Part shown: positions 1 through 64,000 of the stretch, one piece after another
Numbering within the stretch: position 1 is the first letter of the stretch
How the letters are laid out: each line of letters starts with the position of its first letter
NCBI GenBank assembly: GCA_947479455.1
Contig: CANJZE010000008.1
Coordinates: 66,798-130,797, forward strand
Source: Bacteroidota bacterium
GTDB lineage: Bacteria > Bacteroidota > Bacteroidia > Chitinophagales > LD1
Reading direction: 5' to 3'
DNA: 64,000 nucleotides
Made by a program: the position numbers and the translations under genes
Notes under the pieces: generated by a model
The model's input: the letters and a program-made list of their open reading frames with translations, nothing else
What the model was told of the DNA's origin: nothing
Database searches by the model: none

Positions 1-2
1 CA

Positions 3-1034
3 GCAGACGGCAGCAATGAAGACCCTTTTGACCATTTTCTGAAAATGTATGGAGGCTATTTGCCTTCATCAAATTCAAGATGGTGCACCAAAAAATTAAA
101 ACTTGAACCCTTTGAAAAATTTGTCGGTAACGACAATGTAATTTCTTATGTAGGCATTAGAGGTGATGAAGAAAGAGAAGGATATATCTCCCGCAAATCA
201 AACATCCAAAGTATTTTTCCTTTCAGGAAAAATATTTGGAGTGAGGATGTAATTGCCAAAGTTTTATCAAATAATAATTCAAACCAGGTTTTGAATTTAT
301 ACAGCAATATTGCTGCAACAAAAAATTCAAACCGATTTGAAGAACTGTTGAAGCAACCTATCTCTCAAAGTTTTACGCAGACACAGAAACTGAATTTGTT
401 GCTTGACATCAACATCAAAGAATTTAATGCGTTGGTATTTTCATTTCTTAAAGCTACCAATTACCCATTAGCTCAAGAAGAAAATTTTGAATTGATTGAC
501 AACGAAGATATTTTGGTTCGTGACGATATTTTCAGAATCCTTGAAGAAAGTGGAGTAGGAATACCTGCTTATTATAACAAAAATGAGGAATTTAGTTTTG
601 AGTTTAATGGAGAAAAGCATCTATATGGCAGAAGTCGGTCTGGTTGTTTTTTCTGCTTTTTTCAACAAAAAATTGAATGGATTTGGTTATTTGAAAATCA
701 CCTTGAGAAATTTCTTTTAGCAGAACTTTATGAAACCTCAAACGGCAACGACTCTTATTTTACATGGATGGACTCTGGCACATTAAGAGAGTTAATAGGA
801 GTGCCAGCGGATATACCGCTATGTAGAACAAAAATAAATAGCATTACAGGTTCGAAAGAAATCGAATGGATAAATGAGGAGGTCTTGAAAATACGTGACA
901 CGACTAAAACAGACAAGGTTAAGATGGAATACATTTTAAAACATAAAAGGAAAACTTCAAATCCAAGCTCGAATTTACTTATTGACATTCTAAGTGAAAC
1001 TGAAGGAGAAGGGTGTGCGGCTTGTTTTATTTAA
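3..1034 (+). CDS. PAPS-reductase-fold DNA sulfur-modification protein (DndC/SspD-like), 5' end truncated by the window edge
   Basis: The frame is open from base 3 upstream of the listed ATG at 45, so the N-terminal PP-loop lies outside the window. Motifs RWCTKKLKLEPF, YVGIRGDEE and GRSRSGCFFCF resemble the PAPS reductase/DndC family. The C-terminus carries CAAC. The gene converges on a dndA/dndD-like operon. Confidence 0.6.
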   Translation, partial: ADGSNEDPFDHFLKMYGGYLPSSNSRWCTKKLKLEPFEKFVGNDNVISYVGIRGDEEREGYISRKSNIQSIFPFRKNIWSEDVIAKVLSNNNSNQVLNLYSNIAATKNSNRFEELLKQPISQSFTQTQKLNLLLDINIKEFNALVFSFLKATNYPLAQEENFELIDNEDILVRDDIFRILEESGVGIPAYYNKNEEFSFEFNGEKHLYGRSRSGCFFCFFQQKIEWIWLFENHLEKFLLAELYETSNGNDSYFTWMDSGTLRELIGVPADIPLCRTKINSITGSKEIEWINEEVLKIRDTTKTDKVKMEYILKHKRKTSNPSSNLLIDILSETEGEGCAACFI

Positions 1035-1048
1035 AAAACCACTATGAC

Positions 1049-2077
1049 ATGAATGTAAAAGTTACCACTTGGAAGGTTTCCAAGCTCTATAAATTTAAGG
1101 ACAAGATTAATGAGCAACCAGTTTATCAGAGAGGTGAGGTATGGAGTCCCAGAAAAAGAAGCATTCTAATTGATTCAATGCTACGAGGAATTGACATTCC
1201 AAAAATCTATTTGAGAAAACTAAATTCAAATGCTCACGAATATGAAGTAGCAGATGGTCAGCAACGGTTGACAGCAATTTACAAGTTCATCGAAAATCAA
1301 TTTGCACTTTTATCAGATGAAGAAAAGGGTTTGAACTTAGATAGAATTGACGGGAAGGTTGTTGGTGGTTTGAAATATGAAAAACTTAATAAAGATTTTA
1401 AAGCAAGATTTGATAATTACGAAACAACAATTGCAATTATTGAACATGCAACTAATCAAGAGATACGAACTTTGTTCGGCAGATTACAAGAAGGTGAGCC
1501 ATTAGTGCCAGCGGAAAAGAGGAATGCAATCATTAGCACCTTAGGACATCTTATAGATAACTTTGCAATGAATCATAGCTTCTTCACAAATTCTCGAATC
1601 CCTGCGAATAGATTTAAAAGGCAAGATTACATGAGCAATGCCTTAGCTTTAATTCTCTATAAGAATGCAGAATCACTAAAGGCAGAGTTGTTACTAAAAA
1701 TGTATTTGGATAAAAGTTTAGTTGTAAGTCAAGCACAGCAAAAAAAAATAGCAATAATACTTGACAAATTAGCTGAGATAGATTCAAACAGTTCGACACG
1801 CATCTATAAAAAGTATCACTTCACTGATATGTTTTATTTTCTGTTTGAAAACTATAGTAGAATTAGTCAAATGAACCCAAAGTTAATTGCAAAAAAATTC
1901 GATAAGTTTGAGCAACAGCGGTTGGCTAATTACAACAAACCTGAATTGTTAATTGAAAACAGACAGCCAACGCCAGAAGAAAAAGATTTGTATGAATACA
2001 TAATTGCTTTTAGATATAACGGAGCAGAACCTGAAAGCATAACTACCCGACTTCGTGTTTTCACTAATTTATTTTAA
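1049..2077 (+). CDS. DUF262 (ParB-like/GmrSD N-terminal type) domain protein without a DUF1524/HNH domain
   Basis: QPVYQRGEVWS...LIDSMLRGIDIPKIYL...ADGQQRLTAIYKF is the classic DUF262 DGQQR signature. The ATG at 1049 (MNVKV) lies 15 nt after the upstream stop, and the track's GTG at 1013 is less likely. No nuclease domain follows. Confidence 0.75.
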   Translation: MNVKVTTWKVSKLYKFKDKINEQPVYQRGEVWSPRKRSILIDSMLRGIDIPKIYLRKLNSNAHEYEVADGQQRLTAIYKFIENQFALLSDEEKGLNLDRIDGKVVGGLKYEKLNKDFKARFDNYETTIAIIEHATNQEIRTLFGRLQEGEPLVPAEKRNAIISTLGHLIDNFAMNHSFFTNSRIPANRFKRQDYMSNALALILYKNAESLKAELLLKMYLDKSLVVSQAQQKKIAIILDKLAEIDSNSSTRIYKKYHFTDMFYFLFENYSRISQMNPKLIAKKFDKFEQQRLANYNKPELLIENRQPTPEEKDLYEYIIAFRYNGAEPESITTRLRVFTNLF

Positions 2078-2089
2078 TCATTTAATCAA

Positions 2090-2947
2090 ATGACAAAAGC
2101 TGATTTACCAAAAGAGTTGATTGATAACTTCAAGGATAATTTGGGTGTTTTTTTTGTTGGCGCAGGTTTATCAATTGCAGCAGGTTATCCAACTTGGGAT
2201 GGATTAATCGGTGAACTTATTGCTGAAGCTGATAAGATTTCTTGGATTCCAAAGGGAAAAATAGCTGAGTATAAGAAGTTAATTGGAGACAGTTCTAAAT
2301 TCCTTTTTCTTGCAGAGGAATTAAGAGTAGAATTAGGAAGTCACTTTACAAAATATATGGAACAGCGATTTCAATTCTCTGCTCACAACCACACAAAAAA
2401 TCATGAGTTAATTGTGACTACCGAGAGTAGTTTAGTTGTAACAATAAATTATGACGATTTAATAGAACAAGCATACAATAAGGTTTACGGAAAATATCCA
2501 AACGCTTTTATCTACTCACAAGCAAGAGAGGCAGCAAATAATTTTTGGAAGGATAGATTCTTTATTTTGAAAGCACATGGAGATGCAAAGCGAGATATTG
2601 ACACATTAATACTCTCACAAAAAGATTATCGCAAAACACTTTATCGAGAAGCTGGCTACAGAAGTTTGCTCCAATCCATCTTTACAACTAAATCAATTTT
2701 CTTTGTTGGTGTGTCACTGAATGACCCCGAGTTTAATCAGCTACTTGATTTCCTACATGACTCATATCATGGTGGAGGACCTACACACTATCTCTTAATT
2801 GAAAAGCAAAAAAGTATGGAAACAATATCGAGAAGGTATTTTGATGATTTCAATATTCAGACCATAACCTATGATAATGCAAAAGGTGATTATGCTGAAC
2901 TCACAAAGACATTAGAAGTTCTTAATTCTGAATCTCCAAGAAAATAA
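2090..2947 (+). CDS. SIR2_2-family (defence-type SIR2, putative NADase) protein
   Basis: Motifs FFVGAGLSIAAGYPTWDGLI, TINYDDLIEQA, LKAHGD and FFVGVSLNDPEF match the SIR2_2 pattern seen in ThsA/DSR-type proteins. The gene starts 13 nt after the DUF262 stop. Confidence 0.8.
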   Translation: MTKADLPKELIDNFKDNLGVFFVGAGLSIAAGYPTWDGLIGELIAEADKISWIPKGKIAEYKKLIGDSSKFLFLAEELRVELGSHFTKYMEQRFQFSAHNHTKNHELIVTTESSLVVTINYDDLIEQAYNKVYGKYPNAFIYSQAREAANNFWKDRFFILKAHGDAKRDIDTLILSQKDYRKTLYREAGYRSLLQSIFTTKSIFFVGVSLNDPEFNQLLDFLHDSYHGGGPTHYLLIEKQKSMETISRRYFDDFNIQTITYDNAKGDYAELTKTLEVLNSESPRK

Positions 2948-3025
2948 GTTTGAGAACAAAAGATAATTCAACGGTAAATCGATAAAATAGTTGTCGCTAA
3001 TATCAAAATAAACAACCCCTACTTT

Positions 3026-3658
3026 TTATTTCGCCTCGCCTTTTTTCTTCGGCTTTGCTTTACTCTTTGCTACTTTTTTCCCCACAACTTTTTTCGTCAC
3101 CTCAGGTTCAGCAGTTTCTTTCTTCATCTTAACAGTTTGAATTTTACTATCTAAAATCATTGCGAGAAAAGAAGTCGGTTGCAAGAACAGGTTGGAATTT
3201 TCTTCCAACTTTTCTTTTATCAGTGTCAGCCCTCCATTAGTGTATGATTCTACTATTTGAATCAACTCCTTCACAGCATCCTTTTCGCTCACATCCCCTT
3301 TTTCAAGAGCAAGAAAATCAAATTTTGATTTCGCCACCACCGCAGCAAACATGAACTCCTGCAAAATCGTGAAGTCGGTTCTATCAAGCCGACCTCCTTT
3401 GCTTCCCCAGTGCTGAATAGCATGACTGAAATCAACCTTCTTTGTTCCTTCAGGAATAGGTAGAAATTCATCATTGTAAAGACCGAGAAAGAAAGCATAC
3501 ATATACAGTTCATAGTTGTTACTGAAATGTTTTCCCAAGTCAACTTTTGATTTTTCAGAACCACCGAATTTTTTGGTTAAAGAATCGAACAGGGGTTCTC
3601 TAAATTCCTCACTGTATTTCGGAATTTGTGTTTTCCATTTATCGAAAAGATTTTCCAT
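3026..3658 (-). CDS. Hypothetical protein, last gene of the dndA-dndD-like operon (possible dnd system-associated protein) with a Lys-rich C-terminal tail
   Basis: A 210-aa ORF starts 2 nt after the stop of the SMC-like ATPase gene. The tail reads KKVVGKKVAKSKAKPKKKGEAK. The family name rests only on recollection of dnd-associated proteins in Bacteroidetes. Confidence 0.45.
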   Translation of the reverse strand: MENLFDKWKTQIPKYSEEFREPLFDSLTKKFGGSEKSKVDLGKHFSNNYELYMYAFFLGLYNDEFLPIPEGTKKVDFSHAIQHWGSKGGRLDRTDFTILQEFMFAAVVAKSKFDFLALEKGDVSEKDAVKELIQIVESYTNGGLTLIKEKLEENSNLFLQPTSFLAMILDSKIQTVKMKKETAEPEVTKKVVGKKVAKSKAKPKKKGEAK

Positions 3659-3660
3659 AG

Positions 3661-5814
3661 TTATAGAGTTATTACCTGTGTATTTAAAGTGCTTAAATCT
3701 TTTTTATCGAACGGTCTTTCTAAGAAAATCCAAAACGCTTTGTCTCTTTTCACATCGCTAAATTCTTTTCTCACTCCCAGTTTCTTTGTCTTTTCGTTGA
3801 TAGTCAAGAAATCTTTTATCAAAAGAATTTTCTGATTTCCGGTTTCATAAATCAGGTTAAGGAATTGCGATGTTTTTGTTTCTCCGAAAGAAGAAGTTGG
3901 AGCATCAAAAATCATCGGATAACTTTCCTCTCTAAGTTCAGTAGCCAGTTCAGAAATTGCAAACAAAATTGAAATGTGCATTGAAGTTAGAAGCGATTGA
4001 TTAGGCATGTAAAAAATTTTCCCATCTGCTTCTTGTAATTCAATTTTTACAACCACTTTTCCTGCTGACATTTTCTTGTTGAACACAATCGTTCCAGTGA
4101 ACGATTCAATATTTATTTCTTCAAAGATTTTGTTGGACTTACTTTGAAGCATATCAATAAACTCATCAAACTTTCGCTCCTTGGTGTCATTGAAAATAAT
4201 TTCAATGTCGCGCAGTATCTCTCTTGTTTTAATCAGGAAATTATTTGCCGTCTTAGTATCAATGTTATCCTTTTCAATCTTCCGTTGTTTCAATTCATCA
4301 TCAACAGATTTCAATTGACCTTTATTGTAATTCAGGTCGCGATTGAATGTAGCCAAGTCCTTTTGCCATCCAGAATAATTCTTCAACACACTTCCAAGTT
4401 TCTCAGCACCAACATTCGAACTGCCAACAATTTTTTCACGCTCTAAAATTTCCTTATCTAATTTTTGTTGAAGGTCTTCCAAATCTTCTTTTCGTTTCTT
4501 GTTAAATTCAAACAGGTCTTTAATGGTTTTTTTTACCCCCCTCAAATTGGCAAGATTGTCTTCATGGCTCACTCCCAAATTGAACATTCGTGTTAGGAAG
4601 TCATTCTTGAAAAGTATTTCGTCTTCAGCATTTTCTGCTTCCTCTGGCACTTGACTTTTCAGATATTCTTCAAGTCGTTTCATCATGAAAGTATGTGCAT
4701 GACTTCCTTTCGGAGCAGCACGGTCACATACCTTACACCACTTATCCTTAAGCATTTCTTCCATGTGTGCCTTTGATGGAACACCAGTCGGTAATGGAAT
4801 TGAGTTATTCAGGAGTTCTGCTTTCATTCTCTTCTTACCTTCCTTAATTCCTATTTCCGTATCAAACGCTTTTTCTAATTCTCTTTTCCTGCTTCCTAAC
4901 TCAGCCACCTTTTGAGAAAATTCATGATGAATTTTTTCAAAGTTCACCAGTATCCAATTTTGGTCAAACAATGCAGTTGTGTAGTTTTCATCAATTTTGT
5001 TTGAAGTAACTGTAATCTGGTCTTCTATTTTTTTGATTCGGTCATTGATAGTTTCTAATGCCTCCGCATTCGTAACATATTTTTCTGCTTCCTGAATATT
5101 GTCTTCGGTCTTTCCAATTTGTTGCTCCAACGAATTGATGAACACAGTGATTTTGTTTCTATCGCCCGACAATCTGAAAATTTCTGCTTCCAATCGCTTA
5201 TACTCTTTCTGATTTTGGCTGTCGCTTCGTGCAGCATCATCAACTGCTTTCTCCGCTTTCTCTCGAAGAAACTCGCCTTTTTCAGAATACTTTTCATAAT
5301 GCTTTGCACTTGAAAAAGAGTTAATCAGATTGAGCAACGCATCATCATTCTTGAAAATATTCAAATCAGCTTCGCCCTTAAACATTGAATATCTTCTAAT
5401 CGTTTGAGGGAAAATTCTGTCTAACAAAATATGTCCATCAACTTTACTTCGCTCACCTGCCTTGTTTTCTTCAATCCCTTCAACAGAATAATTCAAAGTT
5501 GAAAAATCATTGTCTTCAAGTTTCTTAACGATAAATGATTTTGATATTGTTTTCTTTTCATCGTATTGTTCAACAGTAATAGAAACTCGCACAGGAAATT
5601 GTTCTCCACTTTCTGCTTTGGCTAACGCCTTCGCAGAAATAAGCTTTTCTAAACCGCGCTGGTCTCCATTGAATAACCAATCAAGAGCTTCAAAGAATTT
5701 TGTTTTGCCTTCTCCATTTTCGCCCAAGATGATGTTCAATCCATCTGAGAGTTCAAATTCTTTTACCCCATTATAGCAGAGGTAATTTTCTATGCTAACT
5801 TTTTTGATAATCAT
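3661..5814 (-). CDS. DndD/SspC-like SMC/Rad50-type ATPase
   Basis: The N-terminus MIIKKVSIENYLCYNG...ILGENGEGKTKFFEALDWLF carries a Walker A (AAA_23 type). A long coiled-coil middle contains CKVCD (a CxxC, zinc-hook-like). The C-terminus carries Walker B MIFDAPTSSFG. Confidence 0.75.
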   Translation of the reverse strand: MIIKKVSIENYLCYNGVKEFELSDGLNIILGENGEGKTKFFEALDWLFNGDQRGLEKLISAKALAKAESGEQFPVRVSITVEQYDEKKTISKSFIVKKLEDNDFSTLNYSVEGIEENKAGERSKVDGHILLDRIFPQTIRRYSMFKGEADLNIFKNDDALLNLINSFSSAKHYEKYSEKGEFLREKAEKAVDDAARSDSQNQKEYKRLEAEIFRLSGDRNKITVFINSLEQQIGKTEDNIQEAEKYVTNAEALETINDRIKKIEDQITVTSNKIDENYTTALFDQNWILVNFEKIHHEFSQKVAELGSRKRELEKAFDTEIGIKEGKKRMKAELLNNSIPLPTGVPSKAHMEEMLKDKWCKVCDRAAPKGSHAHTFMMKRLEEYLKSQVPEEAENAEDEILFKNDFLTRMFNLGVSHEDNLANLRGVKKTIKDLFEFNKKRKEDLEDLQQKLDKEILEREKIVGSSNVGAEKLGSVLKNYSGWQKDLATFNRDLNYNKGQLKSVDDELKQRKIEKDNIDTKTANNFLIKTREILRDIEIIFNDTKERKFDEFIDMLQSKSNKIFEEINIESFTGTIVFNKKMSAGKVVVKIELQEADGKIFYMPNQSLLTSMHISILFAISELATELREESYPMIFDAPTSSFGETKTSQFLNLIYETGNQKILLIKDFLTINEKTKKLGVRKEFSDVKRDKAFWIFLERPFDKKDLSTLNTQVITL

Positions 5815-6044
5815 ATTGCTGTTTGATTAAGGTGTTGAAGAATTAAATTTCTTAATTCCTTATCAGGCATCACTTGCGTTGCTTCTAAATTTTCTACAAT
5901 TAATGCAATTGCTTTCACAATAGGCATATCAGATTTAATAGCCTCACGAATATTATTCGGCATATCAGCAGCTTTAATTTTGTATTTGCTTTTCAAAATA
6001 TCATGCTTCAAAAAACTTTGTAGAATATCATCTTTTCGTGCCAT
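5811..6044 (-). CDS. Small hypothetical protein (77 aa) in the DndE position
   Basis: It is translationally coupled to the downstream ATPase gene (ATGA overlap at 5811-5814). No recognisable motif was seen. Confidence 0.4.
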   Translation of the reverse strand: MARKDDILQSFLKHDILKSKYKIKAADMPNNIREAIKSDMPIVKAIALIVENLEATQVMPDKELRNLILQHLNQTAI

Positions 6045-6056
6045 AGCAATAGAGTT

Positions 6057-8294
6057 TTAATTAGAAATCAAATCATTCAAATTTAAGTTGTAGTAATCGA
6101 GAATATCTTTCAGTTCTTCGTAAGTATCAATTTTATTCATTGACAATTCTGAGAAGTCAACTACTCTTTCCAATTCTTTTTTGATAAGGTTACGCTCCAT
6201 TCCAAAATTTCCTTCACCGTCACTTATTTTCGGAACAACAACCAAATCGTGAATCACTGCATGAACTTTATCTTTATGATTTCTCAAAACCCTTCCACGC
6301 CTTTGAATAAATTGTCTTGGATTACCGGTGCTTGAACAGAATACTGCTAATTCAGAACGAGGAACATCAACCCCTTCATCCAAGCATTTCATAGAAGTTA
6401 AAACATGAACAGTTCCATTTTCAAAGTCATTTATTATTTCATTTCTGTTTTGAGTATTTGAAGTGTATTGTTTTACCAAGATTGAATCATTAGTATCTTT
6501 CACAATTCTGGTGTATTCGTTTATGAGATTCGTTTCCTCCTCATCTTCTTCATACTCATCCACCTTACTGTAATCAGGTTCTAATCCTTCGGGAACATAA
6601 ACCAAAGTGTATTTCAAATTTCCTCTACGTTTAAATTCATTTTTCATTATTTTTTTGAAAACATCCTTCTTGTTAAATGCCTTATGAATAATTCTCTTTC
6701 GCTTCAACAATAAATTCTCAACTTCCTTACACTCTTTGTAGCGACCAGTTTTAGCATCCAAATATGTTAAGAGTTGTTTTGAAATCTTGATATACTCTAC
6801 GAGTTCTTCATCAGTCAAATAAACAATGTGAGGGAAGTAAGTGTATTTACAAAGCCAGCCAACCTCCAACGCTTGCTTCATCGAATAAGAATATATGAAA
6901 GGTGCTTTATCATTGAAGAACGATTCAATAGCAGTGTTCCCCTCCAAATCATATTTCCTATTTGGTGTTGCAGACAAACCGATTCTTTTTTCTAAGTGAA
7001 TACTGGGTAACAGTTTTGAAATACTTGGCGAACCCATATTGTGAACTTCATCAGCAATCAATAATGTTTCCTTCGGCAACAACTTGAAATGACTTTGAAA
7101 TTTTGGTCTTGTCAGCGAAGCATAAGTTACAATAACAATAAAGTTTGTGTTCGTCAACTTCGTTGCCGTATTGAAGAAAGCAAGATTATCACTCCAATTT
7201 TCCTTTGAACTAACTGTAATGACATTACTAAAATTGAATTTAGCACATTCCTTTTTCCACTGCTCCAACAACGCTGTTGTTGGCACTGTAATAATTGCTT
7301 TGTAGGTATTTGTTTCTCTATAAAGATTCAGCAAACAATTAAGAGAAGTAATAGTTTTCCCTGTTCCAGTTGCCATTGCAAAAACTCCTTTGTAGCCATT
7401 GCCAACCCAAGCATCATAAGCAGCAATTTGATATTCTCTCGCTCCCTCAGGATATGGGAATCTTGGTTCTCTCTGAATTTCTTCAATGTGGGTAATCGCT
7501 TTCTCAAAACTTTTTCTCACTCCTTTGTTTTCTAACACCCGACTTTTTCTCTCAACCAATTCCTTTTCTTTTATCAACAACTCATTAAGTGAAGCGTTTC
7601 CAAATTCCTTTTTGATTGCTATCGAAACATCTTCAACCTCCAAATAATCTACAATGTCTGACTTGCCAGAAAAAACCATTTCGAAAAAACTGTTCTGTCT
7701 GTTTATCATTTTACTTGAACGGCTGTTTTCCCAACTAAGAAATCCGTCTAACTCTTCCAAATTTTCAAGTAACCCAAATGCAGTAAAATTGCAAGATGCT
7801 TTAAAGCCAACCGTATCAACTCCGTCCGAAAATGCTCCTGACTTGTAGTGTGCGATTCCTTTCCCTGTTTTCGGTTTGATGATTTTGATTTGAATTTTTT
7901 CATTTGCAATCAACCATGCAAGGCAATCAAAAAAATGTTTGCCGTAATCATTAAGCGTTCTTTTCAATTGCTTAATGTCTGTCAAGTCAATTGCAATATT
8001 TTCTATATCACCTTCTCTTCCTGCTTTGATTGCATCTCTATCTTCTTGCGACAAAACATTATTTACAACCATTCGCATTGTGCCTCCACTGTAAAGAAAA
8101 CTTGCAAAGCCAAGTGAGAGGACATTGATAGCTGCTGAACTAAAATAGCCAAGCAGCAAATCAAATTTTTTGCTGTTACATAAGCCGTCCATGTAAAATT
8201 GAATAGGTTCGCTTTCACTACCCGTTCTATATGACCTGTCTTCTGACCAATTGACTTGCTTAAGCATAGTTTGTTGTCGACTGTAATGATTCAC
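6057..8294 (-). CDS. PLD-like nuclease domain + SF2 (ResIII/DEAH) helicase, resembling a DNA phosphorothioation system restriction enzyme
   Basis: The N-terminal region has a PLD-like HxK (GIAHYKSGAFSDG). Helicase motifs are FAMATGTGKT, IADEVHN, LSATP and QRRGRVLR. The gene overlaps the upstream cysteine desulfurase stop (alternative start MLKQ at 8267). Confidence 0.75.
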   Translation of the reverse strand: MNHYSRQQTMLKQVNWSEDRSYRTGSESEPIQFYMDGLCNSKKFDLLLGYFSSAAINVLSLGFASFLYSGGTMRMVVNNVLSQEDRDAIKAGREGDIENIAIDLTDIKQLKRTLNDYGKHFFDCLAWLIANEKIQIKIIKPKTGKGIAHYKSGAFSDGVDTVGFKASCNFTAFGLLENLEELDGFLSWENSRSSKMINRQNSFFEMVFSGKSDIVDYLEVEDVSIAIKKEFGNASLNELLIKEKELVERKSRVLENKGVRKSFEKAITHIEEIQREPRFPYPEGAREYQIAAYDAWVGNGYKGVFAMATGTGKTITSLNCLLNLYRETNTYKAIITVPTTALLEQWKKECAKFNFSNVITVSSKENWSDNLAFFNTATKLTNTNFIVIVTYASLTRPKFQSHFKLLPKETLLIADEVHNMGSPSISKLLPSIHLEKRIGLSATPNRKYDLEGNTAIESFFNDKAPFIYSYSMKQALEVGWLCKYTYFPHIVYLTDEELVEYIKISKQLLTYLDAKTGRYKECKEVENLLLKRKRIIHKAFNKKDVFKKIMKNEFKRRGNLKYTLVYVPEGLEPDYSKVDEYEEDEEETNLINEYTRIVKDTNDSILVKQYTSNTQNRNEIINDFENGTVHVLTSMKCLDEGVDVPRSELAVFCSSTGNPRQFIQRRGRVLRNHKDKVHAVIHDLVVVPKISDGEGNFGMERNLIKKELERVVDFSELSMNKIDTYEELKDILDYYNLNLNDLISN

Positions 8295-9411
8295 TAAATA
8301 TTTTTAAAACTTCTTGCACTTCGCTTTCAGTATTAAATCTTCCCAACGAAAACCTAATTGAAGAAAACGCATCATCATCAGACAAAGCCATTGCTTTCAA
8401 AACATGAGAGGGCTCAATAATTGCTGAAGTGCAAGCTGAACCATTTGACACTGCAACATTTTTCATTTTCGCAATTAGCACATTTGCGTCTATACCAGGG
8501 AAACAAATATTGGTGACATTATACATTCTGTCTTGCGTTGAACCATTTACAAATGCCCTATGCAATTTTAGCAACTCACTTTCAAGTTCATCTCTGAGAA
8601 ATAAAATTCTATTTTTATCGTTTCCCATTTCTGCCTTTGCAATCTCACACGCTTTACCCATAGCGACAATTGCAGGAACGTTCAATGTCCCGCTTCGTAA
8701 TCCATTTTCATGTCCACCTCCATGTTGCAAAGCATCCAACTTGATTTTATTTTTCTTCAGCCCTCTTACATACAAAGCTCCAAGCCCTTTTGCGCCATAA
8801 AATTTATGAGCAGAAAAAGTCATTAGGTCAACACCCAATTCAGCTACATCTGTCGCAATTTTCCCAACTGCTTGCGTTGCATCGCTCATCAAAATCGCAC
8901 CTGCATTATGAGTAATATTTGCAATCTCTTTAACCGGTTGTAAAACACCTGTTTCATTATTTGCAAGCATCACACATACAAGAATTGAGTCGCTTCGCAA
9001 TTCGGTCTTCAAATTTTCCAAATTAATCAATCCGTCATTTTTCACAGGAAGATAACTCACATCAAAACCGATTGTTTCGAGATATTTACATGTATCGAGA
9101 ACGGCTTTATGTTCAGTCTCAACAGTAATAATATGTTTGCCTCTACTCTGATTTGCTAAAGCAAATCCTTTCAAAGCAAGATTGATACTTTCAGTAGCCC
9201 CAGAAGTGAAAATGATTTCAGTTGCATCGGCAGAAATTAAATCAGCAATTGTTTCCCGGGATTGGTCAACAGCTTTGGCACTGTTTAACCCAAATTGATG
9301 AATGCTGGAGGAGTTACCATATTGTTTTTCAAAATACGGTAACATCGCATCAAGAACTCTTGAATCTATTTCAGTAGTTGCATTATTATCAAGATAGATA
9401 ATTTCTTTCAT
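8260..9411 (-). CDS. Cysteine desulfurase (NifS/IscS class V aminotransferase; DndA/SspA-like)
   Basis: Motifs IYLDNNATT, FTSGATESINLA, SAHKFYGAKGLGALYV (PLP lysine) and SNGSACTS (catalytic Cys loop). It is the first gene of the minus-strand PT operon. Confidence 0.9.
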   Translation of the reverse strand: MKEIIYLDNNATTEIDSRVLDAMLPYFEKQYGNSSSIHQFGLNSAKAVDQSRETIADLISADATEIIFTSGATESINLALKGFALANQSRGKHIITVETEHKAVLDTCKYLETIGFDVSYLPVKNDGLINLENLKTELRSDSILVCVMLANNETGVLQPVKEIANITHNAGAILMSDATQAVGKIATDVAELGVDLMTFSAHKFYGAKGLGALYVRGLKKNKIKLDALQHGGGHENGLRSGTLNVPAIVAMGKACEIAKAEMGNDKNRILFLRDELESELLKLHRAFVNGSTQDRMYNVTNICFPGIDANVLIAKMKNVAVSNGSACTSAIIEPSHVLKAMALSDDDAFSSIRFSLGRFNTESEVQEVLKIFSESLQSTTNYA

Positions 9412-9514
9412 TAAATGCCAATATAGGAAAGAAGAGGGATTCCCGTAATTTGACTACCAAATTCGTGGCATCTTTATTTGTTACCCTTTATTTTTCATCT
9501 TCTATTTTTACGGT

Positions 9515-11005
9515 ATGAGTTCTAATAATCTTCACATTCTTTCCAAATCCACTTTCGTCCGTGGCTGTATCTGCAAGAAAAGTCTCTGGCTGTCCAAACA
9601 CAGAAGAGATTTAATTCCGCCCACCCCCGCAGGTCAACAATTTATCTTTGACCAAGGCCACGAGGTCGGCAAACTGGCACGGCAGCTATTTCCTGGTGGT
9701 GTTGACGCAAGTTCTGCTACCCCGTTCGATTACCAACCATCTTTAGAACTTACCCAAAAACTTATTGCCGAAGACAGGCATGTAATTTACGAAGCAGCAT
9801 TTCAACATGATGGTGTGTTAGCGGCACTTGATATTTTGGTAAAGAAAGAAGATGGATGGCATGCGTTCGAGGTGAAATCATCCACGAAGGTTGCTGACAT
9901 AAATGTTACTGATGCAGCACTTCAATATTGGGTGATGCAAAATTCCGGTTTGAAATTGCAGGACATCTCAATCATCCACATCAATAACGAGTATGAAAGA
10001 ACCGGTGAAATTGAACCCGAAAAATTATTCAAAACCGAATCAATTCTTTATTTGGTTCTTGCTTTACAAGATGAAATTACGGAGCAAGTAAAAGAATTAA
10101 AGAGGGTTGCTATGGATAAAAGCTGTCCGGTTGTTCCTAACGGAAAGCAATGCACCACACCTTGGGCTTGTTCTTTCAAAGACCATTGCTGGAACGAATC
10201 GAAGGTGCCGGATGAATCTATTCTTGATTTCGATTTATACAGAAAGGAAGAACGCTTCAAATTGTTTCATTCCGGCATAAAGCAGATTGCAGATGTTCCT
10301 AATTGGGAGCTGTTGAAAGTTCCATACAATTATGTAGTTGAAGCACACCGGAATAAAGGCATTTATGTAGATGACATTCAACTTAAAAAATTCATGGAAG
10401 GCATAACCTATCCAATCTACTTCATGGATTTTGAAACTGTGCGCTTTGCGGTTCCTAAATTTAATAACTCCTATCCATACGAGCAGATACCGAATCAGTA
10501 TTCAATTCATGTTTTAGATAATGAAAATGCGGAACCGGTTCATCTCTCTTATCTGGCTGACCCTGCTAAAGAGTTCAGAATGGATTTTACAGAAACACTT
10601 CTCAAAGATTTAGGCAACAACGGAACTATTCTTGTTTACAATGTCTCCTTCGAGCGTTCAAGATTAAAAATGCTGGCATTTCTGTTTCCGCAATATGAAT
10701 CGCAAATAAACTCTGTAATAGAACGATTGTTAGACTTGGCATTCCCGTTCCAAAAAAAGTTTTTTTACGACCACAAATTTTCCTGCTCATATTCCATAAA
10801 AGATGTATTGCCGGTGCTTGCTCCTGATTTGAGTTACAAAAATCTGACCGTTAACAACGGTGACGATGCCAGCATAATATTTATGAAAATGATGGAAGAG
10901 CCTGATAAAGACTGGTCAGCCGAAAGAAAAAACCTACTCGAATACTGCGGATTGGATACTTGGGCGATGGTTCGGATTTTCCGGTATCTGAATACGATTG
11001 TATGA
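9515..11005 (+). CDS. DUF2779-type protein with an N-terminal Cas4/RecB-like nuclease region
   Basis: The 496-aa product has an N-terminus SKSTFVRGCICKKSLWL, a Cys cluster CPVVPNGKQCTTPWACSFKDHCW and a C-terminal FMDFETV... region, all typical of DUF2779 proteins. Confidence 0.6.
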   Translation: MSSNNLHILSKSTFVRGCICKKSLWLSKHRRDLIPPTPAGQQFIFDQGHEVGKLARQLFPGGVDASSATPFDYQPSLELTQKLIAEDRHVIYEAAFQHDGVLAALDILVKKEDGWHAFEVKSSTKVADINVTDAALQYWVMQNSGLKLQDISIIHINNEYERTGEIEPEKLFKTESILYLVLALQDEITEQVKELKRVAMDKSCPVVPNGKQCTTPWACSFKDHCWNESKVPDESILDFDLYRKEERFKLFHSGIKQIADVPNWELLKVPYNYVVEAHRNKGIYVDDIQLKKFMEGITYPIYFMDFETVRFAVPKFNNSYPYEQIPNQYSIHVLDNENAEPVHLSYLADPAKEFRMDFTETLLKDLGNNGTILVYNVSFERSRLKMLAFLFPQYESQINSVIERLLDLAFPFQKKFFYDHKFSCSYSIKDVLPVLAPDLSYKNLTVNNGDDASIIFMKMMEEPDKDWSAERKNLLEYCGLDTWAMVRIFRYLNTIV

Positions 11006-11032
11006 TGTTACAAGAATTGTAAGTAGGAGAGC

Positions 11033-11878
11033 TTAACCCGTTGCAATATTCCAAGAGATGCAGTTGAGTATTCCACCTTTTTTAGCAAGCTCATTGCTTT
11101 TTACAGTTACTATCCTTTGCCCATGGAATAATTCTTCAAATTTCTTTGTCGCCTTCTCATCTTCAGGGAAGTCAAAAACTGGAACGAAGACAACATTCTG
11201 CATTTCTAAATAGTTGATGTAAATTCTACAAGCACTGGTGTAAGGTTTGTTATCGTAAGGATTGTAAGGCAATTCTTCCCAATCAAGTCCCGCGTTATAC
11301 AATGCCGTTCGGAAAGCAACCTGAAATTCATCCTTATTTTTTGCATACCGGTTGATTAAAACCGTTTTTTCATCGAGGAATCTAACCATGCCATCAGCGT
11401 GACCGGTAAAGTCGTGCCGGTCTGATGGTATAACAATTACTCTGTCTACTTCAAGGAGTTTCTCCAATTCTCTTATGAGTTTTCTTTCATCCGGTTTAGG
11501 ATTCTCTTTAAAAATCCGGTCAGTTACTATTGCCTTGTTTTTGGACTTTACAACGTTCCCTCCATCCAGAATAATGTCGCTCTTAATTTCGGTTCTTATG
11601 CCTCTGGCTTTGCAGATTGATTCTGTGTCCGAGATAGACTTCACTCCGCTTTTGGTATTTCGCAAGTAGCCCGGATTGTAAGTAAAGGGGACAAATTTTT
11701 CTTTGTCAACTTGAATTGGCATATAGTCCCTCGACCAAACATCTTTCGTTCCTGGCAGCCACTTATTTTCAATACCATTTTCTTTCAAAGCTTTATCGAA
11801 CTCGTAAAAGAATGCTGGATATTTTTTAGGTAAGCAGTCAGCGAGATATAGAATATTGGTTTCTGAATCTACTACCAT
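11033..11878 (-). CDS. Peptidyl-arginine/agmatine deiminase-fold (PAD_porph family) enzyme
   Basis: Motifs DVWSRDYMP, LDGGNVV, FTGHADGMVRF, YINYLEMQNVVFVPVF and GGILNCISW (catalytic Cys) match the guanidino-modifying enzyme pattern. The preferred start is the ATG at 11878, which overlaps the upstream stop as TAATG. Confidence 0.7.
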   Translation of the reverse strand: MVVDSETNILYLADCLPKKYPAFFYEFDKALKENGIENKWLPGTKDVWSRDYMPIQVDKEKFVPFTYNPGYLRNTKSGVKSISDTESICKARGIRTEIKSDIILDGGNVVKSKNKAIVTDRIFKENPKPDERKLIRELEKLLEVDRVIVIPSDRHDFTGHADGMVRFLDEKTVLINRYAKNKDEFQVAFRTALYNAGLDWEELPYNPYDNKPYTSACRIYINYLEMQNVVFVPVFDFPEDEKATKKFEELFHGQRIVTVKSNELAKKGGILNCISWNIATG

Positions 11879-12534
11879 TATTGTGCTACCAATTTTGCGT
11901 CTAAGTGATTGAAGTAGCAATAATACTTTTCAAAATATTTCATCTCCTCTTCCGACTCAGGATAAAAAATATTGTGTCGTTTGCCTTTATAGATTGGTGC
12001 GTTCAATGAGTTTGAATGAACTTCAAGTCGGAGTGGTGAAGCCGAATCGAAAACGAACTTTCCCTTTCCAGTGGCCAGCCGAGCCACTTCTTCTATGCCA
12101 ATATTGTCTATGATTTCTTTTACAATATTGCTTATGCCTTCAGTGCATTTATTCGTTCCGATATTTTCAATCTGACGTATCAGAATTCCACCATAGTTCA
12201 TGTGTCTCTTATTCCCAAAAGTAATATCGAGTCCTCTATGCTTATTCTTCAAATAAGCAGCCGGTGTTTTAAAACGGTGAAAATACCACTCACCAAATTC
12301 AGCCTGCCGTGGTTCAGTCTTATATTGGTTACTGTGAGCATAAGGGTCGTGGTGGCGATAATGAACGCTGTCGAAGTAAAATTCTATCTCCTTTATCAGG
12401 AAGGTGGATTCACCGGCAACTAACTTAGTGTTACGCAGTAGTTCTGTCGCAATCTTATCGAATGCACTTTCCAGTTCAAGAAGCGGCAGAGTATCAACTG
12501 AAATGTCTGTAAGGATTTTTTCTAAATCTGTCAT
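11878..12534 (-). CDS. Hypothetical protein with motifs reminiscent of the AAG/Mpg 3-methyladenine DNA glycosylase fold
   Basis: The order IATELLRNTKLV...IKEIEFY...HHDPYAHSN...GEWYFHRF...GGILIRQIE parallels the Mpg pattern LLGK.LV...IVETEAY...DPASHA...YVY...AVLIRALE. This is an eye alignment only. Confidence 0.35.
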   Translation of the reverse strand: MTDLEKILTDISVDTLPLLELESAFDKIATELLRNTKLVAGESTFLIKEIEFYFDSVHYRHHDPYAHSNQYKTEPRQAEFGEWYFHRFKTPAAYLKNKHRGLDITFGNKRHMNYGGILIRQIENIGTNKCTEGISNIVKEIIDNIGIEEVARLATGKGKFVFDSASPLRLEVHSNSLNAPIYKGKRHNIFYPESEEEMKYFEKYYCYFNHLDAKLVAQ

Positions 12535-12564
12535 AATGAATTTTGGATTAAGTGTCCGTGAAAG

Positions 12565-14070
12565 CTATTTTGAAGTAAGGGCTGCAATTATTTTATCATA
12601 GCCTCCTATCATGTTATTCTCCGTAATATAGGGTTGTCTTGCATTCTTTGTATAGAGCAAGTTCGGATAGCCCTGTAATTCGGTTACTGCGTTGAGCCAA
12701 AGGTTCTTGCTGCGGGTAATAATAATTACAGCATCGCGCTTAATGGCTTCACGCACGAGGTGGAAGTTATATTCCTGTGTAGGGAGATATTTTTTACCAG
12801 CCCCAAATTCATTCTCGATAAATTTATGAGGAACGGATTTAAACTTCTTTGAAACGTATGGGAAGAACTGAATCTTACTTAGCTTTTTGCCAAGGACTTC
12901 TTTGCCAAAATATTCTTCTAATATCCGTAGCCTCTTTTTCCAATAATCCGAATATTCAGCGTATTCTTCATCCAAACAATACAAAGGACATTCGAACCGG
13001 TTACTGTGAGTTAGCTCTTTCAGAAACCAATCCCGATATTTTCCATAGAAGTCCTTCTCTTCTTCATTCTCGTCAAACCCCGGATTCAAAGTGAGCAAAA
13101 CAACTTTTGAATTGAATACATCTCCCATAAACGCAGCCGGAAAAATTTCCGTATGAATCTTAAACAATTCTGAATGTTCGTTCTTTAAAGAATTATTGAA
13201 CCGGTCAATTATTTTGGACTCGGCAGGATGAATAAAATAATCGCCTTGGTTGTAAGAGTTTAATTCAAACCAGGGATTTGTCATGGGAGATTTATTAAGG
13301 TAAATGATTTCGGTCAAATCTATTGCAAAGTTCATCAAGTGCTGTTTCCTTTTTTCAGAGGAATAAGCCAGTTCTTGCAAGTGCATATCCGGCACGTGCT
13401 TTTTGCAAAGTCTGAATTGTAACAGACTCATGCCCATTTCAGGAAGCCAATCTATATTCGCATCGCCTATTCGCTCAAAAATAGATTGGAGAAAACTAAA
13501 CAGATTGATATAGGTGTGAAGTAAAACATTCTCAGCTTTCTCTCTTCGAATCAATGAATTTTCGATTCGTTTATCATTAAAATCAATTCCGAAGAATCTT
13601 GATTGTATTTTGTATTTATCTTCACTTTTGCCGTTGTGTCTGTAATCAATATAGCTGGCAACTAAATTTTTAATGCTATAGGTCGGAATGACTTTGCTTT
13701 TAAGCAGAGAAATAAGTGTTTGAACCAATTCGTTTTCTGTTTTTCCATCGAACTGTTTAGAGATTTTGTAATTGACGATGTCCTCTGAAATCAGAAATGA
13801 CAACAAGTGAATCAAAGAACCTTTCAGATTATTTAGTATATGCTTATACCCTTCGGAACAATAATCTTGTTTGTATTCATTTATCAATTGTGGTAAGTCA
13901 TATCCGTGATAAACAATTTTTGCAAGAGTTCCTATTTTTTCATCCGGTGTGGTTGTCTTAAATTCATGGGAAAGGCTATCCAGAAGGGAACGCCAGTTGT
14001 CAACCTTTATAGTTTGCTCAACTACTTCTGTCAATCGCTCGGAGGGAGCTTCTAATTGTAATGTATTCAT
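12565..14070 (-). CDS. Hypothetical 501-aa protein; the C-terminal ~200 aa has a UDG-superfamily-like LNPG motif
   Basis: It is the first gene of the 14070->11033 operon. KVVLLTLNPGF resembles motif A of the MUG/SMUG families (GINPG/GMNPG), and later beta-strand-like segments are AVIIITRS and LLYTKNARQP. The N-terminal ~300 aa are helical with no recognised motif. Confidence 0.3.
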   Translation of the reverse strand: MNTLQLEAPSERLTEVVEQTIKVDNWRSLLDSLSHEFKTTTPDEKIGTLAKIVYHGYDLPQLINEYKQDYCSEGYKHILNNLKGSLIHLLSFLISEDIVNYKISKQFDGKTENELVQTLISLLKSKVIPTYSIKNLVASYIDYRHNGKSEDKYKIQSRFFGIDFNDKRIENSLIRREKAENVLLHTYINLFSFLQSIFERIGDANIDWLPEMGMSLLQFRLCKKHVPDMHLQELAYSSEKRKQHLMNFAIDLTEIIYLNKSPMTNPWFELNSYNQGDYFIHPAESKIIDRFNNSLKNEHSELFKIHTEIFPAAFMGDVFNSKVVLLTLNPGFDENEEEKDFYGKYRDWFLKELTHSNRFECPLYCLDEEYAEYSDYWKKRLRILEEYFGKEVLGKKLSKIQFFPYVSKKFKSVPHKFIENEFGAGKKYLPTQEYNFHLVREAIKRDAVIIITRSKNLWLNAVTELQGYPNLLYTKNARQPYITENNMIGGYDKIIAALTSK

Positions 14071-14142
14071 GACGCGAAAATAACTCCCGATTACGCAATG
14101 TATTTGCGTAGAGAAATGTTTTTCCGTATAGAGTAGTGAAAT

Positions 14143-14775
14143 TCAATTGTTCTTGAGCGTTTTCATGAACTCTTCCCTGCTGATAAATTTCGCTCCCATT
14201 TTTTGAAGGTGCTGCGTGTATACCTGGCAGTCTATCAGTTCAAATTTACCGGAACGGCACAAGGCAATCAAGGCGAGCTTCGAAGTATTCGGCAGTTTAC
14301 TGAACATACTTTCACCGCAGAATACCTTGCCCACTACCACACCATAAAGGCCACCGACAAGCGTCTCTCCTTGCCATACTTCGACAGACTGCGCAATTTT
14401 TTTATTGTGGAGACGGGTATAAGCGTCTTTCATATCATCATGTATCCATGTTCCGCTTTGGCCTTTGCGTCTGATACCTGAGCACCGGGTGATTACTTCG
14501 TCAAAGGCTGTGTTCCATTTAATCTCATATTTCGCGGACTTGATTTGCTGCCGCATACTATGCGATACTTTCACCTCACCCGGCACAATTACAAATCGTT
14601 CATGCGGACTAAACCAAAGGATAGGTTCCTCTTCTGAATACCAAGGAAAGATTCCGTTCTGGTATGCTAACAACAACCGTTCCTCAGATAAGTCACCACC
14701 AATGGCAAGCAAGCCGTCATCATCGGCAAGGGATGGTTTGGGGAAAATAATTTCATCGGTGAGTCGAAAGAGCAT
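14143..14775 (-). CDS. aat: Leucyl/phenylalanyl-tRNA--protein transferase
   Basis: LLAIGGDLSEERLLLAYQNGIFPWY...ILWFSPHERFVI...GGLYGV..G.VFCGESMF is the canonical Aat pattern, in a 210-aa product. Confidence 0.9.
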   Translation of the reverse strand: MLFRLTDEIIFPKPSLADDDGLLAIGGDLSEERLLLAYQNGIFPWYSEEEPILWFSPHERFVIVPGEVKVSHSMRQQIKSAKYEIKWNTAFDEVITRCSGIRRKGQSGTWIHDDMKDAYTRLHNKKIAQSVEVWQGETLVGGLYGVVVGKVFCGESMFSKLPNTSKLALIALCRSGKFELIDCQVYTQHLQKMGAKFISREEFMKTLKNN

Positions 14776-14812
14776 ATCGGAACGAAGATGAGAAATTGAG
14801 ATTAGATAGAAA

Positions 14813-15484
14813 CTATCCCAGCGTCACGCACACTCCGATGTGGTCACTCAGCTTTTTATCCTCATTCCAAACGGATGTCACCGGTTTCAGTGATTTCAAA
14901 AAAGAAACGGAGATGGCGATGTGGTCAATGTTCTCTGGGATATTCTGCGTCAGGTTTTCAACCTTTAACTCATTGAAACAGGAGTTTATCTTTTGCCGAC
15001 CATCCTTTGTATAGTAGTAGTTGTCAGCGAAGGAAATATTGAAGTCACCGGCTACGCAGATGTTTCCTATGCCGCAGATTCGCTCCCAATCGGCAAGCTG
15101 TTCATTGAGGTCGATATTGAAACTCTCTCTTCTATTGCCATGAATCCCGATGACAGTTCCGTATACATTCAAATCACCTATTGGTGTTCTGATACCGATG
15201 CAGATACTCGTGAAGCCATCGTATGTTTTCATATACCGGTTTGCGGGATACTTAGTCCAGATGGTCGTTCGGTTCTCGCCTTTTTTGTAATAAGGTTCGT
15301 CCAAGAGTAGCAGAGAAGCGGTGGCAAACGGATTGTATGCTTCACCTGGATGAATTATTGAACTCGTCTCCGTAAGGATTAAAATATCCGCGTCAACCTC
15401 TTTCAACGCGTCAACTATTTTCGTGTTTCTCGTTTTGGAAGAATCATTCGGTCGCTCTACGTTCCATGTCGCAATTTTCATCAT
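14813..15484 (-). CDS. Endonuclease/exonuclease/phosphatase (EEP) family protein
   Basis: Motifs IATWNVERPN, DADILILTET, VAGDFN and a C-terminal SDHIGV are EEP catalytic motifs. The gene is transcribed divergently from the RT gene. Confidence 0.75.
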   Translation of the reverse strand: MMKIATWNVERPNDSSKTRNTKIVDALKEVDADILILTETSSIIHPGEAYNPFATASLLLLDEPYYKKGENRTTIWTKYPANRYMKTYDGFTSICIGIRTPIGDLNVYGTVIGIHGNRRESFNIDLNEQLADWERICGIGNICVAGDFNISFADNYYYTKDGRQKINSCFNELKVENLTQNIPENIDHIAISVSFLKSLKPVTSVWNEDKKLSDHIGVCVTLG

Positions 15485-15588
15485 TATCTATTTATCACTT
15501 TCGATGGAAAGTAAGAGAACTTATTTCGCTACCGGAAGTTTTTTCGCAGGATACATCCTTCCACTCAATCTTATCTCTAATTTCAGGG

Positions 15589-15736
15589 AACATCTAAGGC
15601 GCGGAACATAGGAGGATAACAGCGTTGCTTGTCTCAGGTAGTTATCCGGTGCATTGAGAACCTGCTTTGAATGATTGCAATCTTTTGAGCAGCGTTGCTG
15701 CAAAATGCTTTTTAGCGGTTACCGGCCTTAGATGTT
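15589..15736 (+). ncRNA. Candidate structured RNA element immediately upstream of and overlapping the RT start
   Basis: A 12-bp perfect inverted repeat, aacatctaaggc (15589-15600) / gccttagatgtt (15725-15736), encloses hairpins ggataac...gttatcc (15614-15647) and gcagc-gtt-gctgc (15689-15701). The 10-mer cagcgttgct occurs twice (15620, 15690). Confidence 0.35.
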
Positions 15737-17510
15737 TTTTATGAGAACATACGCGACCTACTTCACCTACCCCAAAATCTTATTCGCACTCGTGGCGAAA
15801 AGGCTTGCCTTATCTACAAGAAGACACGATGAGATTTTTCTTAACAACATCAGCGTTCGCAGAACTCAAAAATTTGAACCATCGGATTCCGAGAAAATAC
15901 TTTCGGAAATATTCCCACCCCGAAATATTTGGGTCAGGGCGTCAAAGAAGAAGAGGATGAGCGCCACGGATAACCCTGAAAAAATCAGATTCCAAGAGTT
16001 ATTTACCACGGTGATGAAAGCGAGAGCAGAGGCACGGCAAACAGGTGTTGTTCCAGACTGGCTTAAAAAACTCAATTGCCTAATATCGGAAATCAGGGAA
16101 TCTATGATGGCGCCGGCATCGCTCGCAAAAATTAAACCAGCCGAACAAGCCTACCTTCTGAAAAATAAAAAAACGGCAGAACACCGCGTAATAGCCAGGT
16201 ATTCTCTTACCGACAGCATTATATCAAGCCTGGTGAGCGAATACCTAACGGACCATACAGATGCCGCACTGAACCGACCTTACTTCTCAGATAGCAGCTA
16301 CGCTTTCAGAAGCGCCAGACAGTCAAAGAAAGGCGGGCGGGTATTTAGTTATCATTCAGCCACCAGTGACATCGAGGAATACAGACGGATGAATATCGAC
16401 AAGGGAATCTACGTGGCTGAGGTTGACTTGGAGAAATTCTTTGACACTATTAACCACAGCGTCCTTTTGCATAGTCTCGAAAAAATGGTTGAACATTTCA
16501 GGTCGTCAGGGAAACCGCTGGACTATCGGGCGATTGAGATTGCCAGAAACTACCTCGGCTCTTTTAGCTTTAATCTGGATGCCTTGCCGAACGAAATTAC
16601 TGCCGAACGTGAGTTTAAATGGCCGGCTGCTAAACTGCAATCGTTAGGAGTGAATATTTATGAAGAGAAAGTTGGTGTTGCCCAAGGCGGTGCATTGTCA
16701 TGCTTTTTCGCCAACCTGATAATGCACGAGCTCGACAGCGTATTTCAAACGGGAGATTGCGACTTGAAATACCTCAGATACTGTGACGATTTTATCATCT
16801 TCCACACGAATCGCGACATGTGTCAACGGTATATTGACTTGGCGCGCAGGAAAATCCGGGAGCTGAAACTTATAGCTCACTCACCGGAGGACTACAATTT
16901 AGATGACTACAAAAAAAGAATACCGAAAAAGGGCGGCAGCAGGGATGTGAACGAATTCTGGAATTCTACGAAATCGAAAAACCCGTATAAATGGGGACAC
17001 TACGACACGGAGAACAGAATGAATGTGCCCTATGTTTCTTTTGTGGGTTATCAGCGTAGATATGATGGACTGCTCCGTGTCAGAAAGAAATCTTTAAAGA
17101 AAGAATACCAGAAGCAAAAGAATTTGGTGGACGTAGTGTTAGTGAGGATTGATTTGACCCTAAGTTCGAAAGTTAAACTCACCCGTAAGCAAATAATTTT
17201 TAGAACGGAGCAAAAGCTGATAGCGATGTCGGTTGGTAAGAAAAATGTCTTCAATGCAGGCAAGACGCTCGGATTCTGTTGGTGCAACGGATTCAAAGAG
17301 ATGAATTCGGGAGTGAAGAAATCCAATGCCCAGTTAAAATATTTAGACAGGTCACGCGAGAGACAACTGGGCCGGTTGAGAAATAAAATGAAGAGGCTGC
17401 CGCACAGAAAATCAAAGGGGCAAAAAGAGAAGAGTGTCATGCCTCTTCATAGTCCATTGACCAGCTACTTTACTTATTTCAATAAAACGGAAAAAGGACT
17501 CTCAGATTAA
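15732..17510 (+). CDS. Reverse transcriptase (stand-alone; group II-like/UG-DRT-like, class unresolved)
   Basis: RT motifs appear in order: RVIARYSLTDSIISSLV (1), YAFRS (2a), YVAEVDLEKFFDTINH (3/A), GVAQGGALSCFFANLIMHELD (4/B), YLRYCDDFIIF (5/C, YxDD), LKLIAH (6) and VSFVGYQ (7). The C-terminus is basic. The start codon is uncertain (ATG 15732 lies inside a 12-bp stem; the next ATG is at 15741). Confidence 0.9.
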   Translation: MFFMRTYATYFTYPKILFALVAKRLALSTRRHDEIFLNNISVRRTQKFEPSDSEKILSEIFPPRNIWVRASKKKRMSATDNPEKIRFQELFTTVMKARAEARQTGVVPDWLKKLNCLISEIRESMMAPASLAKIKPAEQAYLLKNKKTAEHRVIARYSLTDSIISSLVSEYLTDHTDAALNRPYFSDSSYAFRSARQSKKGGRVFSYHSATSDIEEYRRMNIDKGIYVAEVDLEKFFDTINHSVLLHSLEKMVEHFRSSGKPLDYRAIEIARNYLGSFSFNLDALPNEITAEREFKWPAAKLQSLGVNIYEEKVGVAQGGALSCFFANLIMHELDSVFQTGDCDLKYLRYCDDFIIFHTNRDMCQRYIDLARRKIRELKLIAHSPEDYNLDDYKKRIPKKGGSRDVNEFWNSTKSKNPYKWGHYDTENRMNVPYVSFVGYQRRYDGLLRVRKKSLKKEYQKQKNLVDVVLVRIDLTLSSKVKLTRKQIIFRTEQKLIAMSVGKKNVFNAGKTLGFCWCNGFKEMNSGVKKSNAQLKYLDRSRERQLGRLRNKMKRLPHRKSKGQKEKSVMPLHSPLTSYFTYFNKTEKGLSD

Positions 17511-18120
17511 GAGAGCCTTTCCCAAATTAGACCTGTCATGAACATCATTTATAGAGCAACGGAAGAGAAGTGTTTCATGTAAAGCTCCTAAGGATTACTT
17601 ACTCGCCCACACGCCTTTCCAACTGGGCGGACTAATGCAGGTGGGTAAATCGAATTGCCGTCAGCGCGTTGTTACAATTTTTGTAAGTGAGTTCATCTTC
17701 GGAATTTTCGTGAACCGTTGTCGGACGGTCAGCGCATGATTATTAAAGGCTTCGCCTGTGAAGTTCTTTACCGTCTCTACAAGAGTTAAATACTTTCATA
17801 ATTCTCCTTATACAGTGTTTAATCTTCCTTTGGAGCGAATAAGATGTGCAAGGGGGTTTGAAGTGGCTATGAAGTCGCGTTAGTGTCTTTACTGTCCGTT
17901 AAGACCTATAAAGTCCGTTAAGCGTATAAAGTGGTTTAAGATGTGTTAGTGTCTTTTCCTGTCTTAAAACCTTTAATGAATACAAACCCGTTTGAATGTC
18001 GTAAATATTTTATGCTCTGTCCAGCAGATTGTTTCGCTTTTTGGAAAAAATATTTTCGGTCGCATTAGGACGCTCCTGGTGAGCTCTGGCCGATTTATTA
18101 AGAGAATACCAGTATAAATC
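17511..18120 (+). other. ORF-free ~0.6 kb region downstream of the RT with hairpins and short direct repeats (candidate ncRNA or template region)
   Basis: The track shows no ORF of 60 aa or more on either strand in an otherwise tightly packed locus. Exact repeats are gttagtgtcttt (17879, 17945) and gtccgttaag (17894, 17913). Units tataaagtccgttaag and tataaagtggtttaag start at 17907 and 17925. Confidence 0.3.
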
Positions 18121-18148
18121 AAAACGGACGCCCAGGAGCGTCCGTTTT
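18121..18148. terminator. Bidirectional Rho-independent-type terminator hairpin
   Basis: Stem aaaacggacgc (18121-18131), loop ccagga, stem gcgtccgtttt (18138-18148): an 11-bp stem with A/T runs on both sides. It lies between the RT-downstream region (+) and the stop of the 201-aa gene (-). Confidence 0.6.
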
Positions 18149-18178
18149 GCGAATGGAAAGCGTTTAAGTCAGCCGGTG

Positions 18179-18784
18179 CTACTTGATTTTGTAACCGAGC
18201 TTCTTAGCTGCCTGTAAAAATGGGCGGATATTGTCAGCCGTCCACTGATTGCAAACTGCAATTGTTTTATCCTTCAGCTTGATAAGATGTTCCGGTTTAA
18301 AAAAATATCTGTCACGAGCACCTGAGAGTGAACGGGCAGAATCCTCGTCCATGAACGGAGCGAACCTTTTCAGCAACTCGTCAGGAAATGCTTCCTTGAG
18401 TAGCTTGTAGGTTATCTTTCCTTTTGAAGCGGCAACGTGGTCGGAAATTATCTGTCTTACCAGCGGCCCTTTCTTATACTCCGCACCACCATATTGAAAA
18501 GTTGAATTATCCCGGCCTTTCGATTTTGGTTCCGTCTGCCCACCTGCCTCTTCTAATTCTTCCGTTACCGGTTGTTCAGCTTCCGGTGCCTCGACAAGTG
18601 AGTAGGTTGCTTCCTTCCCTTTACCTTCCTGAGCTAAAAGACCTTCACCGGTCATTTTTTTCAAGGCGTTGACTAAAATAATTCCTTTTACTCCTGTTGC
18701 TTCGCCAATGGCTTTTGCATTGGAAGCTGGGTTATTGCGAAGAAACTCCGCAATTTTTTCCTGTGCTGTTTGTTTGTTTTTCAT
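18179..18784 (-). CDS. Putative winged-helix DNA-binding protein with a conserved-looking C-terminal domain
   Basis: The N-terminus IAEFLRNNPASNAKAIGEATGVKGIILVNALKKMTGEGLL is wHTH-like. An acidic linker follows. The C-terminus RYFFKPEHLIKLKDKTIAVCNQWTADNIRPFLQAAKKLGYKI resembles a domain often attached to restriction/modification proteins; no family name is assigned. Confidence 0.45.
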   Translation of the reverse strand: MKNKQTAQEKIAEFLRNNPASNAKAIGEATGVKGIILVNALKKMTGEGLLAQEGKGKEATYSLVEAPEAEQPVTEELEEAGGQTEPKSKGRDNSTFQYGGAEYKKGPLVRQIISDHVAASKGKITYKLLKEAFPDELLKRFAPFMDEDSARSLSGARDRYFFKPEHLIKLKDKTIAVCNQWTADNIRPFLQAAKKLGYKIK

Positions 18785-18899
18785 TGCTTATAAATTTTAG
18801 ATTAAAAAATATAAGCCGAGCATAGGAGCATCGGTGGAAAGGGAAAAGGAAACGATGGAAAAGTTTCCAGACGCTTGCGATTTTTAGCGAATGGACTTG

Positions 18900-20219
18900 T
18901 TATTGATATAATTCAATCAATGCAGATAATCCTCCTTCGAAACCTTGTCCCACCCCTTCTACAACCCAATTGCCATTATTACGGGAAATAGATGCGACAA
19001 GCACAGAGTCTATTTTATCAAAAGACTTCGTTAGATGGCATTCATGCAGTATCATGTTATCATCTGTGTTTCGAACTTTAACAGAGGCGTTCTGAGTTAA
19101 ACCAAAATGATACTGATGGCTTTCCGCTTCATTTATAGTAACCGCGATGTATAGAAATTCGACTCTTTCGTCTACCTGAGATAAGTTTATCCTTAAAGAT
19201 TCTTGATTGAGGTCGTTGCTGTTTTTCTCACCCGAGTGCTTCGCTGCGCTATCAGGACTTTTAAGGTTATTGAAAAAAACCAGAAATTCAGATGCTGGGA
19301 GTTTCCCATCTTCACCCAACATAAAAACGGACAAATCACAGTCAGTTTCTTTGTCTTTGGTTATTGCCTTCTCCCACGTGAGTTCTACTAAAATATTCTG
19401 AAGGACTACCTTTTTCTTTGATATTGAAATTGGACTCTTTTTTATTGAGATACTTTCTTTATTGCTTGGCACATGGGCTGACCTATTCATATTCTCCAGC
19501 AATTCTTGGTGCTCTTTATGTTCGGCTTTTTTGGTTTTAAACTCATCTATCTCATCATCTGTTCGCACTAATTCCTCCAATTGTTCCAATAATTCTTGTT
19601 CTGCCTTAAATGCGGCATTCATCCTTGTAAGGTCATCCTTTTCCTGAACTATTCCCTTCATCTGCTCCGCATATTCTTGCTTGATTTTAAGTATCGCATT
19701 CAATCTTTTCTTCTCTTTCTCCACCTGCGTTTGCATAGCTAATTTACTTCTCAATAAATTAGCTTCATCTGTTTCTATATTTTTCTTCAGCGCATCTTCT
19801 TTTCGAGCATCTTCCATAATTTCGTTCCACCTTTTATTCTCTTCCTTAAGCTCTTCTGCGATGGTCTTGCGGTGTATTGGCTCCTCTTCTACCTCCTCTT
19901 CGGGTTCAGAATAAACACTTTTATAAGGTTTGGACTCTTCTTCACCTCCCTCAATCAGTCTCTTTATTTCCTTTACTTCTGATTTAGTAAACCCATGTGC
20001 TTTGACGTATCCAATTCCCGTGGTATAAAATGTAATAGTTGAATAACCAACTAAAGGTGTATCCACTGAAACCTCGGAAATTTTATCAAATCCAATTTCC
20101 TTATCCTGATTGCTAAACAGTCCAGGTATTCTCACTGTAATTTTATTACCGCCTACGATAATTTTACAAGGGAACACTCCATTTCCATCAGAAACTCTTG
20201 AAGCAGTAAATGTTTTCAT
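18900..20219 (-). CDS. PH-like N-terminal domain / coiled coil / C-terminal TerD-family domain fusion protein
   Basis: The C-terminal ~170 aa (VELTWEK...DCDLSVFMLGEDGK...EFLVFFNNLKS...INLSQVDERVEFLYIAVTI...W.VEGVGQGFEGGL) match TerD/CABP1 family signatures. The middle is a Glu/Lys-rich coiled coil. The N-terminal ~90 aa form a small beta-rich domain. Confidence 0.75.
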   Translation of the reverse strand: MKTFTASRVSDGNGVFPCKIIVGGNKITVRIPGLFSNQDKEIGFDKISEVSVDTPLVGYSTITFYTTGIGYVKAHGFTKSEVKEIKRLIEGGEEESKPYKSVYSEPEEEVEEEPIHRKTIAEELKEENKRWNEIMEDARKEDALKKNIETDEANLLRSKLAMQTQVEKEKKRLNAILKIKQEYAEQMKGIVQEKDDLTRMNAAFKAEQELLEQLEELVRTDDEIDEFKTKKAEHKEHQELLENMNRSAHVPSNKESISIKKSPISISKKKVVLQNILVELTWEKAITKDKETDCDLSVFMLGEDGKLPASEFLVFFNNLKSPDSAAKHSGEKNSNDLNQESLRINLSQVDERVEFLYIAVTINEAESHQYHFGLTQNASVKVRNTDDNMILHECHLTKSFDKIDSVLVASISRNNGNWVVEGVGQGFEGGLSALIELYQ

Positions 20220-20364
20220 TGATTTTTTTGTTTCGCATGAAATTGATTTTGTTTTCTAACTCCATTGTGTTCTTATTGTCCATTCAAACCGTTCATTTCA
20301 TTCACTTCATTCTTTAAGTTCATTTTACTTCCCGCTCGTTCCTGACAATAGCTTTGCTCAAGCT

Positions 20365-20934
20365 ATGCTGTCCAAAGTCATTAAAGAAATGGTGGAAGAA
20401 AAATTTGGTCAGGCTGTCAGATACCCCAAAGATTGTGAGGCACTGGCGGCACGGATTTCTGATGCCTGTAAACAGCAAATCAGTGCCTCAACTATTAAAC
20501 GGCTTTATGGTTTTGTGAAAGGAATTGAACAACCAAGACTTTACACGCTCGATGTTATCTCCAACTACCTCGGTCACTCATCATGGGAGAATCTATTGAT
20601 GTCTTTGAACAAGCAGAACCGACCAAGCAGGGCAACGATTGAGCACCTACTGCCGGCTCAACTCAAAAAGGGTTCGGTCTTAGAAATTGGTTACGAACCG
20701 AACAGGATGATTACTATCAGATACGAGGGTAAGAATTGCTTTAATATCATTCATTCGACAGAAAAGAAACTATTGCAGAATGATGTGATAACAATTCAGA
20801 GTGCTGATTTGCATTATCCACTATTGGTAAGCGAAATAAAAAGAGGCGAAAAGAATATCGGTCAATGCACTCTCGGTAGCATTAGTGGAGTAACTTTCAT
20901 CAAGAAAATACAAACAGCGAAAACTAAGAAGTAA
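20365..20934 (+). CDS. Hypothetical protein (189 aa)
   Basis: The ORF sits in a divergent promoter arrangement with the TerD-fusion gene. The N-terminal ISASTIKRLYGFVKG segment could be HTH-like. No firm motif was seen. Confidence 0.4.
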   Translation: MLSKVIKEMVEEKFGQAVRYPKDCEALAARISDACKQQISASTIKRLYGFVKGIEQPRLYTLDVISNYLGHSSWENLLMSLNKQNRPSRATIEHLLPAQLKKGSVLEIGYEPNRMITIRYEGKNCFNIIHSTEKKLLQNDVITIQSADLHYPLLVSEIKRGEKNIGQCTLGSISGVTFIKKIQTAKTKK

Positions 20935-21529
20935 TTTCCTTCGTTGCCTCATCTTCGCAACCTTCACAATGAGCAGTTCCATTAGCTAAAGCCGCTTCAT
21001 ATTCACGAACAGTAGTATCATACCAGAGGTCGAATCTATGCTCTATAAACCGTTCCATGTTATTTGCTTTTCCGAAATCTGTGTTGAACTCATCGGTGCA
21101 AAAAGGACTACCGGTGATTAAAGCAGATTTCAAATTGTCTATTACAGATTGAGAAATATTGTTGCGAAGAGATTCAAGAAAACTTTCTGCGCTTTCTTCT
21201 TTCCTAAAAGTGAATTCAAACGCATCACTGAAATGCTGTCTTATATGAAAATGCTTGTTCCCGATTTTTACCTCACAGGGATTACCAAGTTTCAAATCCG
21301 CTAAACGGTTTGCCAGTTCACTGAACAGAATATTTTGTTTACAAAAACTGAGCGTGTTATCTGTCTGCTCAAAATTTTCATCATGAAAGGCATAATCTTC
21401 ATCTACAAAAAATACAAGGAGATAAATGTTGACTGCTTCCTCTTTGAAAACTTGTTTCACCGTTTCCCAAGTGATGCCTTCGATGAACAGCTTAATTGTG
21501 TTCTCTTCTTTTTTTATCGCTATTTCCAT
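20924..21529 (-). CDS. Hypothetical protein, single-copy member of a local paralogous family
   Basis: MEIAIKKEENTIKLFIEGITWETVKQVFKEEAV aligns with the N-terminus of the adjacent 523-aa protein (MELALCQEKEDTKLFIQGIKWTEIINALKEEEV). The shared C-terminal motif is C..E....DF.KA.NM. Confidence 0.5.
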   Translation of the reverse strand: MEIAIKKEENTIKLFIEGITWETVKQVFKEEAVNIYLLVFFVDEDYAFHDENFEQTDNTLSFCKQNILFSELANRLADLKLGNPCEVKIGNKHFHIRQHFSDAFEFTFRKEESAESFLESLRNNISQSVIDNLKSALITGSPFCTDEFNTDFGKANNMERFIEHRFDLWYDTTVREYEAALANGTAHCEGCEDEATKEITS

Positions 21530-21639
21530 AGATGTATTTATACGAAGTTAGCTTTCAGAATCGAGGGAGAACCGATATGAACGAAATGAATTTGATAAAT
21601 ATGCTTACCGTGAAGTTTTCTTGACCAACTTACTTCTTG

Positions 21640-23211
21640 CTAAAGCTGTTCCTTGACCATAGACTGGTGAAATCTTTTTTTGTAATACATAAGCAAAGTT
21701 TCCATATCCTCTTTAATTTCCGGTTGAGAAAAATAAGATATGAGACATTTAATTACCGTTTCACCATCGAAACCGTAAATTTTGCCATCACCATCGAAAC
21801 AGTTCATTCGGTCTGCACGAAGCCTGTAATAGACCAGAAAATATGGATAGGGTCTATTCCAAGGCCTGCCATAACTACTTCCATATATTTTCTTCTCATT
21901 GTCAGTAAGTTTAACCGGTTCTTCCTCATTAACTACCTCGTCACCCGGTTGAGCATGCTCGTTTTGGGTTGTAATTTTTAGAGCCTTTGCTAACTCTTGC
22001 TCCTCATTGATAATCCATACACGTTCCATCAACCCAATCATACTTTCAGTTCTATACATATTTCTGGCCTTTTCAAAATCGCTTCCGCATCCTTCCGTGC
22101 AGTAATCCTTTCCTTTTTGCACGGCTTTTTTCATTGCGTCAACTACCTCCTTTGTAACAAAAGGTTCAAAAGCATTCAGAAATTTCAGCATTACATCCTC
22201 TTGCCAAAAAGTAAGAGTATACATTGGCGGATACCAACTCCAGCGACTATCCAGCTCAAAAGAAGCGTTACCTATATTTAAGAGTTGCGGTTCCCTAAAA
22301 TTTTCCGGTAGATTAAGAGATGTAATTTTCTCCATCAAGTGTCCAAAATGAATTTTTTGCGGATTAAACTCATACCAAAGCTCCCCCATTTTGAAATCAT
22401 CACTTTCGATAGTGTAGAGGTCGTTAGTATCAATACCAAGAGAAGAAACAAAAACTGTCTCATTCTTAAAAATATCAGATAAATCCTTAAGGGACAATCC
22501 TTCTGTGAGTAACTTAAAGTTATTATGACGACTGGTTACCACAAGTTCTATAGGATAGTCTTTACTTGGTTCCTGTTTAGGGTTGATGCGAAGATTTTGA
22601 AAGGTATCAATTTGACCCACCTTGCCGGCCTCTTCAAAAACTGCTTTAAATCCATCGGTAGCATAGGGCTTTTCTTCCTTTGCAGCCAATATAAAGTCTG
22701 TAGAGGTTTGCCCCGACAATATGAGATTTGCATTTTCGATAAAACTGATGAGTTTATCCTTGCTATGAAATGTAAGAAGGTAGGATTCAAGACTCGCATA
22801 GCATTCCAGATAAAAAGCATCATTGCCCAATCGCAATTCATACGGCATTTCCCGTTCAACATTAGTCCTGAAAAATCTTTCCCAAATTTCATCTAAAGAC
22901 AAGCCATGCTCGACAAGTTCTGGAAATCCTGCCTTTAATTTTTCCAGTTTAATAGTTTCGACTTCCTTCAAAGGATTAAGTGAAACTATCATATTGATAA
23001 TTTCACCGAAAAGAGTGTGGTGATTAGAAATACTAAAATAGCTTATGACATGTTTGTCATCAGGATTGTTAGTGAAATCGTTGTCATAACCTAACTCGTA
23101 GTAGTCAACTTTGACTTCCTCCTCTTTAAGGGCATTGATTATTTCAGTCCACTTTATCCCTTGGATAAATAATTTCGTATCCTCTTTTTCTTGGCATAAT
23201 GCTAATTCCAT
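21640..23211 (-). CDS. Hypothetical protein with two tandem copies of the domain found in the 201-aa neighbour plus a ~120-aa C-terminal extension
   Basis: Repeat 1 spans about aa 1-205 and repeat 2 about aa 215-400 (YPIELVVTSRHNNFKLLTEGLSLKDL...CTEGCGSDFEKARNM). No known family was recognised. Confidence 0.5.
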   Translation of the reverse strand: MELALCQEKEDTKLFIQGIKWTEIINALKEEEVKVDYYELGYDNDFTNNPDDKHVISYFSISNHHTLFGEIINMIVSLNPLKEVETIKLEKLKAGFPELVEHGLSLDEIWERFFRTNVEREMPYELRLGNDAFYLECYASLESYLLTFHSKDKLISFIENANLILSGQTSTDFILAAKEEKPYATDGFKAVFEEAGKVGQIDTFQNLRINPKQEPSKDYPIELVVTSRHNNFKLLTEGLSLKDLSDIFKNETVFVSSLGIDTNDLYTIESDDFKMGELWYEFNPQKIHFGHLMEKITSLNLPENFREPQLLNIGNASFELDSRWSWYPPMYTLTFWQEDVMLKFLNAFEPFVTKEVVDAMKKAVQKGKDYCTEGCGSDFEKARNMYRTESMIGLMERVWIINEEQELAKALKITTQNEHAQPGDEVVNEEEPVKLTDNEKKIYGSSYGRPWNRPYPYFLVYYRLRADRMNCFDGDGKIYGFDGETVIKCLISYFSQPEIKEDMETLLMYYKKRFHQSMVKEQL

Positions 23212-23286
23212 AAAAATATTTTTTCGAAGATAAAAGATTTGTGATTTTAATTATCGGATGTCAACAAACAACGATATTCATTACGC

Positions 23287-23490
23287 TTATTTATTCAACT
23301 TTTTTAGAAATAATTTGAATACCACCCCAATTGCTTCCGCATCAGAATTGAAGTAGTGTTCCGGCTTCACTATGTTATGCGGGTCGAGGGCTTTCAACTT
23401 CTTGATGACCGGTTCAAATTCCGGTCTTACAACTTTCTCTAATTGGCTGATATAATCAGGATACCGGTTGATGAATTCTATTGCGTCCAT
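23287..23490 (-). CDS. Small hypothetical protein (67 aa)
   Basis: The ORF lies between the AAA+ gene and the 523-aa gene on the same strand. No motif was seen. Confidence 0.3.
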   Translation of the reverse strand: MDAIEFINRYPDYISQLEKVVRPEFEPVIKKLKALDPHNIVKPEHYFNSDAEAIGVVFKLFLKKLNK

Positions 23491-23572
23491 ATTATTTCGG
23501 ATTGTTGACGCAAATTAGACTTAGGTGTGGCAGGGAAATTATTCTGAGCGATAAACAACTTTTTCGAATCAG

Positions 23573-24604
23573 CTATTTTTTCAGTTTAACCTGGATTTGA
23601 AAATTCCTTCTGTGTGATTGTGTAACTTTTTTATCCGTCCAATTTTTCATCGTTCCTTGCCCCAACTTCAATTTATTCTCTGCAAGTGAGAAAGTGCCAT
23701 ATTCTTTCTTACCCCAACTTCTGACCTGAATTTTAAACTGGCCAATCAAATCATCCATAGTAAATCCAGGTCGAATCTGAAATACACTTAAGTCATTTCC
23801 TTCGGCACTGTGCAACTGGGTCTTACTTATAAAGTCTTCTTTTATGGTTTCTACAATCTTCTTTTCAGTTTCATCCAGTATTTTCTTCTTCTCACCGTAA
23901 AGCAAAATCCGATAGTTAAAATACATACACGCCAGTTTGTCAAGGTCGCGAAAACCGCCATCAAACTTTTCAGCGTAGTCTTCAAGAAATTTTTCGAGTG
24001 TGGCATTTTTCGGAGGAACAGCAAAGTGTTCGAAGCCCTCTGTGTTCTCAAAATTCATCTTTTGCCATGTAGAGTGGAAGTCCTTTACAACGCTTCCGTT
24101 CTCCTTTTTATAGGAGGGGAACTCTACCACCAATTGACTTATTCTATCCCAGAACAATCCATGCAATTGATTTTCATCCTCACGGAGAACTTCAATATCC
24201 TTTGAAGACGTAAAGACTAAGCGAACATTAAATTTCTTCTCAACTCCGAACTTACCGTCTGTAGTTGATAGCGCTATGAATAACAAGTCTTGTTGCTCCT
24301 CGGTCAAACGTTCAACATCTTCAATCACCAAAGTTTGGTTTTGGTGTTTCTTGAGAAGGGTATCAATTTCAGCTACTGATGATGGTATTTTTACCGCTGA
24401 GATAAATTCTAATTTCTCCACGCATAATTTCTTTCGATTAGCCGTTTTGATTTCTCTAAAAGCATTTTCGATGGCGAAATGTTTCCCCGTGCCTCGTGCG
24501 CCAACTACAATCAAGCAGAACTTGCCGGGGTTTACAAGAAATACTTTTAGCCGCTTATATGCCTGCTCCCTTAGTGGACTGCCCACAGTTACAATCTGAT
24601 TCAT
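23573..24604 (-). CDS. AAA+ ATPase related to the sigma-54 interaction domain (bEBP/RtcR-like core) without a recognisable sensor domain
   Basis: LIVVGARGTGKHFAIENAF (Walker A, cf. GESGTGKE), TLVIEDVERLTEEQQDLLF (Walker B, cf. LFLDEI..L....Q..LL), VRLVFTSS and GGFRDLDKLA (cf. GNVRELEN). No GAFTGA loop was seen. Confidence 0.55.
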   Translation of the reverse strand: MNQIVTVGSPLREQAYKRLKVFLVNPGKFCLIVVGARGTGKHFAIENAFREIKTANRKKLCVEKLEFISAVKIPSSVAEIDTLLKKHQNQTLVIEDVERLTEEQQDLLFIALSTTDGKFGVEKKFNVRLVFTSSKDIEVLREDENQLHGLFWDRISQLVVEFPSYKKENGSVVKDFHSTWQKMNFENTEGFEHFAVPPKNATLEKFLEDYAEKFDGGFRDLDKLACMYFNYRILLYGEKKKILDETEKKIVETIKEDFISKTQLHSAEGNDLSVFQIRPGFTMDDLIGQFKIQVRSWGKKEYGTFSLAENKLKLGQGTMKNWTDKKVTQSHRRNFQIQVKLKK

Positions 24605-24708
24605 TTAGTTTGTCAAATATTTACCAATAATAGGGAGAAATATTTATCTACCCAAAAAGCGCTTTGTTTATTACTCCATCATTGCCCCGTCAACAAAACA
24701 ATCATAAA

Positions 24709-25011
24709 ATGAAAAACTTAAACTTCTCAACCAGCCCTCACGGAGCCTGTAAGGTGACCGAGGCAAAACCAGATGAAATTTCTGTTACACGCGTTCTAAA
24801 GTCATCAAAGAAAAAACCCAAGGCTTCAAATACCATCATCATCGCGAGGTATGAATGGCTTAAAAGAAACAAGTTGTCTTTGCCAAGCAACATCGAACTC
24901 CCAAATCTTTGCGTGACCATCAAAGAGGGTAAACTAATAAGAGCCTTCTACTCAAATGTTCTTTCGCATATCATTAAGAAACAGAAATACTACATCCAAA
25001 TACTGAACTGA
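24709..25011 (+). CDS. Small basic ORF (~100 aa) translationally coupled to the GT-radical SAM gene
   Basis: The ATG at 24709 (MKNLNFSTSPHGACKV...) is preferred over the track's TTG at 24664. The stop overlaps the next start as TGATG at 25009-25013. No known motif was seen. Confidence 0.35.
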   Translation: MKNLNFSTSPHGACKVTEAKPDEISVTRVLKSSKKKPKASNTIIIARYEWLKRNKLSLPSNIELPNLCVTIKEGKLIRAFYSNVLSHIIKKQKYYIQILN

Positions 25012-27308
25012 TGCACATACTTAAAATCATACACGGCTATCCGCCAAATTATAATGCCGGCTCTGAAGTTTACAGTCAGTCTATCTGTAACGAACTTTCA
25101 AAGCACTATAAGGTTTCTGTTTTCACAAGAGAAGAAAATCCCTATACGCCAGACTTTGTTATCAGACATCAAAAAGCAAGTGACAACCTGAATTTTTACT
25201 TCGTCAACAATCCGCAAGGCAAAGATGGCTACCGGCATAAACCGATGGATGACAACTTCTCTGAGTTGCTCAAAAAAATCAAACCCGATATAGCTCACAT
25301 CGGTCACCTTAACCATCTTTCAACCGGTTTGATTGATGAGCTAAACACACAAAAGATACCAATCGTATTTACACTGCATGACTTCTGGCTAATGTGTCCG
25401 AGAGGGCAGTTCTTAACCCGAAGCATTGGGAAAGAGAATAACTTTCAATTGTGCTCCGGGCAGCAAGACAACAAATGTGCAACCGACTGTTACAAGGTTT
25501 ATTTCAGCGGCAGAGAAGAAGATGAAAAACAGGACACGGAAAATTGGAGCAGTTGGACTCATCAACGAATGATTGAAACACAATCAATCATTGACAAGGT
25601 TGATTTATTTGTCGCCCCTTCAAATTACCTGCGTAATCGCTTTATTACTGAATTCTCAATTCCCGAAAATAAAATACGCTATCTCGACTATGGTTTCCCA
25701 ACCGAGTATTTAACTCCAACTGAGAAATCGAAAGAGAAAAACAAATTCACTTTTGGTTACATCGGAACACTCATACCGGCAAAGGGGGTTAACCAACTCA
25801 TTGAAGCATTCAAACAAATCAAGGAACCTGCTTCGCTCAGAATATACGGAAGACATAACGGACAAAGCGCAGATGCTCTAAAATCACTTGCCGCTGATTC
25901 GGAAAATGAAATAGTATTCGCAGGAGAATACATCAACCATAATCTCGCAGATGAAGTTTTCTCAAAAGTAGATTGCATTGTAGTCCCATCCATCTGGGCA
26001 GAGAACTCTCCATTAGTGATTCACGAAGCGCAAGCTTGTAAGATACCCGTCATCACTGCTGACTTTGGTGGTATGAAAGAATACGTGCAGCATAAAGTGA
26101 ATGGTTTATTATTCGAACACCGAAACACAAATTCGCTGGCCGAACAAATGAAGTTCGCAGCCGAACATCCTGATTTACTAAAGCAGTTTGGTGAGAAAGG
26201 TTATTTGTTTTCAGAAGATGGAAATGTTCCAAACATTCAGCAGCACTGTGAGCGGTTAGTGAATATTTATCAGCGGTATACAGCTCCCCGAAGTTTGTGG
26301 CGGGTAACTATTGACACCAACCCCGAAGATTGCAACCTGAAATGTGTGATGTGTGAAGAACACAGTCCTTACAGTGATTTCATTCCAACTCTCTACAAAG
26401 AAACGGGCGTCAAGCGAAGAAGAATGAAGTTGGAGACTGTGGAAGGTATATTTCGTCAGGCCGAGCAACTCGGAGTGAAAGAAATCATTCCATCTACTAT
26501 GGGAGAACCCTTGATGTATAAAGGCATCGAGAAAATATTTGAACTCTCGCAAAAGCATAACATCAAGATAAACCTTACCACTAATGGAACATTCCCCAAG
26601 TTGACGCTGGAAGAATGGGCACATTTGATTGTGCCTAACACTACCGATGTGAAAATCAGCTGGAATGGAGCTACGAAAGAAACAGCCGAAAAGGTAATGC
26701 TCGGACTGAACTTCAATCAGGTTGTAGAAAATGTGAAATCATTTGTCGCACTCCGCAATGAACATTATGAGAGAACCGGCTATTACTGTCGTATCACTTT
26801 TCAGTTGACGTTCATGCAGAACAACATGCACGAGTTGGCCGACATTGTGAAGTTGGCAGCGCAATTGGGAGTGGATAGAGTTAAAGGTCACCAACTATGG
26901 GCTCACTTTGACGAGATAAAAAACCTATCCATGAAAGCAACAAAGGAAAGTGCGACTAAATGGAATGAATATGTAACACAAGCCTTCGAAGCGCAGGAGA
27001 AATTCAGAAAACCTAATGGAGAGAAAGTGATTTTAGAAAATATATTCCCTCTAAATGAAAGAGAAGATGTAGAACTTCCAGAGCACTATGAGTGCCCATT
27101 TCTCAACAAGGAACTTTGGATTTCCGCTACCGGAAAAATATCTCCTTGCTGTGCACCGGATAACCTGCGACAAGCATTAGGTGATTTCGGAAACATCGAA
27201 ACAACAAGTATTGAAGACGTATTGCAAAGTCCGGCCTACACAGAACTTGTGATGAACTACAAACAAAAAAATCTTTGCAAAACCTGTAACATGAGAAAAC
27301 CAAAATGA
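25011..27308 (+). CDS. Fusion protein: GT4-type glycosyltransferase (N-terminal ~420 aa) + radical SAM/SPASM domain (C-terminal ~340 aa)
   Basis: The GT part has MHILKIIHGYPPNYNAGSEVY, VVPSIWAENSPLVIHEAQACKIPVI and NGLLF. The radical SAM part has CNLKCVMC (CX3CX2C) and STMGEPL. The SPASM-like Cys cluster is ECPF...ISPCCAPD...CKTCNM. Confidence 0.8.
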   Translation: MHILKIIHGYPPNYNAGSEVYSQSICNELSKHYKVSVFTREENPYTPDFVIRHQKASDNLNFYFVNNPQGKDGYRHKPMDDNFSELLKKIKPDIAHIGHLNHLSTGLIDELNTQKIPIVFTLHDFWLMCPRGQFLTRSIGKENNFQLCSGQQDNKCATDCYKVYFSGREEDEKQDTENWSSWTHQRMIETQSIIDKVDLFVAPSNYLRNRFITEFSIPENKIRYLDYGFPTEYLTPTEKSKEKNKFTFGYIGTLIPAKGVNQLIEAFKQIKEPASLRIYGRHNGQSADALKSLAADSENEIVFAGEYINHNLADEVFSKVDCIVVPSIWAENSPLVIHEAQACKIPVITADFGGMKEYVQHKVNGLLFEHRNTNSLAEQMKFAAEHPDLLKQFGEKGYLFSEDGNVPNIQQHCERLVNIYQRYTAPRSLWRVTIDTNPEDCNLKCVMCEEHSPYSDFIPTLYKETGVKRRRMKLETVEGIFRQAEQLGVKEIIPSTMGEPLMYKGIEKIFELSQKHNIKINLTTNGTFPKLTLEEWAHLIVPNTTDVKISWNGATKETAEKVMLGLNFNQVVENVKSFVALRNEHYERTGYYCRITFQLTFMQNNMHELADIVKLAAQLGVDRVKGHQLWAHFDEIKNLSMKATKESATKWNEYVTQAFEAQEKFRKPNGEKVILENIFPLNEREDVELPEHYECPFLNKELWISATGKISPCCAPDNLRQALGDFGNIETTSIEDVLQSPAYTELVMNYKQKNLCKTCNMRKPK

Positions 27309-27883
27309 AAATGATAGAACAATTAAAAAAACACCCAGCCAATTCCAAGCTCGCAATGCTTATCAGACATGCCGACAGAGAGCGTATTCCCGATGGAGAG
27401 TTCGGCAACGAAATTCCCATCAATGAGAAAGGCAAATTGAATGCGATAGCTTTTGGTGAGAAGTTGCAAGGACAACAAGTAAAGAGGATTTTCACGAGTC
27501 CTATTTACCGGTGCATTCAAACAGCGGAACACATAAGTATTGGTTACAACAAGAAACTCGAAATAATAAGCACCAAGAGTCTCGGAGACCCTGGACTTCA
27601 TACCGAAGATGAATTGGTTGCAGGGGAATTTTATTTGAAGTATGGATTCGATGAACTATACAGAAGATTTATTGAAGGGGAAAGCATACCAGGTGTTACC
27701 AGTCCCTCTAATTATCACGCGGCAATGACCAAATTTCTAAAAGAGAACACAACCGAACCCGGTCTTACAATTTTTGTAACTCACGATTCATTGATTGCGT
27801 TCTATGATTTCTGTCTTAGCGGCACAGTTTATACAAAGGAGAATTGGGTAAAGTATCTTTCAGGTCTCATTTTAAACTACTAA
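27305..27883 (+). CDS. Histidine phosphatase (phosphoglycerate mutase-like) family protein
   Basis: LIRHADRE carries the RHG-type catalytic His motif, followed by SPIYRCIQTA and VTHDS. A 4-nt overlap with the upstream gene (ATGA) indicates coupling. Confidence 0.7.
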   Translation: MKMIEQLKKHPANSKLAMLIRHADRERIPDGEFGNEIPINEKGKLNAIAFGEKLQGQQVKRIFTSPIYRCIQTAEHISIGYNKKLEIISTKSLGDPGLHTEDELVAGEFYLKYGFDELYRRFIEGESIPGVTSPSNYHAAMTKFLKENTTEPGLTIFVTHDSLIAFYDFCLSGTVYTKENWVKYLSGLILNY

Positions 27884-27884
27884 T

Positions 27885-28598
27885 ATGAATTGGCAGGACA
27901 TAAAAGTTTCGGCAGACAGCAAACAATTTCTTTTTGAAGGCAAGCCGGTTTTCGAAAAGAAGTTTATTGAGGTTCTGAAGTTTCATCCACCAGGACTTGC
28001 ACCGGTGAAAGATGAAACCGGTGCATACCACATTGATGGTTCAGGAAATAGTCTTTATAGCGAAAGGTATTCAAGAACATTCGGCTACTACTGTAATCGT
28101 GCTACGGTATTTAAGGACGGCAGTTGGCATCATCTTACTGAACAAGGTCAGAGAGCCTATGCTGATTCGTTTTCCTGGACGGGTAATTATCAAGAGAATC
28201 TTTGTCCCGTTCGCGACAGAAACAATAGCTATTTTCATATTGACCTTACCGGCAACCGAATTTATTCCGAGAATTACATTTACTGTGGTGATTTTAAAGA
28301 TGGATATGCTTGCGTAAGAGCATCAAATGGTTTTTACCGGCACATAGACATAAAGGGTGCCTCTTTGAACGGGAAGGAGTTTATTGACCTGGGAATCTTT
28401 CATAAGAACTTTGCTACCGCTAAAGATGGAGGCGGGTGGTTTCATATTGACAAACGTGGTGAAGCAATCTACTCAGACCGATTTTCATCAATCGAACCGT
28501 TTTATAACGGATTAGCTTTGGTAGAAACATTTAACGGCAGAAAGCAGATAATTGATGAAGCAGGAAGCTTAGTATTGAAATTAGACGGGAAGGTTTGA
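27885..28598 (+). CDS. WG-repeat (KWG-like) protein
   Basis: Repeated units of the form DG.a.v.....W..id..G..i occur throughout: DGSWHHLTEQGQRAY, DGYACVRASNGFYRHIDIKG, DGGGWFHIDKRGEAIY, NGLALVETFNGRKQIIDEAG. Confidence 0.6.
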   Translation: MNWQDIKVSADSKQFLFEGKPVFEKKFIEVLKFHPPGLAPVKDETGAYHIDGSGNSLYSERYSRTFGYYCNRATVFKDGSWHHLTEQGQRAYADSFSWTGNYQENLCPVRDRNNSYFHIDLTGNRIYSENYIYCGDFKDGYACVRASNGFYRHIDIKGASLNGKEFIDLGIFHKNFATAKDGGGWFHIDKRGEAIYSDRFSSIEPFYNGLALVETFNGRKQIIDEAGSLVLKLDGKV

Positions 28599-28730
28599 CG
28601 AAAAAATAGTTTGATTTCATTGACACTTCTGTCACATTTATATGCTAAATATCTGACAGCCAGGCTCTATTATTTCGGATATAATACGGATATATCCCAA
28701 GTTTCTTTCCCTTTTCCCGCACATTATAAT

Positions 28731-28788
28731 TATACCAAAAAGGGTATAATTATCGCGAAAATCACTTTTTTATACCCTTTTGGGTATA
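28731..28788. promoter_or_regulatory. Two 18-bp palindromic sites (TATACC-N6-GGTATA), a likely operator pair
   Basis: The sites tataccaaaaagggtata (28731-28748) and tatacccttttgggtata (28771-28788) are near reverse complements of each other with centres 40 bp apart. They lie ~90-150 bp upstream of the HTH gene. A further palindrome gataacat-tggcg-atgttatc (28865-28885) covers its ATG. Confidence 0.5.
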
Positions 28789-28877
28789 AAATTTGGCATC
28801 ATACGATGTGTTGGCGGTCCACACCGTTTGAATTGACAATTCCATAATAACACTATATTTGCACGATAACATTGGCG

Positions 28878-29885
28878 ATGTTATCAAGCAGATTAGCCTA
28901 TAACAACCTTAATATGCAAAATATTATCGAGCAACTGAGTCAAATAACAGGAGTAGAAGTTAAACCGGTAAAAGCCGCTTTATCTTTTGTAAACAAGATA
29001 CCTATCTACTTGAGTAGAGCGTATAAATTTCGTGCGGTGGAAATTGCGGAAAAGAGAATTGTGCTGGCCGAGTTGGTTTCATTGAAAAATATTACACCCG
29101 CCCAATTGAAAAAGCAACAACATCAGTTGGAAGAATTCTGCCAATTGCCAGTTGTGTTTTTGATTGACTATATGGAAGCCTATCTGAGGAAGCGGTTAGT
29201 GGAGATGCAAATCTCATTTATTGTGCCTGGCAAGCAACTCTACATTCCAAGCCTGTTAATTCATTTGAATGAAGTAAAAAGAGGAAAGCCGACAGCTCAA
29301 CGGGAAAAGCTAAGTCCGGCAGCCCAATGCCTGTTGCTGTATCATCTGCAAATAGAGAACCTTGATAAAATGCAATTAAAAATAATTGCAGAAAAAATGA
29401 ATTATTCAGCCATGACAGTTAGTCGTGTGGCAAAGGAACTAATGCAGTTTTCTTTATGCGAAATCATAGGCAAGAAAGAGAAGGCAATTGATTTTCCCAA
29501 GCTCAAAAAAGAAATATGGACAAAGGCATTAAGTGTGGCCACTAATCCTATAATACAGAAAGTGTTTGTAAATCAAATGCCTGTTTCGATTCAACCAGTG
29601 TATGCCGGTGAGACAGCAATGGAGCACTATACTCATTTGAATGCAGGTAAAACAAAAACTGTTGCAATCGGCAAAGAAACATTTGCCAAGCTCAAAAAAG
29701 AAAAGCTCATAGAGCTAAATCCATACGAAGGAAATTACCAGCTTGAAGTTTGGAACTATAATCCTGAATTATTGGGGAAAGGAAATTATGTAGATGTGCT
29801 TTCCCTTTATTTGAGCATGAAGGACGAAAGCGATGAAAGAACTCAAATTGAATTAGAACATTTATTAAACAAAATGAAATGGTAA
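28878..29885 (+). CDS. HTH-containing protein, possible AbiEi-like antitoxin/regulator
   Basis: An internal HTH-like segment reads LKIIAEKMNYSAMTVSRVAKELMQFSL. The stop overlaps the start of the downstream nucleotidyltransferase-like gene (29879-29885). The ATG at 28878 is preferred over the TTG at 28872. Confidence 0.4.
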   Translation: MLSSRLAYNNLNMQNIIEQLSQITGVEVKPVKAALSFVNKIPIYLSRAYKFRAVEIAEKRIVLAELVSLKNITPAQLKKQQHQLEEFCQLPVVFLIDYMEAYLRKRLVEMQISFIVPGKQLYIPSLLIHLNEVKRGKPTAQREKLSPAAQCLLLYHLQIENLDKMQLKIIAEKMNYSAMTVSRVAKELMQFSLCEIIGKKEKAIDFPKLKKEIWTKALSVATNPIIQKVFVNQMPVSIQPVYAGETAMEHYTHLNAGKTKTVAIGKETFAKLKKEKLIELNPYEGNYQLEVWNYNPELLGKGNYVDVLSLYLSMKDESDERTQIELEHLLNKMKW

Positions 29886-30649
29886 GAGGATTAGACGTAT
29901 TTAAAGATTGGTTCAAAGGTTTCCCTGGCAGTTACATTATTATTGGCGGCACTGCTTGCGAAAGGCAATTTGCTGACAGAGGCTTAGCCTTCAGAGCTAC
30001 TAAAGATATTGACTTGGTGTTGGTGATTGAAGCGTTAGATTCTGTTTTTGTAAAACAGTTTTGGGAATTCATTAAGGCGGGTAATTACAATCAAACTCAG
30101 GTGGATGAAAAGGAAAGAAAATATTACCGCTTTGCTAATCCTGCTGATGAAAGTTTTCCGGTGTTGTTGGAATTATTTTCAAAGCGACCAGACGTAATTC
30201 GCGAAATTGAAGGTATGCACCTTACACCAATACCGGTAGAAGAAGACCTGTCAAGTTTGTCCGCAATTTTAATGGATGAGGATTACTATAAATTTACTAT
30301 TGAAAATACACAACAGGTGGAGGAATTGCCTGTTGCTTCTGCCGAAACTTTGATTGCATTGAAAGTGAGCGCATACCTTAATATGCTGGAAAGAGAAAAG
30401 GCGGGTGAGAAAATTGACTCAAAGCACATCAAAAAGCATAAGAATGATGTTCTGCGATTGGCGGTAACGCTTACCCCAGATAGTAAGATAAAGACTTATG
30501 ATAAAATTAAAGCTGACATCAGCGAATACATTCGTTTGATGAAAGAAGAAAAACCCGATGTTAAAGCGATGTTCAAAGAAATGGGTATAGATGGCGTTGA
30601 ATCCGAAACGTTACTTGCCCAATTACAATCAACCTTCTTATCCGAATAG
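29879..30649 (+). CDS. Nucleotidyltransferase-fold protein (AbiEii/DUF1814-like toxin candidate)
   Basis: IIIGGTACERQF...RATKDIDLVLV matches the NTase GG.A...T.DIDL signature. The later segment LIALKVSAY...KHKNDVLRL resembles the AbiEii C-terminal motif. Confidence 0.5.
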   Translation: MVRGLDVFKDWFKGFPGSYIIIGGTACERQFADRGLAFRATKDIDLVLVIEALDSVFVKQFWEFIKAGNYNQTQVDEKERKYYRFANPADESFPVLLELFSKRPDVIREIEGMHLTPIPVEEDLSSLSAILMDEDYYKFTIENTQQVEELPVASAETLIALKVSAYLNMLEREKAGEKIDSKHIKKHKNDVLRLAVTLTPDSKIKTYDKIKADISEYIRLMKEEKPDVKAMFKEMGIDGVESETLLAQLQSTFLSE

Positions 30650-30652
30650 GCC

Positions 30653-31420
30653 TTGCGTAAACAAATCATACAATATTGCTCTGACCTTCACTTAGAGTTT
30701 AAAGCAAATGGAAATTATTTGCTACAAAATCCGTTAGTGCCTAAAGCCGAAATTTTGATTTTAGCAGGTGATATATTGCCCTTCAAGTTATTGGATAAGC
30801 CTTGCGAATTTCTTGATTGGTGTTCTGCAAATTTTAGAATCACTTACTGGATTCCGGGCAACCATGAGTATTATCATTTTGATTTAGCTGATGTAAAAAC
30901 ACCCTTGCACAAGCAGGTAAGAGAGAATGTTATCCTGCTCGACAACCAAACGATTACAAATGAAAATGTCGAACTTATTTTTTGCACCCTTTGGAGCTAC
31001 ATACCACCGCATTATGAATACATCGTGCAACAGAATGTAAACGACTTTCACGTCATTAAAGAAAATGGCAGGCCCATTACTGCAAAAAATTTTAATGCCA
31101 TGCACCAAACCAGTTTAGATTTTTTACAAACTGCGTTGGCTAAACCAACAGACAAGCAACGCATAGTTGTAACGCATCATGTACCCACACTAATGAATTA
31201 CCCTGAGCAATACAAAAACAGCAACATCAATCCGGCATTTGCAGTAGAATTATCCAGCACCATTGAAAATAGTAATGCAACTCATTGGATTTACGGACAT
31301 CACCATCGCAATACTCACGCATTTAAAATAGGCAATACTACTTTGCTCACTAACCAACTGGGTTATGTGCAATACAACGAACACGAGACCTTTAATCATT
31401 CAGCCTTAATTGAGATATAA
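30653..31420 (+). CDS. Calcineurin-like metallophosphoesterase
   Basis: Motifs CSDLHLEF, LAGDI, GNHEY, VVTHHVP and YGHHH are the metallophosphoesterase metal-binding motifs in order. The start is TTG. Confidence 0.75.
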   Translation: MRKQIIQYCSDLHLEFKANGNYLLQNPLVPKAEILILAGDILPFKLLDKPCEFLDWCSANFRITYWIPGNHEYYHFDLADVKTPLHKQVRENVILLDNQTITNENVELIFCTLWSYIPPHYEYIVQQNVNDFHVIKENGRPITAKNFNAMHQTSLDFLQTALAKPTDKQRIVVTHHVPTLMNYPEQYKNSNINPAFAVELSSTIENSNATHWIYGHHHRNTHAFKIGNTTLLTNQLGYVQYNEHETFNHSALIEI

Positions 31421-31443
31421 GTAAGTGACATTTGAGAGGAGCC

Positions 31444-31767
31444 TCACAGTTTTGTTTTCCGCTTAGGTGCTCTTTTGGCGATTGTAATGGCGGCATCTTG
31501 TAGTTTTCTACCAAGTATGTCGTTGGTTGCTACTTCTTTTAAATCGTTTTCCATACCAAGAATAAATAACACTTGCAGATATGAACCGATAGACACTGAG
31601 GTTGCCCCCTTCTCTATTTGCCATATAGTATACCGGCTTACATTTGCCCGCTCCGCTACTTGCTCTGCACTATATTTTCTTCTCAGGCGAGCTAACTTTA
31701 TATTCTCCCCGAGTGTTTGAAGTATTCGCTTTAACCTTGGCAATAAAACAATCTCCTTTTTACTCAT
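31444..31767 (-). CDS. XRE-family helix-turn-helix transcriptional regulator
   Basis: LGENIKLARLRRKYSAEQVAERANVSRYTIWQIEKG is the canonical HTH_3/XRE motif, in a 107-aa product. Confidence 0.8.
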   Translation of the reverse strand: MSKKEIVLLPRLKRILQTLGENIKLARLRRKYSAEQVAERANVSRYTIWQIEKGATSVSIGSYLQVLFILGMENDLKEVATNDILGRKLQDAAITIAKRAPKRKTKL

Positions 31768-31823
31768 AATGTTGGTTTAATTAGGTAAGTATAGTACTAC
31801 TTGTTTAATTAAACCAACATTAT
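31766..31823. promoter_or_regulatory. 18-bp perfect inverted repeat overlapping the XRE gene start (putative operator)
   Basis: ataatgttggtttaatta (31766-31783) and taattaaaccaacattat (31806-31823) are separated by a 22-bp spacer. The repeat lies in the divergent region between the XRE and excisionase-like genes. Confidence 0.5.
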
Positions 31824-31973
31824 GAACCATAAAGGTGAACCATGATTTAAAAGAATTCATCCTTCAATCTGACCGAAACCAATTGCAATTTTCCCTATCG
31901 CAGCTAAAACTTATACTCGAGTGATATAGCAGTGATTGCTGCTTTTCATTTTTAATCAAGTTAAACATAGGTT

Positions 31974-32294
31974 ATGGGTAATATCATTGGCATCGAACTC
32001 GAGTTACTTGAAGAAGTGCTCCGAAAAGTAGTCCGCGAGGAAATGAAGGCGATGAGAGACGAGATAAAAGAAACGCTAATCTCAAAGCGGGAATCATTGC
32101 TACAAGAAGAAAGGCTCAGCACTAATCAGGTTGCAGAAATTCTCGGTGTTACGAGACATACTGTCCTCAGCTATAGGAAGAATGGTGAACTGCCTGAACC
32201 CAAAAGAGACCTATCCGGCAGAGTATACTGGACACCCGCTGAACTTGAAAATGTCTTGCTGCGTAGAGGGATAAAAACGAAGTTCCCTGTCTGA
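31974..32294 (+). CDS. Excisionase/MerR-like helix-turn-helix DNA-binding protein
   Basis: LSTNQVAEILGVTRHTVLSYRKNGELP...GRVYWTPAELENVL is typical of the excisionase-family HTH_17 domain. The gene lies directly upstream of the integrase. Confidence 0.6.
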   Translation: MGNIIGIELELLEEVLRKVVREEMKAMRDEIKETLISKRESLLQEERLSTNQVAEILGVTRHTVLSYRKNGELPEPKRDLSGRVYWTPAELENVLLRRGIKTKFPV

Positions 32295-32343
32295 GTCCAA
32301 AGCTGATTTACAAAGTCAGAGTAATATAAGCAGTATCTGAATC

Positions 32344-33615
32344 ATGAGAGAAATAAAAAAATACGTTCGGTATTACATTCCAATTAGAAAAGCGTGGACT
32401 GACCAAAGTCCGGAGAGACCGAGAAACGTGACAATCAATTTTCATTACGAAGGCAAGCGAACGATAAGCAATACCGGAATAAAGATTGCGCCATGCGATT
32501 GGGACAAATCAAGACAAAGGGTGAAATTGACAGTAAAGCGCTCAACAGAAATAAACCGGTATTTGGATTTGTTAGAGGAAAAAATTAACGACATATATTT
32601 CGGTGGTAAGGCGAAGGATATTTTAGTTGATACTCATTACATATTAAAGGAACTTAGAAAAGATAAAAACAAGGAACGGACTTCCTTCTTCGAAGAGTGG
32701 GATAGGTATATCGAAATTCAAAAGAGCCGATTAAGGAATTCATCCATAATCAGCATACGCACTTCATACAAACACTTCAAGAAATTCATCAAAGGCGAGA
32801 GAATTGATTTCAATGATATTAAACCAGAACTGATGGCGAATTATGCGAAGTATCTGCTCGGCATCGGTCTTGTAAACAATACCATTCACAACAATATAAA
32901 GCGGCTCAAAACATTCATGAACTATGCAAGGAATATGGGGCTGCATGACAATATAAAATACAAGCAGTTCAATATTCCTGAGAAAGTTGGAAGAATCCGA
33001 TTCCTTGAGTGGGATGAAGTCAAACTCTTAATGGATTACAAACCTGAAACGGAACTCGAACAGAAGGTGCTCGATAATTTTCTCTTTGGTTGTCTGACTG
33101 CTATGCGTTTCTCTGACTATCATGCTTTGGAGAAAGACGCCATCGTGAAAATTAAGTTCGATGACTCTGATGAAGTTTATTATGCTGCTCATGTTCGTCA
33201 TGTCAAAACAGATAACATAACAGTTGTTCCGCTATTGCCCGAAGCAATGGCGATTATTGAACGCAACCAGAACAGCAAGAGTAAATTCGCTCTTCCGCGG
33301 CTTTACGGACAAAAAATAAATCGCCTAATGAAGGATATTGGCAAGAAGGTGGGTCTAACAGGTAAGCTGCCTATTGACATATTCAAAGGGGATAAACGCG
33401 AAACTATCTACAAGGAAAAGTGGGAGCTTTTGACTACGCACCTCGGTAGGCGCACATTCATCAGTATCGCTGCTACTAAGGGCATTCCAATAAACATCGT
33501 GGCTGCCATTGCCGGTCAAAATCCTAAAACCACGATGAAGCATTATGCAGGAGTTGTAGACAGGGAAAGATTTGTTCGTATCGTGAACGACATGAAATTT
33601 TCTACTACTCAATAG
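32344..33615 (+). CDS. Tyrosine-type site-specific recombinase/integrase (Bacteroidetes phage-integrase type)
   Basis: An N-terminal arm/SAM-like region is followed by the catalytic-domain motifs GCLTAMRFSDY (Arg box), LTTHLGRRTF (H-x-x-R), AGQNPKTTMKHY (His...Tyr nucleophile). Confidence 0.85.
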   Translation: MREIKKYVRYYIPIRKAWTDQSPERPRNVTINFHYEGKRTISNTGIKIAPCDWDKSRQRVKLTVKRSTEINRYLDLLEEKINDIYFGGKAKDILVDTHYILKELRKDKNKERTSFFEEWDRYIEIQKSRLRNSSIISIRTSYKHFKKFIKGERIDFNDIKPELMANYAKYLLGIGLVNNTIHNNIKRLKTFMNYARNMGLHDNIKYKQFNIPEKVGRIRFLEWDEVKLLMDYKPETELEQKVLDNFLFGCLTAMRFSDYHALEKDAIVKIKFDDSDEVYYAAHVRHVKTDNITVVPLLPEAMAIIERNQNSKSKFALPRLYGQKINRLMKDIGKKVGLTGKLPIDIFKGDKRETIYKEKWELLTTHLGRRTFISIAATKGIPINIVAAIAGQNPKTTMKHYAGVVDRERFVRIVNDMKFSTTQ

Positions 33616-33683
33616 TCTCCTTACAATTTTTGTAACTAAAGCATTGACTCAATAGTTGAGCAGGAGCCAGTAGAAAAAATTCG

Positions 33684-34068
33684 GCTTACACAGACTTTTA
33701 CACAAACATTACTACCAGATGCTACCAGAAGTTACTCTCTAATTATGATAATGGTGCTTCAAAACTTCTTCTATATTTGACTTTCATTCTTGATAGAGAG
33801 GTAAGTTCTTTGAATTATAGGTAACCACCTGGCTGGTGAGCGGCTCAGGTGGGACCACAAGATAGTGTAGCGAAACCCTTGTCTGGCAAGGGTTTCGCTC
33901 TTCTTTAGAATCTGCTTACACAGATTTTTACACAAACTCGATACTTGTTTTACCAATGAAAGTCCCTGAGTAATAAAAGCTATGTTCTCTTGATGGATAG
34001 AACGTTCCTTACTGGTGCGTAGTGCAAGTGGGACGACAAAGGGTTGCTCGAAGGAGCAGCCCTTTTTT
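33684..34068 (+). repeat. Two tandem diverged units, each with a 24-nt TTACACA-containing box, conserved internal blocks and a terminator hairpin (candidate sRNA pair and/or att region)
   Basis: gcttacacagacttttacacaaac (33684-33707) and gcttacacagatttttacacaaac (33914-33937) match at 23/24. Shared blocks are cttgatagagag.../cttgatggatag... and ctggtgagcggctcaggtgggaccacaa/ctggtgcgtagtgcaagtgggacgacaa. Terminator-like hairpins lie at 33870-33898 and at 34041-34062 plus a T6 run. Confidence 0.4.
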
Positions 34069-34070
34069 AT

Positions 34071-36521
34071 TTAGTAAACTTTATACCCCTCAAAAACGCT
34101 TTCCAGTTGATTGAGATTTACATTTTGTGAAGTGCCTGTGCTTTGCAAAACAACTACGTCAACCACATCGCCTGAATAAAGCTTGAAGTTGCTGTTTAAA
34201 ATCAGTTGAGCTGTTGCGCCTGTTGAAATTGTTTGTCTTGTTTGTTCTGAAATAATTCCGTTTACCCGAAGTGCGAGTATTGCATTGCCGCTTGAGGAAA
34301 AATTCTCCCAAAGTATTTTCACATCAAAATGATACATGCCTTCGGAATAAACATTGAATGTTCCTAAGCCTGCATCGTAATAGTTGCCATCATTGAAATT
34401 GATATTGTCGAAAAGGATTTGCGTTTCAACTCCACTGGTCACACTCAGCAAACCATTCTGGCTATACGCACTGAAACCTTTCTTCGGATTATCTTCCCCC
34501 CACGAAGCCAAACCTGTGGCATCTGAAATTAAAACCTTACCTGCTGCTGGTCCACCGCCCGTAATTTTTACTTGACCGTTCACTTCTAATTTTGCAGCTG
34601 GAGCGGGTGTGCCAATGCCTACGTTATCATTGGCGAAATCAATAGTGAGTGCATCGTTACCCGTGTTGAAATTAAAAACACGGTAGTTATTGTTGTTCAA
34701 AGTTCCAACTAACCATTGTGCCGAATTATTTAAACTGTACTGAACGGCCGATTGATCATTAGTAGCACTTGATTTATCTAAAATGAAAATGGACCGATTG
34801 AAAGTTCCGCCTTGACCTTTCAATTTGAAAATCGCATCGGTATTAAATGCAGCATCAATATTATAAGCAGGCGAAGCAGACACCAATCCAATTCCAATTT
34901 TTCCGGTTTCTGTAATCCGCATTCTTTCAATAGAAGACGTTCCAAAACTCAACGACTCGTTTTCGTAATTAGTAATAAACGCAGCACCATTGCTGTTGCT
35001 GTGACCAATAACTAAACCATCTGAAGGGCCAGTGCCAGTTGCAGAAGAAGCAATTTGAAAACGCGAAGGCTGAGCCGCTGCATTCTTTACTACCAAATCA
35101 TTTACAGGCGAAGTAACGTTAATGCCTATTCTTCCATCCTGCGAAATTGTTACTCTTTCACTTCCACTTGTGCCAATAGAAACATTTTCTGTTTCATAAT
35201 TCATTAATTGAACTTCTCCTGTGTTACTTCTTTGTCCAATTACAAAGCCATCAAATTTTAAAATGCCTGTTACGGAAGAAACCAACTGAATAGCCGCTGT
35301 ATCAAACCCTGCCGACACCACCAATTCGCGCTGCGGGTTTATCGTTCCTATTCCAACTTTACCGGCTTCATTAATTCGCATTCTTTCCAACGAATTTGTC
35401 CCAAACAACAACGGTTTGTTTTCCTGGTTCATCAATTGTGCCGTTCCAAAAACATCGCTTTGCCCAACAAGCAAGCCATCAGTAGCTAACTGACCGGTAA
35501 GCACAGAAACAATTTGCTGTAAAGTAGGTAGACCCGATTGACTAATAAGTACCAAGTCGCGTTGCGGAGAGGATGTGCCGATTCCCACCAAACCGTCTTT
35601 CGTGAATCGTATGCGTTCATTACCCGAAGTGCTTATGAATAAATCTTTATTCTCCATTTGCATTATTCCCGCTTGGCTACTGTCATTTACGGAAATCAAA
35701 AATCCATCGCTCGCGTTCTTACCCGTACTATCTGTTGTTAGTTGTAAACCTGTTGCGTTGGTGTTGTGAATTTGCAAACTGTTTTGCGGAGTAGAAGTAT
35801 GAATACCCACATTGGTTCCGTTATCGAAAATAGAAGAGTTGCCCAAGGAAACAGAGTCAGGCGTAAATTTAGCTACGTAATTTAATGTGCCCGAGGCATA
35901 TCCAACTCCAGTCGCTCCTGTAACACCTGTTGAACCGGTGTTTCCCTTTAAACCAGTTGCACCGGTAACACCGTTTAATCCATTTGTTCCCGTAGATCCT
36001 GTATTTCCTTTTGCACCTGTTGGTCCGGTTGTTCCGCTTAATCCTGTTGCACCCGTAACTCCGTTGGCACCATTATTTCCATTTGCGCCAGTAGCACCTG
36101 TCGCTCCGCCACCACCGTTGCCTGCTGTTTCCGCATACAAAGCATAGGGCACGCTAAGTAGCTGCGATGAGCCAACAATCAAATAATTGTTTCCGCCCTG
36201 TGCATCAAATTCTACTTGTAAATATTTTAAGCCGCTACCCCAATTGATGCTTGAAAAATTTCCAATACCCGCTGGTCCTTCGCCCACCATAGCGGTAAAC
36301 AAACCGAACTGATTGGTTTGTAAATATTGTGTTTCCTGATAAATGATTGGTCCCGTAACCGCAATATCGCGAATAGAAAAGCGGACGCTGATGTTTTGAT
36401 TAACGTTTATGGCGCCAGAACCATCGCGAGCTACTGCCTGATAATTGAATTTATGCGGCACTTGCGACCAGCCAATATTTGCCATAAGCACAAGAACAAA
36501 AAGGGTAACTTTTTTTTTCAT
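34071..36521 (-). CDS. Secreted protein with a collagen-like G-X-T repeat tract, five ~75-aa internal repeats and a C-terminal C1q/TNF-like globular domain
   Basis: The protein has a signal peptide [20 protein letters not shown] and a (GxT)n tract at about aa 134-206. Repeats of the type ERMRI.E.GKVGIGT..P...LVV follow. The C-terminus GFSAY...[15 protein letters not shown]...[15 protein letters not shown]...LYSGDVVDV...SVFEGYKVY fits the C1q head pattern. Confidence 0.75.
35904..36122 (-). repeat. Collagen-like triplet repeat coding tract (GXT/GXN)n
   Basis: The tract encodes [72 protein letters not shown]. The antisense strand gives the spurious [11 protein letters not shown] (35887-36147). 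Confidence 0.8.
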
Positions 36522-36660
36522 AACATTTAATTTTGCTCAACCGACCTGTCAAAATTATTTACGGTTAAAACTACACATAGTTTGTGCCGCACGTTAGAAA
36601 AGGCAGTAAATTATTTTATGGAAACATTGTTAGCTGTATAGAATAAAAGAACCTCCAATT

Positions 36661-37302
36661 TTATTTGCCGAGCATTTGATTGATGGCTTCATCCACCGTT
36701 TGATTTACGCCCGGCACCGAAGGAAGTGTTTGTTGCTCCTCAGCTATGTAAACTTTCAAATCAAACTTGTAGGGCATGAAATAAAACATCAGGGCTTTTA
36801 CGGTAGCCGTTTTAGAAATCTTTCGATTGATTTTGTTTTTCTCCAACACCGGAATAATGAATTCATATAGTTTGCCTCTAACCGCAGAGGTCATGTTCGA
36901 AGTGGCTTTTTCGTTCAATATCATTCTGTCAAATTTCAATTCGCAGTATTGAAGTTTAGTATCGGGCAGCCAAACTTCTACCGTTTCTTCATTTCTAAAC
37001 AATCTGAAATTACGAACGGTTAAATCTACACCATAACGTGCGTAGTATGGAATACTAAAGGAAACAGTTTCTGCTTTTGAATCCGTATTCAGCAAATTAA
37101 AAAGGGCTTCATCATCTTGCTTTGTAATCGAAACAGAAATAACGGAATCGAATTCAACCGTGGTACCCTGCACCAAATTTTTTACGGTTGGAAAATTTGC
37201 AACTAAGCCATTGCGTACTTTTTCGGCTCCTTTAATAAATCCTATCACCACACCTGCTGTAGTAAGGATAGCAATAAGAAGAAGGACAAGTATTTTTTTC
37301 AT
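36661..37302 (-). CDS. Membrane-anchored protein, DUF4230-like
   Basis: An N-terminal TM helix MKKILVLLLIAILTTAGVVIGF is followed by YYARYGVDLTVRNF...ETVEVWLPDTKL, which resembles the DUF4230 pattern. Confidence 0.4.
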   Translation of the reverse strand: MKKILVLLLIAILTTAGVVIGFIKGAEKVRNGLVANFPTVKNLVQGTTVEFDSVISVSITKQDDEALFNLLNTDSKAETVSFSIPYYARYGVDLTVRNFRLFRNEETVEVWLPDTKLQYCELKFDRMILNEKATSNMTSAVRGKLYEFIIPVLEKNKINRKISKTATVKALMFYFMPYKFDLKVYIAEEQQTLPSVPGVNQTVDEAINQMLGK

Positions 37303-37409
37303 GCAGTTTGTTTTTGATAACCTTAAAGTTTGACCTATCGAATTTTTTAAATGAGAATAATTTGGATCGTTTTTTTTCGTATAGCACTTTTGTTTTGCAC
37401 AAAAGGTTT

Positions 37410-37856
37410 TTAATCCTGTCCTTCTTCCTTCTTCAATAATTCTCCTTTGGTTGAGTAGACCAATTCATAATTCTTGGTTCCCTTAAATGCAATCAATTCG
37501 TAGTTGATTATGTTCTCCGGTTTTTCAACTTCAAATACTTCCTGCAATTGATATCCTTCAAATTCTTTTTGAAAAGCGTTCTGCACTTTCATTGGAACCG
37601 TGTTGTACTTTATTTCGGTTTCGGTTTCTAGCCATTTACCGCTGTTATCAAATAGAGCACTCTGTCTTTTTTTGCCATTGAAAAATTCCACTTCAAAATC
37701 TTTTTCCTCTTTACTCCATCCGGGTTGCGAGCCGTTAGGAAATTTTAGTTTGAACGCGTTCGCTGCTGCTGCCGGCACTTTGTCCATCGTAAGTTTCTGT
37801 GCAAAGCATAAAGAGGTTGCCATGCTTGCCATTAAAATGAGTGTTAGTTTTTTCAT
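37410..37856 (-). CDS. PepSY-like (DUF2874-type) periplasmic protein
   Basis: A signal peptide is followed by two repeats of the type VP..v...F...FP......W..E...yEVeF...G......fd.sGkwl. Confidence 0.55.
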   Translation of the reverse strand: MKKLTLILMASMATSLCFAQKLTMDKVPAAAANAFKLKFPNGSQPGWSKEEKDFEVEFFNGKKRQSALFDNSGKWLETETEIKYNTVPMKVQNAFQKEFEGYQLQEVFEVEKPENIINYELIAFKGTKNYELVYSTKGELLKKEEGQD

Positions 37857-37859
37857 GAT

Positions 37860-39164
37860 TCAATTTTGTGTTTGTGTTTTTGCTGAAACAAATACCTCCA
37901 CATTTTTTTCCACCGCTATGTTTAACTCTGTTTTATAAAACCAAACAGCGGCTAATGCAGTAATTGCAAAATAAGCAACTACAACAGCCGAACCCATTGG
38001 TAAAAAATCATTTAATCCAAACCAGTCGCCACTCACCACTGTAAAGCAAACAATACCTGCTCCAATCATTACCATGCTTACTACACCGTATTTTTTTTTA
38101 TCGAGCAGCGCAGTAAATCCGAAAATAGCCAACATCAAAATAATTCCGTTAATAAGTGCTTCTGCTTGGCTGATTTCGCCAAATCGAAAAAACAAAAAGG
38201 ACAACAGAAGAAAAACAACCGTGATGTGCAATACACTAAAAGCTTGAAACCAATTACTGTAAATGGGATTGTGTTTTTTTAAGTCGCTCATTTTTTCAAC
38301 CGTGAACAACGGATATTTTTCCATTACATCGGCTGGTCGCCATCCGGTTGGCATAAACCAAATGCGAAATTTATCGCCCATGTTTTTTGTGTGCCATGCA
38401 TCAACTGCTAACGTGTACCAGTGTTTAAAGTTGATGATATAAGGGTTCCACGTTTGTGCCGGTCTGCGCATGCCATACACACAAGGTTCGCTCGAAAGTT
38501 CTTCCTGAAACGTGCCGAACATTCTATCCCAAACAATAAAAATTTGGCTGTAATTTTTATCCATATAAATATCGTTCATGGCATGGTGCACGCGGTGTTG
38601 TGAGGGTGTAACAATAATATATTCCAGAAAACCCAACTTACCAATGTAGCGCGTGTGATACCAAAACTGACTGAACAAATGAATAGGGCCAACAAGTGCC
38701 AACACTCCCGGGGATATACCAATCAATGCCATAGGCACAAGCATCAATGTATAGACATTCGTCATTACCGCTATTTGCTGACGCAGGGCGCAGGGCAAAT
38801 TAAATTCTTCGCTACTGTGATGTACCAAATGATGACTCCAGAAAAAATTTACACGGTGTTGTAACCGATGTGCCCAATAACCGCTGAAATCGAAAAACAC
38901 AAATACGATAATGTATGGCCAAAAACTTTCTTTGCCCCATTCCATTAAATGCAAGTGTTGCTCCAAAAACGTGTAAGACACAATAACGATAGTTAAGCCC
39001 AAAGTTGATTTCAGAATATTGGTCATGCCGGAGGTTAAACTTGAAACGGTGTCTATTACCGGTTGATGTTCCTTGTGTTTCCATCTGCCCCAAACCATTT
39101 CAATAATAATTAGCACAAGAAAACCCGGCATAGCAATCAATAAAATGTTTCCGTAAGCGTTCAT
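37860..39164 (-). CDS. Fatty acid hydroxylase/sterol desaturase family membrane protein with an extra C-terminal multi-TM domain
   Basis: The histidine boxes HRLQH, HHLVHH and HRVHH appear in the correct order. About 130 additional C-terminal residues form hydrophobic helices. Confidence 0.8.
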   Translation of the reverse strand: MNAYGNILLIAMPGFLVLIIIEMVWGRWKHKEHQPVIDTVSSLTSGMTNILKSTLGLTIVIVSYTFLEQHLHLMEWGKESFWPYIIVFVFFDFSGYWAHRLQHRVNFFWSHHLVHHSSEEFNLPCALRQQIAVMTNVYTLMLVPMALIGISPGVLALVGPIHLFSQFWYHTRYIGKLGFLEYIIVTPSQHRVHHAMNDIYMDKNYSQIFIVWDRMFGTFQEELSSEPCVYGMRRPAQTWNPYIINFKHWYTLAVDAWHTKNMGDKFRIWFMPTGWRPADVMEKYPLFTVEKMSDLKKHNPIYSNWFQAFSVLHITVVFLLLSFLFFRFGEISQAEALINGIILMLAIFGFTALLDKKKYGVVSMVMIGAGIVCFTVVSGDWFGLNDFLPMGSAVVVAYFAITALAAVWFYKTELNIAVEKNVEVFVSAKTQTQN

Positions 39165-39239
39165 GGTGATAAAGTTTTGTCAGTAATAATCGGAATTTTT
39201 TCTGGTTTAGGCGTGTAAAAAAATTCATACAACTTCGTT

Positions 39240-39313
39240 GATGATTACGCAGAAAGCAGCCATAGATTTTAAAGATTTAATCCAAAAATCAATGTGTTTT
39301 CTGCGTAATCATC
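39240..39313. promoter_or_regulatory. 16-bp perfect inverted repeat in the divergent intergenic region (hydroxylase / amidase)
   Basis: gatgattacgcagaaa (39240-39255) and tttctgcgtaatcatc (39298-39313) are separated by a 42-nt spacer. The repeat lies ~60 nt upstream of the amidase ATG. Confidence 0.5.
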
Positions 39314-39370
39314 CGTTAGGTAATGGTTTTGTATTTATGCACTTAATACAAAAAATATCAATTCAAATTT

Positions 39371-40789
39371 ATGAGCAAACGAATCAGTGCATTTACCAAC
39401 GATGCTTTAGGAAACATGGATGCTGTAGCAGTAGCGGAAGCCATTGCAAAAAAGAAAGTTACCGTGCAGGAAGTAACCGAAGCGGCTATTGCGCGTGCCG
39501 AAAAAGTAAACGGTGATTTAAATGCCATCGTTATAAAAACTTACGATGATGCACGTAATTATTCTTCGCTTGCAAAAGATGGTGCCCTGTATGGCGTTCC
39601 TTCTTTTATTAAAGACAACGAAAACATTAAAGGTTATCCTACGCAGTTAGGTACTGGTTCTTTCAGTTCAAAAATTGCGAAGAGCAATAGCACATACGTC
39701 AACCAGTTTCTTTCTACCGGTGCAAATAATTTAGGTAAAAGCACTTTGCCCGAGTTCGGGTTAATATGCAGCACCGAAAATGAGCGCTGGGGAATTACAC
39801 GCAATCCTTGGAATACCGATTACACTACGGGCGGTTCTTCTTCGGGTTCAGGGGCTTTGGTAGCAAGTGGAGTGGTTCCTATTGCATCGGCCAATGATGG
39901 TGCGGGCTCTATTCGTATTCCCGCTGCGTGTTGCGGATTGGTAGGATTGAAACCTACACGACACCGGTTGGTGCCGGTAGATGGTACGCAAATAATGCCG
40001 CTTCAAATTGTATATGAAGGTGTGCTTACACGCAGCGTACGCGATACTGCTACCTTTTTTGCGGCTGCCGAAAAGTTTTATAAAAATCCAAACCTACCGC
40101 AATTGGGTCACGTGCAACATGCATCAAAGAAAAAATTGCGCATTGTGTTTTTTGAAAATCCTCTGGTGGGGAAAGGCGCACATCAAGATGATGATACTTA
40201 TCGTGTGCAGTTAGAAACCGTGGCTTTGTTGCAATCGCTCGGACATACAGTTGTGCAGTTGCCTTTTCCTGTTGATGTAGATACAATGACCGAACACTAC
40301 TTGCTTTACTATGGCTTTCTTGCTTACATGCTCAGTCATCATGGTCGTTTGGTGTTAGGTGCTAAAGTAAATCATGATGTGCTGGAGCCATTTACGTTGG
40401 GGCTAAGCAAAAAATTTAAAGACAACAAACTGAAACTGCCGCGGAGTATTAAAACCCTGCGCAAGGTAGGCGTAGATACCGAAAAGCTTTTTGACTCTTA
40501 CGATGTAATTATGACTCCCGTATTGGCGCACACCACGCCCAAAATCGGGCACTTTTCTCCCAAGCTTTCTTACGAAGAAGTTACTAAGCGGGCAGTAGAG
40601 TTTGCCGCTTACTGCGGTTTACAAAACATTACTGGCGCACCGGCTATTTCTTTGCCTATGGGTACAACAGAAAACGGAATGCCCATTGCCGTTCAATTCT
40701 CTGCCCCTTTTGGTTTAGACCAACGCCTGCTCGAGCTGGCTTATGAAATGGAAGAAGCAAAGCCGTGGGATTTTATTTACGGTAAATAG
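39371..40789 (+). CDS. Amidase-signature family amidase
   Basis: GGSSSGSGALVASGVVPIASANDGAGSIRIPAACCGLVGLKPT is the amidase signature sequence, including the Ser-cisSer-Lys context. Confidence 0.85.
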   Translation: MSKRISAFTNDALGNMDAVAVAEAIAKKKVTVQEVTEAAIARAEKVNGDLNAIVIKTYDDARNYSSLAKDGALYGVPSFIKDNENIKGYPTQLGTGSFSSKIAKSNSTYVNQFLSTGANNLGKSTLPEFGLICSTENERWGITRNPWNTDYTTGGSSSGSGALVASGVVPIASANDGAGSIRIPAACCGLVGLKPTRHRLVPVDGTQIMPLQIVYEGVLTRSVRDTATFFAAAEKFYKNPNLPQLGHVQHASKKKLRIVFFENPLVGKGAHQDDDTYRVQLETVALLQSLGHTVVQLPFPVDVDTMTEHYLLYYGFLAYMLSHHGRLVLGAKVNHDVLEPFTLGLSKKFKDNKLKLPRSIKTLRKVGVDTEKLFDSYDVIMTPVLAHTTPKIGHFSPKLSYEEVTKRAVEFAAYCGLQNITGAPAISLPMGTTENGMPIAVQFSAPFGLDQRLLELAYEMEEAKPWDFIYGK

Positions 40790-40851
40790 TTTGGTTTCAA
40801 AAAAAACTGACAGGGCAGTAAAAAAATACGAATGCTAAAGATTGGAATCAA

Positions 40852-41346
40852 TCATTCTTTTGTTGCGGGAATGGGCACCGACAACTCCTTTCCTGCGTAA
40901 TAGGAATATTTAATGCCGAAATAATCTTTGTCTTTTATGCCCACCATACCTCGCAATACAAGATTCTGGGTTTCGCACGTGCTCAAAAATTTGTCGTAAT
41001 GCAGATTGTCGTTTTTTTGCTTGTAACCTAACTTAATCAGATTGTGAACCATTTTTGCATAATCTTCTTCACTCGCTGTAAAATATTCCACCTCTACATA
41101 TCGCGCACCTTCGCTGTCTTTTTTGATGGAGAGATAGATAATTTCTCGGGTGGAACGGTTTAGCAATTTCAGTTTAATGTTTTCTCCGCTGCTGCTGTCC
41201 TGCTTCACTACAAAATCCTTTTTAAGCCAATACTCTTTCGGGCTTTTTACCGAATTCATTCTTTCAAAATCTTTGAGGTAAACCGTTTGCGCAAAACAGT
41301 AAGTGGTTGTTTTTATCAAGACTAGAAGCAGAAAAAAATTTTTCAT
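40852..41346 (-). CDS. Hypothetical secreted protein
   Basis: The product has a signal peptide MKNFFLLLVLIKTTTYCFAQ. The gene has a 4-nt overlap with the upstream DinB-like gene. Confidence 0.45.
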   Translation of the reverse strand: MKNFFLLLVLIKTTTYCFAQTVYLKDFERMNSVKSPKEYWLKKDFVVKQDSSSGENIKLKLLNRSTREIIYLSIKKDSEGARYVEVEYFTASEEDYAKMVHNLIKLGYKQKNDNLHYDKFLSTCETQNLVLRGMVGIKDKDYFGIKYSYYAGKELSVPIPATKE

Positions 41347-41831
41347 TGCAATCTTGTTTTGAAAATTTCAATTTGTCTGCGATGGCGAATAACGTGCATA
41401 ACCGCATGCTCAAGCAGTTGGTCAATATCGAAGGTTTGTCCCCACGGAGATTTAATAATGTTGTTCCTAATTTCTTCATCGGTAATGTTCGCCTTTGGAG
41501 TTAAACGCACTTCGCTGTGCATCAGTAGCGCTTCCAATTCAGCGCAAGAATTTTCAATGCTACTTACATCCACTTCTTTTTTGCGCTCGTAAGGTAGGTC
41601 GCCAAATTGTTTGGCTATCATATACAAGTAACCATAACCCGCGAGCAGAGTGTGATTAGTAACCGACTGCACCGAAACGCAATTTTTATTCAGCGTAACC
41701 GCATCAGCAATGGCGGTGAACTGCTGCGGGCTTAAACTATGCAGTACCTCTTTGTATTCTTCAATGGCTTTTTGGTATTCATCGAGCAGGGCATCTATAA
41801 AGCCCTTGTTTTGGCGGAATGTTTTTGGCAC
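41343..41831 (-). CDS. DinB-family (DinB_2-like) four-helix-bundle protein
   Basis: The size, helical pattern and His residues (NHTLL..., LLEHAVMHVIRHRRQIE) are typical of the DinB/YfiT-like metal-binding triad. Confidence 0.55.
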   Translation of the reverse strand: MPKTFRQNKGFIDALLDEYQKAIEEYKEVLHSLSPQQFTAIADAVTLNKNCVSVQSVTNHTLLAGYGYLYMIAKQFGDLPYERKKEVDVSSIENSCAELEALLMHSEVRLTPKANITDEEIRNNIIKSPWGQTFDIDQLLEHAVMHVIRHRRQIEIFKTRLQ

Positions 41832-41840
41832 AGGTTTAAA

Positions 41841-42728
41841 TTAAGCACCTTCAAAAAAATCTTCATCCAACTGTTTGACCTCATAATTAGATTTGATTTG
41901 AACTCCAACATTGTATTGATGCATTAGGTCAACAAGCTTTTTACCATCGATCAAAATGATAGTATGATGAGCGTCATGTGCTTTTTGAATTGCTGCTTTG
42001 TCAAATTCAGAAGTTGTTACAAATACACCTTTTCGCGTATCGCCACTCATAGCACCTATAAAATTTCTGATATCTTTTTCGCGAACTTTGTTTTCATCAT
42101 ACCTCTTTGCTTGGATATAAATTTTATCTAAGCCAAGTTTATCTTCATTGATAATACCATCTATTCCACCATCGCCCGTTTTTGCAGTTTCGGTAAAATC
42201 ACCGTATCCCATTCGTTGAAGCAACAACAGAATTACTTTTTCAAAATAAAAAGGGTCAATACTTTTGAGCTTCTCTAGGAGATCACTCTTGACTTCAGAT
42301 TCTATTTGAGCAAACCCCGAATCAATTAAGTCCTGAGGCGAAGAGGTAATTTGCGGTTGAGTAGTTCCTTTCCCTTTTGTTTTCTCATCAGAATAAAAAT
42401 CCATGAAGTCGGATCCACCTTCCACCTCGTGAAGTTGCAATTTACCGCTGCTGGTTTTCTTTCCCTTCTCAGTAATTTGCACCATGCCTCTTTCCGGATA
42501 AATTATATATCCACCTTTCTTCAAATAGGACTTACCCCATGCGATGCGGTTCAGAATCAAAGTTTCACCGGTCTTTGTTTTTTCTTCCAATAATTCTTTC
42601 GGCAGTTTCGAATAATACTTCTCGACAACTCTTTTCAATAACTCTCTATGATGAACAATGTTTCCATCACTTAAAATATCAAGTATTGGATTAAACGTTT
42701 CGTGAAACTTGGGTAGTTCTTGTTGCAT
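41841..42728 (-). CDS. Mrr-type restriction endonuclease (Mrr_N winged helix + Mrr_cat PD-(D/E)xK)
   Basis: The N-terminus is FHETFNPILDILSDGNIVHHRELLKRV (Mrr_N). The catalytic part is FEKVILLLLQRMGYG...GDGGIDGII...IYIQAKRY. Confidence 0.85.
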   Translation of the reverse strand: MQQELPKFHETFNPILDILSDGNIVHHRELLKRVVEKYYSKLPKELLEEKTKTGETLILNRIAWGKSYLKKGGYIIYPERGMVQITEKGKKTSSGKLQLHEVEGGSDFMDFYSDEKTKGKGTTQPQITSSPQDLIDSGFAQIESEVKSDLLEKLKSIDPFYFEKVILLLLQRMGYGDFTETAKTGDGGIDGIINEDKLGLDKIYIQAKRYDENKVREKDIRNFIGAMSGDTRKGVFVTTSEFDKAAIQKAHDAHHTIILIDGKKLVDLMHQYNVGVQIKSNYEVKQLDEDFFEGA

Positions 42729-42821
42729 GCTTTATGTTTTGTGTCGCTTATACATTTACTTAAACAAATGTCGAATAATGAATTGGTAGCTGTTTCGGTG
42801 TTTATCCTTCATCATTCTGTA

Positions 42822-42901
42822 TTACATACTTCTCCTATACTGACCACCCATTTCATACAGCGCATGAGATATTTGCCCGAGCGAGCAAACCTTTACGGTT
42901 T
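42822..42901 (-). pseudogene. Orphan duplicate of the last ~26 codons plus stop of icmF
   Basis: The 80 bp at 42822-42901 align with 43305-43384 (the true icmF 3' end). A 49-bp block is identical (42853-42901 = 43336-43384), and the remaining 31 bp differ at a handful of positions, most of which are synonymous in my translation. The copy would encode ...[24 protein letters not shown]. Confidence 0.7.
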
Positions 42902-43178
42902 ACTTTTTCTCGCGCACATTCTCTTTAATCTTCTCCCATGTAGTTCGTCCGGTAGTATTCTGGTAAGTGTTTAGCCGCTTATCCAAAACTTCTTGCACTT
43001 CGAAAGTGTTGTGTTCTTCATCCCATGTTTCAATTAGCAGCGTAAGCAAATCAACTTCTTCTTTCGCTGCTTTTGATTTTGCTCCGCTTTCCAAAAGTGT
43101 TTCCAATTCTTTGCAGTAAACGTTGTATTGGCTTTTGCTTTTTATCACTTTATACTTCTCTATTTTCAAACTATTCAT
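42900..43178 (-). CDS. Small protein resembling only the N-terminal helical part of HigA-type antitoxins (no HTH), possibly a truncated remnant
   Basis: IKSKSQYNVYCKELETLLESG...EEVDLLTLLIETWDEEH follows the pattern I.se.eY..al..i..L.......e.d.l.lL..LIe.YEe.H. The stop abuts the duplicated icmF fragment. Confidence 0.35.
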   Translation of the reverse strand: MNSLKIEKYKVIKSKSQYNVYCKELETLLESGAKSKAAKEEVDLLTLLIETWDEEHNTFEVQEVLDKRLNTYQNTTGRTTWEKIKENVREKK

Positions 43179-43217
43179 GTTACAAAAGTAATAAAGGGAT
43201 TTCAGTTGGTTTTAACT

Positions 43218-43282
43218 TCGTTAATCTAAAATCGTTAATCGTTGTTCTTAAATCAAATTGATTAGCGATTGAAGATTAACGA
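43218..43282. promoter_or_regulatory. Symmetric array of four 9-mers (2 direct + 2 inverted) upstream of the 92-aa ORF
   Basis: tcgttaatc occurs at 43218 and 43232. Its complement gattaacga occurs at 43274, with a 1-mismatch copy gattagcga at 43260. Spacing within each pair is 14 bp. Confidence 0.5.
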
Positions 43283-43304
43283 ATGCAGATTGCAGAAGTT
43301 TTAA

Positions 43305-46300
43305 TTACATGCTTCGCCTGTATTGACCTCCGACCTCATACAGCGCATGAGATATTTGCCCGAGCGAGCAAACCTTTACGGTTTCCATCAGCTCGGCAAA
43401 AAGATTTCCGTTGGTAGTAGCCACTTGCTGTAAACGCTTCAGCGCTTCTTCGCTTTCTTTTTCGTGGCGCTTTTTAAAAGCGTTCAGTGCGCTTATCTGA
43501 AATTCTTTTTCATCAGTAGTAGAGCGGATAACTTCTTTAGGCACAATAGTAGGCGAGCCGTTTTTGCTGAGGAAAGTATTCACCCCCACAATCGGAAACT
43601 CACCGGTGTGTTTCTGGTGCTCGTAATACATGCTCTCCTCCTGAATTTTGTTGCGCTGATACATGCGCTCCATAGCGCCCAGCACTCCGCCACGCTCGGT
43701 AATGCGCTTAAATTCGGTGAGCACCGCTTCTTCTACGAGTGCCGTCATTTCTTCAATTAAGAATGAACCCTGGTTCGGGTTTTCGTTTTTAGCCGTGCCC
43801 AGCTCGCGGTTGATGATAAGCTGGATTGCCATTGCTCTGCGAACACTCTCTTCTGTTGGAGTTGTGATTGCTTCATCGTATGCATTTGTATGAAGTGAAT
43901 TGCAGTTATCGTAAATAGCATAGAGCGCTTGCAAGGTTGTGCGTATATCATTGAAATCAATTTCCTGCGCGTGCAAACTTCTGCCGCTTGTTTGAATATG
44001 ATATTTCAGTTTCTGGCTCCGGTCGTTGCCTTTGTATTTCTGCTTCATCGCCTTCGCCCAAATTCTGCGCGCCACGCGGCCAATCACCGAATACTCAGGG
44101 TCCATGCCATTGCTGAAAAAGAAAGAAAGGTTAGGCGCGAAATCATCAATCTTCATTCCGCGGCTGAGGTAATACTCTACATAAGTAAAACCGTTGGCGA
44201 GTGTAAACGCGAGTTGCGTAATCGGGTTAGCACCGGCTTCGGCAATATGGTACCCGCTGATAGAAACAGAATAAAAATTCTGCACTTTGTTCTCGATGAA
44301 ATACTGCTGCACATCGCCCATCATCTTCAGCGCAAACTCGGTGCTAAAGATACAGGTGTTCTGCGCCTGGTCTTCTTTTAAAATATCGGCCTGCACTGTT
44401 CCGCGAACAGAAGAGAGTGCTTTGGCTTTTAGTTTTTCGTAAACATCTTTCGGTAAAACTTTATCACCGGACAAGCCGAGTATTTGCAAACCGAGTCCGT
44501 TGTTTCCTTTCGGCAAATCGCCATTGTATTGCGGCAATCCTTTCAGCTTCGCGCTTTCAATTTTGATGTTGTTCTCCTTGATATACTTTTCGCATTCCTG
44601 GTCAATCGCTGCGTTCATAAAGAAAGCAAGAATCATCGGAGCCGGTCCGTTGATAGTCATGCTCACCGAAGTTTTGGGGCTGCATAAATCGAAGCCGCTA
44701 TAAAGTTTTTTGGCGTCATCCACCGTGGCTATGCTCACACCGCTGTTGCCCACCTTGCCGTAAATATCGGGGCGGTGGTCAGGGTCTTCGCCATACAGTG
44801 TTACCGAATCAAAAGCCGTAGACAAACGAATAGCGGGCTGGTCGAGCGATACATAATGGAAACGCTTGTTGGTGCGCTCCGGTCCGCCCTCACCGGCAAA
44901 CATACGCGTAGGGTCTTCGCCTTCGCGCTTGAGCGGAAACACACCGGCCGTGTAAGGAAACTCACCCGGCACGTTTTCCTGCAACTGCCATTTCAGAATA
45001 TCGCCCCAGTCTTTGTAACGCGGTAAATACACTTTGCGAATAGTTGTTCCGCTGAGTGATTTGGATGTGAACGGCAAATCCAAAACTTTATCGCGCACTT
45101 TAAAAGCAAACGTATCACCGGAATATTTTTTCTGCTTTTCGTTCCACTCATCCAATAATTTTTTGCATTCGGGGTGAAGCTTCTTCAAGTAATCATCGCG
45201 CAGCATATCCAACTCCAATAAATCACCAATGTATTTCTCTCCCTGAATGCCGTTGATTTGATACAGTTTAGTAGCAACAACACATTGGTCACTTACCCAT
45301 TCATCGTAACGCTCGTTGTTCTCTGCAATTTCTGCGAGGTAACGTACACGGGCGGGAGGAATTATTTGCGATTTGGTAACGGTGTTCTTTGCGGAAGTGT
45401 GTTTTACTTTAAAATCAACTTTCGTTTTCTCAGTCACCTTGTGCATCAGCAATTCGAAGAGGTGATTTACACCGGCATCATTAAACTGCGAAGCTATCGT
45501 TCCCACAACCGGAACATCTTCATCCTTCGCCATAAATATCTGGTGGCTGCGCTTGTATTGTTTGCGCACATCAGCCAATGCATCAAGCGCTCCCGCCTTG
45601 TCGAACTTGTTGATGGCAATAGCATCGGCATAGTCGAGCATGTTTATTTTTTCGAGCTGTGTTGCCGCTCCGTATTCGGGAGTCATCACCAAGAGCGAAA
45701 CATTGCAGTAATCGAGAATCGAAGCATCGCTTTGTCCCGTGCCCGCGCTTTCCAGAATAATGAAATCGAAGTGCGCGGCTTTGCAAACATCAATTGCTTC
45801 CTGCACGTGAACGCTGAGCGCCTTGTCGCTTTCGCGCGTAGCCAGCGAGCGCATATAAGCGCGTGGATTCGAAATAGAATTCATTCTAATTCTATCGCCC
45901 AATAAAGCACCACCGGTTTTCTTTTTGCTCGGGTCAACAGAAATAACCGCGATAGTTTTATCCGTATAGTTCTTTAAAAATCTTCTAACGATTTCATCGG
46001 TCACAGAAGATTTTCCTGCACCACCGGTGCCGGTGATACCGAGAACCGGAACAGCCCCCAAACCCCCGAAGGGGGCTTTAAGGTTGTCTTTTATTTTGTC
46101 GAACTTGCCATCTTCAGCAATAGAAATTGCCTCTGCAATTATTTTCCAATCACTTGGTTTCAGATTTTTCCACTCCCCATTCAGTTCTGTCTTTAAGCCC
46201 CCTTCGGGGGTTTGGGGGCTACATTGCTTCACCACATCTTCAATCATTCCTTCCAGCCCCATAGTTCTGCCGTCATCGGGAGAATAAATTTTTACGATGC

Positions 46301-46637
46301 CGTATTGGTGTAACTCTTCAATTTCATGCGGATGAATGGTTCCTCCGCCTCCGCCAAAAATTTTTATGTGGCTGCAATTGCGCTCCTTCAGCAAATCATA
46401 CATGTATTTGAAAAACTCCACGTGCCCACCCTGATAACTCGTAATCGCAATTCCCTGCGCATCTTCCTGTATGGCGCATTCCACAATTTCCTGCGCGCTG
46501 CGATTGTGCCCGAGGTGAATCACCTCCGCACCCTTCGCCTGCATAATTCTGCGCATAATATTAATAGCGGCATCGTGGCCATCAAAGAGGGATGCAGCAG
46601 TAACAATGCGGACTTTATTTTTCAGTTGTAAACTCAT
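43305..46637 (-). CDS. icmF: Fused isobutyryl-CoA mutase (B12-binding domain + MeaB-like GTPase + mutase catalytic domain)
   Basis: The N-terminus [23 protein letters not shown] has the DxHxxG B12 motif. [12 protein letters not shown] is the MeaB/ArgK P-loop. The C-terminal ~560 aa form a methylmalonyl-CoA mutase-like barrel ([12 protein letters not shown]...). The product is 1110 aa. Confidence 0.9.
46054..46221. repeat. Pair of 30-bp inverted G5/C5-rich hairpin elements inside the icmF coding sequence
   Basis: agcccccaaacccccgaagggggctttaag (46054-46083) is the reverse complement (29/30) of ctttaagcccccttcgggggtttgggggct (46192-46221). The two are 108 bp apart and both are read in frame (PFGGLG and PEGGLK). 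A related copy is intergenic at 52309-52334. Confidence 0.7.
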
Positions 46638-46760
46638 AATGGGTGGCTAAATTAAGATATTGCTATCCACTAAAAAGAGAGTTTGTGTTTCCGCAAAACG
46701 CAGCACCATTTCTTTTATTCCGCTTATGAAACTAATTGTAAATTCGTTTAGCGTTTAATC

Positions 46761-47222
46761 ATGGCAGAGAAAAAAATAACCAACGATTTAGATGTCAATT
46801 ACCGGCTCATCGGTATTGCGGCTTTGCTTAAAGAATATAAGCTTTGCTATCATCTCAATCAATTTTTAAATGCCGATTTCAAAAAACTCAATGACCTTGC
46901 TTTTTCATCTCCCGATCGCACGCGCACCATTTTGTTCGCTGTTTTTAAATCGGGCGATGAAGAAGACCGCAATCAGTTTTTTGTTTTTGTGAATAAAAAT
47001 TTAGGTGAAGCGCTTTTATCTGAAGCAGGAAATTTTGATTATTTAATACAGATAAAAGGTGAGTGTAGCGATGAAGAGTTAATCGGAATTGTAAACGGAA
47101 TAAAATTGTTTCCCGATGTAATTGCCTGCACCGAAATTTCGCTTAGGAAAATTAAAAACAAAGAGCGGCTAATTTACTTCGAAGAAAAAACTTCGACCAA
47201 GCACGTCAAAAAATTCAAATGA
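46761..47222 (+). CDS. IPExxxVDY-family-like protein
   Basis: The N-terminus ITNDLDVNYRLIGIAALLKEYKLCYHLNQFL parallels the Bacteroidetes IPExxxVDY family pattern (VDY.LIAIH..LEDYRLAY.LNQ.L). The stop overlaps the pyk start. Confidence 0.55.
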   Translation: MAEKKITNDLDVNYRLIGIAALLKEYKLCYHLNQFLNADFKKLNDLAFSSPDRTRTILFAVFKSGDEEDRNQFFVFVNKNLGEALLSEAGNFDYLIQIKGECSDEELIGIVNGIKLFPDVIACTEISLRKIKNKERLIYFEEKTSTKHVKKFK

Positions 47223-48649
47223 AAGTACGCATCAACAAAACAAAAATAATTGCCACTTACGGTCCCGCCTGTAGTGACATTAAAGTGATGGAAGACATGG
47301 TGCAAAGCGGTGTGGATGTTTTTCGTTTCAACATGAGCCATGGCGACCACAAGCAACATATTGACGGCTATCAAAAAGTTCGGCAGATAAACAAAGAGCA
47401 TAATCTCAACATTGCCATACTTGCCGATTTACAGGGACCTAAAATTCGTTTGGGCGAAGTGCGTGATAATATGGAAGTGCTTGAGACCGGTCGGGAAGTT
47501 GAAATTACGAACAAAGAGTGTGTGAGTACTTTCAAAAAACTTTACGTGAGTTATAAATCTTTACCTAAGGAAGTTCAAATAGGAGATGCGATTTTAATTG
47601 ACGATGGAAAAATTGAGTTGAAAGTTCTCTCCACCAATCGCAGAAATAAAATTGTGGCGAAGGTGATTAACGGAGGAAAAATCAGTAGCAACAAAGGCGT
47701 GAATTTGCCGGATACAAAAACTACGGTTCCCGCGCTTACCGAAAAAGACAAAAAGGATTTGAAGTTTGCTATTGCCAATGGTGCAAACTGGATTGCGCTT
47801 TCGTTTGTGCGTTCACCACAGGATGTAATCGACTTGAAAGAAATCATCGGCAAAAAAAATTCGTACATGAAGGTGATGGCAAAAATTGAAAAGCCCGAAG
47901 CACTAACCTGCATTGACGAAATCATAAAAGTGAGTGACGGCATTATGATTGCGCGTGGCGATTTAGCAGTAGAAGTTCCGCAGGAACGCATGCCTATTAT
48001 TCAAAAAGGAATTATTGCCAAGTGCATTCGCTTTGCCAAACCCGTGGTGGTGGCTACACAAATGATGGAGAGCATGATTGAAAATCCGAATCCTACGCGC
48101 GCAGAAATTACCGATGTGGCAAATGCAGTTATTGATGGTGCCGATGCCGTGATGCTTAGCGGAGAAACTTCAACGGGCAAACACCCTATGAAAGTGATTG
48201 AAATAATGGAAAAGATTTTGACGACTACAGAAAACGTAAGCACCATTTATAACAAAGAGCAGAAAGCAGATATTGATTCGTCCACTTACATCAGCGATGC
48301 TATTTGTTACAACGCTGCGCGCATCAGCAGCGAACTTGGCGCTCGTGCTATTATCGGAATGACCTTCAGCGGTTACACAGGTTTTGTGCTTTCGAGTTAC
48401 CGCCCTAAAGCGGACATTTACATTTTCACAGAGAATCATTCGCTCTTAAATGCGCTGAGTATTTGTTGGGGGGTGCGTGCTTTTCATTACAATAAATTTG
48501 TTGGCACCGATACTTCCATTCGCGATGTAATTCGCATTCTCAAAGAAAATAATTTGCTGAAAGCAGGTGACCTTGCGGTAAACATAGGCAGTATGCCGCT
48601 GTCAAATAAAGGTCGCGCGAATATGGTGAAGGTTACGAAGGTGGAATAA
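47219..48649 (+). CDS. pyk: Pyruvate kinase
   Basis: Motifs TKIIATYGPA, FRFNMSHG, DLQGPKIRLG, MIARGDLAVEV and MLSGETSTGKHP are diagnostic of pyruvate kinase. Confidence 0.95.
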   Translation: MKVRINKTKIIATYGPACSDIKVMEDMVQSGVDVFRFNMSHGDHKQHIDGYQKVRQINKEHNLNIAILADLQGPKIRLGEVRDNMEVLETGREVEITNKECVSTFKKLYVSYKSLPKEVQIGDAILIDDGKIELKVLSTNRRNKIVAKVINGGKISSNKGVNLPDTKTTVPALTEKDKKDLKFAIANGANWIALSFVRSPQDVIDLKEIIGKKNSYMKVMAKIEKPEALTCIDEIIKVSDGIMIARGDLAVEVPQERMPIIQKGIIAKCIRFAKPVVVATQMMESMIENPNPTRAEITDVANAVIDGADAVMLSGETSTGKHPMKVIEIMEKILTTTENVSTIYNKEQKADIDSSTYISDAICYNAARISSELGARAIIGMTFSGYTGFVLSSYRPKADIYIFTENHSLLNALSICWGVRAFHYNKFVGTDTSIRDVIRILKENNLLKAGDLAVNIGSMPLSNKGRANMVKVTKVE

Positions 48650-48652
48650 AAA

Positions 48653-49675
48653 CTACTGCGCGCCTCTCTCCGCATCATACTGGTAAATCGTATAAAGCAA
48701 AGTTTTACCCACGGCATTCAACGTAGTTTTATCAATCACACTCATATCATCGGCATGTGTATGCCAGTAACTTCCAAATGTTCCGGATGGAGAAGCCAGG
48801 TCGATATGAATAATATCTACGGTCGGAATTTTTGCGATTTGATTGATGTAAACGTGGTCATCGGTAATTGAACCAATAGTTTGATTGATGAAAAAGCTTC
48901 CGAAGCCCAGTGATCTCGCATTTGCCCAAACTTTATCCTGCACCCAACCGGCATTGAAAGAAGAAATTCCTTCGCGCGAAAACACCGCGCCTTTTGCGGC
49001 AGCCATGTCTAACAAAACTCCAAAGTCTGCTTTGTATCCCGGCACATGAGGATTGGCACTCCAGTGTTGTGAGCCCAAACACCACGAGCCTTCACTGTCA
49101 TAATCTCCGGGTTTTACAATTCCATCAAGTGAAGAAGAATAGCCGCGGTCCTCAGCATCATTGAAAAAAATATCAACGCCAATGTTTTTAAGTGGCGAAG
49201 ATTGGATTGCTCTTGCAATTTCAATAAGTGTTCCTACACCGCTTGCACCATCGCAGGCAGAAAGAATTGGTTTGTCACGGTCTTTGGTATCCTGGTCTGC
49301 CCACGGGCGACTATCCCAATGCGAAGTGAGCAAAATTCTGTTTGTTGCTTTTGGATTTATTGAGCCAATGATGTTTGTGCATTTCAAATTCACTCCATCA
49401 AATCCGAGTACGTCAAATTTCTGCACGTAAACGGTATCGGTAAATTTTTTGATTTCCTCTATCAAATATTTCGCGCAGGCTTCGTGTCCTTTCGAATTCA
49501 TTTCACGCGTGCCGTAATCGAGTTGATAATTTGTGTAGTTGTAAGCAGAATCGCTATTGAAGTCAGGGGCGGTAACAACAATTTGTTTTGACGGCTCAAC
49601 AACCTGTGGCGTTTGCTGGTTGCATTTATCGCAGGAAGCGAGGAAGAGTAAAATTATTGGAAAGAGTTTTTTCAT
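48653..49675 (-). CDS. M28-family metallopeptidase / glutaminyl-cyclase-like lipoprotein
   Basis: A lipoprotein signal (LFLASC) is followed by LLTSHWDSRPWADQD, CDGASGVGTLIEIARA, NDAEDRG and WHTHADD, the M28 metal ligand pattern. Confidence 0.75.
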   Translation of the reverse strand: MKKLFPIILLFLASCDKCNQQTPQVVEPSKQIVVTAPDFNSDSAYNYTNYQLDYGTREMNSKGHEACAKYLIEEIKKFTDTVYVQKFDVLGFDGVNLKCTNIIGSINPKATNRILLTSHWDSRPWADQDTKDRDKPILSACDGASGVGTLIEIARAIQSSPLKNIGVDIFFNDAEDRGYSSSLDGIVKPGDYDSEGSWCLGSQHWSANPHVPGYKADFGVLLDMAAAKGAVFSREGISSFNAGWVQDKVWANARSLGFGSFFINQTIGSITDDHVYINQIAKIPTVDIIHIDLASPSGTFGSYWHTHADDMSVIDKTTLNAVGKTLLYTIYQYDAERGAQ

Positions 49676-49680
49676 TGCAA

Positions 49681-51144
49681 TTAATTTGAACTCCAGCTAA
49701 CTCCTTCCTTCCCATCTTTCACCTGTATGCCCACTTTCAAAAGCTCATCGCGAATTTTATCGCTGGCAGCAAAATCTTTTTTAGCACGAACATCTTTACG
49801 TAATTCTAAAATCAAATTCATCAATCCTTCAACTTTATCGGAACCGCTTTCGCTTTCTTCTTTCAATCCTAAAACATCCAAAACAATTTCATTGAAAAGT
49901 TTTTGAAGTTGCTCCTTGTCGTATAATGTGATTGAATCGTTTCCATCGTTGATAGAATTAATCACTCTTACTGCTTCAAACAAATTTGCAATGGCAATAG
50001 AAGTATTGAAGTCATCGTTCATTGCATCGTAAATTGCAGTCTTGATGTTTTCTAAATTGAAAGAAGATTTTTCACCAGCCTTTAAATTCGGAATCAACTT
50101 TAAAGCATTCATCAATCGCTGATAACCTTTTTCAGCTGCTTGTAATGCGCCATTCGACAAATCAAGCGTGCTGGTATAATGTGCCTGCAACATAAAAAAG
50201 CGAACGGTCATTGGAGAATATCCCTTCTCTAACAGAGGATGCTCTCCACTAAAAAGTTCATTGGGCAAAACAGAATTGCCGAGACTCTTGCTCATCTTCT
50301 GTCCGTTCATGTTCAGCATGTTCGTGTGCATCCAAATATTTGCCGGAGATTTTTTGCAGCAGGCAAGATTCTGCGCAATCTCATTGGTGTGGTGCGTTGG
50401 AATCAAATCCATTCCACCTCCGTGAATATCAAATTGCTCTCCAAGATATTTTGAACTCATGGCACTGCATTCAATATGCCAACCGGGAAACCCTTCTCCC
50501 CAGGGACTTGGCCAACGCATAATATGTTCGGGTTTAGCTTTTTTCCATAGTGCAAAATCCAATCGTCCGCGCTTTTCAGTTTGACCTTCTAAGTTGTCGC
50601 GTGTGCCTTCGAGCAACTCGTCTAATTTTCTTCCGCTGAGTTGCGTGTAAGCATTTGTCTTCGCAAATTTTTCTACATCAAACCAGATGGTTCCATCCAC
50701 TTCATATGCAAGACCGTTGTCCATAATTTTCTTCGTCATCTCAATCTGCTCTAGGATATGTCCACTGGCAGTTGGTTCAATGCTTGGCGGAAGAATATTC
50801 AACTTGTCAAGCACCTTATGAAAATCAATAGCGTACAACTGCACAATTTCCATCGGCTCTAATTTTTCGAGGCGCGCGCGCTTTGCAATTTTATCTTCTC
50901 CTTCATCGCCATCACTTTCCAAATGCCCTACATCGGTAATGTTGCGCACGTAACGAACTTTATAACCAAGATGCGTGAGATAACGCACCACCACATCAAA
51001 CGAAGTGTAAGTGCGGCAATTGCCTAGGTGAGCGTAACTATATAAAGTAGGACCGCACACATACAAACCCACATGAGGTGCATTGAGCGGTTTGAAAATT
51101 TCTTTTTCGCGCGTGAGCGTGTTGTAAATTTTTAGTTCAGACAT
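49681..51144 (-). CDS. cysS: Cysteine--tRNA ligase
   Basis: [19 protein letters not shown] carries the HIGH-type motif. [19 protein letters not shown] and KMSKSLGN (KMSKS) follow. The product is 487 aa. Confidence 0.95.
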
Positions 51145-51172
51145 GGGCGCAATATAATGCGTTGAAGATTTT

Positions 51173-52288
51173 TCAGAGAGAAAAAGTAGAGATAACCGGA
51201 TAATGGTCGGAGAGTTCCTTGCGGATAGTTTTACAGGAGTTGATTTTTATATCGGCATCGAACAGCGTATAATCAATTCTGAAAAACGAAAGTTTATTCG
51301 CGTATGTAGTTCCGAAGCCCTTTCCTTTTTCAACGAACGCATCCTGTAAGTTTCCTTTCGCAGTGCTATAGGTATATGAAACCGGCACATCATTAAAGTC
51401 TCCGCAAAGAATTTTTTGTCCCTGATAATCATTCATGCTTTTTGCCACGGCATTTGTTTGCATCGACCGTTTAGCATAAGCACGCTTCATTTTTCGCATG
51501 ATTTTTTTCAATGGATCCCAACGAGTAGTTTGATTTTCTTCCAATGAATCGATAGTTGCATAATCATCATAGCCGAGATGAATAGATTGAAAATGCACAT
51601 TGTAAACTCTTGCGGTTTTACCGTTGAAATCAATGTCGGTATAAATACAATCGTTAGCTAAAGAATTTTTGAAATCAATTTTACCGGTGTCAACAATTGG
51701 GAATTTTGAAAACGTAGCAACACCCCATATTTGATGCAGCTCTCCCTTTTTCCAAAGTGTAGATTGCAATTTGCTTTTGGGAAACTTATGCAAATCAACC
51801 GAAGGAAAAAAATAAACGTAAGGGTAACCCAATGAATCGCGTAGGTATTCGAGATTATGAAAGAGTTGATTATTGGTATAAAATTCCTGCAAGCAAAGCA
51901 CATCGGCCTTTTCTTTTTTGATAAGTGCCATCATCTGCCCTCTCGTTTCGGTGTTCTTACTCCAATTGTATAAATCGAAATTCTTTACGTTCCACGTCAT
52001 CACCTTAAATCCCGTTTCTTTATTCACTTCATTAAAGTTTACAGCAAAAGTAGAGTGAATGAATTGCCATGTCAACACAATAGCCACCAGCGAAATCAAT
52101 CCAAATGCATCGCGTTTTAAAATCCAGAGCAAGAGAAAAAAAACATTTACTACCAATACAATCGGGAACGCGAAGCCAATGAAAGTAAGTTGCCAGTATT
52201 TTGTGGGCTCAATGTAAGTTGCCATGCAAGAAGCGAGCAACACAACAAGTGCAAGTATGTTTAAGAATTTAAAGAAGCCTCTGAGCAT
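51173..52288 (-). CDS. Membrane-anchored endonuclease/exonuclease/phosphatase family protein
   Basis: N-terminal TM helices are followed by VMTWNVKNF, DVLCLQEF, CGDFND and a C-terminal SDHYPV. Confidence 0.75.
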   Translation of the reverse strand: MLRGFFKFLNILALVVLLASCMATYIEPTKYWQLTFIGFAFPIVLVVNVFFLLLWILKRDAFGLISLVAIVLTWQFIHSTFAVNFNEVNKETGFKVMTWNVKNFDLYNWSKNTETRGQMMALIKKEKADVLCLQEFYTNNQLFHNLEYLRDSLGYPYVYFFPSVDLHKFPKSKLQSTLWKKGELHQIWGVATFSKFPIVDTGKIDFKNSLANDCIYTDIDFNGKTARVYNVHFQSIHLGYDDYATIDSLEENQTTRWDPLKKIMRKMKRAYAKRSMQTNAVAKSMNDYQGQKILCGDFNDVPVSYTYSTAKGNLQDAFVEKGKGFGTTYANKLSFFRIDYTLFDADIKINSCKTIRKELSDHYPVISTFSL

Positions 52289-52308
52289 GTATTTTGTATT
52301 TGCCTTTA

Positions 52309-52334
52309 TTCCCCTTTCGGGGGTTAGGGGGCGG
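52309..52334. repeat. Intergenic copy of the G5-rich hairpin element seen inside icmF
   Basis: ttcccctttcgggggttagggggcgg compares with gcccccttcgggggtttgggggct. It lies between the rhomboid stop (52338) and the EEP start (52288). Confidence 0.5.
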
Positions 52335-52337
52335 CTG

Positions 52338-53228
52338 TTATTTCTTAGAATAATTAAATAGAAAATCCTTTTCCTCTTTCGTCAAGCTATCATAACCCGA
52401 ACGCGCAATCTTATCCAATATATCATCTACCCGTTGTTGTTCGTTTTTGCTGCGCAAAGTTTTTTCTGCTTTTTGTGAATCGCTTTTGTAAGTAACCTTT
52501 ATGTTCGATTTTGGTTTAAACAAATTTGCAGCACCATCAAAAAGTTTGTTGAATGGTAAAACAAAATCAAAACCGCCTTGCAATGATTTGATATAAAGAT
52601 AGCCGCTCAACGCACCGCCAATGTGCGCAATATATCCACCGGCATTTCCGTAAGGAATATTGATGATGTCGAGAAGCAATGAAACAACTGCTATGTATTT
52701 TATCTTGACGATGCCGATAAACATCAAACGGATTTCATAATCAGGCGCAATTGTAGCCGCAGCAAACACGATAGCAAAAACACTTGCCGATGCGCCAAGC
52801 ATCATCGAAACATCAACCAGTGGTTTAAAAACAGGAAGCAGATTATAGGCAAGCAAATAAATTACAGCGCCCGTCAATCCACCAAGAATATAAAGCGGTA
52901 GAATTTTTTTATCGCCCAGGTACAGCACAAATATTTCTCCAAACCAATAGAACCAAAGCATGTTGAAGAGCACATGAAAAAAACCGGTATGCAAAAACAT
53001 GTAAGTAAAAAACGACCAAGGCTGATAAAGCAAAGTGCCAAGCGAAGCGGGCATTTCAACCTTACTAAGAATTAAACTGTAGAACGAATTGTTTTGAAAA
53101 AGAAACCCGATGAGATTGAAAATTCCGAAAAACAAAAACACGCCTACGTTCACAAAAATCAATTTCATCACCATGTTGCCATAGCGGAATTGATGTTTGA
53201 TATCGTTGGTAATGGAACCGGTGAGCAT
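52338..53228 (-). CDS. Rhomboid-family intramembrane serine protease with a C-terminal soluble extension
   Basis: Motifs HTGFFHVLFNMLWFYWFG, GASASVFA (GxSx catalytic Ser) and AHIGGALSGYLY. Confidence 0.8.
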   Translation of the reverse strand: MLTGSITNDIKHQFRYGNMVMKLIFVNVGVFLFFGIFNLIGFLFQNNSFYSLILSKVEMPASLGTLLYQPWSFFTYMFLHTGFFHVLFNMLWFYWFGEIFVLYLGDKKILPLYILGGLTGAVIYLLAYNLLPVFKPLVDVSMMLGASASVFAIVFAAATIAPDYEIRLMFIGIVKIKYIAVVSLLLDIINIPYGNAGGYIAHIGGALSGYLYIKSLQGGFDFVLPFNKLFDGAANLFKPKSNIKVTYKSDSQKAEKTLRSKNEQQRVDDILDKIARSGYDSLTKEEKDFLFNYSKK

Positions 53229-53230
53229 TT

Positions 53231-54832
53231 TTAATTTATTTTCTCAATGGTATAACTCAAAAAATATCTGTCCTTCAAATCAAATTTACTGAATGGGCAA
53301 GGGTCCTCGTTTTTTCCTTCGTGTGGCGAATTTGTGAAATGATCAACACTTCCTAGTTTATCATAAGAATGCAGATTGCTTATTTCGCCAAACTCATCAT
53401 CTAAACAACCTTTGAGCAACATGTTCTGAATAGAAAAAATACGGTTCTTGAAAAACCGCTTAGTACTTCTATCGCAAGGTGAACCACCATCCAAAATATC
53501 TCCCGCAAGCAAATCAATTCCATCTACTTCCCATCCGCTCATATACACTCTAAAGTTTTTCCCCCGCGGAACCACAACCGTAAACTCATTGTTCAGATTC
53601 CATTTATGGTAGTATGTTTTGCCCAAACCCTTCGTCAATATTTTCCCTTTCTTTCCATGAAAATCGTTGAGAAAAATCCATTCACTTCCTACGTTGGCAA
53701 ACAAACGCACTTCGGCTTTTGAAAGTTTATCGTTGATGTATCTGAATTTTAAATGCGTCAACTTCACTTTATAAATATCCACCGGCTGCGCGCTTGCAAC
53801 ACCGCGCCCTTCATCCCAATAAAAATAAATTGTACGCGCATAAATTTCTAAGTCGTTTGCGTTTTTTGTTTTCCATGGAATGAGAATGTTTGCAGTAGCT
53901 GAATCACTATTTATATCAAGTACTTCGCTCTGCGAAAAAGTATCGCCCTTTCTTTTTTCAAGTTTATAGCGCAGTTGTGCTGTGGCCGATGGCCTGGGTA
54001 GATTAACTTTCACGTTAAACTCATAATCCTTGTTGCTCATGTTTACTCGCCTCACAAAATTTTGCGCGTTAAAACGATTGTTCTGCAAGGCGCTGCCATC
54101 GCCACTTGCAAAAACATCAACGCGTGTTGCAAATTTAATAGAGCTGTCACCAATAGATACTTGCTCGGGAAGCGAACGTTTAATTGCTACAATTCTTGGT
54201 GGATGAATTTCTGCGTGGCTTGGTGGATGTCCTCTATCCCAAATGTAGCTTCCTTCTACATGCACCCAATCGCCTATACTTGGCCAGTTCCAAATTTTAT
54301 CACCTTGTTCATGTCCAGCGCTGAAAAACCCACCACTTCTTCCCGCATCATTATCGGCACTTAAAATATTTACGCGATTGCTCATTCCCAAGCCGCACTC
54401 CCACTCAACACCAATGGTAGAATGCAACACCGTATCGTTGCCTTCTTTCTTTTTGTAAACCAGATAAGGAAGAAGATTAGTGTAACGATTATCGTTTGTT
54501 ACATCGGGCACTACTTCAAAATCCAGATCGTGTGAGTAATGATAAAATGGTAAATCTTCATGACTCACATGCGGACCGTTGGTGCCCGTAACCAAATTAG
54601 AGGTAACCCTTCCTTCTAAAATGGCTATGTAATTTTTGTCCACCACGGGCAACCATGAAGGAAGAATAACACCGATGTCATAAAACTCATGGCGCTTTAG
54701 AAAAGAGATGGTGTCCTTGCATGGATTGAAACCGTCTTCGCTTTGTGTAGAGTAGGGATGCGAAGCCATTGGCGATTGTGCCAATAAAATATTTGTTGCA
54801 AAAAATAAAGCGGGTAACAAAAAATTTTTCAC
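53231..54832 (-). CDS. Hypothetical secreted protein (533 aa) inserted between the two rhomboid genes
   Basis: The product has a signal peptide MKNFLLPALFFATNILLAQS. No family was recognised. The gene is tightly packed with its neighbours (2-nt and 16-nt gaps). Confidence 0.45.
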   Translation of the reverse strand: MKNFLLPALFFATNILLAQSPMASHPYSTQSEDGFNPCKDTISFLKRHEFYDIGVILPSWLPVVDKNYIAILEGRVTSNLVTGTNGPHVSHEDLPFYHYSHDLDFEVVPDVTNDNRYTNLLPYLVYKKKEGNDTVLHSTIGVEWECGLGMSNRVNILSADNDAGRSGGFFSAGHEQGDKIWNWPSIGDWVHVEGSYIWDRGHPPSHAEIHPPRIVAIKRSLPEQVSIGDSSIKFATRVDVFASGDGSALQNNRFNAQNFVRRVNMSNKDYEFNVKVNLPRPSATAQLRYKLEKRKGDTFSQSEVLDINSDSATANILIPWKTKNANDLEIYARTIYFYWDEGRGVASAQPVDIYKVKLTHLKFRYINDKLSKAEVRLFANVGSEWIFLNDFHGKKGKILTKGLGKTYYHKWNLNNEFTVVVPRGKNFRVYMSGWEVDGIDLLAGDILDGGSPCDRSTKRFFKNRIFSIQNMLLKGCLDDEFGEISNLHSYDKLGSVDHFTNSPHEGKNEDPCPFSKFDLKDRYFLSYTIEKIN

Positions 54833-54848
54833 AAGAATGCTGAACAGT

Positions 54849-55619
54849 TTAGTAAAACGAGTTTGTGTTTCTATTCCAATACTTCACCAGCAAAAACCCA
54901 AAGAGGGCACCTCCTAAATGCGCGAAGTGCGCTACGTTATCTCCGCTATGCATAGCCACGCCCGAGTAGAGTTCTATCAAAATATAAACGGTTACAAAAT
55001 ATTTCGCTTTAATAGGAACAGGAATAAACATTAAATACAATTCAGTATTGGGAAACAACATGGCAAATGCGGTGAGCACCCCGAACAACGCACCCGATGC
55101 GCCAACGGTTGAAGAAAAATAAGTGCCCCAGGCAGAAGGGTTGCTTTCCAGCAAAGCCATAGAAGGGTCAACGCTACCTGTTGCTTTGAAAATTAAAAAT
55201 GCCTGAACAAACATGTGCAGAATCACCGCACCAAACCCGGTTATGATATAGAAAGTAAGAAAGCGTTGCGCTCCCCAAACTCTTTCCAAAATAATTCCAA
55301 TAGTAAACAAGCCAAACATGTTGAAGAAAATGTGCCCAATGCTACCATGCATGAACATGTGCGTTATGATTTGGATAGGCATAAACACTCCTGCCGAACC
55401 GTAGTAATAGGCCTGTTGTGCAAACTGACTAAGGTTTGGAAACTGGCTGGTATCTACAGAGCCGTTGTAAAGCGATTGTAAAAAATCGTGCTTGTTGAAG
55501 AAATAATGCAGGCTCAAAAAATGTTGCAATTCGGGGCGGATGCTGCAAACAATAAACAGCAGCACATTAATAACAATGAGATTGAACGTAACACTGCGGG
55601 TATCTATATTGTTGAACAT
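54849..55619 (-). CDS. Rhomboid-family intramembrane serine protease
   Basis: Motifs HMFMHGSIGHIFFNMFGLF, GASGALFGV and AHLGGALFGFLL. Confidence 0.85.
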   Translation of the reverse strand: MFNNIDTRSVTFNLIVINVLLFIVCSIRPELQHFLSLHYFFNKHDFLQSLYNGSVDTSQFPNLSQFAQQAYYYGSAGVFMPIQIITHMFMHGSIGHIFFNMFGLFTIGIILERVWGAQRFLTFYIITGFGAVILHMFVQAFLIFKATGSVDPSMALLESNPSAWGTYFSSTVGASGALFGVLTAFAMLFPNTELYLMFIPVPIKAKYFVTVYILIELYSGVAMHSGDNVAHFAHLGGALFGFLLVKYWNRNTNSFY

Positions 55620-55661
55620 GGTGCAAATCTAATTAAGACATCAAACGAATGAGCGCACAAA

Positions 55662-57524
55662 TTATTTATTCTCGAATCTTTTTTCGAGTTCATCATTTGC
55701 AAGCGTGATGAATGTAAATTTTCCGTTGGGTGCATTGAATGCATTTTCACAAGCAAACAATTCATCAATCAGTGTTTTCATTTCTTCGACCGAAAGTTTT
55801 TTGCCTGCTTTAATACTTGAACTATACGCCAGCGACTTTGCTAAATTTTCGCGCTTCGAAAGTTTTGTAATCTGCAAATTCATTTTGTATTGCTCAATCA
55901 GCTCCTCAATCATTTTCTTTTCATCGCCTTGTAAAAGGTCGGCAGGAAAGCCGTGAATAACAAAACTGTTTTTGCCAAACTCCTGTATATCGAAACCGAG
56001 GTTATTTATATCGGGAAGCAGTTGATGAAGTATCTGAGCGTCCATCGCATTCAAATCCAAATTCTGCGGAAATAATTGCCGCTGACTTTCATTTTTATTT
56101 CTGTCGAGCAACTTCAGGTAACGTTCAAACATAATGCGCTCATGCGCGGCTTGCTGGTCAATCAAAATAAATCCGCTCTTGATTTGCGAAACGATATAAC
56201 GCCTTTGAATTTGATGAGGCGGCACCGCTTCTTTGTAAGCTTCCGCGTCCGAAGTCCGAAGTCCGAAGTCCGAAGCAGAGCCAAGTTCTGTATTTGCTTC
56301 CGTCTTCTGTCTTCCGTCTTCTGTCTTTCCCACTGTATCAAACGCGTGTTCCCAATTTTTCAAATTGTTTTCCTCGCGTGTGGTGAGCGGTTGAAAATTA
56401 GATGGAGGTGCAAATTTTTTTGCGTCCTTGGTAGTGGTGGCGTGTTGCGTAATTTCTAACCAGGTGCGCGGCTGTTGAGTGAAGGTATCGTTGTTGTTCA
56501 AATGATGTTCCTGATTAAAATCTAAAGTGGGTGAAACGCTGTACGCGCCCAAGGCGTGTTTCACTCCGAGGTTCACAAATGTGTAAACCAATTTTTCGTC
56601 TTCAAATTTGATTTCGTGTTTTGCAGGGTGAACGTTGATGTCAATTTTTGCGGGGTCAATGTCTAAGAACAAAACATAAAACGGAAAACTTCCCTGCGGC
56701 AACATTTGTTCAAACGCCATACTCACCGCATGATTCAAGTAAGGCGATTTGATGAAGCGGTTATTGACAAAAATAAACTGCTCGCCTCTTGTCTTCTTCG
56801 AAAACTCGGGTTTGCCTGTAAAACCATAAACATGCAGCGCGTAACTTTTTTCTTCTACTGGAACAATCTTACCTGCATAATTCTCACCGAACATGGCAAC
56901 AATTCTTTGTTTCAAGTTGCCCGCTTTGAGATGATACATTTCGTAATCGTTATTAAAAAGCTGAAACCCGATTTTAGGATGCGCGAGCGCAATGCGCTGA
57001 AACTCTTCAATGATGTTTTTCAATTCAACGGTATCGCTCTTCAAAAAATTTCTTCGTGCCGGCACATTAAAAAACAAATTTTTCATAGCAATGGAAGTGC
57101 CTTCGGGTGTTTGACACGGTTCCTGTTTCAGAATTTTCATTCCTTCAATTTCAATCGAAGTGCCCAGCTGTTCACCAGTTTGTTTTGTTTTTAATTCCAC
57201 TTGCGCAATGGCGGCAATTGAAGCGAGTGCTTCTCCGCGAAAACCCATCGTGCGTATGTTGAACAAATCTTCTGCCGCGCGAATTTTTGAAGTAGCATGT
57301 TTTTCGAAACTCATGCGCGCATCGGTTTCGCTCATGCCGCAACCGTTATCAATTACCTGCACTAAACTTTTCCCGGCTTGTTTTACAATCAACTTAATAT
57401 GCGTAGCTCCTGAATCAATCGAATTTTCGAGCAGTTCTTTTACGGCAGAAGCGGGCCGCTGAATAACTTCACCGGCTGCAATTTGATTCGCAATATTATC
57501 GGGGAGAAGACGAATAATGTCCAT
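55662..57524 (-). CDS. mutL: DNA mismatch repair protein MutL
   Basis: The N-terminus is IRLLPDNIANQIAAGEVIQRPASAVKELLENSIDSGAT...DNGCGM...GFRGEALASI (GHKL ATPase). The C-terminal dimerisation domain carries QQAAHERI. The product is 620 aa. Confidence 0.95.
   Translation of the reverse strand: MDIIRLLPDNIANQIAAGEVIQRPASAVKELLENSIDSGATHIKLIVKQAGKSLVQVIDNGCGMSETDARMSFEKHATSKIRAAEDLFNIRTMGFRGEALASIAAIAQVELKTKQTGEQLGTSIEIEGMKILKQEPCQTPEGTSIAMKNLFFNVPARRNFLKSDTVELKNIIEEFQRIALAHPKIGFQLFNNDYEMYHLKAGNLKQRIVAMFGENYAGKIVPVEEKSYALHVYGFTGKPEFSKKTRGEQFIFVNNRFIKSPYLNHAVSMAFEQMLPQGSFPFYVLFLDIDPAKIDINVHPAKHEIKFEDEKLVYTFVNLGVKHALGAYSVSPTLDFNQEHHLNNNDTFTQQPRTWLEITQHATTTKDAKKFAPPSNFQPLTTREENNLKNWEHAFDTVGKTEDGRQKTEANTELGSASDFGLRTSDAEAYKEAVPPHQIQRRYIVSQIKSGFILIDQQAAHERIMFERYLKLLDRNKNESQRQLFPQNLDLNAMDAQILHQLLPDINNLGFDIQEFGKNSFVIHGFPADLLQGDEKKMIEELIEQYKMNLQITKLSKRENLAKSLAYSSSIKAGKKLSVEEMKTLIDELFACENAFNAPNGKFTFITLANDELEKRFENK
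56247..56324 (-). repeat. Tandem repeats inside the mutL linker coding region: 7-bp unit x4 and 14-bp unit x2
   Basis: (gtccgaa)x4 occupies 56247-56274 and cttccgtcttctgt x2 occupies 56297-56324. Neither unit length is a multiple of three, so copies are read in different frames (SDFGLRTSD and KTEDGRQKTE). Confidence 0.85.
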
Positions 57525-57598
57525 GAATAGAAGCTGAAATTTAAGGCGGCAAACTTAATTATTTGCGGGTGGCATTAACTGATATTTCGCCTAATACC

Positions 57599-57648
57599 CT
57601 TCGACAAGCTCAGGGTGACAAGGCTCTGTCATGCTGAGCCTGTCGAAG
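57599..57648. repeat. REP-like imperfect palindrome (cttcgacaagctcag ... ctgagcctgtcgaag)
   Basis: Two 15-nt arms with one mismatch (57599-57613 and 57634-57648) enclose an inner tgaca/tgtca pair. The element lies between the MFP gene stop and the mutL start. I recall this sequence type recurring in Bacteroidetes intergenic regions. Confidence 0.55.
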
Positions 57649-57650
57649 CA

Positions 57651-58715
57651 TTATTCTATCACCTTCACCACTTTTAAATCCATATCGGGTTTTACATACA
57701 TCAAAGCGGTGGCAACAATCGTATCACCTGCTTCAACACCTTTAATGATTTGTATAGATGATTCGTTGCGCAAACCCGTTTCTACTTTTCTGAATTCGGC
57801 TTTGCCGTTAGTAACCACAATCAGTTTTTTGTTTCGCGCATCGGGAATAATGCATTGTGTAGGAACCATCAGTGCGCCTTCAATATTTTTTAAACCCAAG
57901 TCAATTTTGGCAAAAGCCCCGGGCAATAATTTTGCTCTTGCGTTTTGAACAAGCGCACGCACTTTAATGGTTCGTGTGGCTTCATCAATTTGCGGTTCTA
58001 TAGCAAAAACTTTTCCGTGAAAAATTTCGGTGCTGCCATCTACTGAAAATTTGAGCACATCATTTTTGTTGAGCGATGAAAAATATTTTTCGGGTACCGT
58101 AAAATCAATTTTGAGTTGTTCAATCTGTTGCAGCGAAGCAATGGTTGTAGCCGATGAAACATAAGCGCCATTGCTTACATTTTTTAAACCTACCACTCCA
58201 TTGAACGGGGCTCGTATTTCCGTTTTCGAAATTTGCGCGTGCGTTAAATCAATATCGGCATCAATGTTATTGAGTTGCGTAACCGCATTATCATATTCCT
58301 GTTGCCCGATTCCGTTAATGGCGAGTAATTGTTTCAATCGCTTTTCGGTTTTGTCGGCAGCATCGTGTTGCAGTTGCAGTTTTTTTAGTTGAGCTTGCAG
58401 GTCGGCATCAAAAAGTTTTACCAGTAATGTTCCTTTGGAAACGGCAGTGCCTTCATTTAAATTCAGCTGCGTTATTTTTCCTGAAACTTCGGGATGCAAT
58501 TCTACCGCTTCGTTGGCAAGCAAAGTTCCTGAGGCGGTAATTCCGTTTTCTAAATTTTGCCGCTTCACCACATAGCCCGTTACCGACATTGCTTTTGGCG
58601 ATCCGCCCTTCATCATAGGCGCAGCTTCTTCTTTCGGATTCAGAATTTTATTGTAAACAATAATGCCTGCTACTAAAACTACGATAGCAAGAATAAACCA
58701 GGTAAATTTTGACAT
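57651..58715 (-). CDS. Efflux transporter periplasmic adaptor subunit (MFP/HlyD family)
   Basis: An N-terminal TM anchor is followed by a lipoyl/hairpin/beta-barrel pattern (PEVSGKITQLNLNEGTAVSKGTLLVKLD...IRAPFNGVVG...). Confidence 0.85.
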   Translation of the reverse strand: MSKFTWFILAIVVLVAGIIVYNKILNPKEEAAPMMKGGSPKAMSVTGYVVKRQNLENGITASGTLLANEAVELHPEVSGKITQLNLNEGTAVSKGTLLVKLFDADLQAQLKKLQLQHDAADKTEKRLKQLLAINGIGQQEYDNAVTQLNNIDADIDLTHAQISKTEIRAPFNGVVGLKNVSNGAYVSSATTIASLQQIEQLKIDFTVPEKYFSSLNKNDVLKFSVDGSTEIFHGKVFAIEPQIDEATRTIKVRALVQNARAKLLPGAFAKIDLGLKNIEGALMVPTQCIIPDARNKKLIVVTNGKAEFRKVETGLRNESSIQIIKGVEAGDTIVATALMYVKPDMDLKVVKVIE

Positions 58716-58800
58716 GCTCTTTTTTTAGCGCGCCAAAGATTCGAAAATAGTTTGATCCACCGCCATGCGAGCAGCGCAAATGATTTTATTTCTGGATTTT

Positions 58801-61167
58801 TCAGAAAGTATAGCGAAGCTGCAGCGTGTAGTTACGCAACGGTTCGGGTTTGCCCGGTCGCAATTGATATAAACGATTGGTTACATTTTTTACAATGAAA
58901 CCAATTTTGAAGTGGTCGTTGATGTTTACTCCGGCTCTTATGTCCATAAAAAAATCTCCTGCAGGGTGGTTTGCCACGTAATTGTCCAAAGCATTCAAAT
59001 CATGAAAGAAAATTAGTGATGCCGCTTTGAAAAGCTGTGGGATTTTTTCGGGCGTAGTGCCGTAGTTAAAGGTGGCTCCTAAGTAACATTTCCAGTAGCT
59101 CAACTCTATATCGGCACGAAACAAATGGCGCATGCGATAGTAAAGCAATTTGCTGGTATCATCTACGCCCACCTTTTTAAAATTGTAAATGAAAATATCT
59201 TTAAAAAACTCGCCTGTTGTATAGTGATTACTTCCTGTATCGTTATCTACTTTACCGGGCCAAGTGTAAGTGTACCCTGTTACTAACTGCACACCTACAG
59301 GTCCTATTTTTCCACTTCCAGCCAAGCCAATTTCATATCCTGCAATGCGCGCCTGTTCCACGTTTATCGCTCTTAATCCTAACAACTTTCCCGGACCGGC
59401 AGTTTCCAATGCTTCAGGAAATATTTTTTGCCCGTTGCTGTATTGATTATCCCAAACACTAAATTGGTACTCAATAAAGTTTTTGTATTGCTGCCAAAAA
59501 AATGCCGCATCGAAATAGGCATTCCAGTTTCCAATTTTAAATCCCTGTTTAAATCCCAACTCGGCACTCCACCCTCTTTCCGGTCTCAGGGTATCGTTAG
59601 GAACAATTACAACGCCACCAACAAATTCTGAGGCAATATATTTTTCGCCAATACTCGGAATACGGTAGGCTTGCCCAAATGAGCCGCGGAAAAAAGTTGC
59701 CCTGCCTGCTTGTACGTTGAATCCTGCGCGAAAAATAGGAATGCCCTTTTCAATAACAGTATCAACGGCCGAAACCTCATAGCGAATACCACCTTGCAGT
59801 GTAAGCACTTTGTAATTGAATTCAAGCTGTGTATAGATGGCCGTGTTCCAACTTATTTGCTTTCCGTCATATAAATTACTGGTGCTTATTCCAACACCAA
59901 ACGGAAAGCCTGCGGTTAGTACCAACATGTTTTTCCAACGAAACTGATATTGATTGTCCATGTTCACCGAATGCGAAACGGCATTAGGATCGGTGCCCCC
60001 ACCCTTTCTAAAAATATTCATGTAGCGCAGATTGCACGAAATGCGATGCCCTTTTGAGTTTTGATAAGTCATGTGCGGGTCAATCGTGCTGCGCACGTAT
60101 TGATCTCCGGAGCCCGCTCCCTGAAACAGCATAGTGGAGTCAAGACTTTTAGATATAAAAAATCGATTGCTGCCTTCGTACATAATTAAGCCGTTTAACC
60201 CAAAATTTAATCCTTCAATTTTAGGATGCAGGTACCTTGTTTTTATAACTGAACGCACGCGAAATTCATCTGAAAGCTCAAGGTAACCTTCGTTCTTGGT
60301 AATGTTTCCTGCTACTACTAATTGCAGGTTTTTTATTCTGCGCTGGTGGTTAAAGTTCACAGAACCAAACATTGGATTCAAATCATCGCCCCACCATTTT
60401 TTGGCGATATATGATGGCTTGTCATACATTCCGAAATTTAATTCCACCTCAGTTTTGGGGTCGCTGTCCTTGGGCCATTCAGTAACCACATTCACCACTC
60501 CGTTCAAAGCGCCCGAACCATACACAACCGATGATGCGCCCTTAATTACTTCTACCTGTTTCACATTTTCTACCGATGCCATTTTACTTTGTCCTTCACC
60601 CAAATCGGCACTCATCAAACCCAAACCATCGCTGAGCACCGCCACGCGTGAACCCACCCCATACGAATAAGAACTTCCACCACGAATAGAAATTTGCCCG
60701 TCCTGCACCAACACTCCCGGAGTTTTATTTACCATTTCTCCAATGTCATTTGCGTTGGTGTTTTTGATTTGATTCTTGGTGATTACTTCGGTTGTTACGG
60801 TTTCTTTCGCAGAGTTTTTTCTATACTGACTCACTGTTACTACCTGACTGATTTGAATGGCCGAAGATTTCATGGCTACTTCAATATTTAATTTCTCTCC
60901 CTCTTTAAGCGACACTTGTCGCTTATCGGTTTTGTAACCCATGTACGAAATACTCAGGTCGTGTTCTCCTACTGGAATGTTCAAAACAAATTTTCCGGAA
61001 GCGTCAGTTATAGCTCCTTTTGTTTTATCGAACTTGATGGAAGCTCCGGTGAGTTGCTCTCGGCTTTCGCTATCGCGAACAGTGCCGGTGATTTGAGCAT
61101 TTTGAGCAAACAAAATTTTTGTAAAAAGCAGAATAAAGAAGAGGGTAGAGATTTTTTTCATCAGCAC
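58801..61167 (-). CDS. TonB-dependent receptor with an N-terminal CarboxypepD_reg-like domain
   Basis: A signal peptide is followed by ITGTVRDSESREQLTGASIKF (the Cna-B/CarboxypepD_reg domain). The plug region is VEVIKGASSVVYGSGALNGVVNV. The C-terminus ends in the terminal beta strand LQLRYTF. Confidence 0.85.
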   Translation of the reverse strand: MLMKKISTLFFILLFTKILFAQNAQITGTVRDSESREQLTGASIKFDKTKGAITDASGKFVLNIPVGEHDLSISYMGYKTDKRQVSLKEGEKLNIEVAMKSSAIQISQVVTVSQYRKNSAKETVTTEVITKNQIKNTNANDIGEMVNKTPGVLVQDGQISIRGGSSYSYGVGSRVAVLSDGLGLMSADLGEGQSKMASVENVKQVEVIKGASSVVYGSGALNGVVNVVTEWPKDSDPKTEVELNFGMYDKPSYIAKKWWGDDLNPMFGSVNFNHQRRIKNLQLVVAGNITKNEGYLELSDEFRVRSVIKTRYLHPKIEGLNFGLNGLIMYEGSNRFFISKSLDSTMLFQGAGSGDQYVRSTIDPHMTYQNSKGHRISCNLRYMNIFRKGGGTDPNAVSHSVNMDNQYQFRWKNMLVLTAGFPFGVGISTSNLYDGKQISWNTAIYTQLEFNYKVLTLQGGIRYEVSAVDTVIEKGIPIFRAGFNVQAGRATFFRGSFGQAYRIPSIGEKYIASEFVGGVVIVPNDTLRPERGWSAELGFKQGFKIGNWNAYFDAAFFWQQYKNFIEYQFSVWDNQYSNGQKIFPEALETAGPGKLLGLRAINVEQARIAGYEIGLAGSGKIGPVGVQLVTGYTYTWPGKVDNDTGSNHYTTGEFFKDIFIYNFKKVGVDDTSKLLYYRMRHLFRADIELSYWKCYLGATFNYGTTPEKIPQLFKAASLIFFHDLNALDNYVANHPAGDFFMDIRAGVNINDHFKIGFIVKNVTNRLYQLRPGKPEPLRNYTLQLRYTF

Positions 61168-61218
61168 GGTTTCTTGAAAAATTGAAAGTAGAAGAATTTC
61201 GAAGTTTTTAAAACAACA

Positions 61219-62013
61219 TTATGGTAAATCATCTTCTTCTACCTTGAGCCATGTAGCAGGAAAAATAAGACTCTTGTACCAAACCAGTTTCCATTCGCCA
61301 TGGTTGTATTCAAGCGCGGTCATGTTTTCTACCCAATCGCCACTGTTCATGTATGTAACGCATCCGCGTTCTGTGTTAATTTCTTTAATAACCGGAAGAT
61401 GCACGTGTCCATTAATCACGTAATCGTAACCTTCGTCTAGCGCAATTTCAACCGCTGTAGTTTCATGGTTGTGTAGCTTCTTTACACCGCGCTTGGTGGC
61501 AAATTTTACTTCCTGCGAAAACGAAGATTTTTCTCTGCCAAAAAGTTCAAGAAAAAAGTTGACGTGTTTGTTGATGAGAATTAAAATTTCATAGCCTGTA
61601 GTGCCAAGTTTTGCCAACCACCGCGAACCCTGCATGGTTACATCAAAAATATCTCCATGAAAAAACCAATGTTTTTTTCCGTCTAATTCTAATACGAGTT
61701 TGTCTTCCAATTCAAGATTGCCCAAATTCAATCCTGAATATCTGCGCAGCATTTCATCGTGATTGCCGGTGAGGTAATATACTTTTACTCCTTCCGAAAT
61801 AAACTTGAAAACATACTCTAAAACTTTGCTGTGCGATTTTGGAAAGTAATATGAGCGAAACTGCCAGATGTCAATAAAGTCGCCATTGATAATTAAAATT
61901 TCGGGATCAATGCTTTCTAAATATTTATTCAACTCTTTAGCACGGCAGCCTACAAAGCCGAGGTGAATATCGGAGATGACAACAACTTTTACTTTGCGTT
62001 TTCGTTCGTTCAT
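61219..62013 (-). CDS. LpxH-like metallophosphoesterase (UDP-2,3-diacylglucosamine diphosphatase family)
   Basis: VVVISDIHLG, INGDFIDIW, GNHD, HGD and GHVH are metallophosphoesterase motifs with LpxH-like spacing. Confidence 0.65.
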   Translation of the reverse strand: MNERKRKVKVVVISDIHLGFVGCRAKELNKYLESIDPEILIINGDFIDIWQFRSYYFPKSHSKVLEYVFKFISEGVKVYYLTGNHDEMLRRYSGLNLGNLELEDKLVLELDGKKHWFFHGDIFDVTMQGSRWLAKLGTTGYEILILINKHVNFFLELFGREKSSFSQEVKFATKRGVKKLHNHETTAVEIALDEGYDYVINGHVHLPVIKEINTERGCVTYMNSGDWVENMTALEYNHGEWKLVWYKSLIFPATWLKVEEDDLP

Positions 62014-62048
62014 GAGCCGCTAATTTCTCTTTCCATATTAGCAGAACA

Positions 62049-63254
62049 TTATTCTTTTATAGTTCCCAAACCCGATTGACCGCTTGCGGAAATGGAATCT
62101 ATGCGGGCGAGTTCATGGTTAGGAAAGTTAACGTGGTAGTCTGTCCATCCGGTTGTACCTGCGCGATAATCGGCTTTATAATAATCGGTAGAAATAATTT
62201 GTGCCCCGCTCGAAAACGCGGCATACATTTTCGTATAGTCACCTGTGCGTGCTTCAGTGGTACCCCCATCGGCCCTGGTGCGAACAATAAAACCTTGCTG
62301 AACTCTTTGTTGAATTTGATTATAACTGTCCACAGGTCCGTTCAATATTACAAAGGCGGCTTCAGCGGTACTTGGTGAAGAATAAACAAACATAGCTCTG
62401 CCCTGCAATGATGGATGCCCGCTTTTGTAAAGCGATTCTGCTGCCCCTTGCATAATGAAAACAACTTTATTGCGTGCTGCCGCTAAAGTTGGCCAGTTGC
62501 CTGCTCGTGCTGCTGAGTCCAATCGCAGATAAGAACCGCGCACATCATCGGGTGTAATTACTTTGTCTAAGTTTTCGCCAAACACGCTTTTAATTTCTTC
62601 ATCCATTTTATCGCAGGAATTTGCATCATATGGAACAGCCTGGGTAAAATGATAGGGGAGCGAAGCGAGCGTTGGATTGTCGGCCGGCACGTCTTGTTTG
62701 GTTTCAACATTAATAAAAATGGGTAGGTGGTTAGGGTGTGCAACACTCCAATTGTAAATGGCGGTAAGCGCACTTTTGAAAGTGAAGTGATTAGTGTTGT
62801 AATCAAAATCGGGAATATGAAGAATTTTAAATCCGGGAGCATCGAGCTCAGGTATGTGCGCCTCGGCATCTAAGCCTAACATTTCTAACCCTGCGCGGTG
62901 AGTAAACTGTCCGCCATTGGGGTCGTTGTAAATATCCAATTCAATTCCACGTACGCCATAGTCGCTAAACTGTTGTTCGAGCGGAATGTGCGCATAATCA
63001 ATTCCAATAGGATCGTAACTAGATGGTAATATTCCTAGTGCATTTGCGCGAATCAAAAAGTCAAACACGGTATCGTCTGTATGGAGATGATAGCTGTTGT
63101 GGCTCGCAATAATTTGAATTTGATTCAGTTTTAAACTATCGGTAGGTCCGTTGTCGAAAGTTGTTTCTTCAATGAGTAACTTTCTTTGTGTTTCTTTTTT
63201 ACAAGCACCTACAAAAATAAATGCAAGAGCAAATACAATAGCGTAATGTTTCAT
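62049..63254 (-). CDS. Secreted Ca2+-dependent phosphoinositide-specific phospholipase C-like protein
   Basis: A lipoprotein-like signal (FVGAC) is followed by LNQIQIIASHNSYH and GIELDIY, which resemble the PI-PLC X-box/PI-PLC-C1 family. Confidence 0.55.
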   Translation of the reverse strand: MKHYAIVFALAFIFVGACKKETQRKLLIEETTFDNGPTDSLKLNQIQIIASHNSYHLHTDDTVFDFLIRANALGILPSSYDPIGIDYAHIPLEQQFSDYGVRGIELDIYNDPNGGQFTHRAGLEMLGLDAEAHIPELDAPGFKILHIPDFDYNTNHFTFKSALTAIYNWSVAHPNHLPIFINVETKQDVPADNPTLASLPYHFTQAVPYDANSCDKMDEEIKSVFGENLDKVITPDDVRGSYLRLDSAARAGNWPTLAAARNKVVFIMQGAAESLYKSGHPSLQGRAMFVYSSPSTAEAAFVILNGPVDSYNQIQQRVQQGFIVRTRADGGTTEARTGDYTKMYAAFSSGAQIISTDYYKADYRAGTTGWTDYHVNFPNHELARIDSISASGQSGLGTIKE

Positions 63255-63325
63255 TAACCAAAATTTTATATGAAGATAATGAAAGCGGATCTGCCTGCAA
63301 GAAAGTTTGGTTAAATATTGAGTGG

Positions 63326-64000
63326 CTATTTTTTCGGAGCTGAAGTTTTTTTGAAACCGGCAAGAGCACTAACCTCTTCGCCTATTCCAATCATGGAACG
63401 GTAGTTTAAGGGGAACTCTAAAAACACATGAAGCATACTGAGGAAGTAAAGCGCTATCAATCCTGTTTTATAATCATAAGCATACAACGCCACCGAAATA
63501 ATCCAAAGCGCAATAACTGAAATCAACCATTGCTTAGGAACCTGATGCCATTTAATAACCGAAGTTTTTGAAAACCAATTGAGATAATGATAAGTATATG
63601 CAAAAGCAATAAACCGCATAATGCCGAAACCAATATCGCTTACAAAAATATTTTCGCGCGCTGTTGCTCCAAGTTTAAAAACATAAATGAACGATTGATT
63701 TACCATCGTAAATCCACTTGCCGTTAAAGCTTTTTCTGCATAGTCACTCACCTGATAAAAACTGAATTTGGGAAACAACACAAAGAAACTTATAGCGCAT
63801 GAAGCAAAAACCAAAATAGAAACAATGCCGGTAACGCTTTTATTCTTGAGCGCACCAAACAGAATGAACAAACCGGTGAAAAGAAAAACGTGAATCAAGG
63901 TTGGCAGAAAAACCGCGAACAGAAAAAAGAATGGCTGGGTGTTTAAAATCAATCCGCCAACGAAAGCAGCAATCACCACAAACAGAATTTTCGAAAGCAA
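63326..64000 (-). CDS. Polytopic membrane protein of unknown function, 5' end probably beyond the window
   Basis: The product is hydrophobic with multiple helices. The ORF runs to the window edge at 64000, so the listed start is not reliable. Confidence 0.45.
   Translation of the reverse strand: MLSKILFVVIAAFVGGLILNTQPFFFLFAVFLPTLIHVFLFTGLFILFGALKNKSVTGIVSILVFASCAISFFVLFPKFSFYQVSDYAEKALTASGFTMVNQSFIYVFKLGATARENIFVSDIGFGIMRFIAFAYTYHYLNWFSKTSVIKWHQVPKQWLISVIALWIISVALYAYDYKTGLIALYFLSMLHVFLEFPLNYRSMIGIGEEVSALAGFKKTSAPKK

Follow-up and report, generated by a model that had tools for sequence, protein, structure and literature searches.

Which genes at this locus write a phosphorothioate (PT) mark on DNA, and which might read it? 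The question arises in the first 9,411 nucleotides of the window, the 64,000-nucleotide stretch of Bacteroidota DNA analyzed here, where a cysteine desulfurase, a PAPS-reductase-fold protein, an SMC/Rad50-like ATPase, and a PLD-helicase protein are encoded together. A first-pass annotation took them for one PT modification/restriction module with a non-canonical gene set. Instead, the gene set splits into three modules, SspABCD, PbeABCD, and a DUF262-SIR2 pair, packed into two convergent operons: a plus-strand operon (sspBCD-DUF262-SIR2) whose start lies left of the window, and a minus-strand operon (sspA-pbeABCD). The same gene sets were found again in many unrelated genomes, and they are therefore not a product of chance. 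On balance, the locus is probably the core of a mobile PT-based defense island in which one writer serves two effector arms. Judged by its sequence, it would belong to PT-based defense with effectors stacked on a common writer, a logic shared with SspABCD-SspFGH and its SspE stacking, where a single Ssp writer supports two or more adjacent effector modules (PMC8092258). The effector modules here are different ones, and SspF, SspG, and SspH are absent. The combination SspABCD, PbeABCD, and DUF262-SIR2 is met again in other bacteria, but no published description of it was found.

The PT writer is Ssp-type. The window opens within sspD (1-1034, plus strand; ORF 3-1034), which encodes a PP-loop/PAPS-reductase-fold ATP pyrophosphatase and, as first noted, is 5'-truncated by the window edge. 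Leftward extension of the contig, suggested as a check, recovered the rest of the plus-strand operon, namely sspB, sspC, and the 5' end of sspD. The complete sspD gene (G000:C8:66602-67831, equivalent to L002 14603-15832) starts 195 nt left of the window and encodes 409 aa with an SGGKDS PP-loop, the GCFFCF motif, and a C-terminal CAAC; the full protein matches PADLOC SspD (6e-83) and Pfam PAPS_reduct. Directly upstream, left of the window, are sspB (L002 10508-11395; DUF4007, 2.6e-81) and sspC (L002 11373-14606; 1077 aa; PADLOC SspC, E=0, 1535 bits), the latter overlapping sspD by 4 nt. SspB, SspC, and SspD all give strong full-length matches in PADLOC and Pfam. SspC-type genes are rare: in a sample of 400 genomes from the phylum, only about 9-10 (~2.5%) have one.

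The remaining writer gene, sspA (8260-9411, minus strand), is the first of the opposite operon and encodes a NifS/IscS-family cysteine desulfurase of the sspA/dndA type (383 aa; Pfam Aminotran_5, 1.7e-82). The protein scores 530 bits with PADLOC SspA and 528 bits with DndA, and falls under the NCBIfam cut-offs of both the IscS and DndA models. A second NifS-like gene elsewhere in the genome encodes a protein only 35% identical to it. In E. coli, IscS/SspA together with SspBCD is enough for PT (PMC8092258). Here, sulfur would be mobilized by SspA and used by SspB, SspC, and SspD to place PT marks on the host's own DNA. The mark of characterized Ssp systems is single-stranded, 5'-CpsCA-3'. The writer genes and the sspBCD order are shared with SspABCD-SspE of Vibrio cyclitrophicus FF75, E. 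coli 3234/A, and Streptomyces (Xiong 2020; Gao 2022, PMC9646914); unlike in those systems, sspA stands away from sspBCD, at the head of the pbe operon.

After sspA, the minus-strand chain is a complete PbeABCD cassette. Its ORFs lie where the first-pass annotation placed them (8260-9411, 6057-8294, 5811-6044, 3661-5814, and 3026-3658), and every motif quoted for the locus is present (AHYKSG, ATGTGKT, DEVH, SATP, QRRGRVLR, GENGEGKT, CKVCD, MIFDAP, and GCFFCF) and is retained by the homologues at seven other loci. The genes sspA and pbeA overlap, or are 2 nt apart if pbeA starts at the ATG at 8267; pbeA and pbeB are separated by 12 nt, pbeB and pbeC overlap by 4 nt, and 2 nt separate pbeC from pbeD. 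PbeA (6057-8294, minus strand; 745 aa from a GTG start, 736 aa from the ATG) is an HKD (PLD-family) nuclease fused to an SF2 helicase, with conserved HxK and helicase motifs. It matches PADLOC PbeA (PDLC02706) over its full length (E=0, 1099 bits) and reaches 406 bits with NCBIfam TIGR04095 dnd_restrict_1, under the cut-off of 600. The small PbeB (5811-6044, minus strand; 77 aa) gave no family match in Pfam, NCBIfam, and PADLOC searches; an ORF of 69-77 aa sits between pbeA and pbeC in 8/8 compared loci, at 22-61% identity. PbeC (3661-5814, minus strand; 717 aa) is an ABC/SMC-like ATPase with a mid-protein CxxC hook. Its best PADLOC match, PbeC, is weak (7.8e-16; 56 bits, about as high as its match to LmuB), and Pfam AAA_23, AAA_15, and SMC_N also match; seven loci preserve the Walker A GENGEGKT, the CKVCD (residue 360), and IFDAPTSSFG.

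The last gene of the chain (3026-3658, minus strand) encodes a 210-aa protein with a conserved core of ~175 aa and a disordered Lys-rich tail. The first reading recognized no DndE-like gene; this one occupies the PbeD, or DndE-cognate, position, and in every related locus pbeD closes the A-B-C-D series. TIGR04062 dnd_assoc_4 is matched weakly by 25 of 45 family members (best 3e-5). With an AF2 model of pLDDT 76, DndE structures (4lrv, 5wtu) were reached only at a nonsignificant TM of 0.40-0.43, and a DndE-like fold was not confirmed by this structure comparison. The order, sizes, and motifs of the four Pbe genes are conserved across loci.

As the PbeC of this cassette, the 717-aa ATPase is not the DndD/SspC-type modification ATPase it had been taken for; the real SspC is encoded left of the window. 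Profile searches of Pfam, NCBIfam, and PADLOC, also suggested as a check, returned ssp and Pbe matches and none between this ATPase and NCBIfam DndD at E<=0.01. It is highly improbable, then, that the minus-strand operon is itself the modification machinery, with the ATPase as DndD, the small proteins as DndE, and an embedded PLD-helicase restriction enzyme. The desulfurase gene in the operon would suit such a reading, as would the relation of PbeC and PbeD to DndD and DndE, of which they are sister and cognate families (PMC10853773). However, a complete sspBCD lies upstream and suffices for PT with IscS (PMC8092258), and the operon is without a desulfurase in three Ssp-Pbe loci (L102, L104, and L105); in L003, L004, L101, and L103 the gene immediately precedes pbeA, as it does here. 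In Haloterrigena, dndCDEA alone gave PT-modified SNJ1 virus, and defense needed pbeB, pbeC, and pbeD absolutely and pbeA partly (PMC6459918). What survives of the earlier interpretation is a PT-type modification/restriction locus with a PLD-helicase restriction-type component in one operon with the desulfurase; the minus-strand modification operon does not.

The cassette shares with DndCDEA-PbeABCD of Haloterrigena jeotgali A29 (PMC6459918) the order and sizes of its four genes, the HKD+SF2 PbeA, the small PbeB, the Cys-hook ABC ATPase, the small last protein, and a cysteine desulfurase gene immediately upstream of pbeA (dndA-pbeA in the archaeon). It differs in its linkage to SspBCD rather than DndCDE (dndC, dndD, and dndE are not among the genes annotated at this locus), with an expected mark of the Ssp-type single-stranded kind, in a PbeA under the TIGR04095 cut-off, and in a 210-aa PbeD with a Lys-rich tail. 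PbeABCD, also described as a CxC ABC-ATPase/DndE-anchored system (PMC10853773), has been tested with Dnd-type double-stranded PT only (PMC6459918). Following the subunit roles in these two papers (PMC10853773; PMC6459918), PbeC and PbeD would scan DNA, PbeA, as nuclease and SF2 translocase, would act on unmarked DNA, and PbeB may be a small regulatory or adaptor subunit.

The other candidate arm is encoded by two plus-strand genes that the first-pass annotation omitted, at 1049-2077 (DUF262) and 2090-2947 (SIR2). Since they intervene after sspD, it is the SIR2 gene that faces the minus-strand chain, across a gap of 78 nt (2948-3025); sspD is on the plus strand as described but does not converge on the chain directly. 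No terminator-like hairpin was found in the gap, which folds no better than shuffled sequences. The convergent arrangement is real here but is not a conserved layout, the same units being co-directional in L003, L004, and L104.

Directly 3' of sspD and in its operon, the first of these genes encodes a 342-aa DUF262/ParB-like NTPase-fold protein with the motifs YQRGEVW and DGQQR and, at its C terminus, a helical domain. A DUF262 gene is thus present, although the first reading recognized none, and it lacks the DUF1524 nuclease. Across 59 homologues, DGQQR and QRxxxW do not vary. The protein matches Pfam GmrSD_N (4e-20) and, over its full length, PADLOC NsnA (2.5e-33); it matches no PADLOC SspE model, and its profile found nothing at E<=1 among PDB sequences, SspE included. 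Foldseek with the AF2 model (pLDDT 93) returned ParB CTPases first (probability 1.0), then SspE and BrxU, the global match to the SspE structure being poor (TM about 0.26). The protein shares its N-terminal and middle-domain architecture with SspE and NsnA. As in SspABCD-SspE, a DUF262 with a DGQQR NTPase motif and a helical DNA-binding-type domain follows sspD directly; unlike SspE, it carries no DUF1524 nickase and is followed by a separate SIR2 gene. A true SspE was not found in this genome. Menshen NsnA (PMC12065111) likewise combines ParB-DUF262 with a helical DNA-binding domain and no fused nuclease, but neither the NsnB ABC ATPase nor NsnC is adjacent here, where sspD precedes and SIR2 follows.

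The second gene, last of those noted in the operon, encodes a stand-alone SIR2_2 protein of 285 aa (Pfam SIR2_2, 5.5e-26; PADLOC ThsA, 7.7e-27). Its PDB sequence matches include ThsA (6lhx), DSR2 (8k98), and KomC (8zsf), with whose catalytic Asn and His its N120 and H163 align; GAGxS, N120-Y-D, and H163-G-D are invariant in 18/18 orthologues. The predicted NADase residues are intact, which makes the protein a candidate NAD+-consuming effector. It shares the SIR2_2 domain, GAGxS loop, and catalytic residues with ThsA (Thoeris), DSR1/DSR2, and KomC (Kongming), and resembles KomC as a short stand-alone SIR2 that would need a partner for control. Unlike these proteins, it has no fused SLOG, HEAT-repeat, or other sensor; its partner is a DUF262 NTPase in a PT operon. 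SspE recognizes PT, which acts through its GTPase to switch the effector (PMC9646914). By analogy, the nuclease-less DUF262 protein, a candidate PT-status sensor, may read PT status on DNA and control the neighboring SIR2, in place of the DUF1524 nickase that SspE carries fused to it and switches on. The infected cell would then cease to grow as SIR2 depletes its NAD+.

Conservation ties the pair together and to the writer. Among the 18 other loci holding a full-length DUF262 relative (34-75% identity), all have the order sspB-sspC-sspD ... DUF262-SIR2 on one strand, the genes usually being only tens of bases apart and SIR2 always immediately downstream of DUF262. They come from many families of Bacteroidota and also from a Planctomycete, an Acidobacterium, and one MAG labeled Methylophilus. 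Identity to the window's copy covaries far more between DUF262 and SIR2 (r=0.89) than it does between DUF262 and SspD (r=0.26). Against a DUF262-SIR2 partnership, no fusion of the two was found among the best 150 SIR2 representatives. The covariation and the constant pairing make it unlikely that DUF262 is an Ssp counterpart of DndB, an NTP-dependent limiter of PT level or ssp transcription, beside a SIR2 that is triggered separately or ADP-ribosylates protein or DNA. DndB is indeed a similar-sized ParB/DUF262-superfamily regulator of dnd, SspE has been equated with it (PMC10853773), and a DUF262 protein without a nuclease domain would fit. Yet Pfam DndB, NCBIfam DndB, and DGQHR models do not match the protein, some of the same loci carry separate DndB-like genes (L014 and L009), and sister DUF262-only proteins occupy this slot with a Ser/Thr kinase as partner, the pattern of a sensor with an interchangeable effector. 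The DUF262-SIR2 pair is a minority partner of Ssp: none of the other SspC-positive genomes of the 400-genome sample (about 9-14, by threshold) matched this DUF262 family, and the pair was not seen in eight mapped SspC-positive neighborhoods. SspE co-occurs with it in L010 and L019.

Linkage also bears on whether the three modules are merely neighbors, with PbeABCD and DUF262-SIR2 acting alone (for example, as abortive infection triggered by a phage factor) and the Ssp marks serving a non-defense role or a partner that is unknown or lost. CxC/Pbe systems without any PT genes have been reported and argued to work often independently of PT (Rakesh et al., PMC10853773), 165 of 553 PbeAC lacked a nearby modification gene (PMC6459918), the window has other, unrelated defense genes near the module, and the variable cassettes 3' of sspD resemble island hot-spot traffic. 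Against such independence, which we hold to be rather doubtful, stand the 18/18 adjacency of DUF262-SIR2 to sspBCD in the same order and strand at the low SspC base rate, the sspA-pbeA translational coupling, and the presence of Ssp genes beside this Pbe lineage in 9/9 loci (the window, L003, L004, L017, and 5/5 contexts of close PbeD homologues), with Pbe in a compact same-strand array with sspCD in L104. Of eight SspC-positive genomes drawn at random, two also carry this Pbe. For both arms, the linkage to sspBCD is strong and is conserved across phyla.

One writer with two effector arms would also suit the setting, a predicted, horizontally acquired anti-phage island in which both reader/killer modules are candidates. 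PbeA was not found in 40 related genomes, the module has a GC content of 0.35 compared with 0.40 in the remainder of the window, and its upstream flank carries a tRNA-Met, an HTH gene, and a tyrosine integrase.

The plus-strand gene with a PAPS-reductase fold at the left edge of the window (3-1034) is the 3' portion of a 409-aa gene cut by that edge, and the first-pass annotation was right to call it 5'-truncated. The leftward extension of the contig proposed there, 14.8 kb of adjoining sequence (L002; window position equals L002 position minus 14798), recovered this gene at full length, along with two others upstream. These genes are sspB (L002 10508-11395, +; Pfam DUF4007, 2.6e-81; PADLOC SspB, 8e-115), sspC, encoding a large BrxC/Orc-like ATPase (L002 11373-14606, +; PADLOC, E=0, 1535 bits, full length), and sspD (L002 14603-15832, +; PADLOC, 6e-83; Pfam PAPS_reduct). 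They form a three-gene operon in which neighboring genes abut or overlap, and in SspD there are an SGGKDS PP-loop and a GCFFCF motif, with CAAC at the C terminus. With SspB, SspC, and SspD all identified by PADLOC and Pfam, the predicted phosphorothioate (PT) writer is thus of the Ssp type and complete, and its ATPase sits outside the window.

The remaining writer component is a cysteine desulfurase of the NifS/IscS family (sspA, 383 aa; 8260-9411, -), the first gene of the minus-strand operon. Together with the SspB, SspC, and SspD operon, it gives the locus the composition of SspABCD systems. The PADLOC models for SspA and DndA score it alike (530 and 528 bits, respectively). Its scores fall below both NCBIfam cut-offs (DndA, 406 vs 480; IscS, 467 vs 548), so that SspA is a putative subfamily assignment. 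A second NifS/IscS-like gene in this 3.76 Mb draft genome (contig 32, 2898-4007) is 35% identical to the island desulfurase. In characterized Ssp systems, PT occurs as CpsC at CCA. IscS or SspA acts with SspBCD to write single-stranded PT, and one writer can serve several effectors (PMC8092258).

Two plus-strand genes that went unmentioned in the first-pass annotation follow sspD. The first encodes a 342-aa DUF262 protein (1049-2077, +) after a gap of 14 nt, and the second a 285-aa SIR2 protein (2090-2947, +) after a further 12 nt. Since the SIR2 gene stands between them, the PAPS-reductase-fold gene does not itself converge on the minus-strand chain, as had been claimed. Convergence is instead between the SIR2 gene and a 210-aa gene, with 78 nt between them, and a search of this gap for a terminator-like hairpin found none.

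The 342-aa protein contains a Pfam GmrSD_N/DUF262 domain (4e-20) and is matched end to end by PADLOC NsnA (2.5e-33), and its QPxYQRGxVW and ADGQQR motifs are invariant in 59 DUF262 homologues. Searches of the protein for a DUF1524 (GmrSD_C) domain and with PADLOC SspE gave no match, and neither did the Pfam DndB, NCBIfam DndB, and DGQHR models at E<=0.01. In an AF2 model (pLDDT 93), the N-domain is of the ParB/Srx type and the domain after it is entirely helical. Foldseek places ParB CTPases on top (probability 1.0), with SspE and BrxU lower down, and the family profile retrieved nothing from PDB sequences at E<=1. An architecture described as ParB-DUF262 plus a helical DNA-binding domain is common to NsnA, to DndB, and, in their N-terminal and middle parts, to GmrSD and SspE (PMC12065111). 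The window protein has this NsnA-like architecture, but unlike in Menshen (NsnABC) the next gene encodes SIR2, and there is no NsnB ATPase. With SspE, a member of the GmrSD family, it has the DUF262 NTPase domain and DGQQR in common; SspE, however, is ~750 aa long and ends in a DUF1524 (HNH-type) nicking domain, which the shorter protein lacks. The proposed link to SspE rests on Pfam, the motifs, and a weak fold match. When the DUF262 domain of SspE recognizes PT, GTP hydrolysis is stimulated and the fused nickase becomes active (PMC9646914). The 342-aa protein may perform this sensing step and hand the signal to SIR2, which would then deplete NAD+. The only candidate for an SspE elsewhere in the genome, a 49-bit N-terminal DUF262 match on contig 17 (38163-38507), was rejected; it belongs to a separate 652-aa ORF with an N-terminal DUF262 that is GmrSD-like rather than SspE, and the same model matches 5 of 14 control genomes.

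The 285-aa protein is a stand-alone SIR2_2 domain (5.5e-26), for which phmmer against PDB sequences retrieved ThsA, DSR2, and KomC. Alignment pairs its N120 and H163 with the catalytic Asn and His of these proteins, and 18 orthologues show no variation in the GAGxS loop, N120-Y-D, or H163-G-D. The domain, the loop, and both catalytic residues are thus features held in common with the defense SIR2 NADases (ThsA, DSR, KomC). A Rosetta-stone test found no DUF262-SIR2 fusion among the best 150 SIR2 representatives; the two proteins of that set with a C-terminal SIR2 have, in place of DUF262, a further SIR2 or a metallophosphatase.

The pairing itself is conserved. When the DUF262 alignment was used to scan one genome per species, 18 loci with a full-length relative (34-75% identity) were obtained, and every one shows the map sspB-sspC-sspD ... 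DUF262-SIR2 on a single strand (the maps of L006 and L007 are identical). Their hosts include Flavobacteriaceae, Marinilabiliales, Sphingobacteriales, and Cytophagales and, outside Bacteroidota, a Planctomycete (Aquisphaera), an Acidobacterium, and one MAG labelled Methylophilus. In a sample of 400 genomes from the phylum of the window, about 9-10 have SspC-type genes (at least 35% identity), and the DUF262 family matches, own genome aside, only G363, which is distant (34% identity). Given 18 Ssp-linked loci out of 18 and this scarcity, the pair is rare but always attached to Ssp where present. When the loci are compared by identity to the proteins of the window, the values for DUF262 track those for SIR2 (r=0.89) much more closely than those for SspB and SspC (r=0.69 each) or SspD (r=0.26), a pattern that fits a two-gene cassette moving as a unit. 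Near more distant DUF262 proteins, G363 included, no SIR2 or ssp genes were seen. G363 was considered as a counter-example and set aside, its stand-alone DUF262 without SIR2 or ssp nearby being assigned to a different subfamily. Beside this 416-aa protein lies a 569-aa ORF (L114, the G363 locus, 10954-12663) with a reverse-transcriptase-looking N-terminal motif, IPKRNGKER, and the two may constitute another DUF262 pairing.

On the minus strand, the five tightly packed ORFs of the first-pass annotation are present as described, as is every motif quoted for them. Behind sspA come pbeA (745 aa; 6057-8294, -), which PADLOC PbeA matches at full length (E=0, 1099 bits); pbeB (77 aa; 5811-6044, -), assigned by position and size and overlapping pbeC by 4 nt; pbeC (717 aa; 3661-5814, -), with PADLOC PbeC as its best, weak match (7.8e-16); and the gene in the pbeD position (210 aa; 3026-3658, -), with a weak match to TIGR04062 dnd_assoc_4. 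Rakesh et al. (PMC10853773) describe PbeA as a fusion of an HKD endonuclease and an SF2 helicase, PbeB as small and fast-evolving, PbeC as an ABC ATPase of the "CxC" type that has a Zn hook, and PbeD as a cognate of DndE. The order and sizes of the minus-strand genes match this published pattern, which identifies them as a predicted PbeABCD cassette. The SMC-like ATPase had been read as the DndD-type ATPase of the PT core. NCBIfam DndD gives no match to it at E<=0.01, and its neighbors are pbeB and pbeD. HMM typing with PADLOC, Pfam, and NCBIfam, which had also been suggested, thus returned an Ssp writer and a Pbe cassette, not DndD.

Individual members of the cassette are supported to different degrees. 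PADLOC and a motif test identify PbeA as an HKD nuclease fused to an SF2 helicase; the window and seven other loci all retain its HxK...D motif and helicase motifs I, II, III, and VI, and the protein reaches 406 bits against NCBIfam TIGR04095, "DNA phosphorothioation system restriction enzyme" (cut-off 600). The place of pbeB, between pbeA and pbeC, is taken in 8 loci by an ORF of 69-77 aa (22-61% identity). The putative PbeC and PbeD assignments rest chiefly on synteny and motifs. PbeC has a Walker A motif at residue 31, a CxxC at 360 of 717, and a Walker B/D-loop at ~634; the Walker A, the mid-protein CxxC, and IFDAPTSSFG are all kept in seven other loci. In the family of the PbeD-position protein, TIGR04062 is weakly matched in 25 of 45 members (best 3e-5). 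Foldseek with its AF2 model (pLDDT 76) gave no significant match of any kind, DndE (4lrv/5wtu) being found at TM 0.40-0.43 with a non-significant E of ~4-6. The protein is unusually conserved, at 62-85% identity across the best 120 database matches (P0121-P0240), compared with 44-71% for PbeA and 24-66% for PbeC in the same loci. Several of these homologues are annotated with Pfam accession PF27807.

An SspA-PbeA(B)CD cluster also adjoins the same operon in L003, L004, and L017. In five contexts of close PbeD homologues, selected only by length of contig, sspBCD lies beside pbeABCD in each (four convergent, one co-directional in a single array), and Pbe adjoins sspBCD in 2 of 8 SspC-positive genomes drawn from the phylum sample; these context samples, at 18, 5, and 8 loci, are small. 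In L003 (8746-14068; a Flavobacteriaceae MAG) and L004 (16961-19149; Geofilum rubicundum), the frames of sspA, pbeA, and/or pbeC are in pieces, which may reflect assembly frameshifts or decaying copies. To date, Pbe has been tied to double-stranded Dnd marks only, as a restriction branch with dnd. The tested archaeal system is associated with DndCDEA, whereas the Pbe cassette of the window adjoins sspBCD, not dndCDE.

The gene-content reading of the locus is held with high confidence. We also consider it probable that an Ssp writer here functions with DUF262-SIR2 and PbeABCD as its arms. In this model, PbeABCD would use Ssp marks to tell self from non-self, and the lead position of sspA in the pbe operon would link expression of the nuclease arm to the provision of sulfur for marks. 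The main rival, in which both arms are PT-independent neighbors of the writer, is unlikely in our judgment; PT independence has been argued for many CxC systems (PMC10853773). In an archaeon, the PT writer is required for self-protection and defense by PbeABCD (PMC6459918). If the two-armed Ssp model is correct, the output of the DUF262-SIR2 arm would be abortive infection and not DNA cutting, with NAD+ depleted in response to a mark on the DNA backbone, and the Pbe arm would bring Ssp-type marks, in addition to Dnd-type ones, within the range of PbeABCD.

What lies immediately behind sspD differs between loci, and three fillings of this slot were found. In addition to DUF262 with SIR2, it can hold another DUF262-only subfamily with a eukaryotic-type Ser/Thr kinase (L011 7816-9967; L101 10555-12659; L105 10570-12641). 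This DUF262 protein shares only its N-terminal ~64 residues with that of the window (41% identity), and in L011 the kinase pair lies beside a DUF262-SIR2 pair. The third filling is a ~225-aa protein without family assignment, paired with a ~128-aa Nuc_deoxyri_tr2 (nucleoside deoxyribosyltransferase-like, NDT-like) protein directly after sspD (L102 10542-11593; L103 10692-11781; L104 4323-5412; L101 12693-13762; L006 8895-9921), a candidate recurrent Ssp partner. Some loci carry extra modules: a true SspE with both DUF262 and DUF1524 domains (L010, L019), a trio of a DndB-like protein, a 174-aa protein, and a GHKL ATPase, or an Mrr-type nuclease. The DndB-like protein of L014 is genuine, matching PF14072. 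A ~800-aa protein with a weak HATPase_c_3 (GHKL) match (L014 12057-16226; L009 11909-13671; L108 2068-6297) is encoded just after SIR2 in L005, L006, L013, L015, L016, and L018; in many loci its gene is convergent on the Ssp operon, at times with DndB-like and ~175-aa proteins. These varied contents (SIR2, kinase, NDT-like enzyme, GHKL ATPase) suggest a plug-in design in which further effectors could be sought.

More tentatively, a modular immune pathway with several layers could take Ssp PT marks as its shared input. In it, a family of nuclease-less DUF262/ParB-like NTPases would sense PT status and signal in trans to interchangeable enzymes (SIR2 here, a Ser/Thr kinase in sister loci), and a parallel, dedicated Pbe lineage would read single-stranded Ssp marks. 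Neither SspE nor SspFGH lies near ~84% of 2,678 surveyed sspBCD clusters (PMC8092258). A shared input, if true, would give effectors to part of these clusters without a known restriction partner, and the present locus sets two conserved candidate effectors for such "orphan" writers side by side. The restriction branches named in the PT literature are dndFGH/sspFGH, sspE, and pbeABCD (with dnd). A literature search on Ssp in combination with SIR2, DUF262, NADase, or Pbe, with subscription-only papers (including the 2020 SspE paper) outside its scope, found neither pairing described. Taken singly, the modules are already known, fully or in part; the searchable literature gave no account of Ssp combined with Pbe, of Ssp combined with DUF262 and SIR2, or of both together, and both associations derive from the loci examined here. 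The locus is a variation on a known type of PT defense, not a new kind.

The module probably belongs to an island. Its probable left end (L002 2548-4438 and 6718-10001) has a tRNA-Met with an HTH/excisionase-like gene and a tyrosine integrase (Arm-DNA-bind_5 + Phage_int_SAM_5) behind it and, just upstream of sspB, genes for a C5 cytosine DNA methyltransferase and a serine resolvase. No copy of the tRNA-Met 3' end that would mark the right end was found within the window. None of 24 same-genus and 16 same-order genomes has PbeA. Divergent from sspA is a gene for a 496-aa protein (9515-11005, +) with a Cas4/RecB-like nuclease region and DUF2779 (UU173 family); since none of the related Ssp loci has this gene, it is probably not part of the system. 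The GC content of the module is 0.35, compared with 0.40 elsewhere in the window.

Follow-up and report, generated by a model that had tools for sequence, protein, structure and literature searches.

A DUF262-SIR2 Gene Pair Beside Ssp Phosphorothioation Genes as a Candidate Sensor-Effector Module

Gene Content of the Locus

The DNA analysed here (hereafter referred to as the window) is a stretch of 64,000 nucleotides from a Bacteroidota bacterium, at the start of which the last gene of an Ssp phosphorothioation (PT) module is followed by a DUF262 gene and a SIR2 gene, with an operon of sspA and pbe genes converging on them from the opposite strand. The features are as follows:

1..1034, + strand: sspD, coding for the ATP pyrophosphatase (PAPS-reductase fold) of the Ssp phosphorothioation module; stop codon TAA at 1032-1034, 5' end outside the window
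1049..2077, + strand: gene of a DUF262-only protein of 342 aa; ATG at 1049, TAA at 2075-2077
2090..2947, + strand: gene of a stand-alone SIR2_2 protein of 285 aa without a sensor domain; ATG at 2090, TAA at 2945-2947
3026..3658, - strand: pbeD-like gene of 210 aa that ends the convergent sspA-pbeABCD operon; assigned by its place behind pbeC in a conserved cluster
3661..5814, - strand: pbeC, SMC/ABC-type ATPase of 717 aa; PADLOC PbeC 7.8e-16 and LmuB 1.8e-15, Pfam AAA_23 and AAA_15
5811..6044, - strand: small pbeB-like gene of 77 aa; related loci keep it between pbeA and pbeC
6057..8294, - strand: pbeA, helicase from the family named "DNA phosphorothioation system restriction enzyme"; PADLOC PbeA E = 0, 1099 bits
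8260..9411, - strand: sspA, IscS-type cysteine desulfurase of 383 aa; PADLOC SspA 7.8e-160 and DndA 4.3e-159, Pfam Aminotran_5 1.7e-82

The initial annotation had described a DUF262-only protein (DGQQRLT, with no DUF1524 or HNH) followed 13 nt later by a SIR2_2 protein with the motifs GAGLS, TINYD and KAHGD, and both the open reading frames and Pfam agree with this, the spacer being 12 nt (2078-2089) and the SIR2 start lying 13 nt past the last base of the stop codon. It had also placed the two genes directly downstream of a PAPS-reductase-fold gene on the same strand, which is the case (14 nt lie between the sspD stop and the DUF262 start), but the DndC-like identity it gave to that gene does not stand, with PADLOC returning SspD at E = 4.8e-50 and DndC only weakly at E = 1e-4. 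A DndC/Dnd context was rejected since the modification genes are SspB (DUF4007), SspC and SspD. The full sspD encodes 409 aa, sspB and sspC (1073 aa) lie upstream of it on contig CANIVO010000006.1, and the order on the full contig is sspB-sspC-sspD-DUF262-SIR2, convergent with sspA-pbeABCD.

The convergent operon begins with sspA, whose product is the sulfur donor for PT. The assignment of pbeA (database gene call starting at 8267, 736 aa) is accompanied by a match to NCBIfam TIGR04095 dnd_restrict_1 at 2e-121, which is under the curated cut-off, and by the Pfam domains ResIII, DEAD and Helicase_C, while the pbeD-like gene matches TIGR04062 dnd_assoc_4 weakly (E = 0.0021) and the 77-aa pbeB-like gene gave no family match. 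In a promoter and terminator scan of positions 1-3800, no significant site fell within the sspD-DUF262-SIR2 stretch; promoter-like sites stayed below the level expected from shuffled sequence, and the terminator-like matches fell inside coding regions.

Sequence and Structure of the Two Proteins

The DUF262 protein consists of a ParB-like NTPase domain (QRxxxW at residues 27-32, DGQQR at 69-73) and a C-terminal helical body. GmrSD_N (PF03235) is its sole Pfam domain (residues 13-162, E = 3.7e-20), the extended motif ADGQQRLT occupies residues 68-75, and no DUF1524, HNH or other nuclease domain was found in the 342 aa by Pfam, PADLOC or NCBIfam. The AlphaFold2 model (mean pLDDT of 91.8) likewise contains the ParB-like domain and the helical body only. 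Homologues form 277 protein clusters at 90% identity. D69-R73 (DGQQR) is invariant.

As to subfamily, PADLOC matches the protein to NsnA with E = 3.6e-33 over nearly its full length (residues 3-341 against model positions 46-378 of 385), and hhalign against a true NsnA (from locus L025) gives 98.9% with E = 1.6e-17 over 198 columns, compared with a probability of 41% over 76 columns against true SspE, where the similarity is confined to the motif region. PADLOC gave no SspE match to the protein at E<0.01, while the true SspE proteins of two loci that also carry the pair (L016 and L021) score 1e-275 and 1e-290, respectively. A truncated or split SspE was rejected for these reasons and because true SspE co-occurs with the pair. 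Searching the PDB by sequence with the protein and with its profile returned neither SspE nor BrxU; Foldseek placed BrxU (7p9k), ParB CTPase domains and SspE as the best matches of the model, all with a low TM (0.28 for BrxU), which confirms the fold class of the protein, though not its subfamily. Its DUF262 domain and the one in SspE are too far apart for the PT-binding residues of SspE to be mapped onto it. We propose that the DUF262 protein serves as a sensor of DNA or of its PT state.

The SIR2 protein carries the motifs VGAGLS, TINYD and KAHGD and matches SIR2_2 (PF13289) in Pfam with E = 5.5e-26. Its PADLOC matches are ThsA (7.7e-27), LmuA (4.8e-24) and Dsr1 (2.3e-17), and its profile finds ThsA 6lhx (5e-32), KomC 8zsf (2.6e-25) and DSR2 (2e-24) in the PDB. 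Across 18 homologues, down to 28% identity, the residues G24, A25, G26 and S28, N120, Y121 and D122, and H163, G164 and D165 are invariant, and the TINYD and KAHGD motifs align with TTNYD and KMHGD of ThsA, whose catalytic N112 and H152 are the counterparts of N120 and H163. The homologues make up 107 protein clusters at 90% identity. The homologue clusters, the DUF262 model and the invariant SIR2 residues show that both genes are genuine. Judged by its sequence, the protein is of the ThsA/DSR2/KomC NADase type and not a classical sirtuin, and we propose it as a putative NAD+-degrading effector.

Conservation of the Pair Beside ssp Genes

Defined as a DUF262 gene immediately upstream of a short SIR2 gene, the pair was found in 47 species genomes. 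The initial annotation had tied the pair to PT genes and had named in advance a lack of conservation beside such genes as a finding against this; no such lack was seen. At least one of sspB, sspC and sspD lies within 10 kb of the pair in 44 of the 47 genomes, and all three do in 36. Two of the three exceptions (L035 and L054) carry sspFGH on contigs that stop where their relatives have sspDCB, and the third (L034) has a degenerate DUF262. The ssp-linked pair spans Bacteroidota, Alpha- and Betaproteobacteria, Planctomycetota, Verrucomicrobiota, Acidobacteriota and Binatia, and the association reaches at least seven bacterial phyla. When DUF262 homologues were picked without regard to SIR2 (P0104, P0106 and P0116), all three proved to lie in sspB-sspC-sspD-DUF262-SIR2.

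The linkage goes far beyond chance and is kept in at least five gene arrangements. The pair follows sspD colinearly in the window and other Bacteroidota, sits between sspC and sspD in L021, comes directly after sspFGH within one operon convergent to sspDCB in Betaproteobacteria, is arranged divergently in L036, L037 and L044, and lies upstream of sspA-BCD in L029 and L041. The gap between DUF262 and SIR2 is 2-12 nt in database gene calls, and that from the pair to sspD or sspH is typically a few to a few tens of nucleotides. Pairwise distances of DUF262 and SIR2 correlate with r = 0.93, and distance matrices of the pair against SspC/SspD correlate at 0.75-0.79 (with SspC-SspD at 0.89 as the benchmark), all of these values ignoring species kinship. 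DUF262 and SIR2 are one conserved unit, and the two genes never separate.

In the controls, none of the 18 longer SIR2 relatives from genomes has a DUF262 neighbour or ssp genes, and the same is true of 28 of the 29 distant SIR2 loci that lie on viral contigs. Our scan of IMG/VR yielded distant SIR2 relatives only and no member of the family on viral contigs. One viral contig (L100) carries an unrelated pair of a DUF262 gene and a long SIR2 gene with no ssp genes in view, so that the coupling of DUF262 to SIR2 is not in itself dependent on PT. Pair loci are found in mobile islands with integrases or resolvases.

Around half of the loci contain another PT-dependent restriction module besides the pair. 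Counting 45 pair loci, which leaves out that of the window, SspFGH is present alongside the pair in 11, PbeABCD in 10 (and additionally in the window), and genuine SspE in two (L016 and L021), while 22 have no other known PT-dependent restriction module within 10 kb and 35 have no Pbe/SMC gene nearby. The pair does not replace SspE.

The initial annotation had read the pair as an SspE whose nuclease half was replaced by SIR2. The derivation from SspE is not supported in view of the NsnA-like character of the DUF262 protein, but the idea of an exchanged effector is. In the proteins most closely related to the DUF262 body (about 405-435 aa, matching profile positions 1-344), an HNH nuclease is fused at the C-terminus, and these DUF262-HNH fusions sit in sspC-sspD operons. 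In a sister (paralogous) DUF262 subfamily, a Pkinase (Ser/Thr kinase) gene comes next, after sspBCD, in all three genomes sampled, and in L014 this kinase-linked subfamily stands in tandem with the SIR2 pair. These observations support effector swapping within the DUF262 clade among SIR2, a Ser/Thr kinase and a fused HNH nuclease.

Relation to Known Defence Systems

With SspABCD-SspE (a PT-sensing defence; Xiong 2020, Gao 2022), the locus shares sspA, sspB, sspC and sspD, an NTPase gene of the DUF262 (DGQQR) kind that follows sspBCD at its 3' end, and the coupling of DUF262 to an effector. The architecture differs: SspE unites DUF262 and a DUF1524 nickase in one polypeptide of about 770 aa, whereas the pair has as its sensor a protein of 342 aa from another DUF262 subfamily and as its effector a separate SIR2 protein, for which the predicted outcome is NAD+ depletion or abortive infection as opposed to the nicking of phage DNA by SspE. 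SspFGH and PbeABCD occupy the same niche beside sspBCD, the pair being part of the sspFGH operon in Betaproteobacteria and convergent with pbeABCD in the window; they have no sequence relationship to the pair, however, and SspFGH damages DNA while Pbe has helicase and ATPase components.

Menshen (NsnABC) resembles the pair in two respects: the whole length of the DUF262 protein is NsnA-like, with ParB-DUF262 and a ParBDB helical DNA-binding body, and a sensor with a separate effector is the logic that has been proposed for Menshen as well (PMC12065111). The pair differs in having SIR2 as effector, with neither the NsnB ABC ATPase transducer nor the NsnC inPIN-nuclease, and linkage to sspBCD is not a feature of Menshen. 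Membership in Menshen was rejected, as the window locus gave no NsnB or NsnC match and the gene downstream is SIR2. A true NsnA and NsnB pair occurs as a separate neighbour in L025.

The SIR2 protein shares the SIR2_2 domain and the GAG, N and H motifs with the SIR2 abortive-infection systems (Thoeris ThsA, DSR1/DSR2, SIR2-HerA, short pAgo-SIR2, Kongming KomC, and Lamassu-SIR2), and it is similar to KomC in being a bare SIR2 that needs control by partner proteins. In contrast to these systems, the SIR2 protein is partnered with a ParB-like DUF262 NTPase as sensor, in the setting of DNA-backbone modification, and the pair has no SLOG, pAgo, HerA, SMC or cyclic-nucleotide machinery. Lamassu (SIR2-LmuA with SMC-LmuB) was rejected: the LmuA model is matched through the SIR2 domain only, and the only SMC-like gene is on the opposite strand within the convergent pbeABCD, scores as PbeC, and is absent from most pair loci. 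With the type IV enzymes GmrSD and BrxU, the pair has in common a DUF262 NTPase with a helical body (BrxU being the best fold match, and DUF262-HNH fusions the closest sequence relatives), but its DUF262 protein has no fused nuclease and there is no DUF1524 in the locus. Since the host DNA is itself modified, the logic of the pair cannot be the simple cutting of modified DNA as in GmrSD and BrxU.

Proposed Mechanism and Alternatives

With moderate confidence, we regard the DUF262 and SIR2 genes as a two-gene sensor-effector module of the Ssp PT system, that is, an accessory partner of SspABCD on the restriction side that stands beside SspE, SspFGH and PbeABCD. The DUF262 protein, which is of the NsnA/GmrS type and combines a ParB-like NTPase with a helical DNA-binding body, would read DNA together with its PT state. 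Wherever host DNA carries PT, the protein would hydrolyse NTP and let go, which would act as a reset; NTP hydrolysis and release on PT have been reported for the DUF262 domain of SspE. On long, PT-free invading DNA the sensor-DNA complexes would instead persist and activate the partner SIR2 protein, which would then hydrolyse NAD+ so that the infected cell is arrested or killed before phage release (abortive infection). We infer the physical coupling of DUF262 and SIR2, the NADase activity, and the dependence on PT together with its direction (licence vs. protection). It speaks against this mechanism that an indiscriminate NADase, if tied to a mark which host DNA carries at all times, calls for additional control, and such control is a postulate on our part.

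A guard or addiction function is a different way to account for the same linkage, in which DUF262 would monitor whether PT is present or the SspBCD machinery intact and would unleash SIR2 when modification fails, for instance because a phage inhibits Ssp or because ssp is lost, such that the pair would be toxic in a cell without PT. The evidence from linkage to ssp is identical for this and for a reset by PT, in L021 the pair lies within the modification operon itself, and in Betaproteobacteria it shares the operon directly after SspFGH, which is toxic to cells that lack PT (PMC8092258). Sequence does not separate the two readings, which overlap in that both predict activation on PT-free DNA, and the occurrence of the pair together with SspE, whose logic is PT-licensed, argues against a guard; we regard it as rather unlikely. 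It seems quite improbable that the pair is an autonomous defence of a type-IV-like kind that senses modified or unusual phage DNA, depletes NAD+, and merely hitch-hikes with ssp independently of PT. Such a function would be in keeping with the DUF262 proteins of GmrSD and BrxU, which sense other DNA modifications (PMC10952713), with the unrelated pair on the viral contig, and with the location of loci in mobile islands. Hitch-hiking in islands does not give the specificity observed, however: the pair is linked to sspBCD in 44 of 47 cases, in at least seven phyla and through at least five rearrangements, with short gaps to sspD or sspH, a position between sspC and sspD in one case, and HNH and kinase sister variants that are ssp-linked too. 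sspBCD is present in only about 3% of genomes (PMC12914056).

A housekeeping role, with DUF262 acting as a DndB-like limiter of PT frequency or of ssp transcription and SIR2 as a deacylase or ADP-ribosyltransferase that tunes the Ssp enzymes, would fit the position of the pair, which is within the modification operon or closes it, the lack of an assigned regulator in Ssp operons, and the nature of DndB as a ParB-superfamily NTPase that regulates dnd (PMC10853773). We consider it very improbable, because the motif is DGQQR and not DGQHR, PADLOC finds no DndB match to the protein, genuine DndB-like genes are separately present in several pair loci (L010, L024 and L029, with scores of 1e-14 to 1e-22), the SIR2 protein groups with the SIR2_2 NADases ThsA, DSR2 and KomC rather than classical sirtuins, and exchangeable partners such as an HNH nuclease and a Ser/Thr kinase are typical effectors, not regulators. 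The related suggestion in the initial annotation, of a DndB-like regulator next to an independent SIR2 gene, is unlikely on the same grounds of motif and DndB match and given that the genes never separate.

Returning to the module with a reset by PT, we tentatively put forward as quite possible that the whole ParB-like DUF262 clade is dedicated to Ssp and carries interchangeable effectors. PT would then be read out by DNA cutting as well as by abortive-infection outputs (NAD+ depletion and phosphorylation), and modules of this clade may be among the missing partners of the approximately 84% of sspBCD clusters that currently count as orphans.

Significance

PT-based defence is now explained by three or four nuclease-type partners, namely DndFGH, SspE, SspFGH and PbeABCD. 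Of 2,678 sspBCD modules, 83.9% have neither sspE nor sspFGH, and further restriction partners have been predicted (PMC8092258; Wang et al., 2021). Our search of the openly accessible literature yielded no account of DUF262 paired with SIR2, nor of SIR2 genes near Ssp or Dnd.

The DUF262-SIR2 pair, with its kinase and HNH sisters, provides concrete and testable candidates for the missing partners of sspBCD, in the form of a small module of two genes and 1.9 kb beside a defined modification operon. If the proposed function is true, it would be the first link between a DNA modification system that marks self and a suicide effector that depletes NAD+, and it would merge restriction-modification and abortive infection, which are usually held apart.

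Gene Content of the Locus

ORF calling and reading of the gene junctions place two genes (hereafter the pair) directly 3' of a gene with a PAPS-reductase fold, all on the same strand:

stop TAA at 1032-1034, + strand, PAPS-reductase-fold gene, 5' end cut by the window start
1049-2077, + strand, DUF262 gene, 342 aa (ATG 1049, TAA 2075-2077)
2090-2947, + strand, SIR2 gene, 285 aa (ATG 2090, TAA 2945-2947)

The spacers measure 14 nt (PAPS-reductase-fold gene to DUF262) and 12 nt (DUF262 to SIR2), and the only Pfam matches are GmrSD_N/DUF262 in the 342-aa protein (residues 13-162, E = 3.7e-20) and SIR2_2 in the 285-aa protein (E = 5.5e-26). The initial annotation of a DUF262-only gene and a SIR2_2 gene downstream of a PAPS-reductase-fold gene was therefore correct in every sequence detail, but its assignment of the neighboring system to DndC/Dnd was not: the PADLOC call for the upstream gene is SspD (4.8e-50, vs. 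just 1e-4 for DndC), of the Ssp phosphorothioate (PT) modification genes. The part missing at the window edge is supplied by an identical locus on a MAG contig of 140 kb (GCA_947471435.1), which reads sspB (DUF4007)-sspC (1073 aa)-sspD (409 aa)-DUF262-SIR2, convergent with pbeD-pbeC-pbeB-pbeA-sspA. In the convergent minus-strand cluster of the window, PADLOC calls PbeA (E = 0), PbeC and an SspA/DndA-type cysteine desulfurase (7.8e-160), and the gaps are taken up by two further genes, a small pbeB-like one and a pbeD-like one. Beside sspA lies a 496-aa DUF2779 protein (9515-11005, + strand) with Cas4-like and RNase_H-like matches and a below-cut-off match to the NCBIfam UU173 family, which both identical contigs, L001 and L004, retain (L-numbers denote loci of relatives, and coordinates following them belong to that locus).

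Linkage of the Pair to ssp Genes

When one genome for each GTDB species was scanned with the SIR2 profile, 73 loci with 10-kb flanks were obtained; their ORFs were called and then searched with the ten reference-locus proteins. A DUF262 gene lies directly upstream of the short SIR2 gene in 47 of the 73, and the PT linkage proposed initially holds, with at least one of sspB, sspC and sspD in the 10-kb flank of 44 of these 47 pair loci (all three in 36). Two of the exceptions, L035 and L054, have sspFGH upstream and are uninformative because their contigs stop 1.6 kb and 142 bp past SIR2, at the point where relatives (L043, L046-L049) carry sspDCB; in the third, L034, the DUF262 gene is a degenerate remnant. 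Neither a DUF262 neighbor nor ssp genes were found for 18 longer SIR2 relatives (~700 aa) or, on viral contigs, for 28 of 29 distant SIR2 loci; both sets served as controls. In the reverse direction, three DUF262 homologues whose contigs were not in the SIR2 match list (P0104 from Polaribacter atrinae, P0106 and P0116) all lie in sspB-sspC-sspD-DUF262-SIR2 (3/3).

The pair occurs in Bacteroidota, Alpha- and Betaproteobacteria, Planctomycetota (Aquisphaera), Verrucomicrobiota, Acidobacteriota and Binatia, and the SIR2 gene also lies at the edge of a short cyanobacterial MAG contig (L013). Linkage to ssp is kept across at least five gene arrangements:

pair colinear with and 3' of sspD
pair between sspC and sspD (L021)
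pair straight after sspH, convergent to sspDCB (Betaproteobacteria)
pair divergent (L036, L037, L044)
pair upstream of sspA-BCD (L029, L041)

Pairwise distance matrices, uncorrected for species phylogeny, correlate at r = 0.93 for DUF262 vs. SIR2 and at r = 0.75-0.79 for either member vs. SspC/SspD, with SspC-SspD as a benchmark at 0.89. Since sspBCD is found in just ~3% of genomes (PMC12914056), this pattern of linkage is not a defense-island coincidence, and the pair is very probably a dedicated Ssp-linked two-gene module.

Several loci (L001:872-4155; L080:18040-19826; L082:13094-14314; L084:14095-15882) have genes for a resolvase, integrase or excisionase beside their ssp and DUF262-effector operons, and L001 has a DNA methylase gene there as well; this suggests that these operons travel as mobile islands. 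In an uncultured Flavobacteriaceae MAG (L006:1-15043), SspC, SspA, PbeA and PbeC are each split into several ORFs while DUF262 and SIR2 are intact; either these are assembly frameshifts, or the modification and Pbe genes may be decaying.

Sequence Families of the Two Proteins

The homologues of the DUF262 protein form 277 clusters and those of the SIR2 protein 107 clusters (at 90% identity), and the contigs of the two lists are mostly in common. Invariant in the DUF262 family are Q27-R28...W32 (the QRxxxW motif), D69-G70-Q71-Q72-R73, R145-L146-Q147 and E156/R158, with conservation extending as far as the C-terminus. In an AlphaFold2 model (mean pLDDT 91.8), an alpha/beta ParB-like domain forms the N-terminal part and the body after it is all-helical. 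Foldseek matches the model to BrxU (7p9k), ParB/Noc/KorB CTPase domains and SspE (6jiv, 7drs) with TM-scores that are low throughout and thus establish the fold class alone. By sequence, PADLOC matches the full-length protein to NsnA, the Menshen sensor (3.6e-33), and to PD-T4-2_A (3.8e-17) with no match to the SspE model, and neither SspE nor BrxU was found among PDB sequences with the single sequence or the family profile. Family comparison with hhalign gives 98.9% probability for a genuine NsnA (that of L025; E = 1.6e-17, 198 columns) vs. 41% for true SspE (76 columns around QR...DGQQR). A truncated SspE is rejected on these grounds.

In the SIR2 family, G24-A25-G26-x-S28, T118-x-N120-Y121-D122 and H163-G164-D165 are invariant among 18 homologues, down to 28% identity. 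Its profile matches the solved structures of ThsA (6lhx, 5e-32), KomC (2.6e-25) and DSR2 (2e-24) as well as FAM118B, and N120 and H163 align with TTNYD and KMHGD of ThsA. Domain and catalytic residues place the effector in the SIR2_2 NADase group, as a predicted NADase; at 285 aa it is a bare SIR2 domain without a sensor domain.

Co-occurrence With Other Modules

Of 45 distinct pair loci (the window locus, which has PbeABCD, was excluded), 22 have no further known PT-dependent module within 10 kb, while 11 have SspFGH, 10 have PbeABCD and 2 have SspE. The genuine SspE genes lie at 10866-13220 in L016 and 11835-14132 in L021 (PADLOC 1e-275 and 1e-290). The presence of SspE, SspFGH or PbeABCD beside the pair makes it an additional module, and the earlier proposal that it replaces SspE does not stand.

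In L021 (4368-14132, Aquisphaera insulae) the pair sits inside the sspC/sspD interval and the 765-aa SspE 3' of sspD, such that one ssp operon holds two different DUF262-based modules. An Aminobacter genome (L025:11037-13866) carries bona fide Menshen NsnA (573 aa, 1e-134) and NsnB (3e-108) genes directly downstream of the pair, whose DUF262 gene is there broken into two ORFs. On a viral contig (L100:7181-10282, IMGVR_UViG_3300038805_000174), with no ssp genes in view, an unrelated 392-aa DUF262 protein (PADLOC REase_II model, 4.5e-89) is encoded immediately 5' of a 637-aa SIR2 protein with a ThsA-like N-terminus; DUF262-SIR2 coupling may have arisen independently of PT systems.

Proposed Mechanism

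The SIR2 protein belongs to an NADase group (ThsA, DSR2, KomC) yet is without any sensor and so needs a partner, and the DUF262 protein is its sole invariant one. DUF262/ParB domains are NTP-dependent switches. In SspE, NTP hydrolysis and a conformational change are stimulated when PT is recognized (PMC10952713, summarizing Gao 2022; PMC13251355). From these three points we propose that the DUF262 sensor would engage DNA, that PT sites on self DNA would reset or release it via NTP hydrolysis, and that complexes persisting on PT-free invading DNA would activate SIR2, which would deplete NAD+ and abort the infection. We lean slightly toward such a PT-coupled, NAD+-depleting abortive-infection module, each mechanistic step of which we infer.

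Under a variant of this proposal, with guard or addiction logic, the predictions would overlap with those of the PT-reset mechanism. An autonomous DUF262-SIR2 system acting independently of PT seems less likely in view of the pair's retention beside ssp genes, and a DndB-like regulatory role for the DUF262 protein is likewise judged less likely than sensing coupled to an NADase.

Related Modules and Comparison With Known Systems

The DUF262 family profile, used in an exhaustive HMM search over 1.84 billion representatives, returned 388 proteins at E<1e-30, the family itself accounting for ~50 representatives of ~340 aa. The next-best matches (405-435 aa) cover the whole profile (positions 1-344), and those scanned have a C-terminal HNH endonuclease domain (PF01844). 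On both readable contigs (L085:1-9269 and the JGI 3300072015 contig of homologue P0387), ~420-aa DUF262-HNH proteins close sspC-sspD-DEAD helicase-HATPase_c_3-(PLDc_2-like) operons, which may be another uncharacterized multi-gene Ssp restriction module.

Between sspD and the pair, L014 carries in tandem a second NsnA-like DUF262 gene and, after it, a Ser/Thr-kinase gene. The DUF262 paralogue (~372 aa, partner gene Pfam Pkinase) forms 669 clusters at 90% identity, and the kinase variant appears to be commoner than the SIR2 variant. All three sampled genomes (Dyadobacter sandarakinus CP056775, CP051246 and Aquimarina sp. M1) have the module directly 3' of sspB-sspC-sspD, and no description of it was found. 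An ~830-aa protein, whose sole match is a weak one to GHKL ATPase (HATPase_c_3), lies convergent just 3' of both SIR2 and kinase variants in several Bacteroidota islands and may be a further conserved component.

DUF262-Pkinase module: L014:6761-8912; L082:8001-10140; L083:8001-10035; L084:8001-10146
~830-aa GHKL-like protein, all - strand: L080:11913-14408; L081:8789-11284; L083:10147-12639; L084:10152-12650

Like SspE, the pair is an effector, here putatively DUF262-controlled, attached to SspABCD; it differs in that its DUF262 protein is without a DUF1524 domain and falls, by sequence, outside the SspE family. The sensor resembles NsnA, but the NsnB and NsnC of Menshen are missing. Lamassu was rejected, the SMC-like neighbor being PbeC, on the opposite strand and missing from most pair loci. 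Neither the pair nor SIR2 in Ssp/Dnd neighborhoods was found in the openly searchable full-text literature, which covered the domain survey of Menshen, the paper on SspFGH and recent reappraisals by comparative genomics of Dnd, BREX and BREX type 4.

The idea of effector swapping survives in part: the proposed SspE ancestry does not stand, but a single ssp-adjacent sensor body is seen with a fused HNH nuclease domain, a stand-alone SIR2 or a stand-alone kinase, a classic pattern for sensors whose effectors are interchangeable. Judged from sequence, the DUF262 protein is a predicted sensor body with swappable effectors, ssp-linked wherever its context was sampled. According to Wang et al. (2021, PMC8092258), 83.9% of sspBCD clusters are without sspE or sspFGH, and further restriction partners are likely. 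The pair is a candidate new sensor-effector partner within the known PT-based Ssp defense.

Follow-up and report, generated by a model that had tools for sequence, protein, structure and literature searches.

In the 64,000-nucleotide window, by which the whole stretch of analysed DNA is meant, a gene for a predicted N-glycosylase of the AAG/Mpg fold (gene B) is coupled to a gene for a short pentein (gene C), and comparison with related loci shows that these two genes form the conserved unit. In this unit the deiminase is conserved and its partner exchangeable (AAG-, UDG- or HNH-like), and gene A, which precedes the pair, appears to be an optional modular third member. The same comparisons indicate a horizontally mobile cassette with a patchy, cargo-like distribution. 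It is probable that the cassette serves some form of conflict or defence directed at DNA. The fuller reading, a horizontally mobile DNA-directed conflict cassette that is most probably anti-phage and has an edit-then-excise core made of B and C, is the one we prefer, and we put it slightly short of an even chance.

The arrangement is given in Table 1. A first-pass annotation of this DNA had described three linked genes on one strand, separated by the short spacer and joined by the stop/start overlap listed there, and direct reading verified this. All of the motifs it had quoted are also present (KVVLLTLNPGF in A; EIEFY, DPYAH, WYFHRF and ILIRQIE in B; GGILNCISW in C). The ORF list offers an alternative TTG start that would lengthen gene C to 295 aa. 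The shorter reading is taken as correct because the homologues are all 274-292 aa and start at the ATG position. On one flank lie a DUF2779 gene (9515-11005) and genes for a cysteine desulfurase, an SNF2 helicase and an SMC-like ATPase, which form a phosphorothioation-type set. The earlier placement of the operon next to such a module stands on this side. It does not on the other, where the genes for Leu/Phe-tRNA protein transferase (aat, 14143-14775) and an EEP nuclease (14813-15484) intervene before the RT gene (15732-17510).

Table 1. Coordinates of the operon features in the window
Feature	Position	Strand	Length, character or basis
Gene A	12565..14070	minus	501 aa
Gene A, N-terminal domain (residues 1-262)	13285..14070	minus	all-helical, modular (AF2, Foldseek, representatives search)
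Gene A, C-terminal domain (residues 263-501)	12565..13284	minus	UDG-superfamily-type, glycosylase-like, distant Brig1 relative (NF047634)
Spacer between genes A and B	12535..12564	minus	30 nt; direct sequence reading
Gene B, predicted divergent AAG/Mpg-fold, DNA-glycosylase-like	11878..12534	minus	218 aa
Coupling of genes B and C	11876..11880	minus	TAATG stop/start overlap; direct sequence reading
Gene C, short PAD_porph/agmatine-deiminase pentein	11033..11878	minus	281 aa; ATG at 11876-11878

First, the assignment of gene B draws on its predicted structure. The AF2 model (pLDDT 92.6, pTM 0.90) was compared with the PDB by Foldseek, and human AAG (1f6o and 1ewn) gave the sole significant matches (E <= 0.001), with a probability of 1.00 and TM scores of 0.53-0.58, at about 14% identity. 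Gene B itself has no Pfam match at E <= 1 and does not reach the gathering score of PF02245, the AAG/Mpg profile, which is matched by 11 of 38 gene B homologues (best E 3.3e-6). In an hhalign comparison with eight canonical bacterial Mpg sequences (probability 82%, E 1e-5), IKEIEFY was paired with IVETEAY, so that EIEFY falls on ETEAY, and GGILIRQIE with HAVLIRALEP. EIEFY is the catalytic-Glu motif of gene B (E51, Y53); the corresponding E-x-E-x-Y motif of human AAG comprises the catalytic Glu125, together with Tyr127. The E-x-E-x-Y, LIR, GP and RVG(L/I) motifs follow in identical order in both families, and E51, Y53, H61, D63, H67, Y84, G101, D103, G116, I117, L118 and R120 are invariant over the 38 sequences. 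Fold match, hhalign alignment and PF02245 matches thus agree with the AAG/Mpg likeness noticed earlier by eye, and gene B is best regarded as a divergent AAG/Mpg-fold protein predicted to be an N-glycosylase. Unlike AAG/Mpg enzymes, it is not a housekeeping gene: it is mobile and patchily distributed, evolves fast and comes coupled to a pentein. The PF02245 profile has no match at E <= 0.001 in its own genome, and our literature search found no description of an antiviral glycosylase with the AAG fold.

The family of gene C is recognized directly from sequence. It matches Pfam PF04371 with 99.2 bits (cut-off 25; E 3.5e-28) over positions 72-319 of the 321-position profile, and lacks positions 1-71, roughly the first 70. 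The predicted catalytic set (D51, H160, D162, C273) is intact, and D46, W48, D51, H160, D162 and C273, which align with the motifs of 6b10, are invariant among 27 family sequences. A profile of the gene C family matches the solved agmatine deiminases 6b10 (7e-21), 1xkn, 3hvm and 2jer. These results bear out its earlier description as a guanidino-modifying-enzyme-fold protein. It shares family membership and the Asp/His/Asp/Cys constellation with AguA and Porphyromonas PAD (PF04371; 6b10, 3hvm, 2jer, 4yt9). In contrast to AguA, gene C is about 70-90 residues shorter, is coupled to a DNA enzyme instead of N-carbamoylputrescine amidase, and comes as a second copy in addition to a canonical agmatine deiminase of full length that the genome encodes elsewhere (366-aa ORF, 397 bits). 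The AguA equivalog models TIGR03380 and NF010070 give gene C 51 and 46 bits, short of their cut-offs of 381.8 and 483. It is a pentein of the agmatine-deiminase/PAD_porph family distinct from the canonical aguA of this genome.

The pairing of B and C recurs widely, in several hundred bacterial genomes. Related deiminase loci were found 553 times, in at least 553 species genomes, and 80 of these loci were retrieved. In 72 of the 80, a coupled gene on the same strand lies directly upstream of the deiminase, and most junctions overlap or abut (-4 to +1 nt), commonly by a 4-nt overlap. Among these 72 upstream genes, 44 are AAG-like, 7-8 are UDG-like and 12-13 are of an HTH + HNH-like class whose HNH assignment found no confirmation in Pfam. 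By eye, this last class has Arg at the expected catalytic His. One UDG-like member matches TIGR04274, DNA-deoxyinosine glycosylase, at E 1.9e-9. The recurrent classes are nucleic-acid enzymes or DNA binders (64/72 upstream genes), which indicates DNA rather than free agmatine as the target of the system. The pair also occurs with its gene order reversed, where the AAG-like member is a distant one, and in one locus (L093) an AAG-like protein and the deiminase are fused into a single polypeptide of 514 aa. The two partners diverge at different rates: the pentein has a median pairwise identity of 57% and the AAG-like partner one of 31%, which may be the signature of an arms race. No model of PADLOC-DB v2.0.0 matches gene A, B or C at E <= 1, and the literature search found no description of a glycosylase-deiminase pairing.

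From these observations we infer that the pentein acts on DNA, and we also infer which step comes first, which base is involved and that the effect is anti-phage. In the preferred reading, the core would be a fast-evolving, base-flipping N-glycosylase of the AAG/Mpg fold translationally coupled to a conserved pentein hydrolase. The pentein, through its Cys-His-Asp machinery, would catalyse hydrolysis of an amidino- or guanidino-type substituent on a non-canonical base of invading DNA, for which the formamidino group of an archaeosine-type 7-deazaguanine is a candidate. The product would be the base form that the partner glycosylase excises, and the abasic sites would halt replication, with the foreign DNA broken as a result. 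Besides archaeosine-type 7-formamidino-7-deazaguanine, a novel arginine/agmatine-type hypermodification may be considered as a pentein target. We know of no pentein that works on nucleic acid and of no guanidino- or agmatine-type DNA modification; to our knowledge, the archaeosine amidine is the sole established candidate. The earlier proposal of anti-phage action on amidino- or guanidino-bearing bases may hold, being compatible with all findings. A trim-then-excise order on such a base specifically is nevertheless rather unlikely. Similarly doubtful is the wider version in which the pentein either edits an amidino- or guanidino-type group or deiminates the ring amidine of a base in foreign DNA, and the exchangeable partner excises or cleaves. 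Several observations run against the preferred reading. If the trimmed base is constant, the extreme divergence of the glycosylase needs an extra cause, for example phage inhibitors. The Arg of the HNH-like partner class and the modest defence-island enrichment described below count against it too, as do the weak Foldseek scores for a UDG-type fold in gene A and the ability of A-type proteins to stand alone. If the wider version is true, gene C would be the first enzyme of the guanidino-modifying superfamily with a DNA substrate and gene B the first antiviral AAG-fold glycosylase, and an 'edit, then excise' immune system would be widespread, in at least 553 species genomes.

The closest precedent, by analogy, is Brig3-BapA from environmental bacteria, in which an anti-phage 5hmC DNA glycosylase and a de-glucosylating hydrolase, which alters a substituent of the base and thereby lets the glycosylase act, are encoded in one operon and a stable complex of both proteins is not required (Mejia-Pitta et al., bioRxiv 10.64898/2026.02.25.707755). 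The first-pass annotation had known of no glycosylase partnered with a PAD-fold enzyme. With Brig3-BapA, a glycosylase with a base-modifying hydrolase does have a precedent, and the statement holds for the folds, which are unrelated. The likeness is one of architecture only, a glycosylase and a putative base-editing hydrolase in one operon, and the two-step logic of the proposed mechanism would be that of Brig3-BapA reached from unrelated folds. Brig3 is UDG-type, whereas the glycosylase of the B-C pair is AAG-fold and its accessory enzyme a pentein with a Cys nucleophile; BapA removes a glycoside, whereas amidine or guanidine hydrolysis is proposed for gene C. Moreover, in the B-C cassette the accessory enzyme is conserved, the glycosylase is exchangeable and a natural fusion exists. 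Dag1/Dag2 and the UDG-like defence glycosylases of integrons (Getz et al., bioRxiv 10.1101/2025.10.29.685425) establish the principle that glycosylases of diverse folds can be recruited to counter phages whose guanines or thymidines are modified, and Dag1 is active against dG+ and dPreQ0 phages (bioRxiv 10.1101/2025.10.29.685425). The Dag proteins, unlike B-C, are single-gene systems of the HhH superfamily, and that preprint makes no mention of an AAG fold or a deiminase partner.

The partner classes also bear on two other ways in which the pair may work. The pentein might itself deiminate a DNA base, normal or modified, at its exocyclic amidine and so make a lesion that the glycosylase removes. 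Adenine would become hypoxanthine, guanine would become xanthine, or a cytosine-type base would become a uracil-type one, and the outcome would be DNA shredding, in the service of abortive infection or of an attack on foreign DNA. Hypoxanthine excision is established for the AAG/Mpg family, so that the AAG-like partners, and the UDG-like ones through their TIGR04274 match, are both related to hypoxanthine excisers; the fused protein would also suit two sequential activities on one DNA. However, pentein pockets bind a guanidinium at a flexible chain end via two Asp, both of which are conserved in gene C, and a substrate whose amidine is planar and embedded in a ring would be without precedent. 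The DNA deaminases known to us are all of other folds than the pentein, an attack on normal bases would be self-toxic with no evident regulator, and the HNH-like partner class is left unexplained. We therefore hold this lesion-making scheme to be improbable. Alternatively, the partner may serve mainly to target DNA, and the pentein would citrullinate arginines of DNA-bound proteins, such as phage DNA-protecting or internal proteins or polymerases. Indeed, the family contains the Porphyromonas peptidyl-arginine deiminase (PPAD), loss of the N-terminal 70 or so residues could expose the active site to macromolecules, and DNA binding is the sole feature common to all partner classes. Yet across 38 divergent sequences the AAG-like partner keeps its catalytic Glu and pocket residues without exception, which argues that glycosylase chemistry itself is selected and that this partner is more than a DNA-binding module. 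The PPAD match of the gene C family profile (about 1e-6) is also much weaker than its agmatine-deiminase matches, and a tethered protein deiminase seems very unlikely.

Distribution and context weigh on a reading outside defence, namely repair or salvage. Here the pair would handle guanidino-type damage (e.g., guanidinohydantoin), excised bases or nucleoside-type small molecules, and a base released by the glycosylase would then be detoxified or recycled by the pentein. AAG enzymes are classical repair enzymes, and hydrolysis of a free base after excision would be chemically easier for a pentein than action on DNA. In addition, flanking genes over the 80 loci are mostly ordinary, many of them metabolic, and few loci lie beside known defence systems, so that defence-island enrichment is modest. 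On the other hand, of 25 genomes of the genus 4 carry the pentein, with a low 41-55% identity to the window copy, and in one relative (G023) the slot between DUF2779 and aat is occupied by an HNH_2 nuclease instead. One related locus lies inside a conjugative element, and GmrSD, a PD-(D/E)xK REase, Gabija, Uzume and Iet are neighbours at others. Patchiness, slot replacement, exchange and fast divergence of the partner, mobile and defence-rich surroundings and an associated Brig1-like gene are untypical of housekeeping repair, and there is little probability that repair or salvage is the function of the pair.

Gene A differs from B and C in its loose attachment to the cassette. In the AF2 model (pLDDT 90.6), residues 13-258 are all-helical, and this N-terminal domain has no Foldseek match in PDB or BFVD. 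In a search of representatives, the N and C halves match distinct sets of proteins. Residues 132-266 share 38% identity with the N-terminal part of 526-aa Rufibacter and Adhaeribacter proteins that have a GIY-YIG-like C-terminus (Pfam E 6e-4), and another protein (P0112), in which the same type of N-domain carries a different C-domain, is solitary, with no deiminase nearby. The N-domain is thus modular, joined to varied DNA-acting domains or solitary. For the C-terminal domain, NF047634 (Brig1) is the only family matched: at E 2.2e-5 (24.1 bits) by the whole protein, at 5e-6 (26.2 bits) by the domain and by 32 of 40 family members (best E 1.9e-13), all far under the equivalog cut-off of 230 bits. 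Motif A of gene A is LNPG (N329) within KVVLLTLNPGF, residues 322-332, and resembles the xNPG motif of MUG/SMUG/TDG; in the family, N67 is nearly invariant, P68 invariant and G69 (nearly) invariant. In motif B, P-Y-x-S, P142 and Y143 are (nearly) invariant and S145 is invariant. The window copy reads PYVS, with Val for the His of the consensus PYHS, a position that is variable among close relatives. A profile search of the C-domain against PDB sequences found nothing. With the two-domain protein as Foldseek query, UDG, UdgX, TDG and viral UDG recur as top matches, all weak (E 0.3-3, probability <= 0.72, target TM 0.23-0.40), so that a UDG-superfamily-type fold is only suggested by these scores. 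Together with the NF047634 matches, they agree with the UDG likeness proposed earlier, and the profile and structure searches gave no confident non-glycosylase assignment for A or B. By sequence, the domain is a distant relative and not an equivalog of Brig1, an experimentally anti-phage glycosylase (Hossain et al., 2024, Nature, PMC11078745). It differs from Brig1 also by its 262-aa helical fusion and its operon with two other enzymes. Its family, with more than 1000 matching representative clusters, far exceeds in size the set of 42 homologues reported for Brig1 (PMC11078745).

The three genes do co-occur outside this genome, B and C in the 80-locus set and the complete A-B-C operon in two further assemblies (L121/L122). 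The three-gene system proposed earlier thus recurs independently, with its conserved unit narrowed to B-C and gene A optional. In the preferred reading, gene A would be a second, independent Brig1-related glycosylase that probably broadens the range of modified bases. A considerable possibility, which we rate below an even chance, is that gene A makes up a single-gene defence system of its own adjoining B-C, and that the operon is two neighbouring systems. Brig1 acts alone (PMC11078745), and most relatives of the C-domain are proteins of about 220 aa that stand alone. A gene of the gene A N-domain type lies upstream in just 3 of the 80 genome-scan loci, and additionally in the window and in Rufibacter DG15C (L007), and one B-C locus (L099) is without gene A. 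Since A-type proteins, like P0112 above, are able to stand alone, A may be an adjacent independent system and not a working part. Against this, gene A or a stand-alone C-domain gene lies on the same strand upstream of B in the window, L121/L122 and L097/L098, and the spacing of about 30 nt is repeated in L097 and L121. In L097/L098 a stand-alone Brig1-like gene takes the place of gene A, and that of L097 (242 aa) is 80% identical to residues 263-501. In Hymenobacteraceae, the N-domain::GIY-YIG protein precedes a UDG-like/deiminase pair, again in the gene A position, so that the pair is repeatedly accompanied by A-type genes, in two different versions.

Genes A, B and C follow one another in the window with a spacer of 30 nt between A and B, and the stop of B overlaps the start of C by a single base in TAATG (11876-11880). 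The three-gene operon described in the first-pass annotation was thus confirmed, and every motif that it had quoted for the three proteins was found in the translated ORFs. A longer, 295-aa reading of C from a TTG start was rejected, since the homologues all start at the ATG position. A sigma-70-type scan was uninformative, with 16 promoter-like sites against 11 expected and 4 terminator-like sites against 4.1 expected. The 72-nt spacer between gene A and aat, the Leu/Phe-tRNA protein transferase gene beyond it, contains a 7-bp inverted repeat, tacgcaa-tgtat-ttgcgta (14091-14109), a possible operator or weak terminator.

Open reading frames of the operon in the window
Feature	Position	Strand	Description
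Gene A	12565-14070	minus	ORF, 501 aa
Gene B	11878-12534	minus	ORF, 218 aa
Gene C	11033-11878	minus	ORF, 281 aa

What is conserved across genomes is the B-C pair, in which the partner of the deiminase is exchangeable. Relatives of C were collected by a pattern scan with a deiminase alignment using one genome per species; 553 loci were found and 80 of them fetched, and the genes upstream were classified with our own ORF calling and HMMs. A same-strand gene directly precedes the deiminase gene in 72 of the 80 loci, mostly with a 4-nt overlap or abutting it, that is, in translational coupling. This partner is AAG-like in 44 of the 72 loci, and 11 such partners (415-421 aa; for example L020:5736-7001 and L035:447-1694) begin with an additional conserved stretch of about 200 aa that matches no family. 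UDG-like partners occupy 7-8 of the 72 loci, and one of them matches TIGR04274 (DNA-deoxyinosine glycosylase, 1.9e-9). At 12-13 loci the partner is a protein of about 165 aa (range about 150-190 aa) with an HTH and an HNH-like CxxC...CxxC module (for example L018:6468-7004, L022:6516-7004 and L036:6561-7004). Pfam matched the HTH alone in this class, and no HNH; the HNH-like module was judged by eye, and its expected catalytic His (E-x-D-H) reads Arg (E-x-D-R). The exchange takes place among DNA enzymes. Lacibacter has the two genes in reversed order, a 246-aa PAD_porph gene together with that of a distant AAG-like protein. The two functions are even joined in one polypeptide, a 514-aa Rosetta-stone fusion on record MT836602.1 (L093:6972-8516), of which residues 5-219 are AAG-like (E 6.6e-24) and residues 224-513 are the deiminase (E 4.6e-67). 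The partner is the fast-evolving member: across the 44 AAG-type loci, pairs of deiminases share a median identity of 57% and pairs of AAG-like proteins 31%, and 12% of locus pairs are unalignable by BLASTP.

Other genes accompany some of these loci. In about 10 of the 80 (L016:7843-8127, L022:7847-8125, L036:7837-8133, L046:3774-4052, L057:1447-1728, L079:7845-8120 and others), the gene right after that of the deiminase encodes an acidic, conserved protein about 92 aa long (MQTENYKENLKEALKNL...WNDSVPIGE..QFDFELF...). It occurs with AAG-like and with HNH-like partners and is missing from the window; a role in regulation, inhibition or DNA mimicry is conceivable. In Hymenobacteraceae, the deiminase is followed by a further nuclease gene, whose 359-aa product bears an HNH-looking motif at its C-terminus (L007:5864-6943 and L045:7870-8949).

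The folds that the first-pass annotation had guessed for the operon proteins were supported by profile and structure comparisons. Gene B itself has no match in Pfam, NCBIfam or PADLOC. No sequence in PDB matched it and a profile search there with the AAG-like alignment gave nothing useful, so that its assignment comes from fold comparison only. The AlphaFold2 model, made with the family alignment as input, reached a pLDDT of 92.6 and a pTM of 0.90. In Foldseek against PDB, E <= 0.001 was obtained only for human AAG (1f6o and 1ewn; probability 1.00, TM 0.53-0.58), the next-best match having an E of 0.3. Among 104 homologues found, 38 were aligned, with identity to gene B of the window down to 27%; 11 of these 38 match PF02245 (best E 3.3e-6), and gene B stays outside that family by Pfam's own threshold. 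Profile-profile comparison of the gene B family with eight canonical bacterial Mpg proteins from same-order genomes gave a probability of 82% and an E of 1e-5. It aligned IKEIEFY with IVETEAY, the catalytic Glu motif of Mpg, and paired GGILIRQIE with HAVLIRALEP; after these come, in the same order in both, the motifs GP, RVGL/RVGI and YRY/WRF. E51, Y53, H61, D63, H67, Y84, G101, D103, G116, I117, L118 and R120 are invariant in the 38 sequences. From the fold match, the profile alignment and these invariant active-site residues, gene B is a highly diverged protein of the AAG superfamily, with selection acting on its active-site positions. Some more distant AAG-like proteins, which bear an HTH at the C-terminus, occur without a deiminase. 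Homologues of the AAG-like family also occur in Mortierellaceae fungi (Linnemannia and Podila; P0069, P0071, P0072, P0075, P0076 and P0081; about 294-322 aa, E 1e-10 to 1e-15); their C-terminal extension is also present in some bacterial members (HTH_23 matches).

Gene C encodes a short pentein. It scores 99 bits against PAD_porph (PF04371), over profile positions 72-319 only, and fails the agmatine-deiminase equivalog models. Its family profile matches the solved agmatine deiminases 6b10 (7e-21), 1xkn, 3hvm and 2jer, and PPAD more weakly. D46, W48, D51, H160, D162 and C273, the guanidinium-binding and the Cys/His/Asp catalytic positions, are invariant in the family. A canonical full-length agmatine deiminase (397 bits) is encoded on another contig of the same genome, and therefore C is not the polyamine-pathway enzyme. 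A housekeeping role as agmatine deiminase was thus rejected, C being in addition truncated and always coupled to DNA enzymes.

Gene A consists of two domains, as a full HMMER search of 1.8 billion representatives matched separate protein sets with residues 1-262 and 263-501. The C-domain belongs to a large family: whole A retrieved 1172 representatives at E <= 0.001, mostly through this domain, and the majority are stand-alone proteins some 220 aa long. The sole family model matched by the C-domain is NCBIfam NF047634, 'anti-phage DNA glycosylase Brig1' (E 5e-6); 32 of 40 family members match this model too (best 1.9e-13), and every score is well short of the equivalog cut-off. Searches of PDB by sequence and by profile with A and its family alignment gave nothing useful, so NCBIfam is the only source of this assignment. 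The family has an xNPG motif, like MUG, SMUG and TDG, and a P-Y-x-S motif. With the full-length, two-domain model (pLDDT 90.6) as query, Foldseek returned weak matches only, among which UDG, UdgX, TDG and viral UDGs recurred. The operon combines the glycosylase fold of B and a probable second glycosylase-type fold in A with one guanidino-hydrolase fold, and the catalytic residues are conserved. The N-domain is all-helical in the model; it had no Foldseek match, and family searches gave only a touch to bAvd at E 0.13.

Conservation of the gene neighbourhood had been proposed as a check, and the full A-B-C operon indeed recurs at 85% identity in two independent assemblies (L121 and L122), with aat before A as in the window. 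In L097 and L098, a stand-alone 242-aa gene, 80% identical to residues 263-501, takes the position of A and starts exactly at the position of Met263; B there is 90% identical to that of the window, and a PD-(D/E)xK REase-type gene comes after C (in L097, the REase-ARP protein at 8573-9616). L099 has a B 74% identical to the window's and no A. The N-domain is elsewhere fused to other C-terminal domains, for example a GIY-YIG-like one in 526-aa proteins of Rufibacter and Adhaeribacter, and in Hymenobacteraceae such a fusion lies upstream of a UDG-like/deiminase pair with GmrSD adjoining. The representatives search also found the N-domain alone, and a protein related to the N-domain can stand by itself, away from any deiminase. 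That A is a separate system lying next to the B-C pair is conceivable, if rather the less probable reading. A is better described as an optional, modular third member of the cassette, because it is replaced in L097 and L098, missing in L099, and its N-domain is otherwise fused or alone.

An anti-phage function of A-B-C in base editing and excision is plausible from the folds and the linkage. The substrate of pentein C would be the base itself or an amidino or guanidino group linked to DNA; excision of the product or of related modified bases would fall to the glycosylases, and abasic sites would arise in foreign DNA. Archaeosine (dG+), which occurs in phages such as 9g, is the sole established amidine-bearing DNA base known to us. 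Phage 9g is a known target of the HhH glycosylase Dag1, in a paper that mentions neither the AAG fold nor deiminases (bioRxiv 10.1101/2025.10.29.685425). The best precedent is Brig3-BapA, the first known glycosylase aided by a base-editing enzyme, reported in 2026, in which a hydrolase de-glucosylates 5hmC and the glycosylase can then excise it (bioRxiv 10.64898/2026.02.25.707755). Alternatively, C might deiminate a purine amidine and the glycosylase remove the product, in keeping with the relation of both glycosylase partner classes, AAG-like and UDG-like, to hypoxanthine-excising enzymes; this route is ranked lower, since pentein pocket chemistry and self-toxicity speak against it. By analogy, A-B-C would fall among the glycosylase-based anti-phage systems with a base-editing partner.

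To our knowledge, anti-phage DNA glycosylases have been recognised only since 2024, and the pentein superfamily has to date been linked only to guanidines that are free or peptidyl. Full-text literature searches found no paper joining a deiminase or PAD_porph with a glycosylase or phage defence, and none of the three proteins has a model in PADLOC. If the proposed function is true, the edit-and-excise principle would reach two further enzyme folds, AAG and pentein, the pentein superfamily would gain a new biochemical role, and phage DNA modifications with amidino or guanidino groups would form a class read by defence systems. The window has led to a Brig1-related third gene with a modular N-domain, to the UDG-like and HNH-like partner classes with the deoxyinosine-glycosylase link, and to an empty or alternative slot in a congener. 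The pair is compact (1.5 kb) and abundant in Bacteroidota, and the catalytic residues of the cassette are clearly identifiable, so that it is directly testable; with the activities confirmed, the enzymes would be possible tools to detect or remove specific modified bases.

The distribution of the operon is cargo-like. Of 25 same-genus genomes, only 4, the window's own included, have a relative of C, and the other three copies are only 41-55% identical to that of the window. In one of the congeners (G023), the interval between DUF2779 (80% identical) and aat (85%) holds, instead of the operon, a gene for a 321-aa HNH_2-type nuclease (L115:8777-9742), which indicates that the operon is cargo in a variable slot. 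DUF2779 was rejected as a cassette member, as it stays in place there. The genome of the window has two aat genes, 53% identical (window 14143-14775 and G000:C17:3011-3628); copies of the window's aat at E <= 1e-30 are found in only 9 of the 25 same-genus genomes, and aat accompanies the operon in L121 and L122. The slot adjoins a gene set of cysteine desulfurase, SNF2 helicase and SMC-like ATPase, with the RT gene nearby, and elsewhere the B-C pair lies inside a conjugative element or beside GmrSD. Defence-island association is supportive in the window and weak overall, since most of the 149 flanking genes sampled across the 80 loci are ordinary and a few encode Gabija, Uzume or Iet proteins; enrichment is modest. 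The pair is nearly missing from phage genomes (7 of 50,697 records). MT836602.1 ('Bacteriophage sp.', unverified), the one 'phage' record with the pair, was rejected as a phage-borne case, as it has an RT and lacks recognisable virion genes; it resembles a defence island rather than a phage. The RT of this contig has 551 aa, and directly upstream of the fusion is a 471-aa protein with a weak ADP-ribosylglycohydrolase match. Bacteroides phages of about 167-179 kb (DAC16, DAC19/20/22/23 and SJC03) encode a 350-aa PAD_porph-like protein (L092:6704-7756), beside which no glycosylase partner was noticed; it is 27% identical to C and is surrounded by hypothetical genes.
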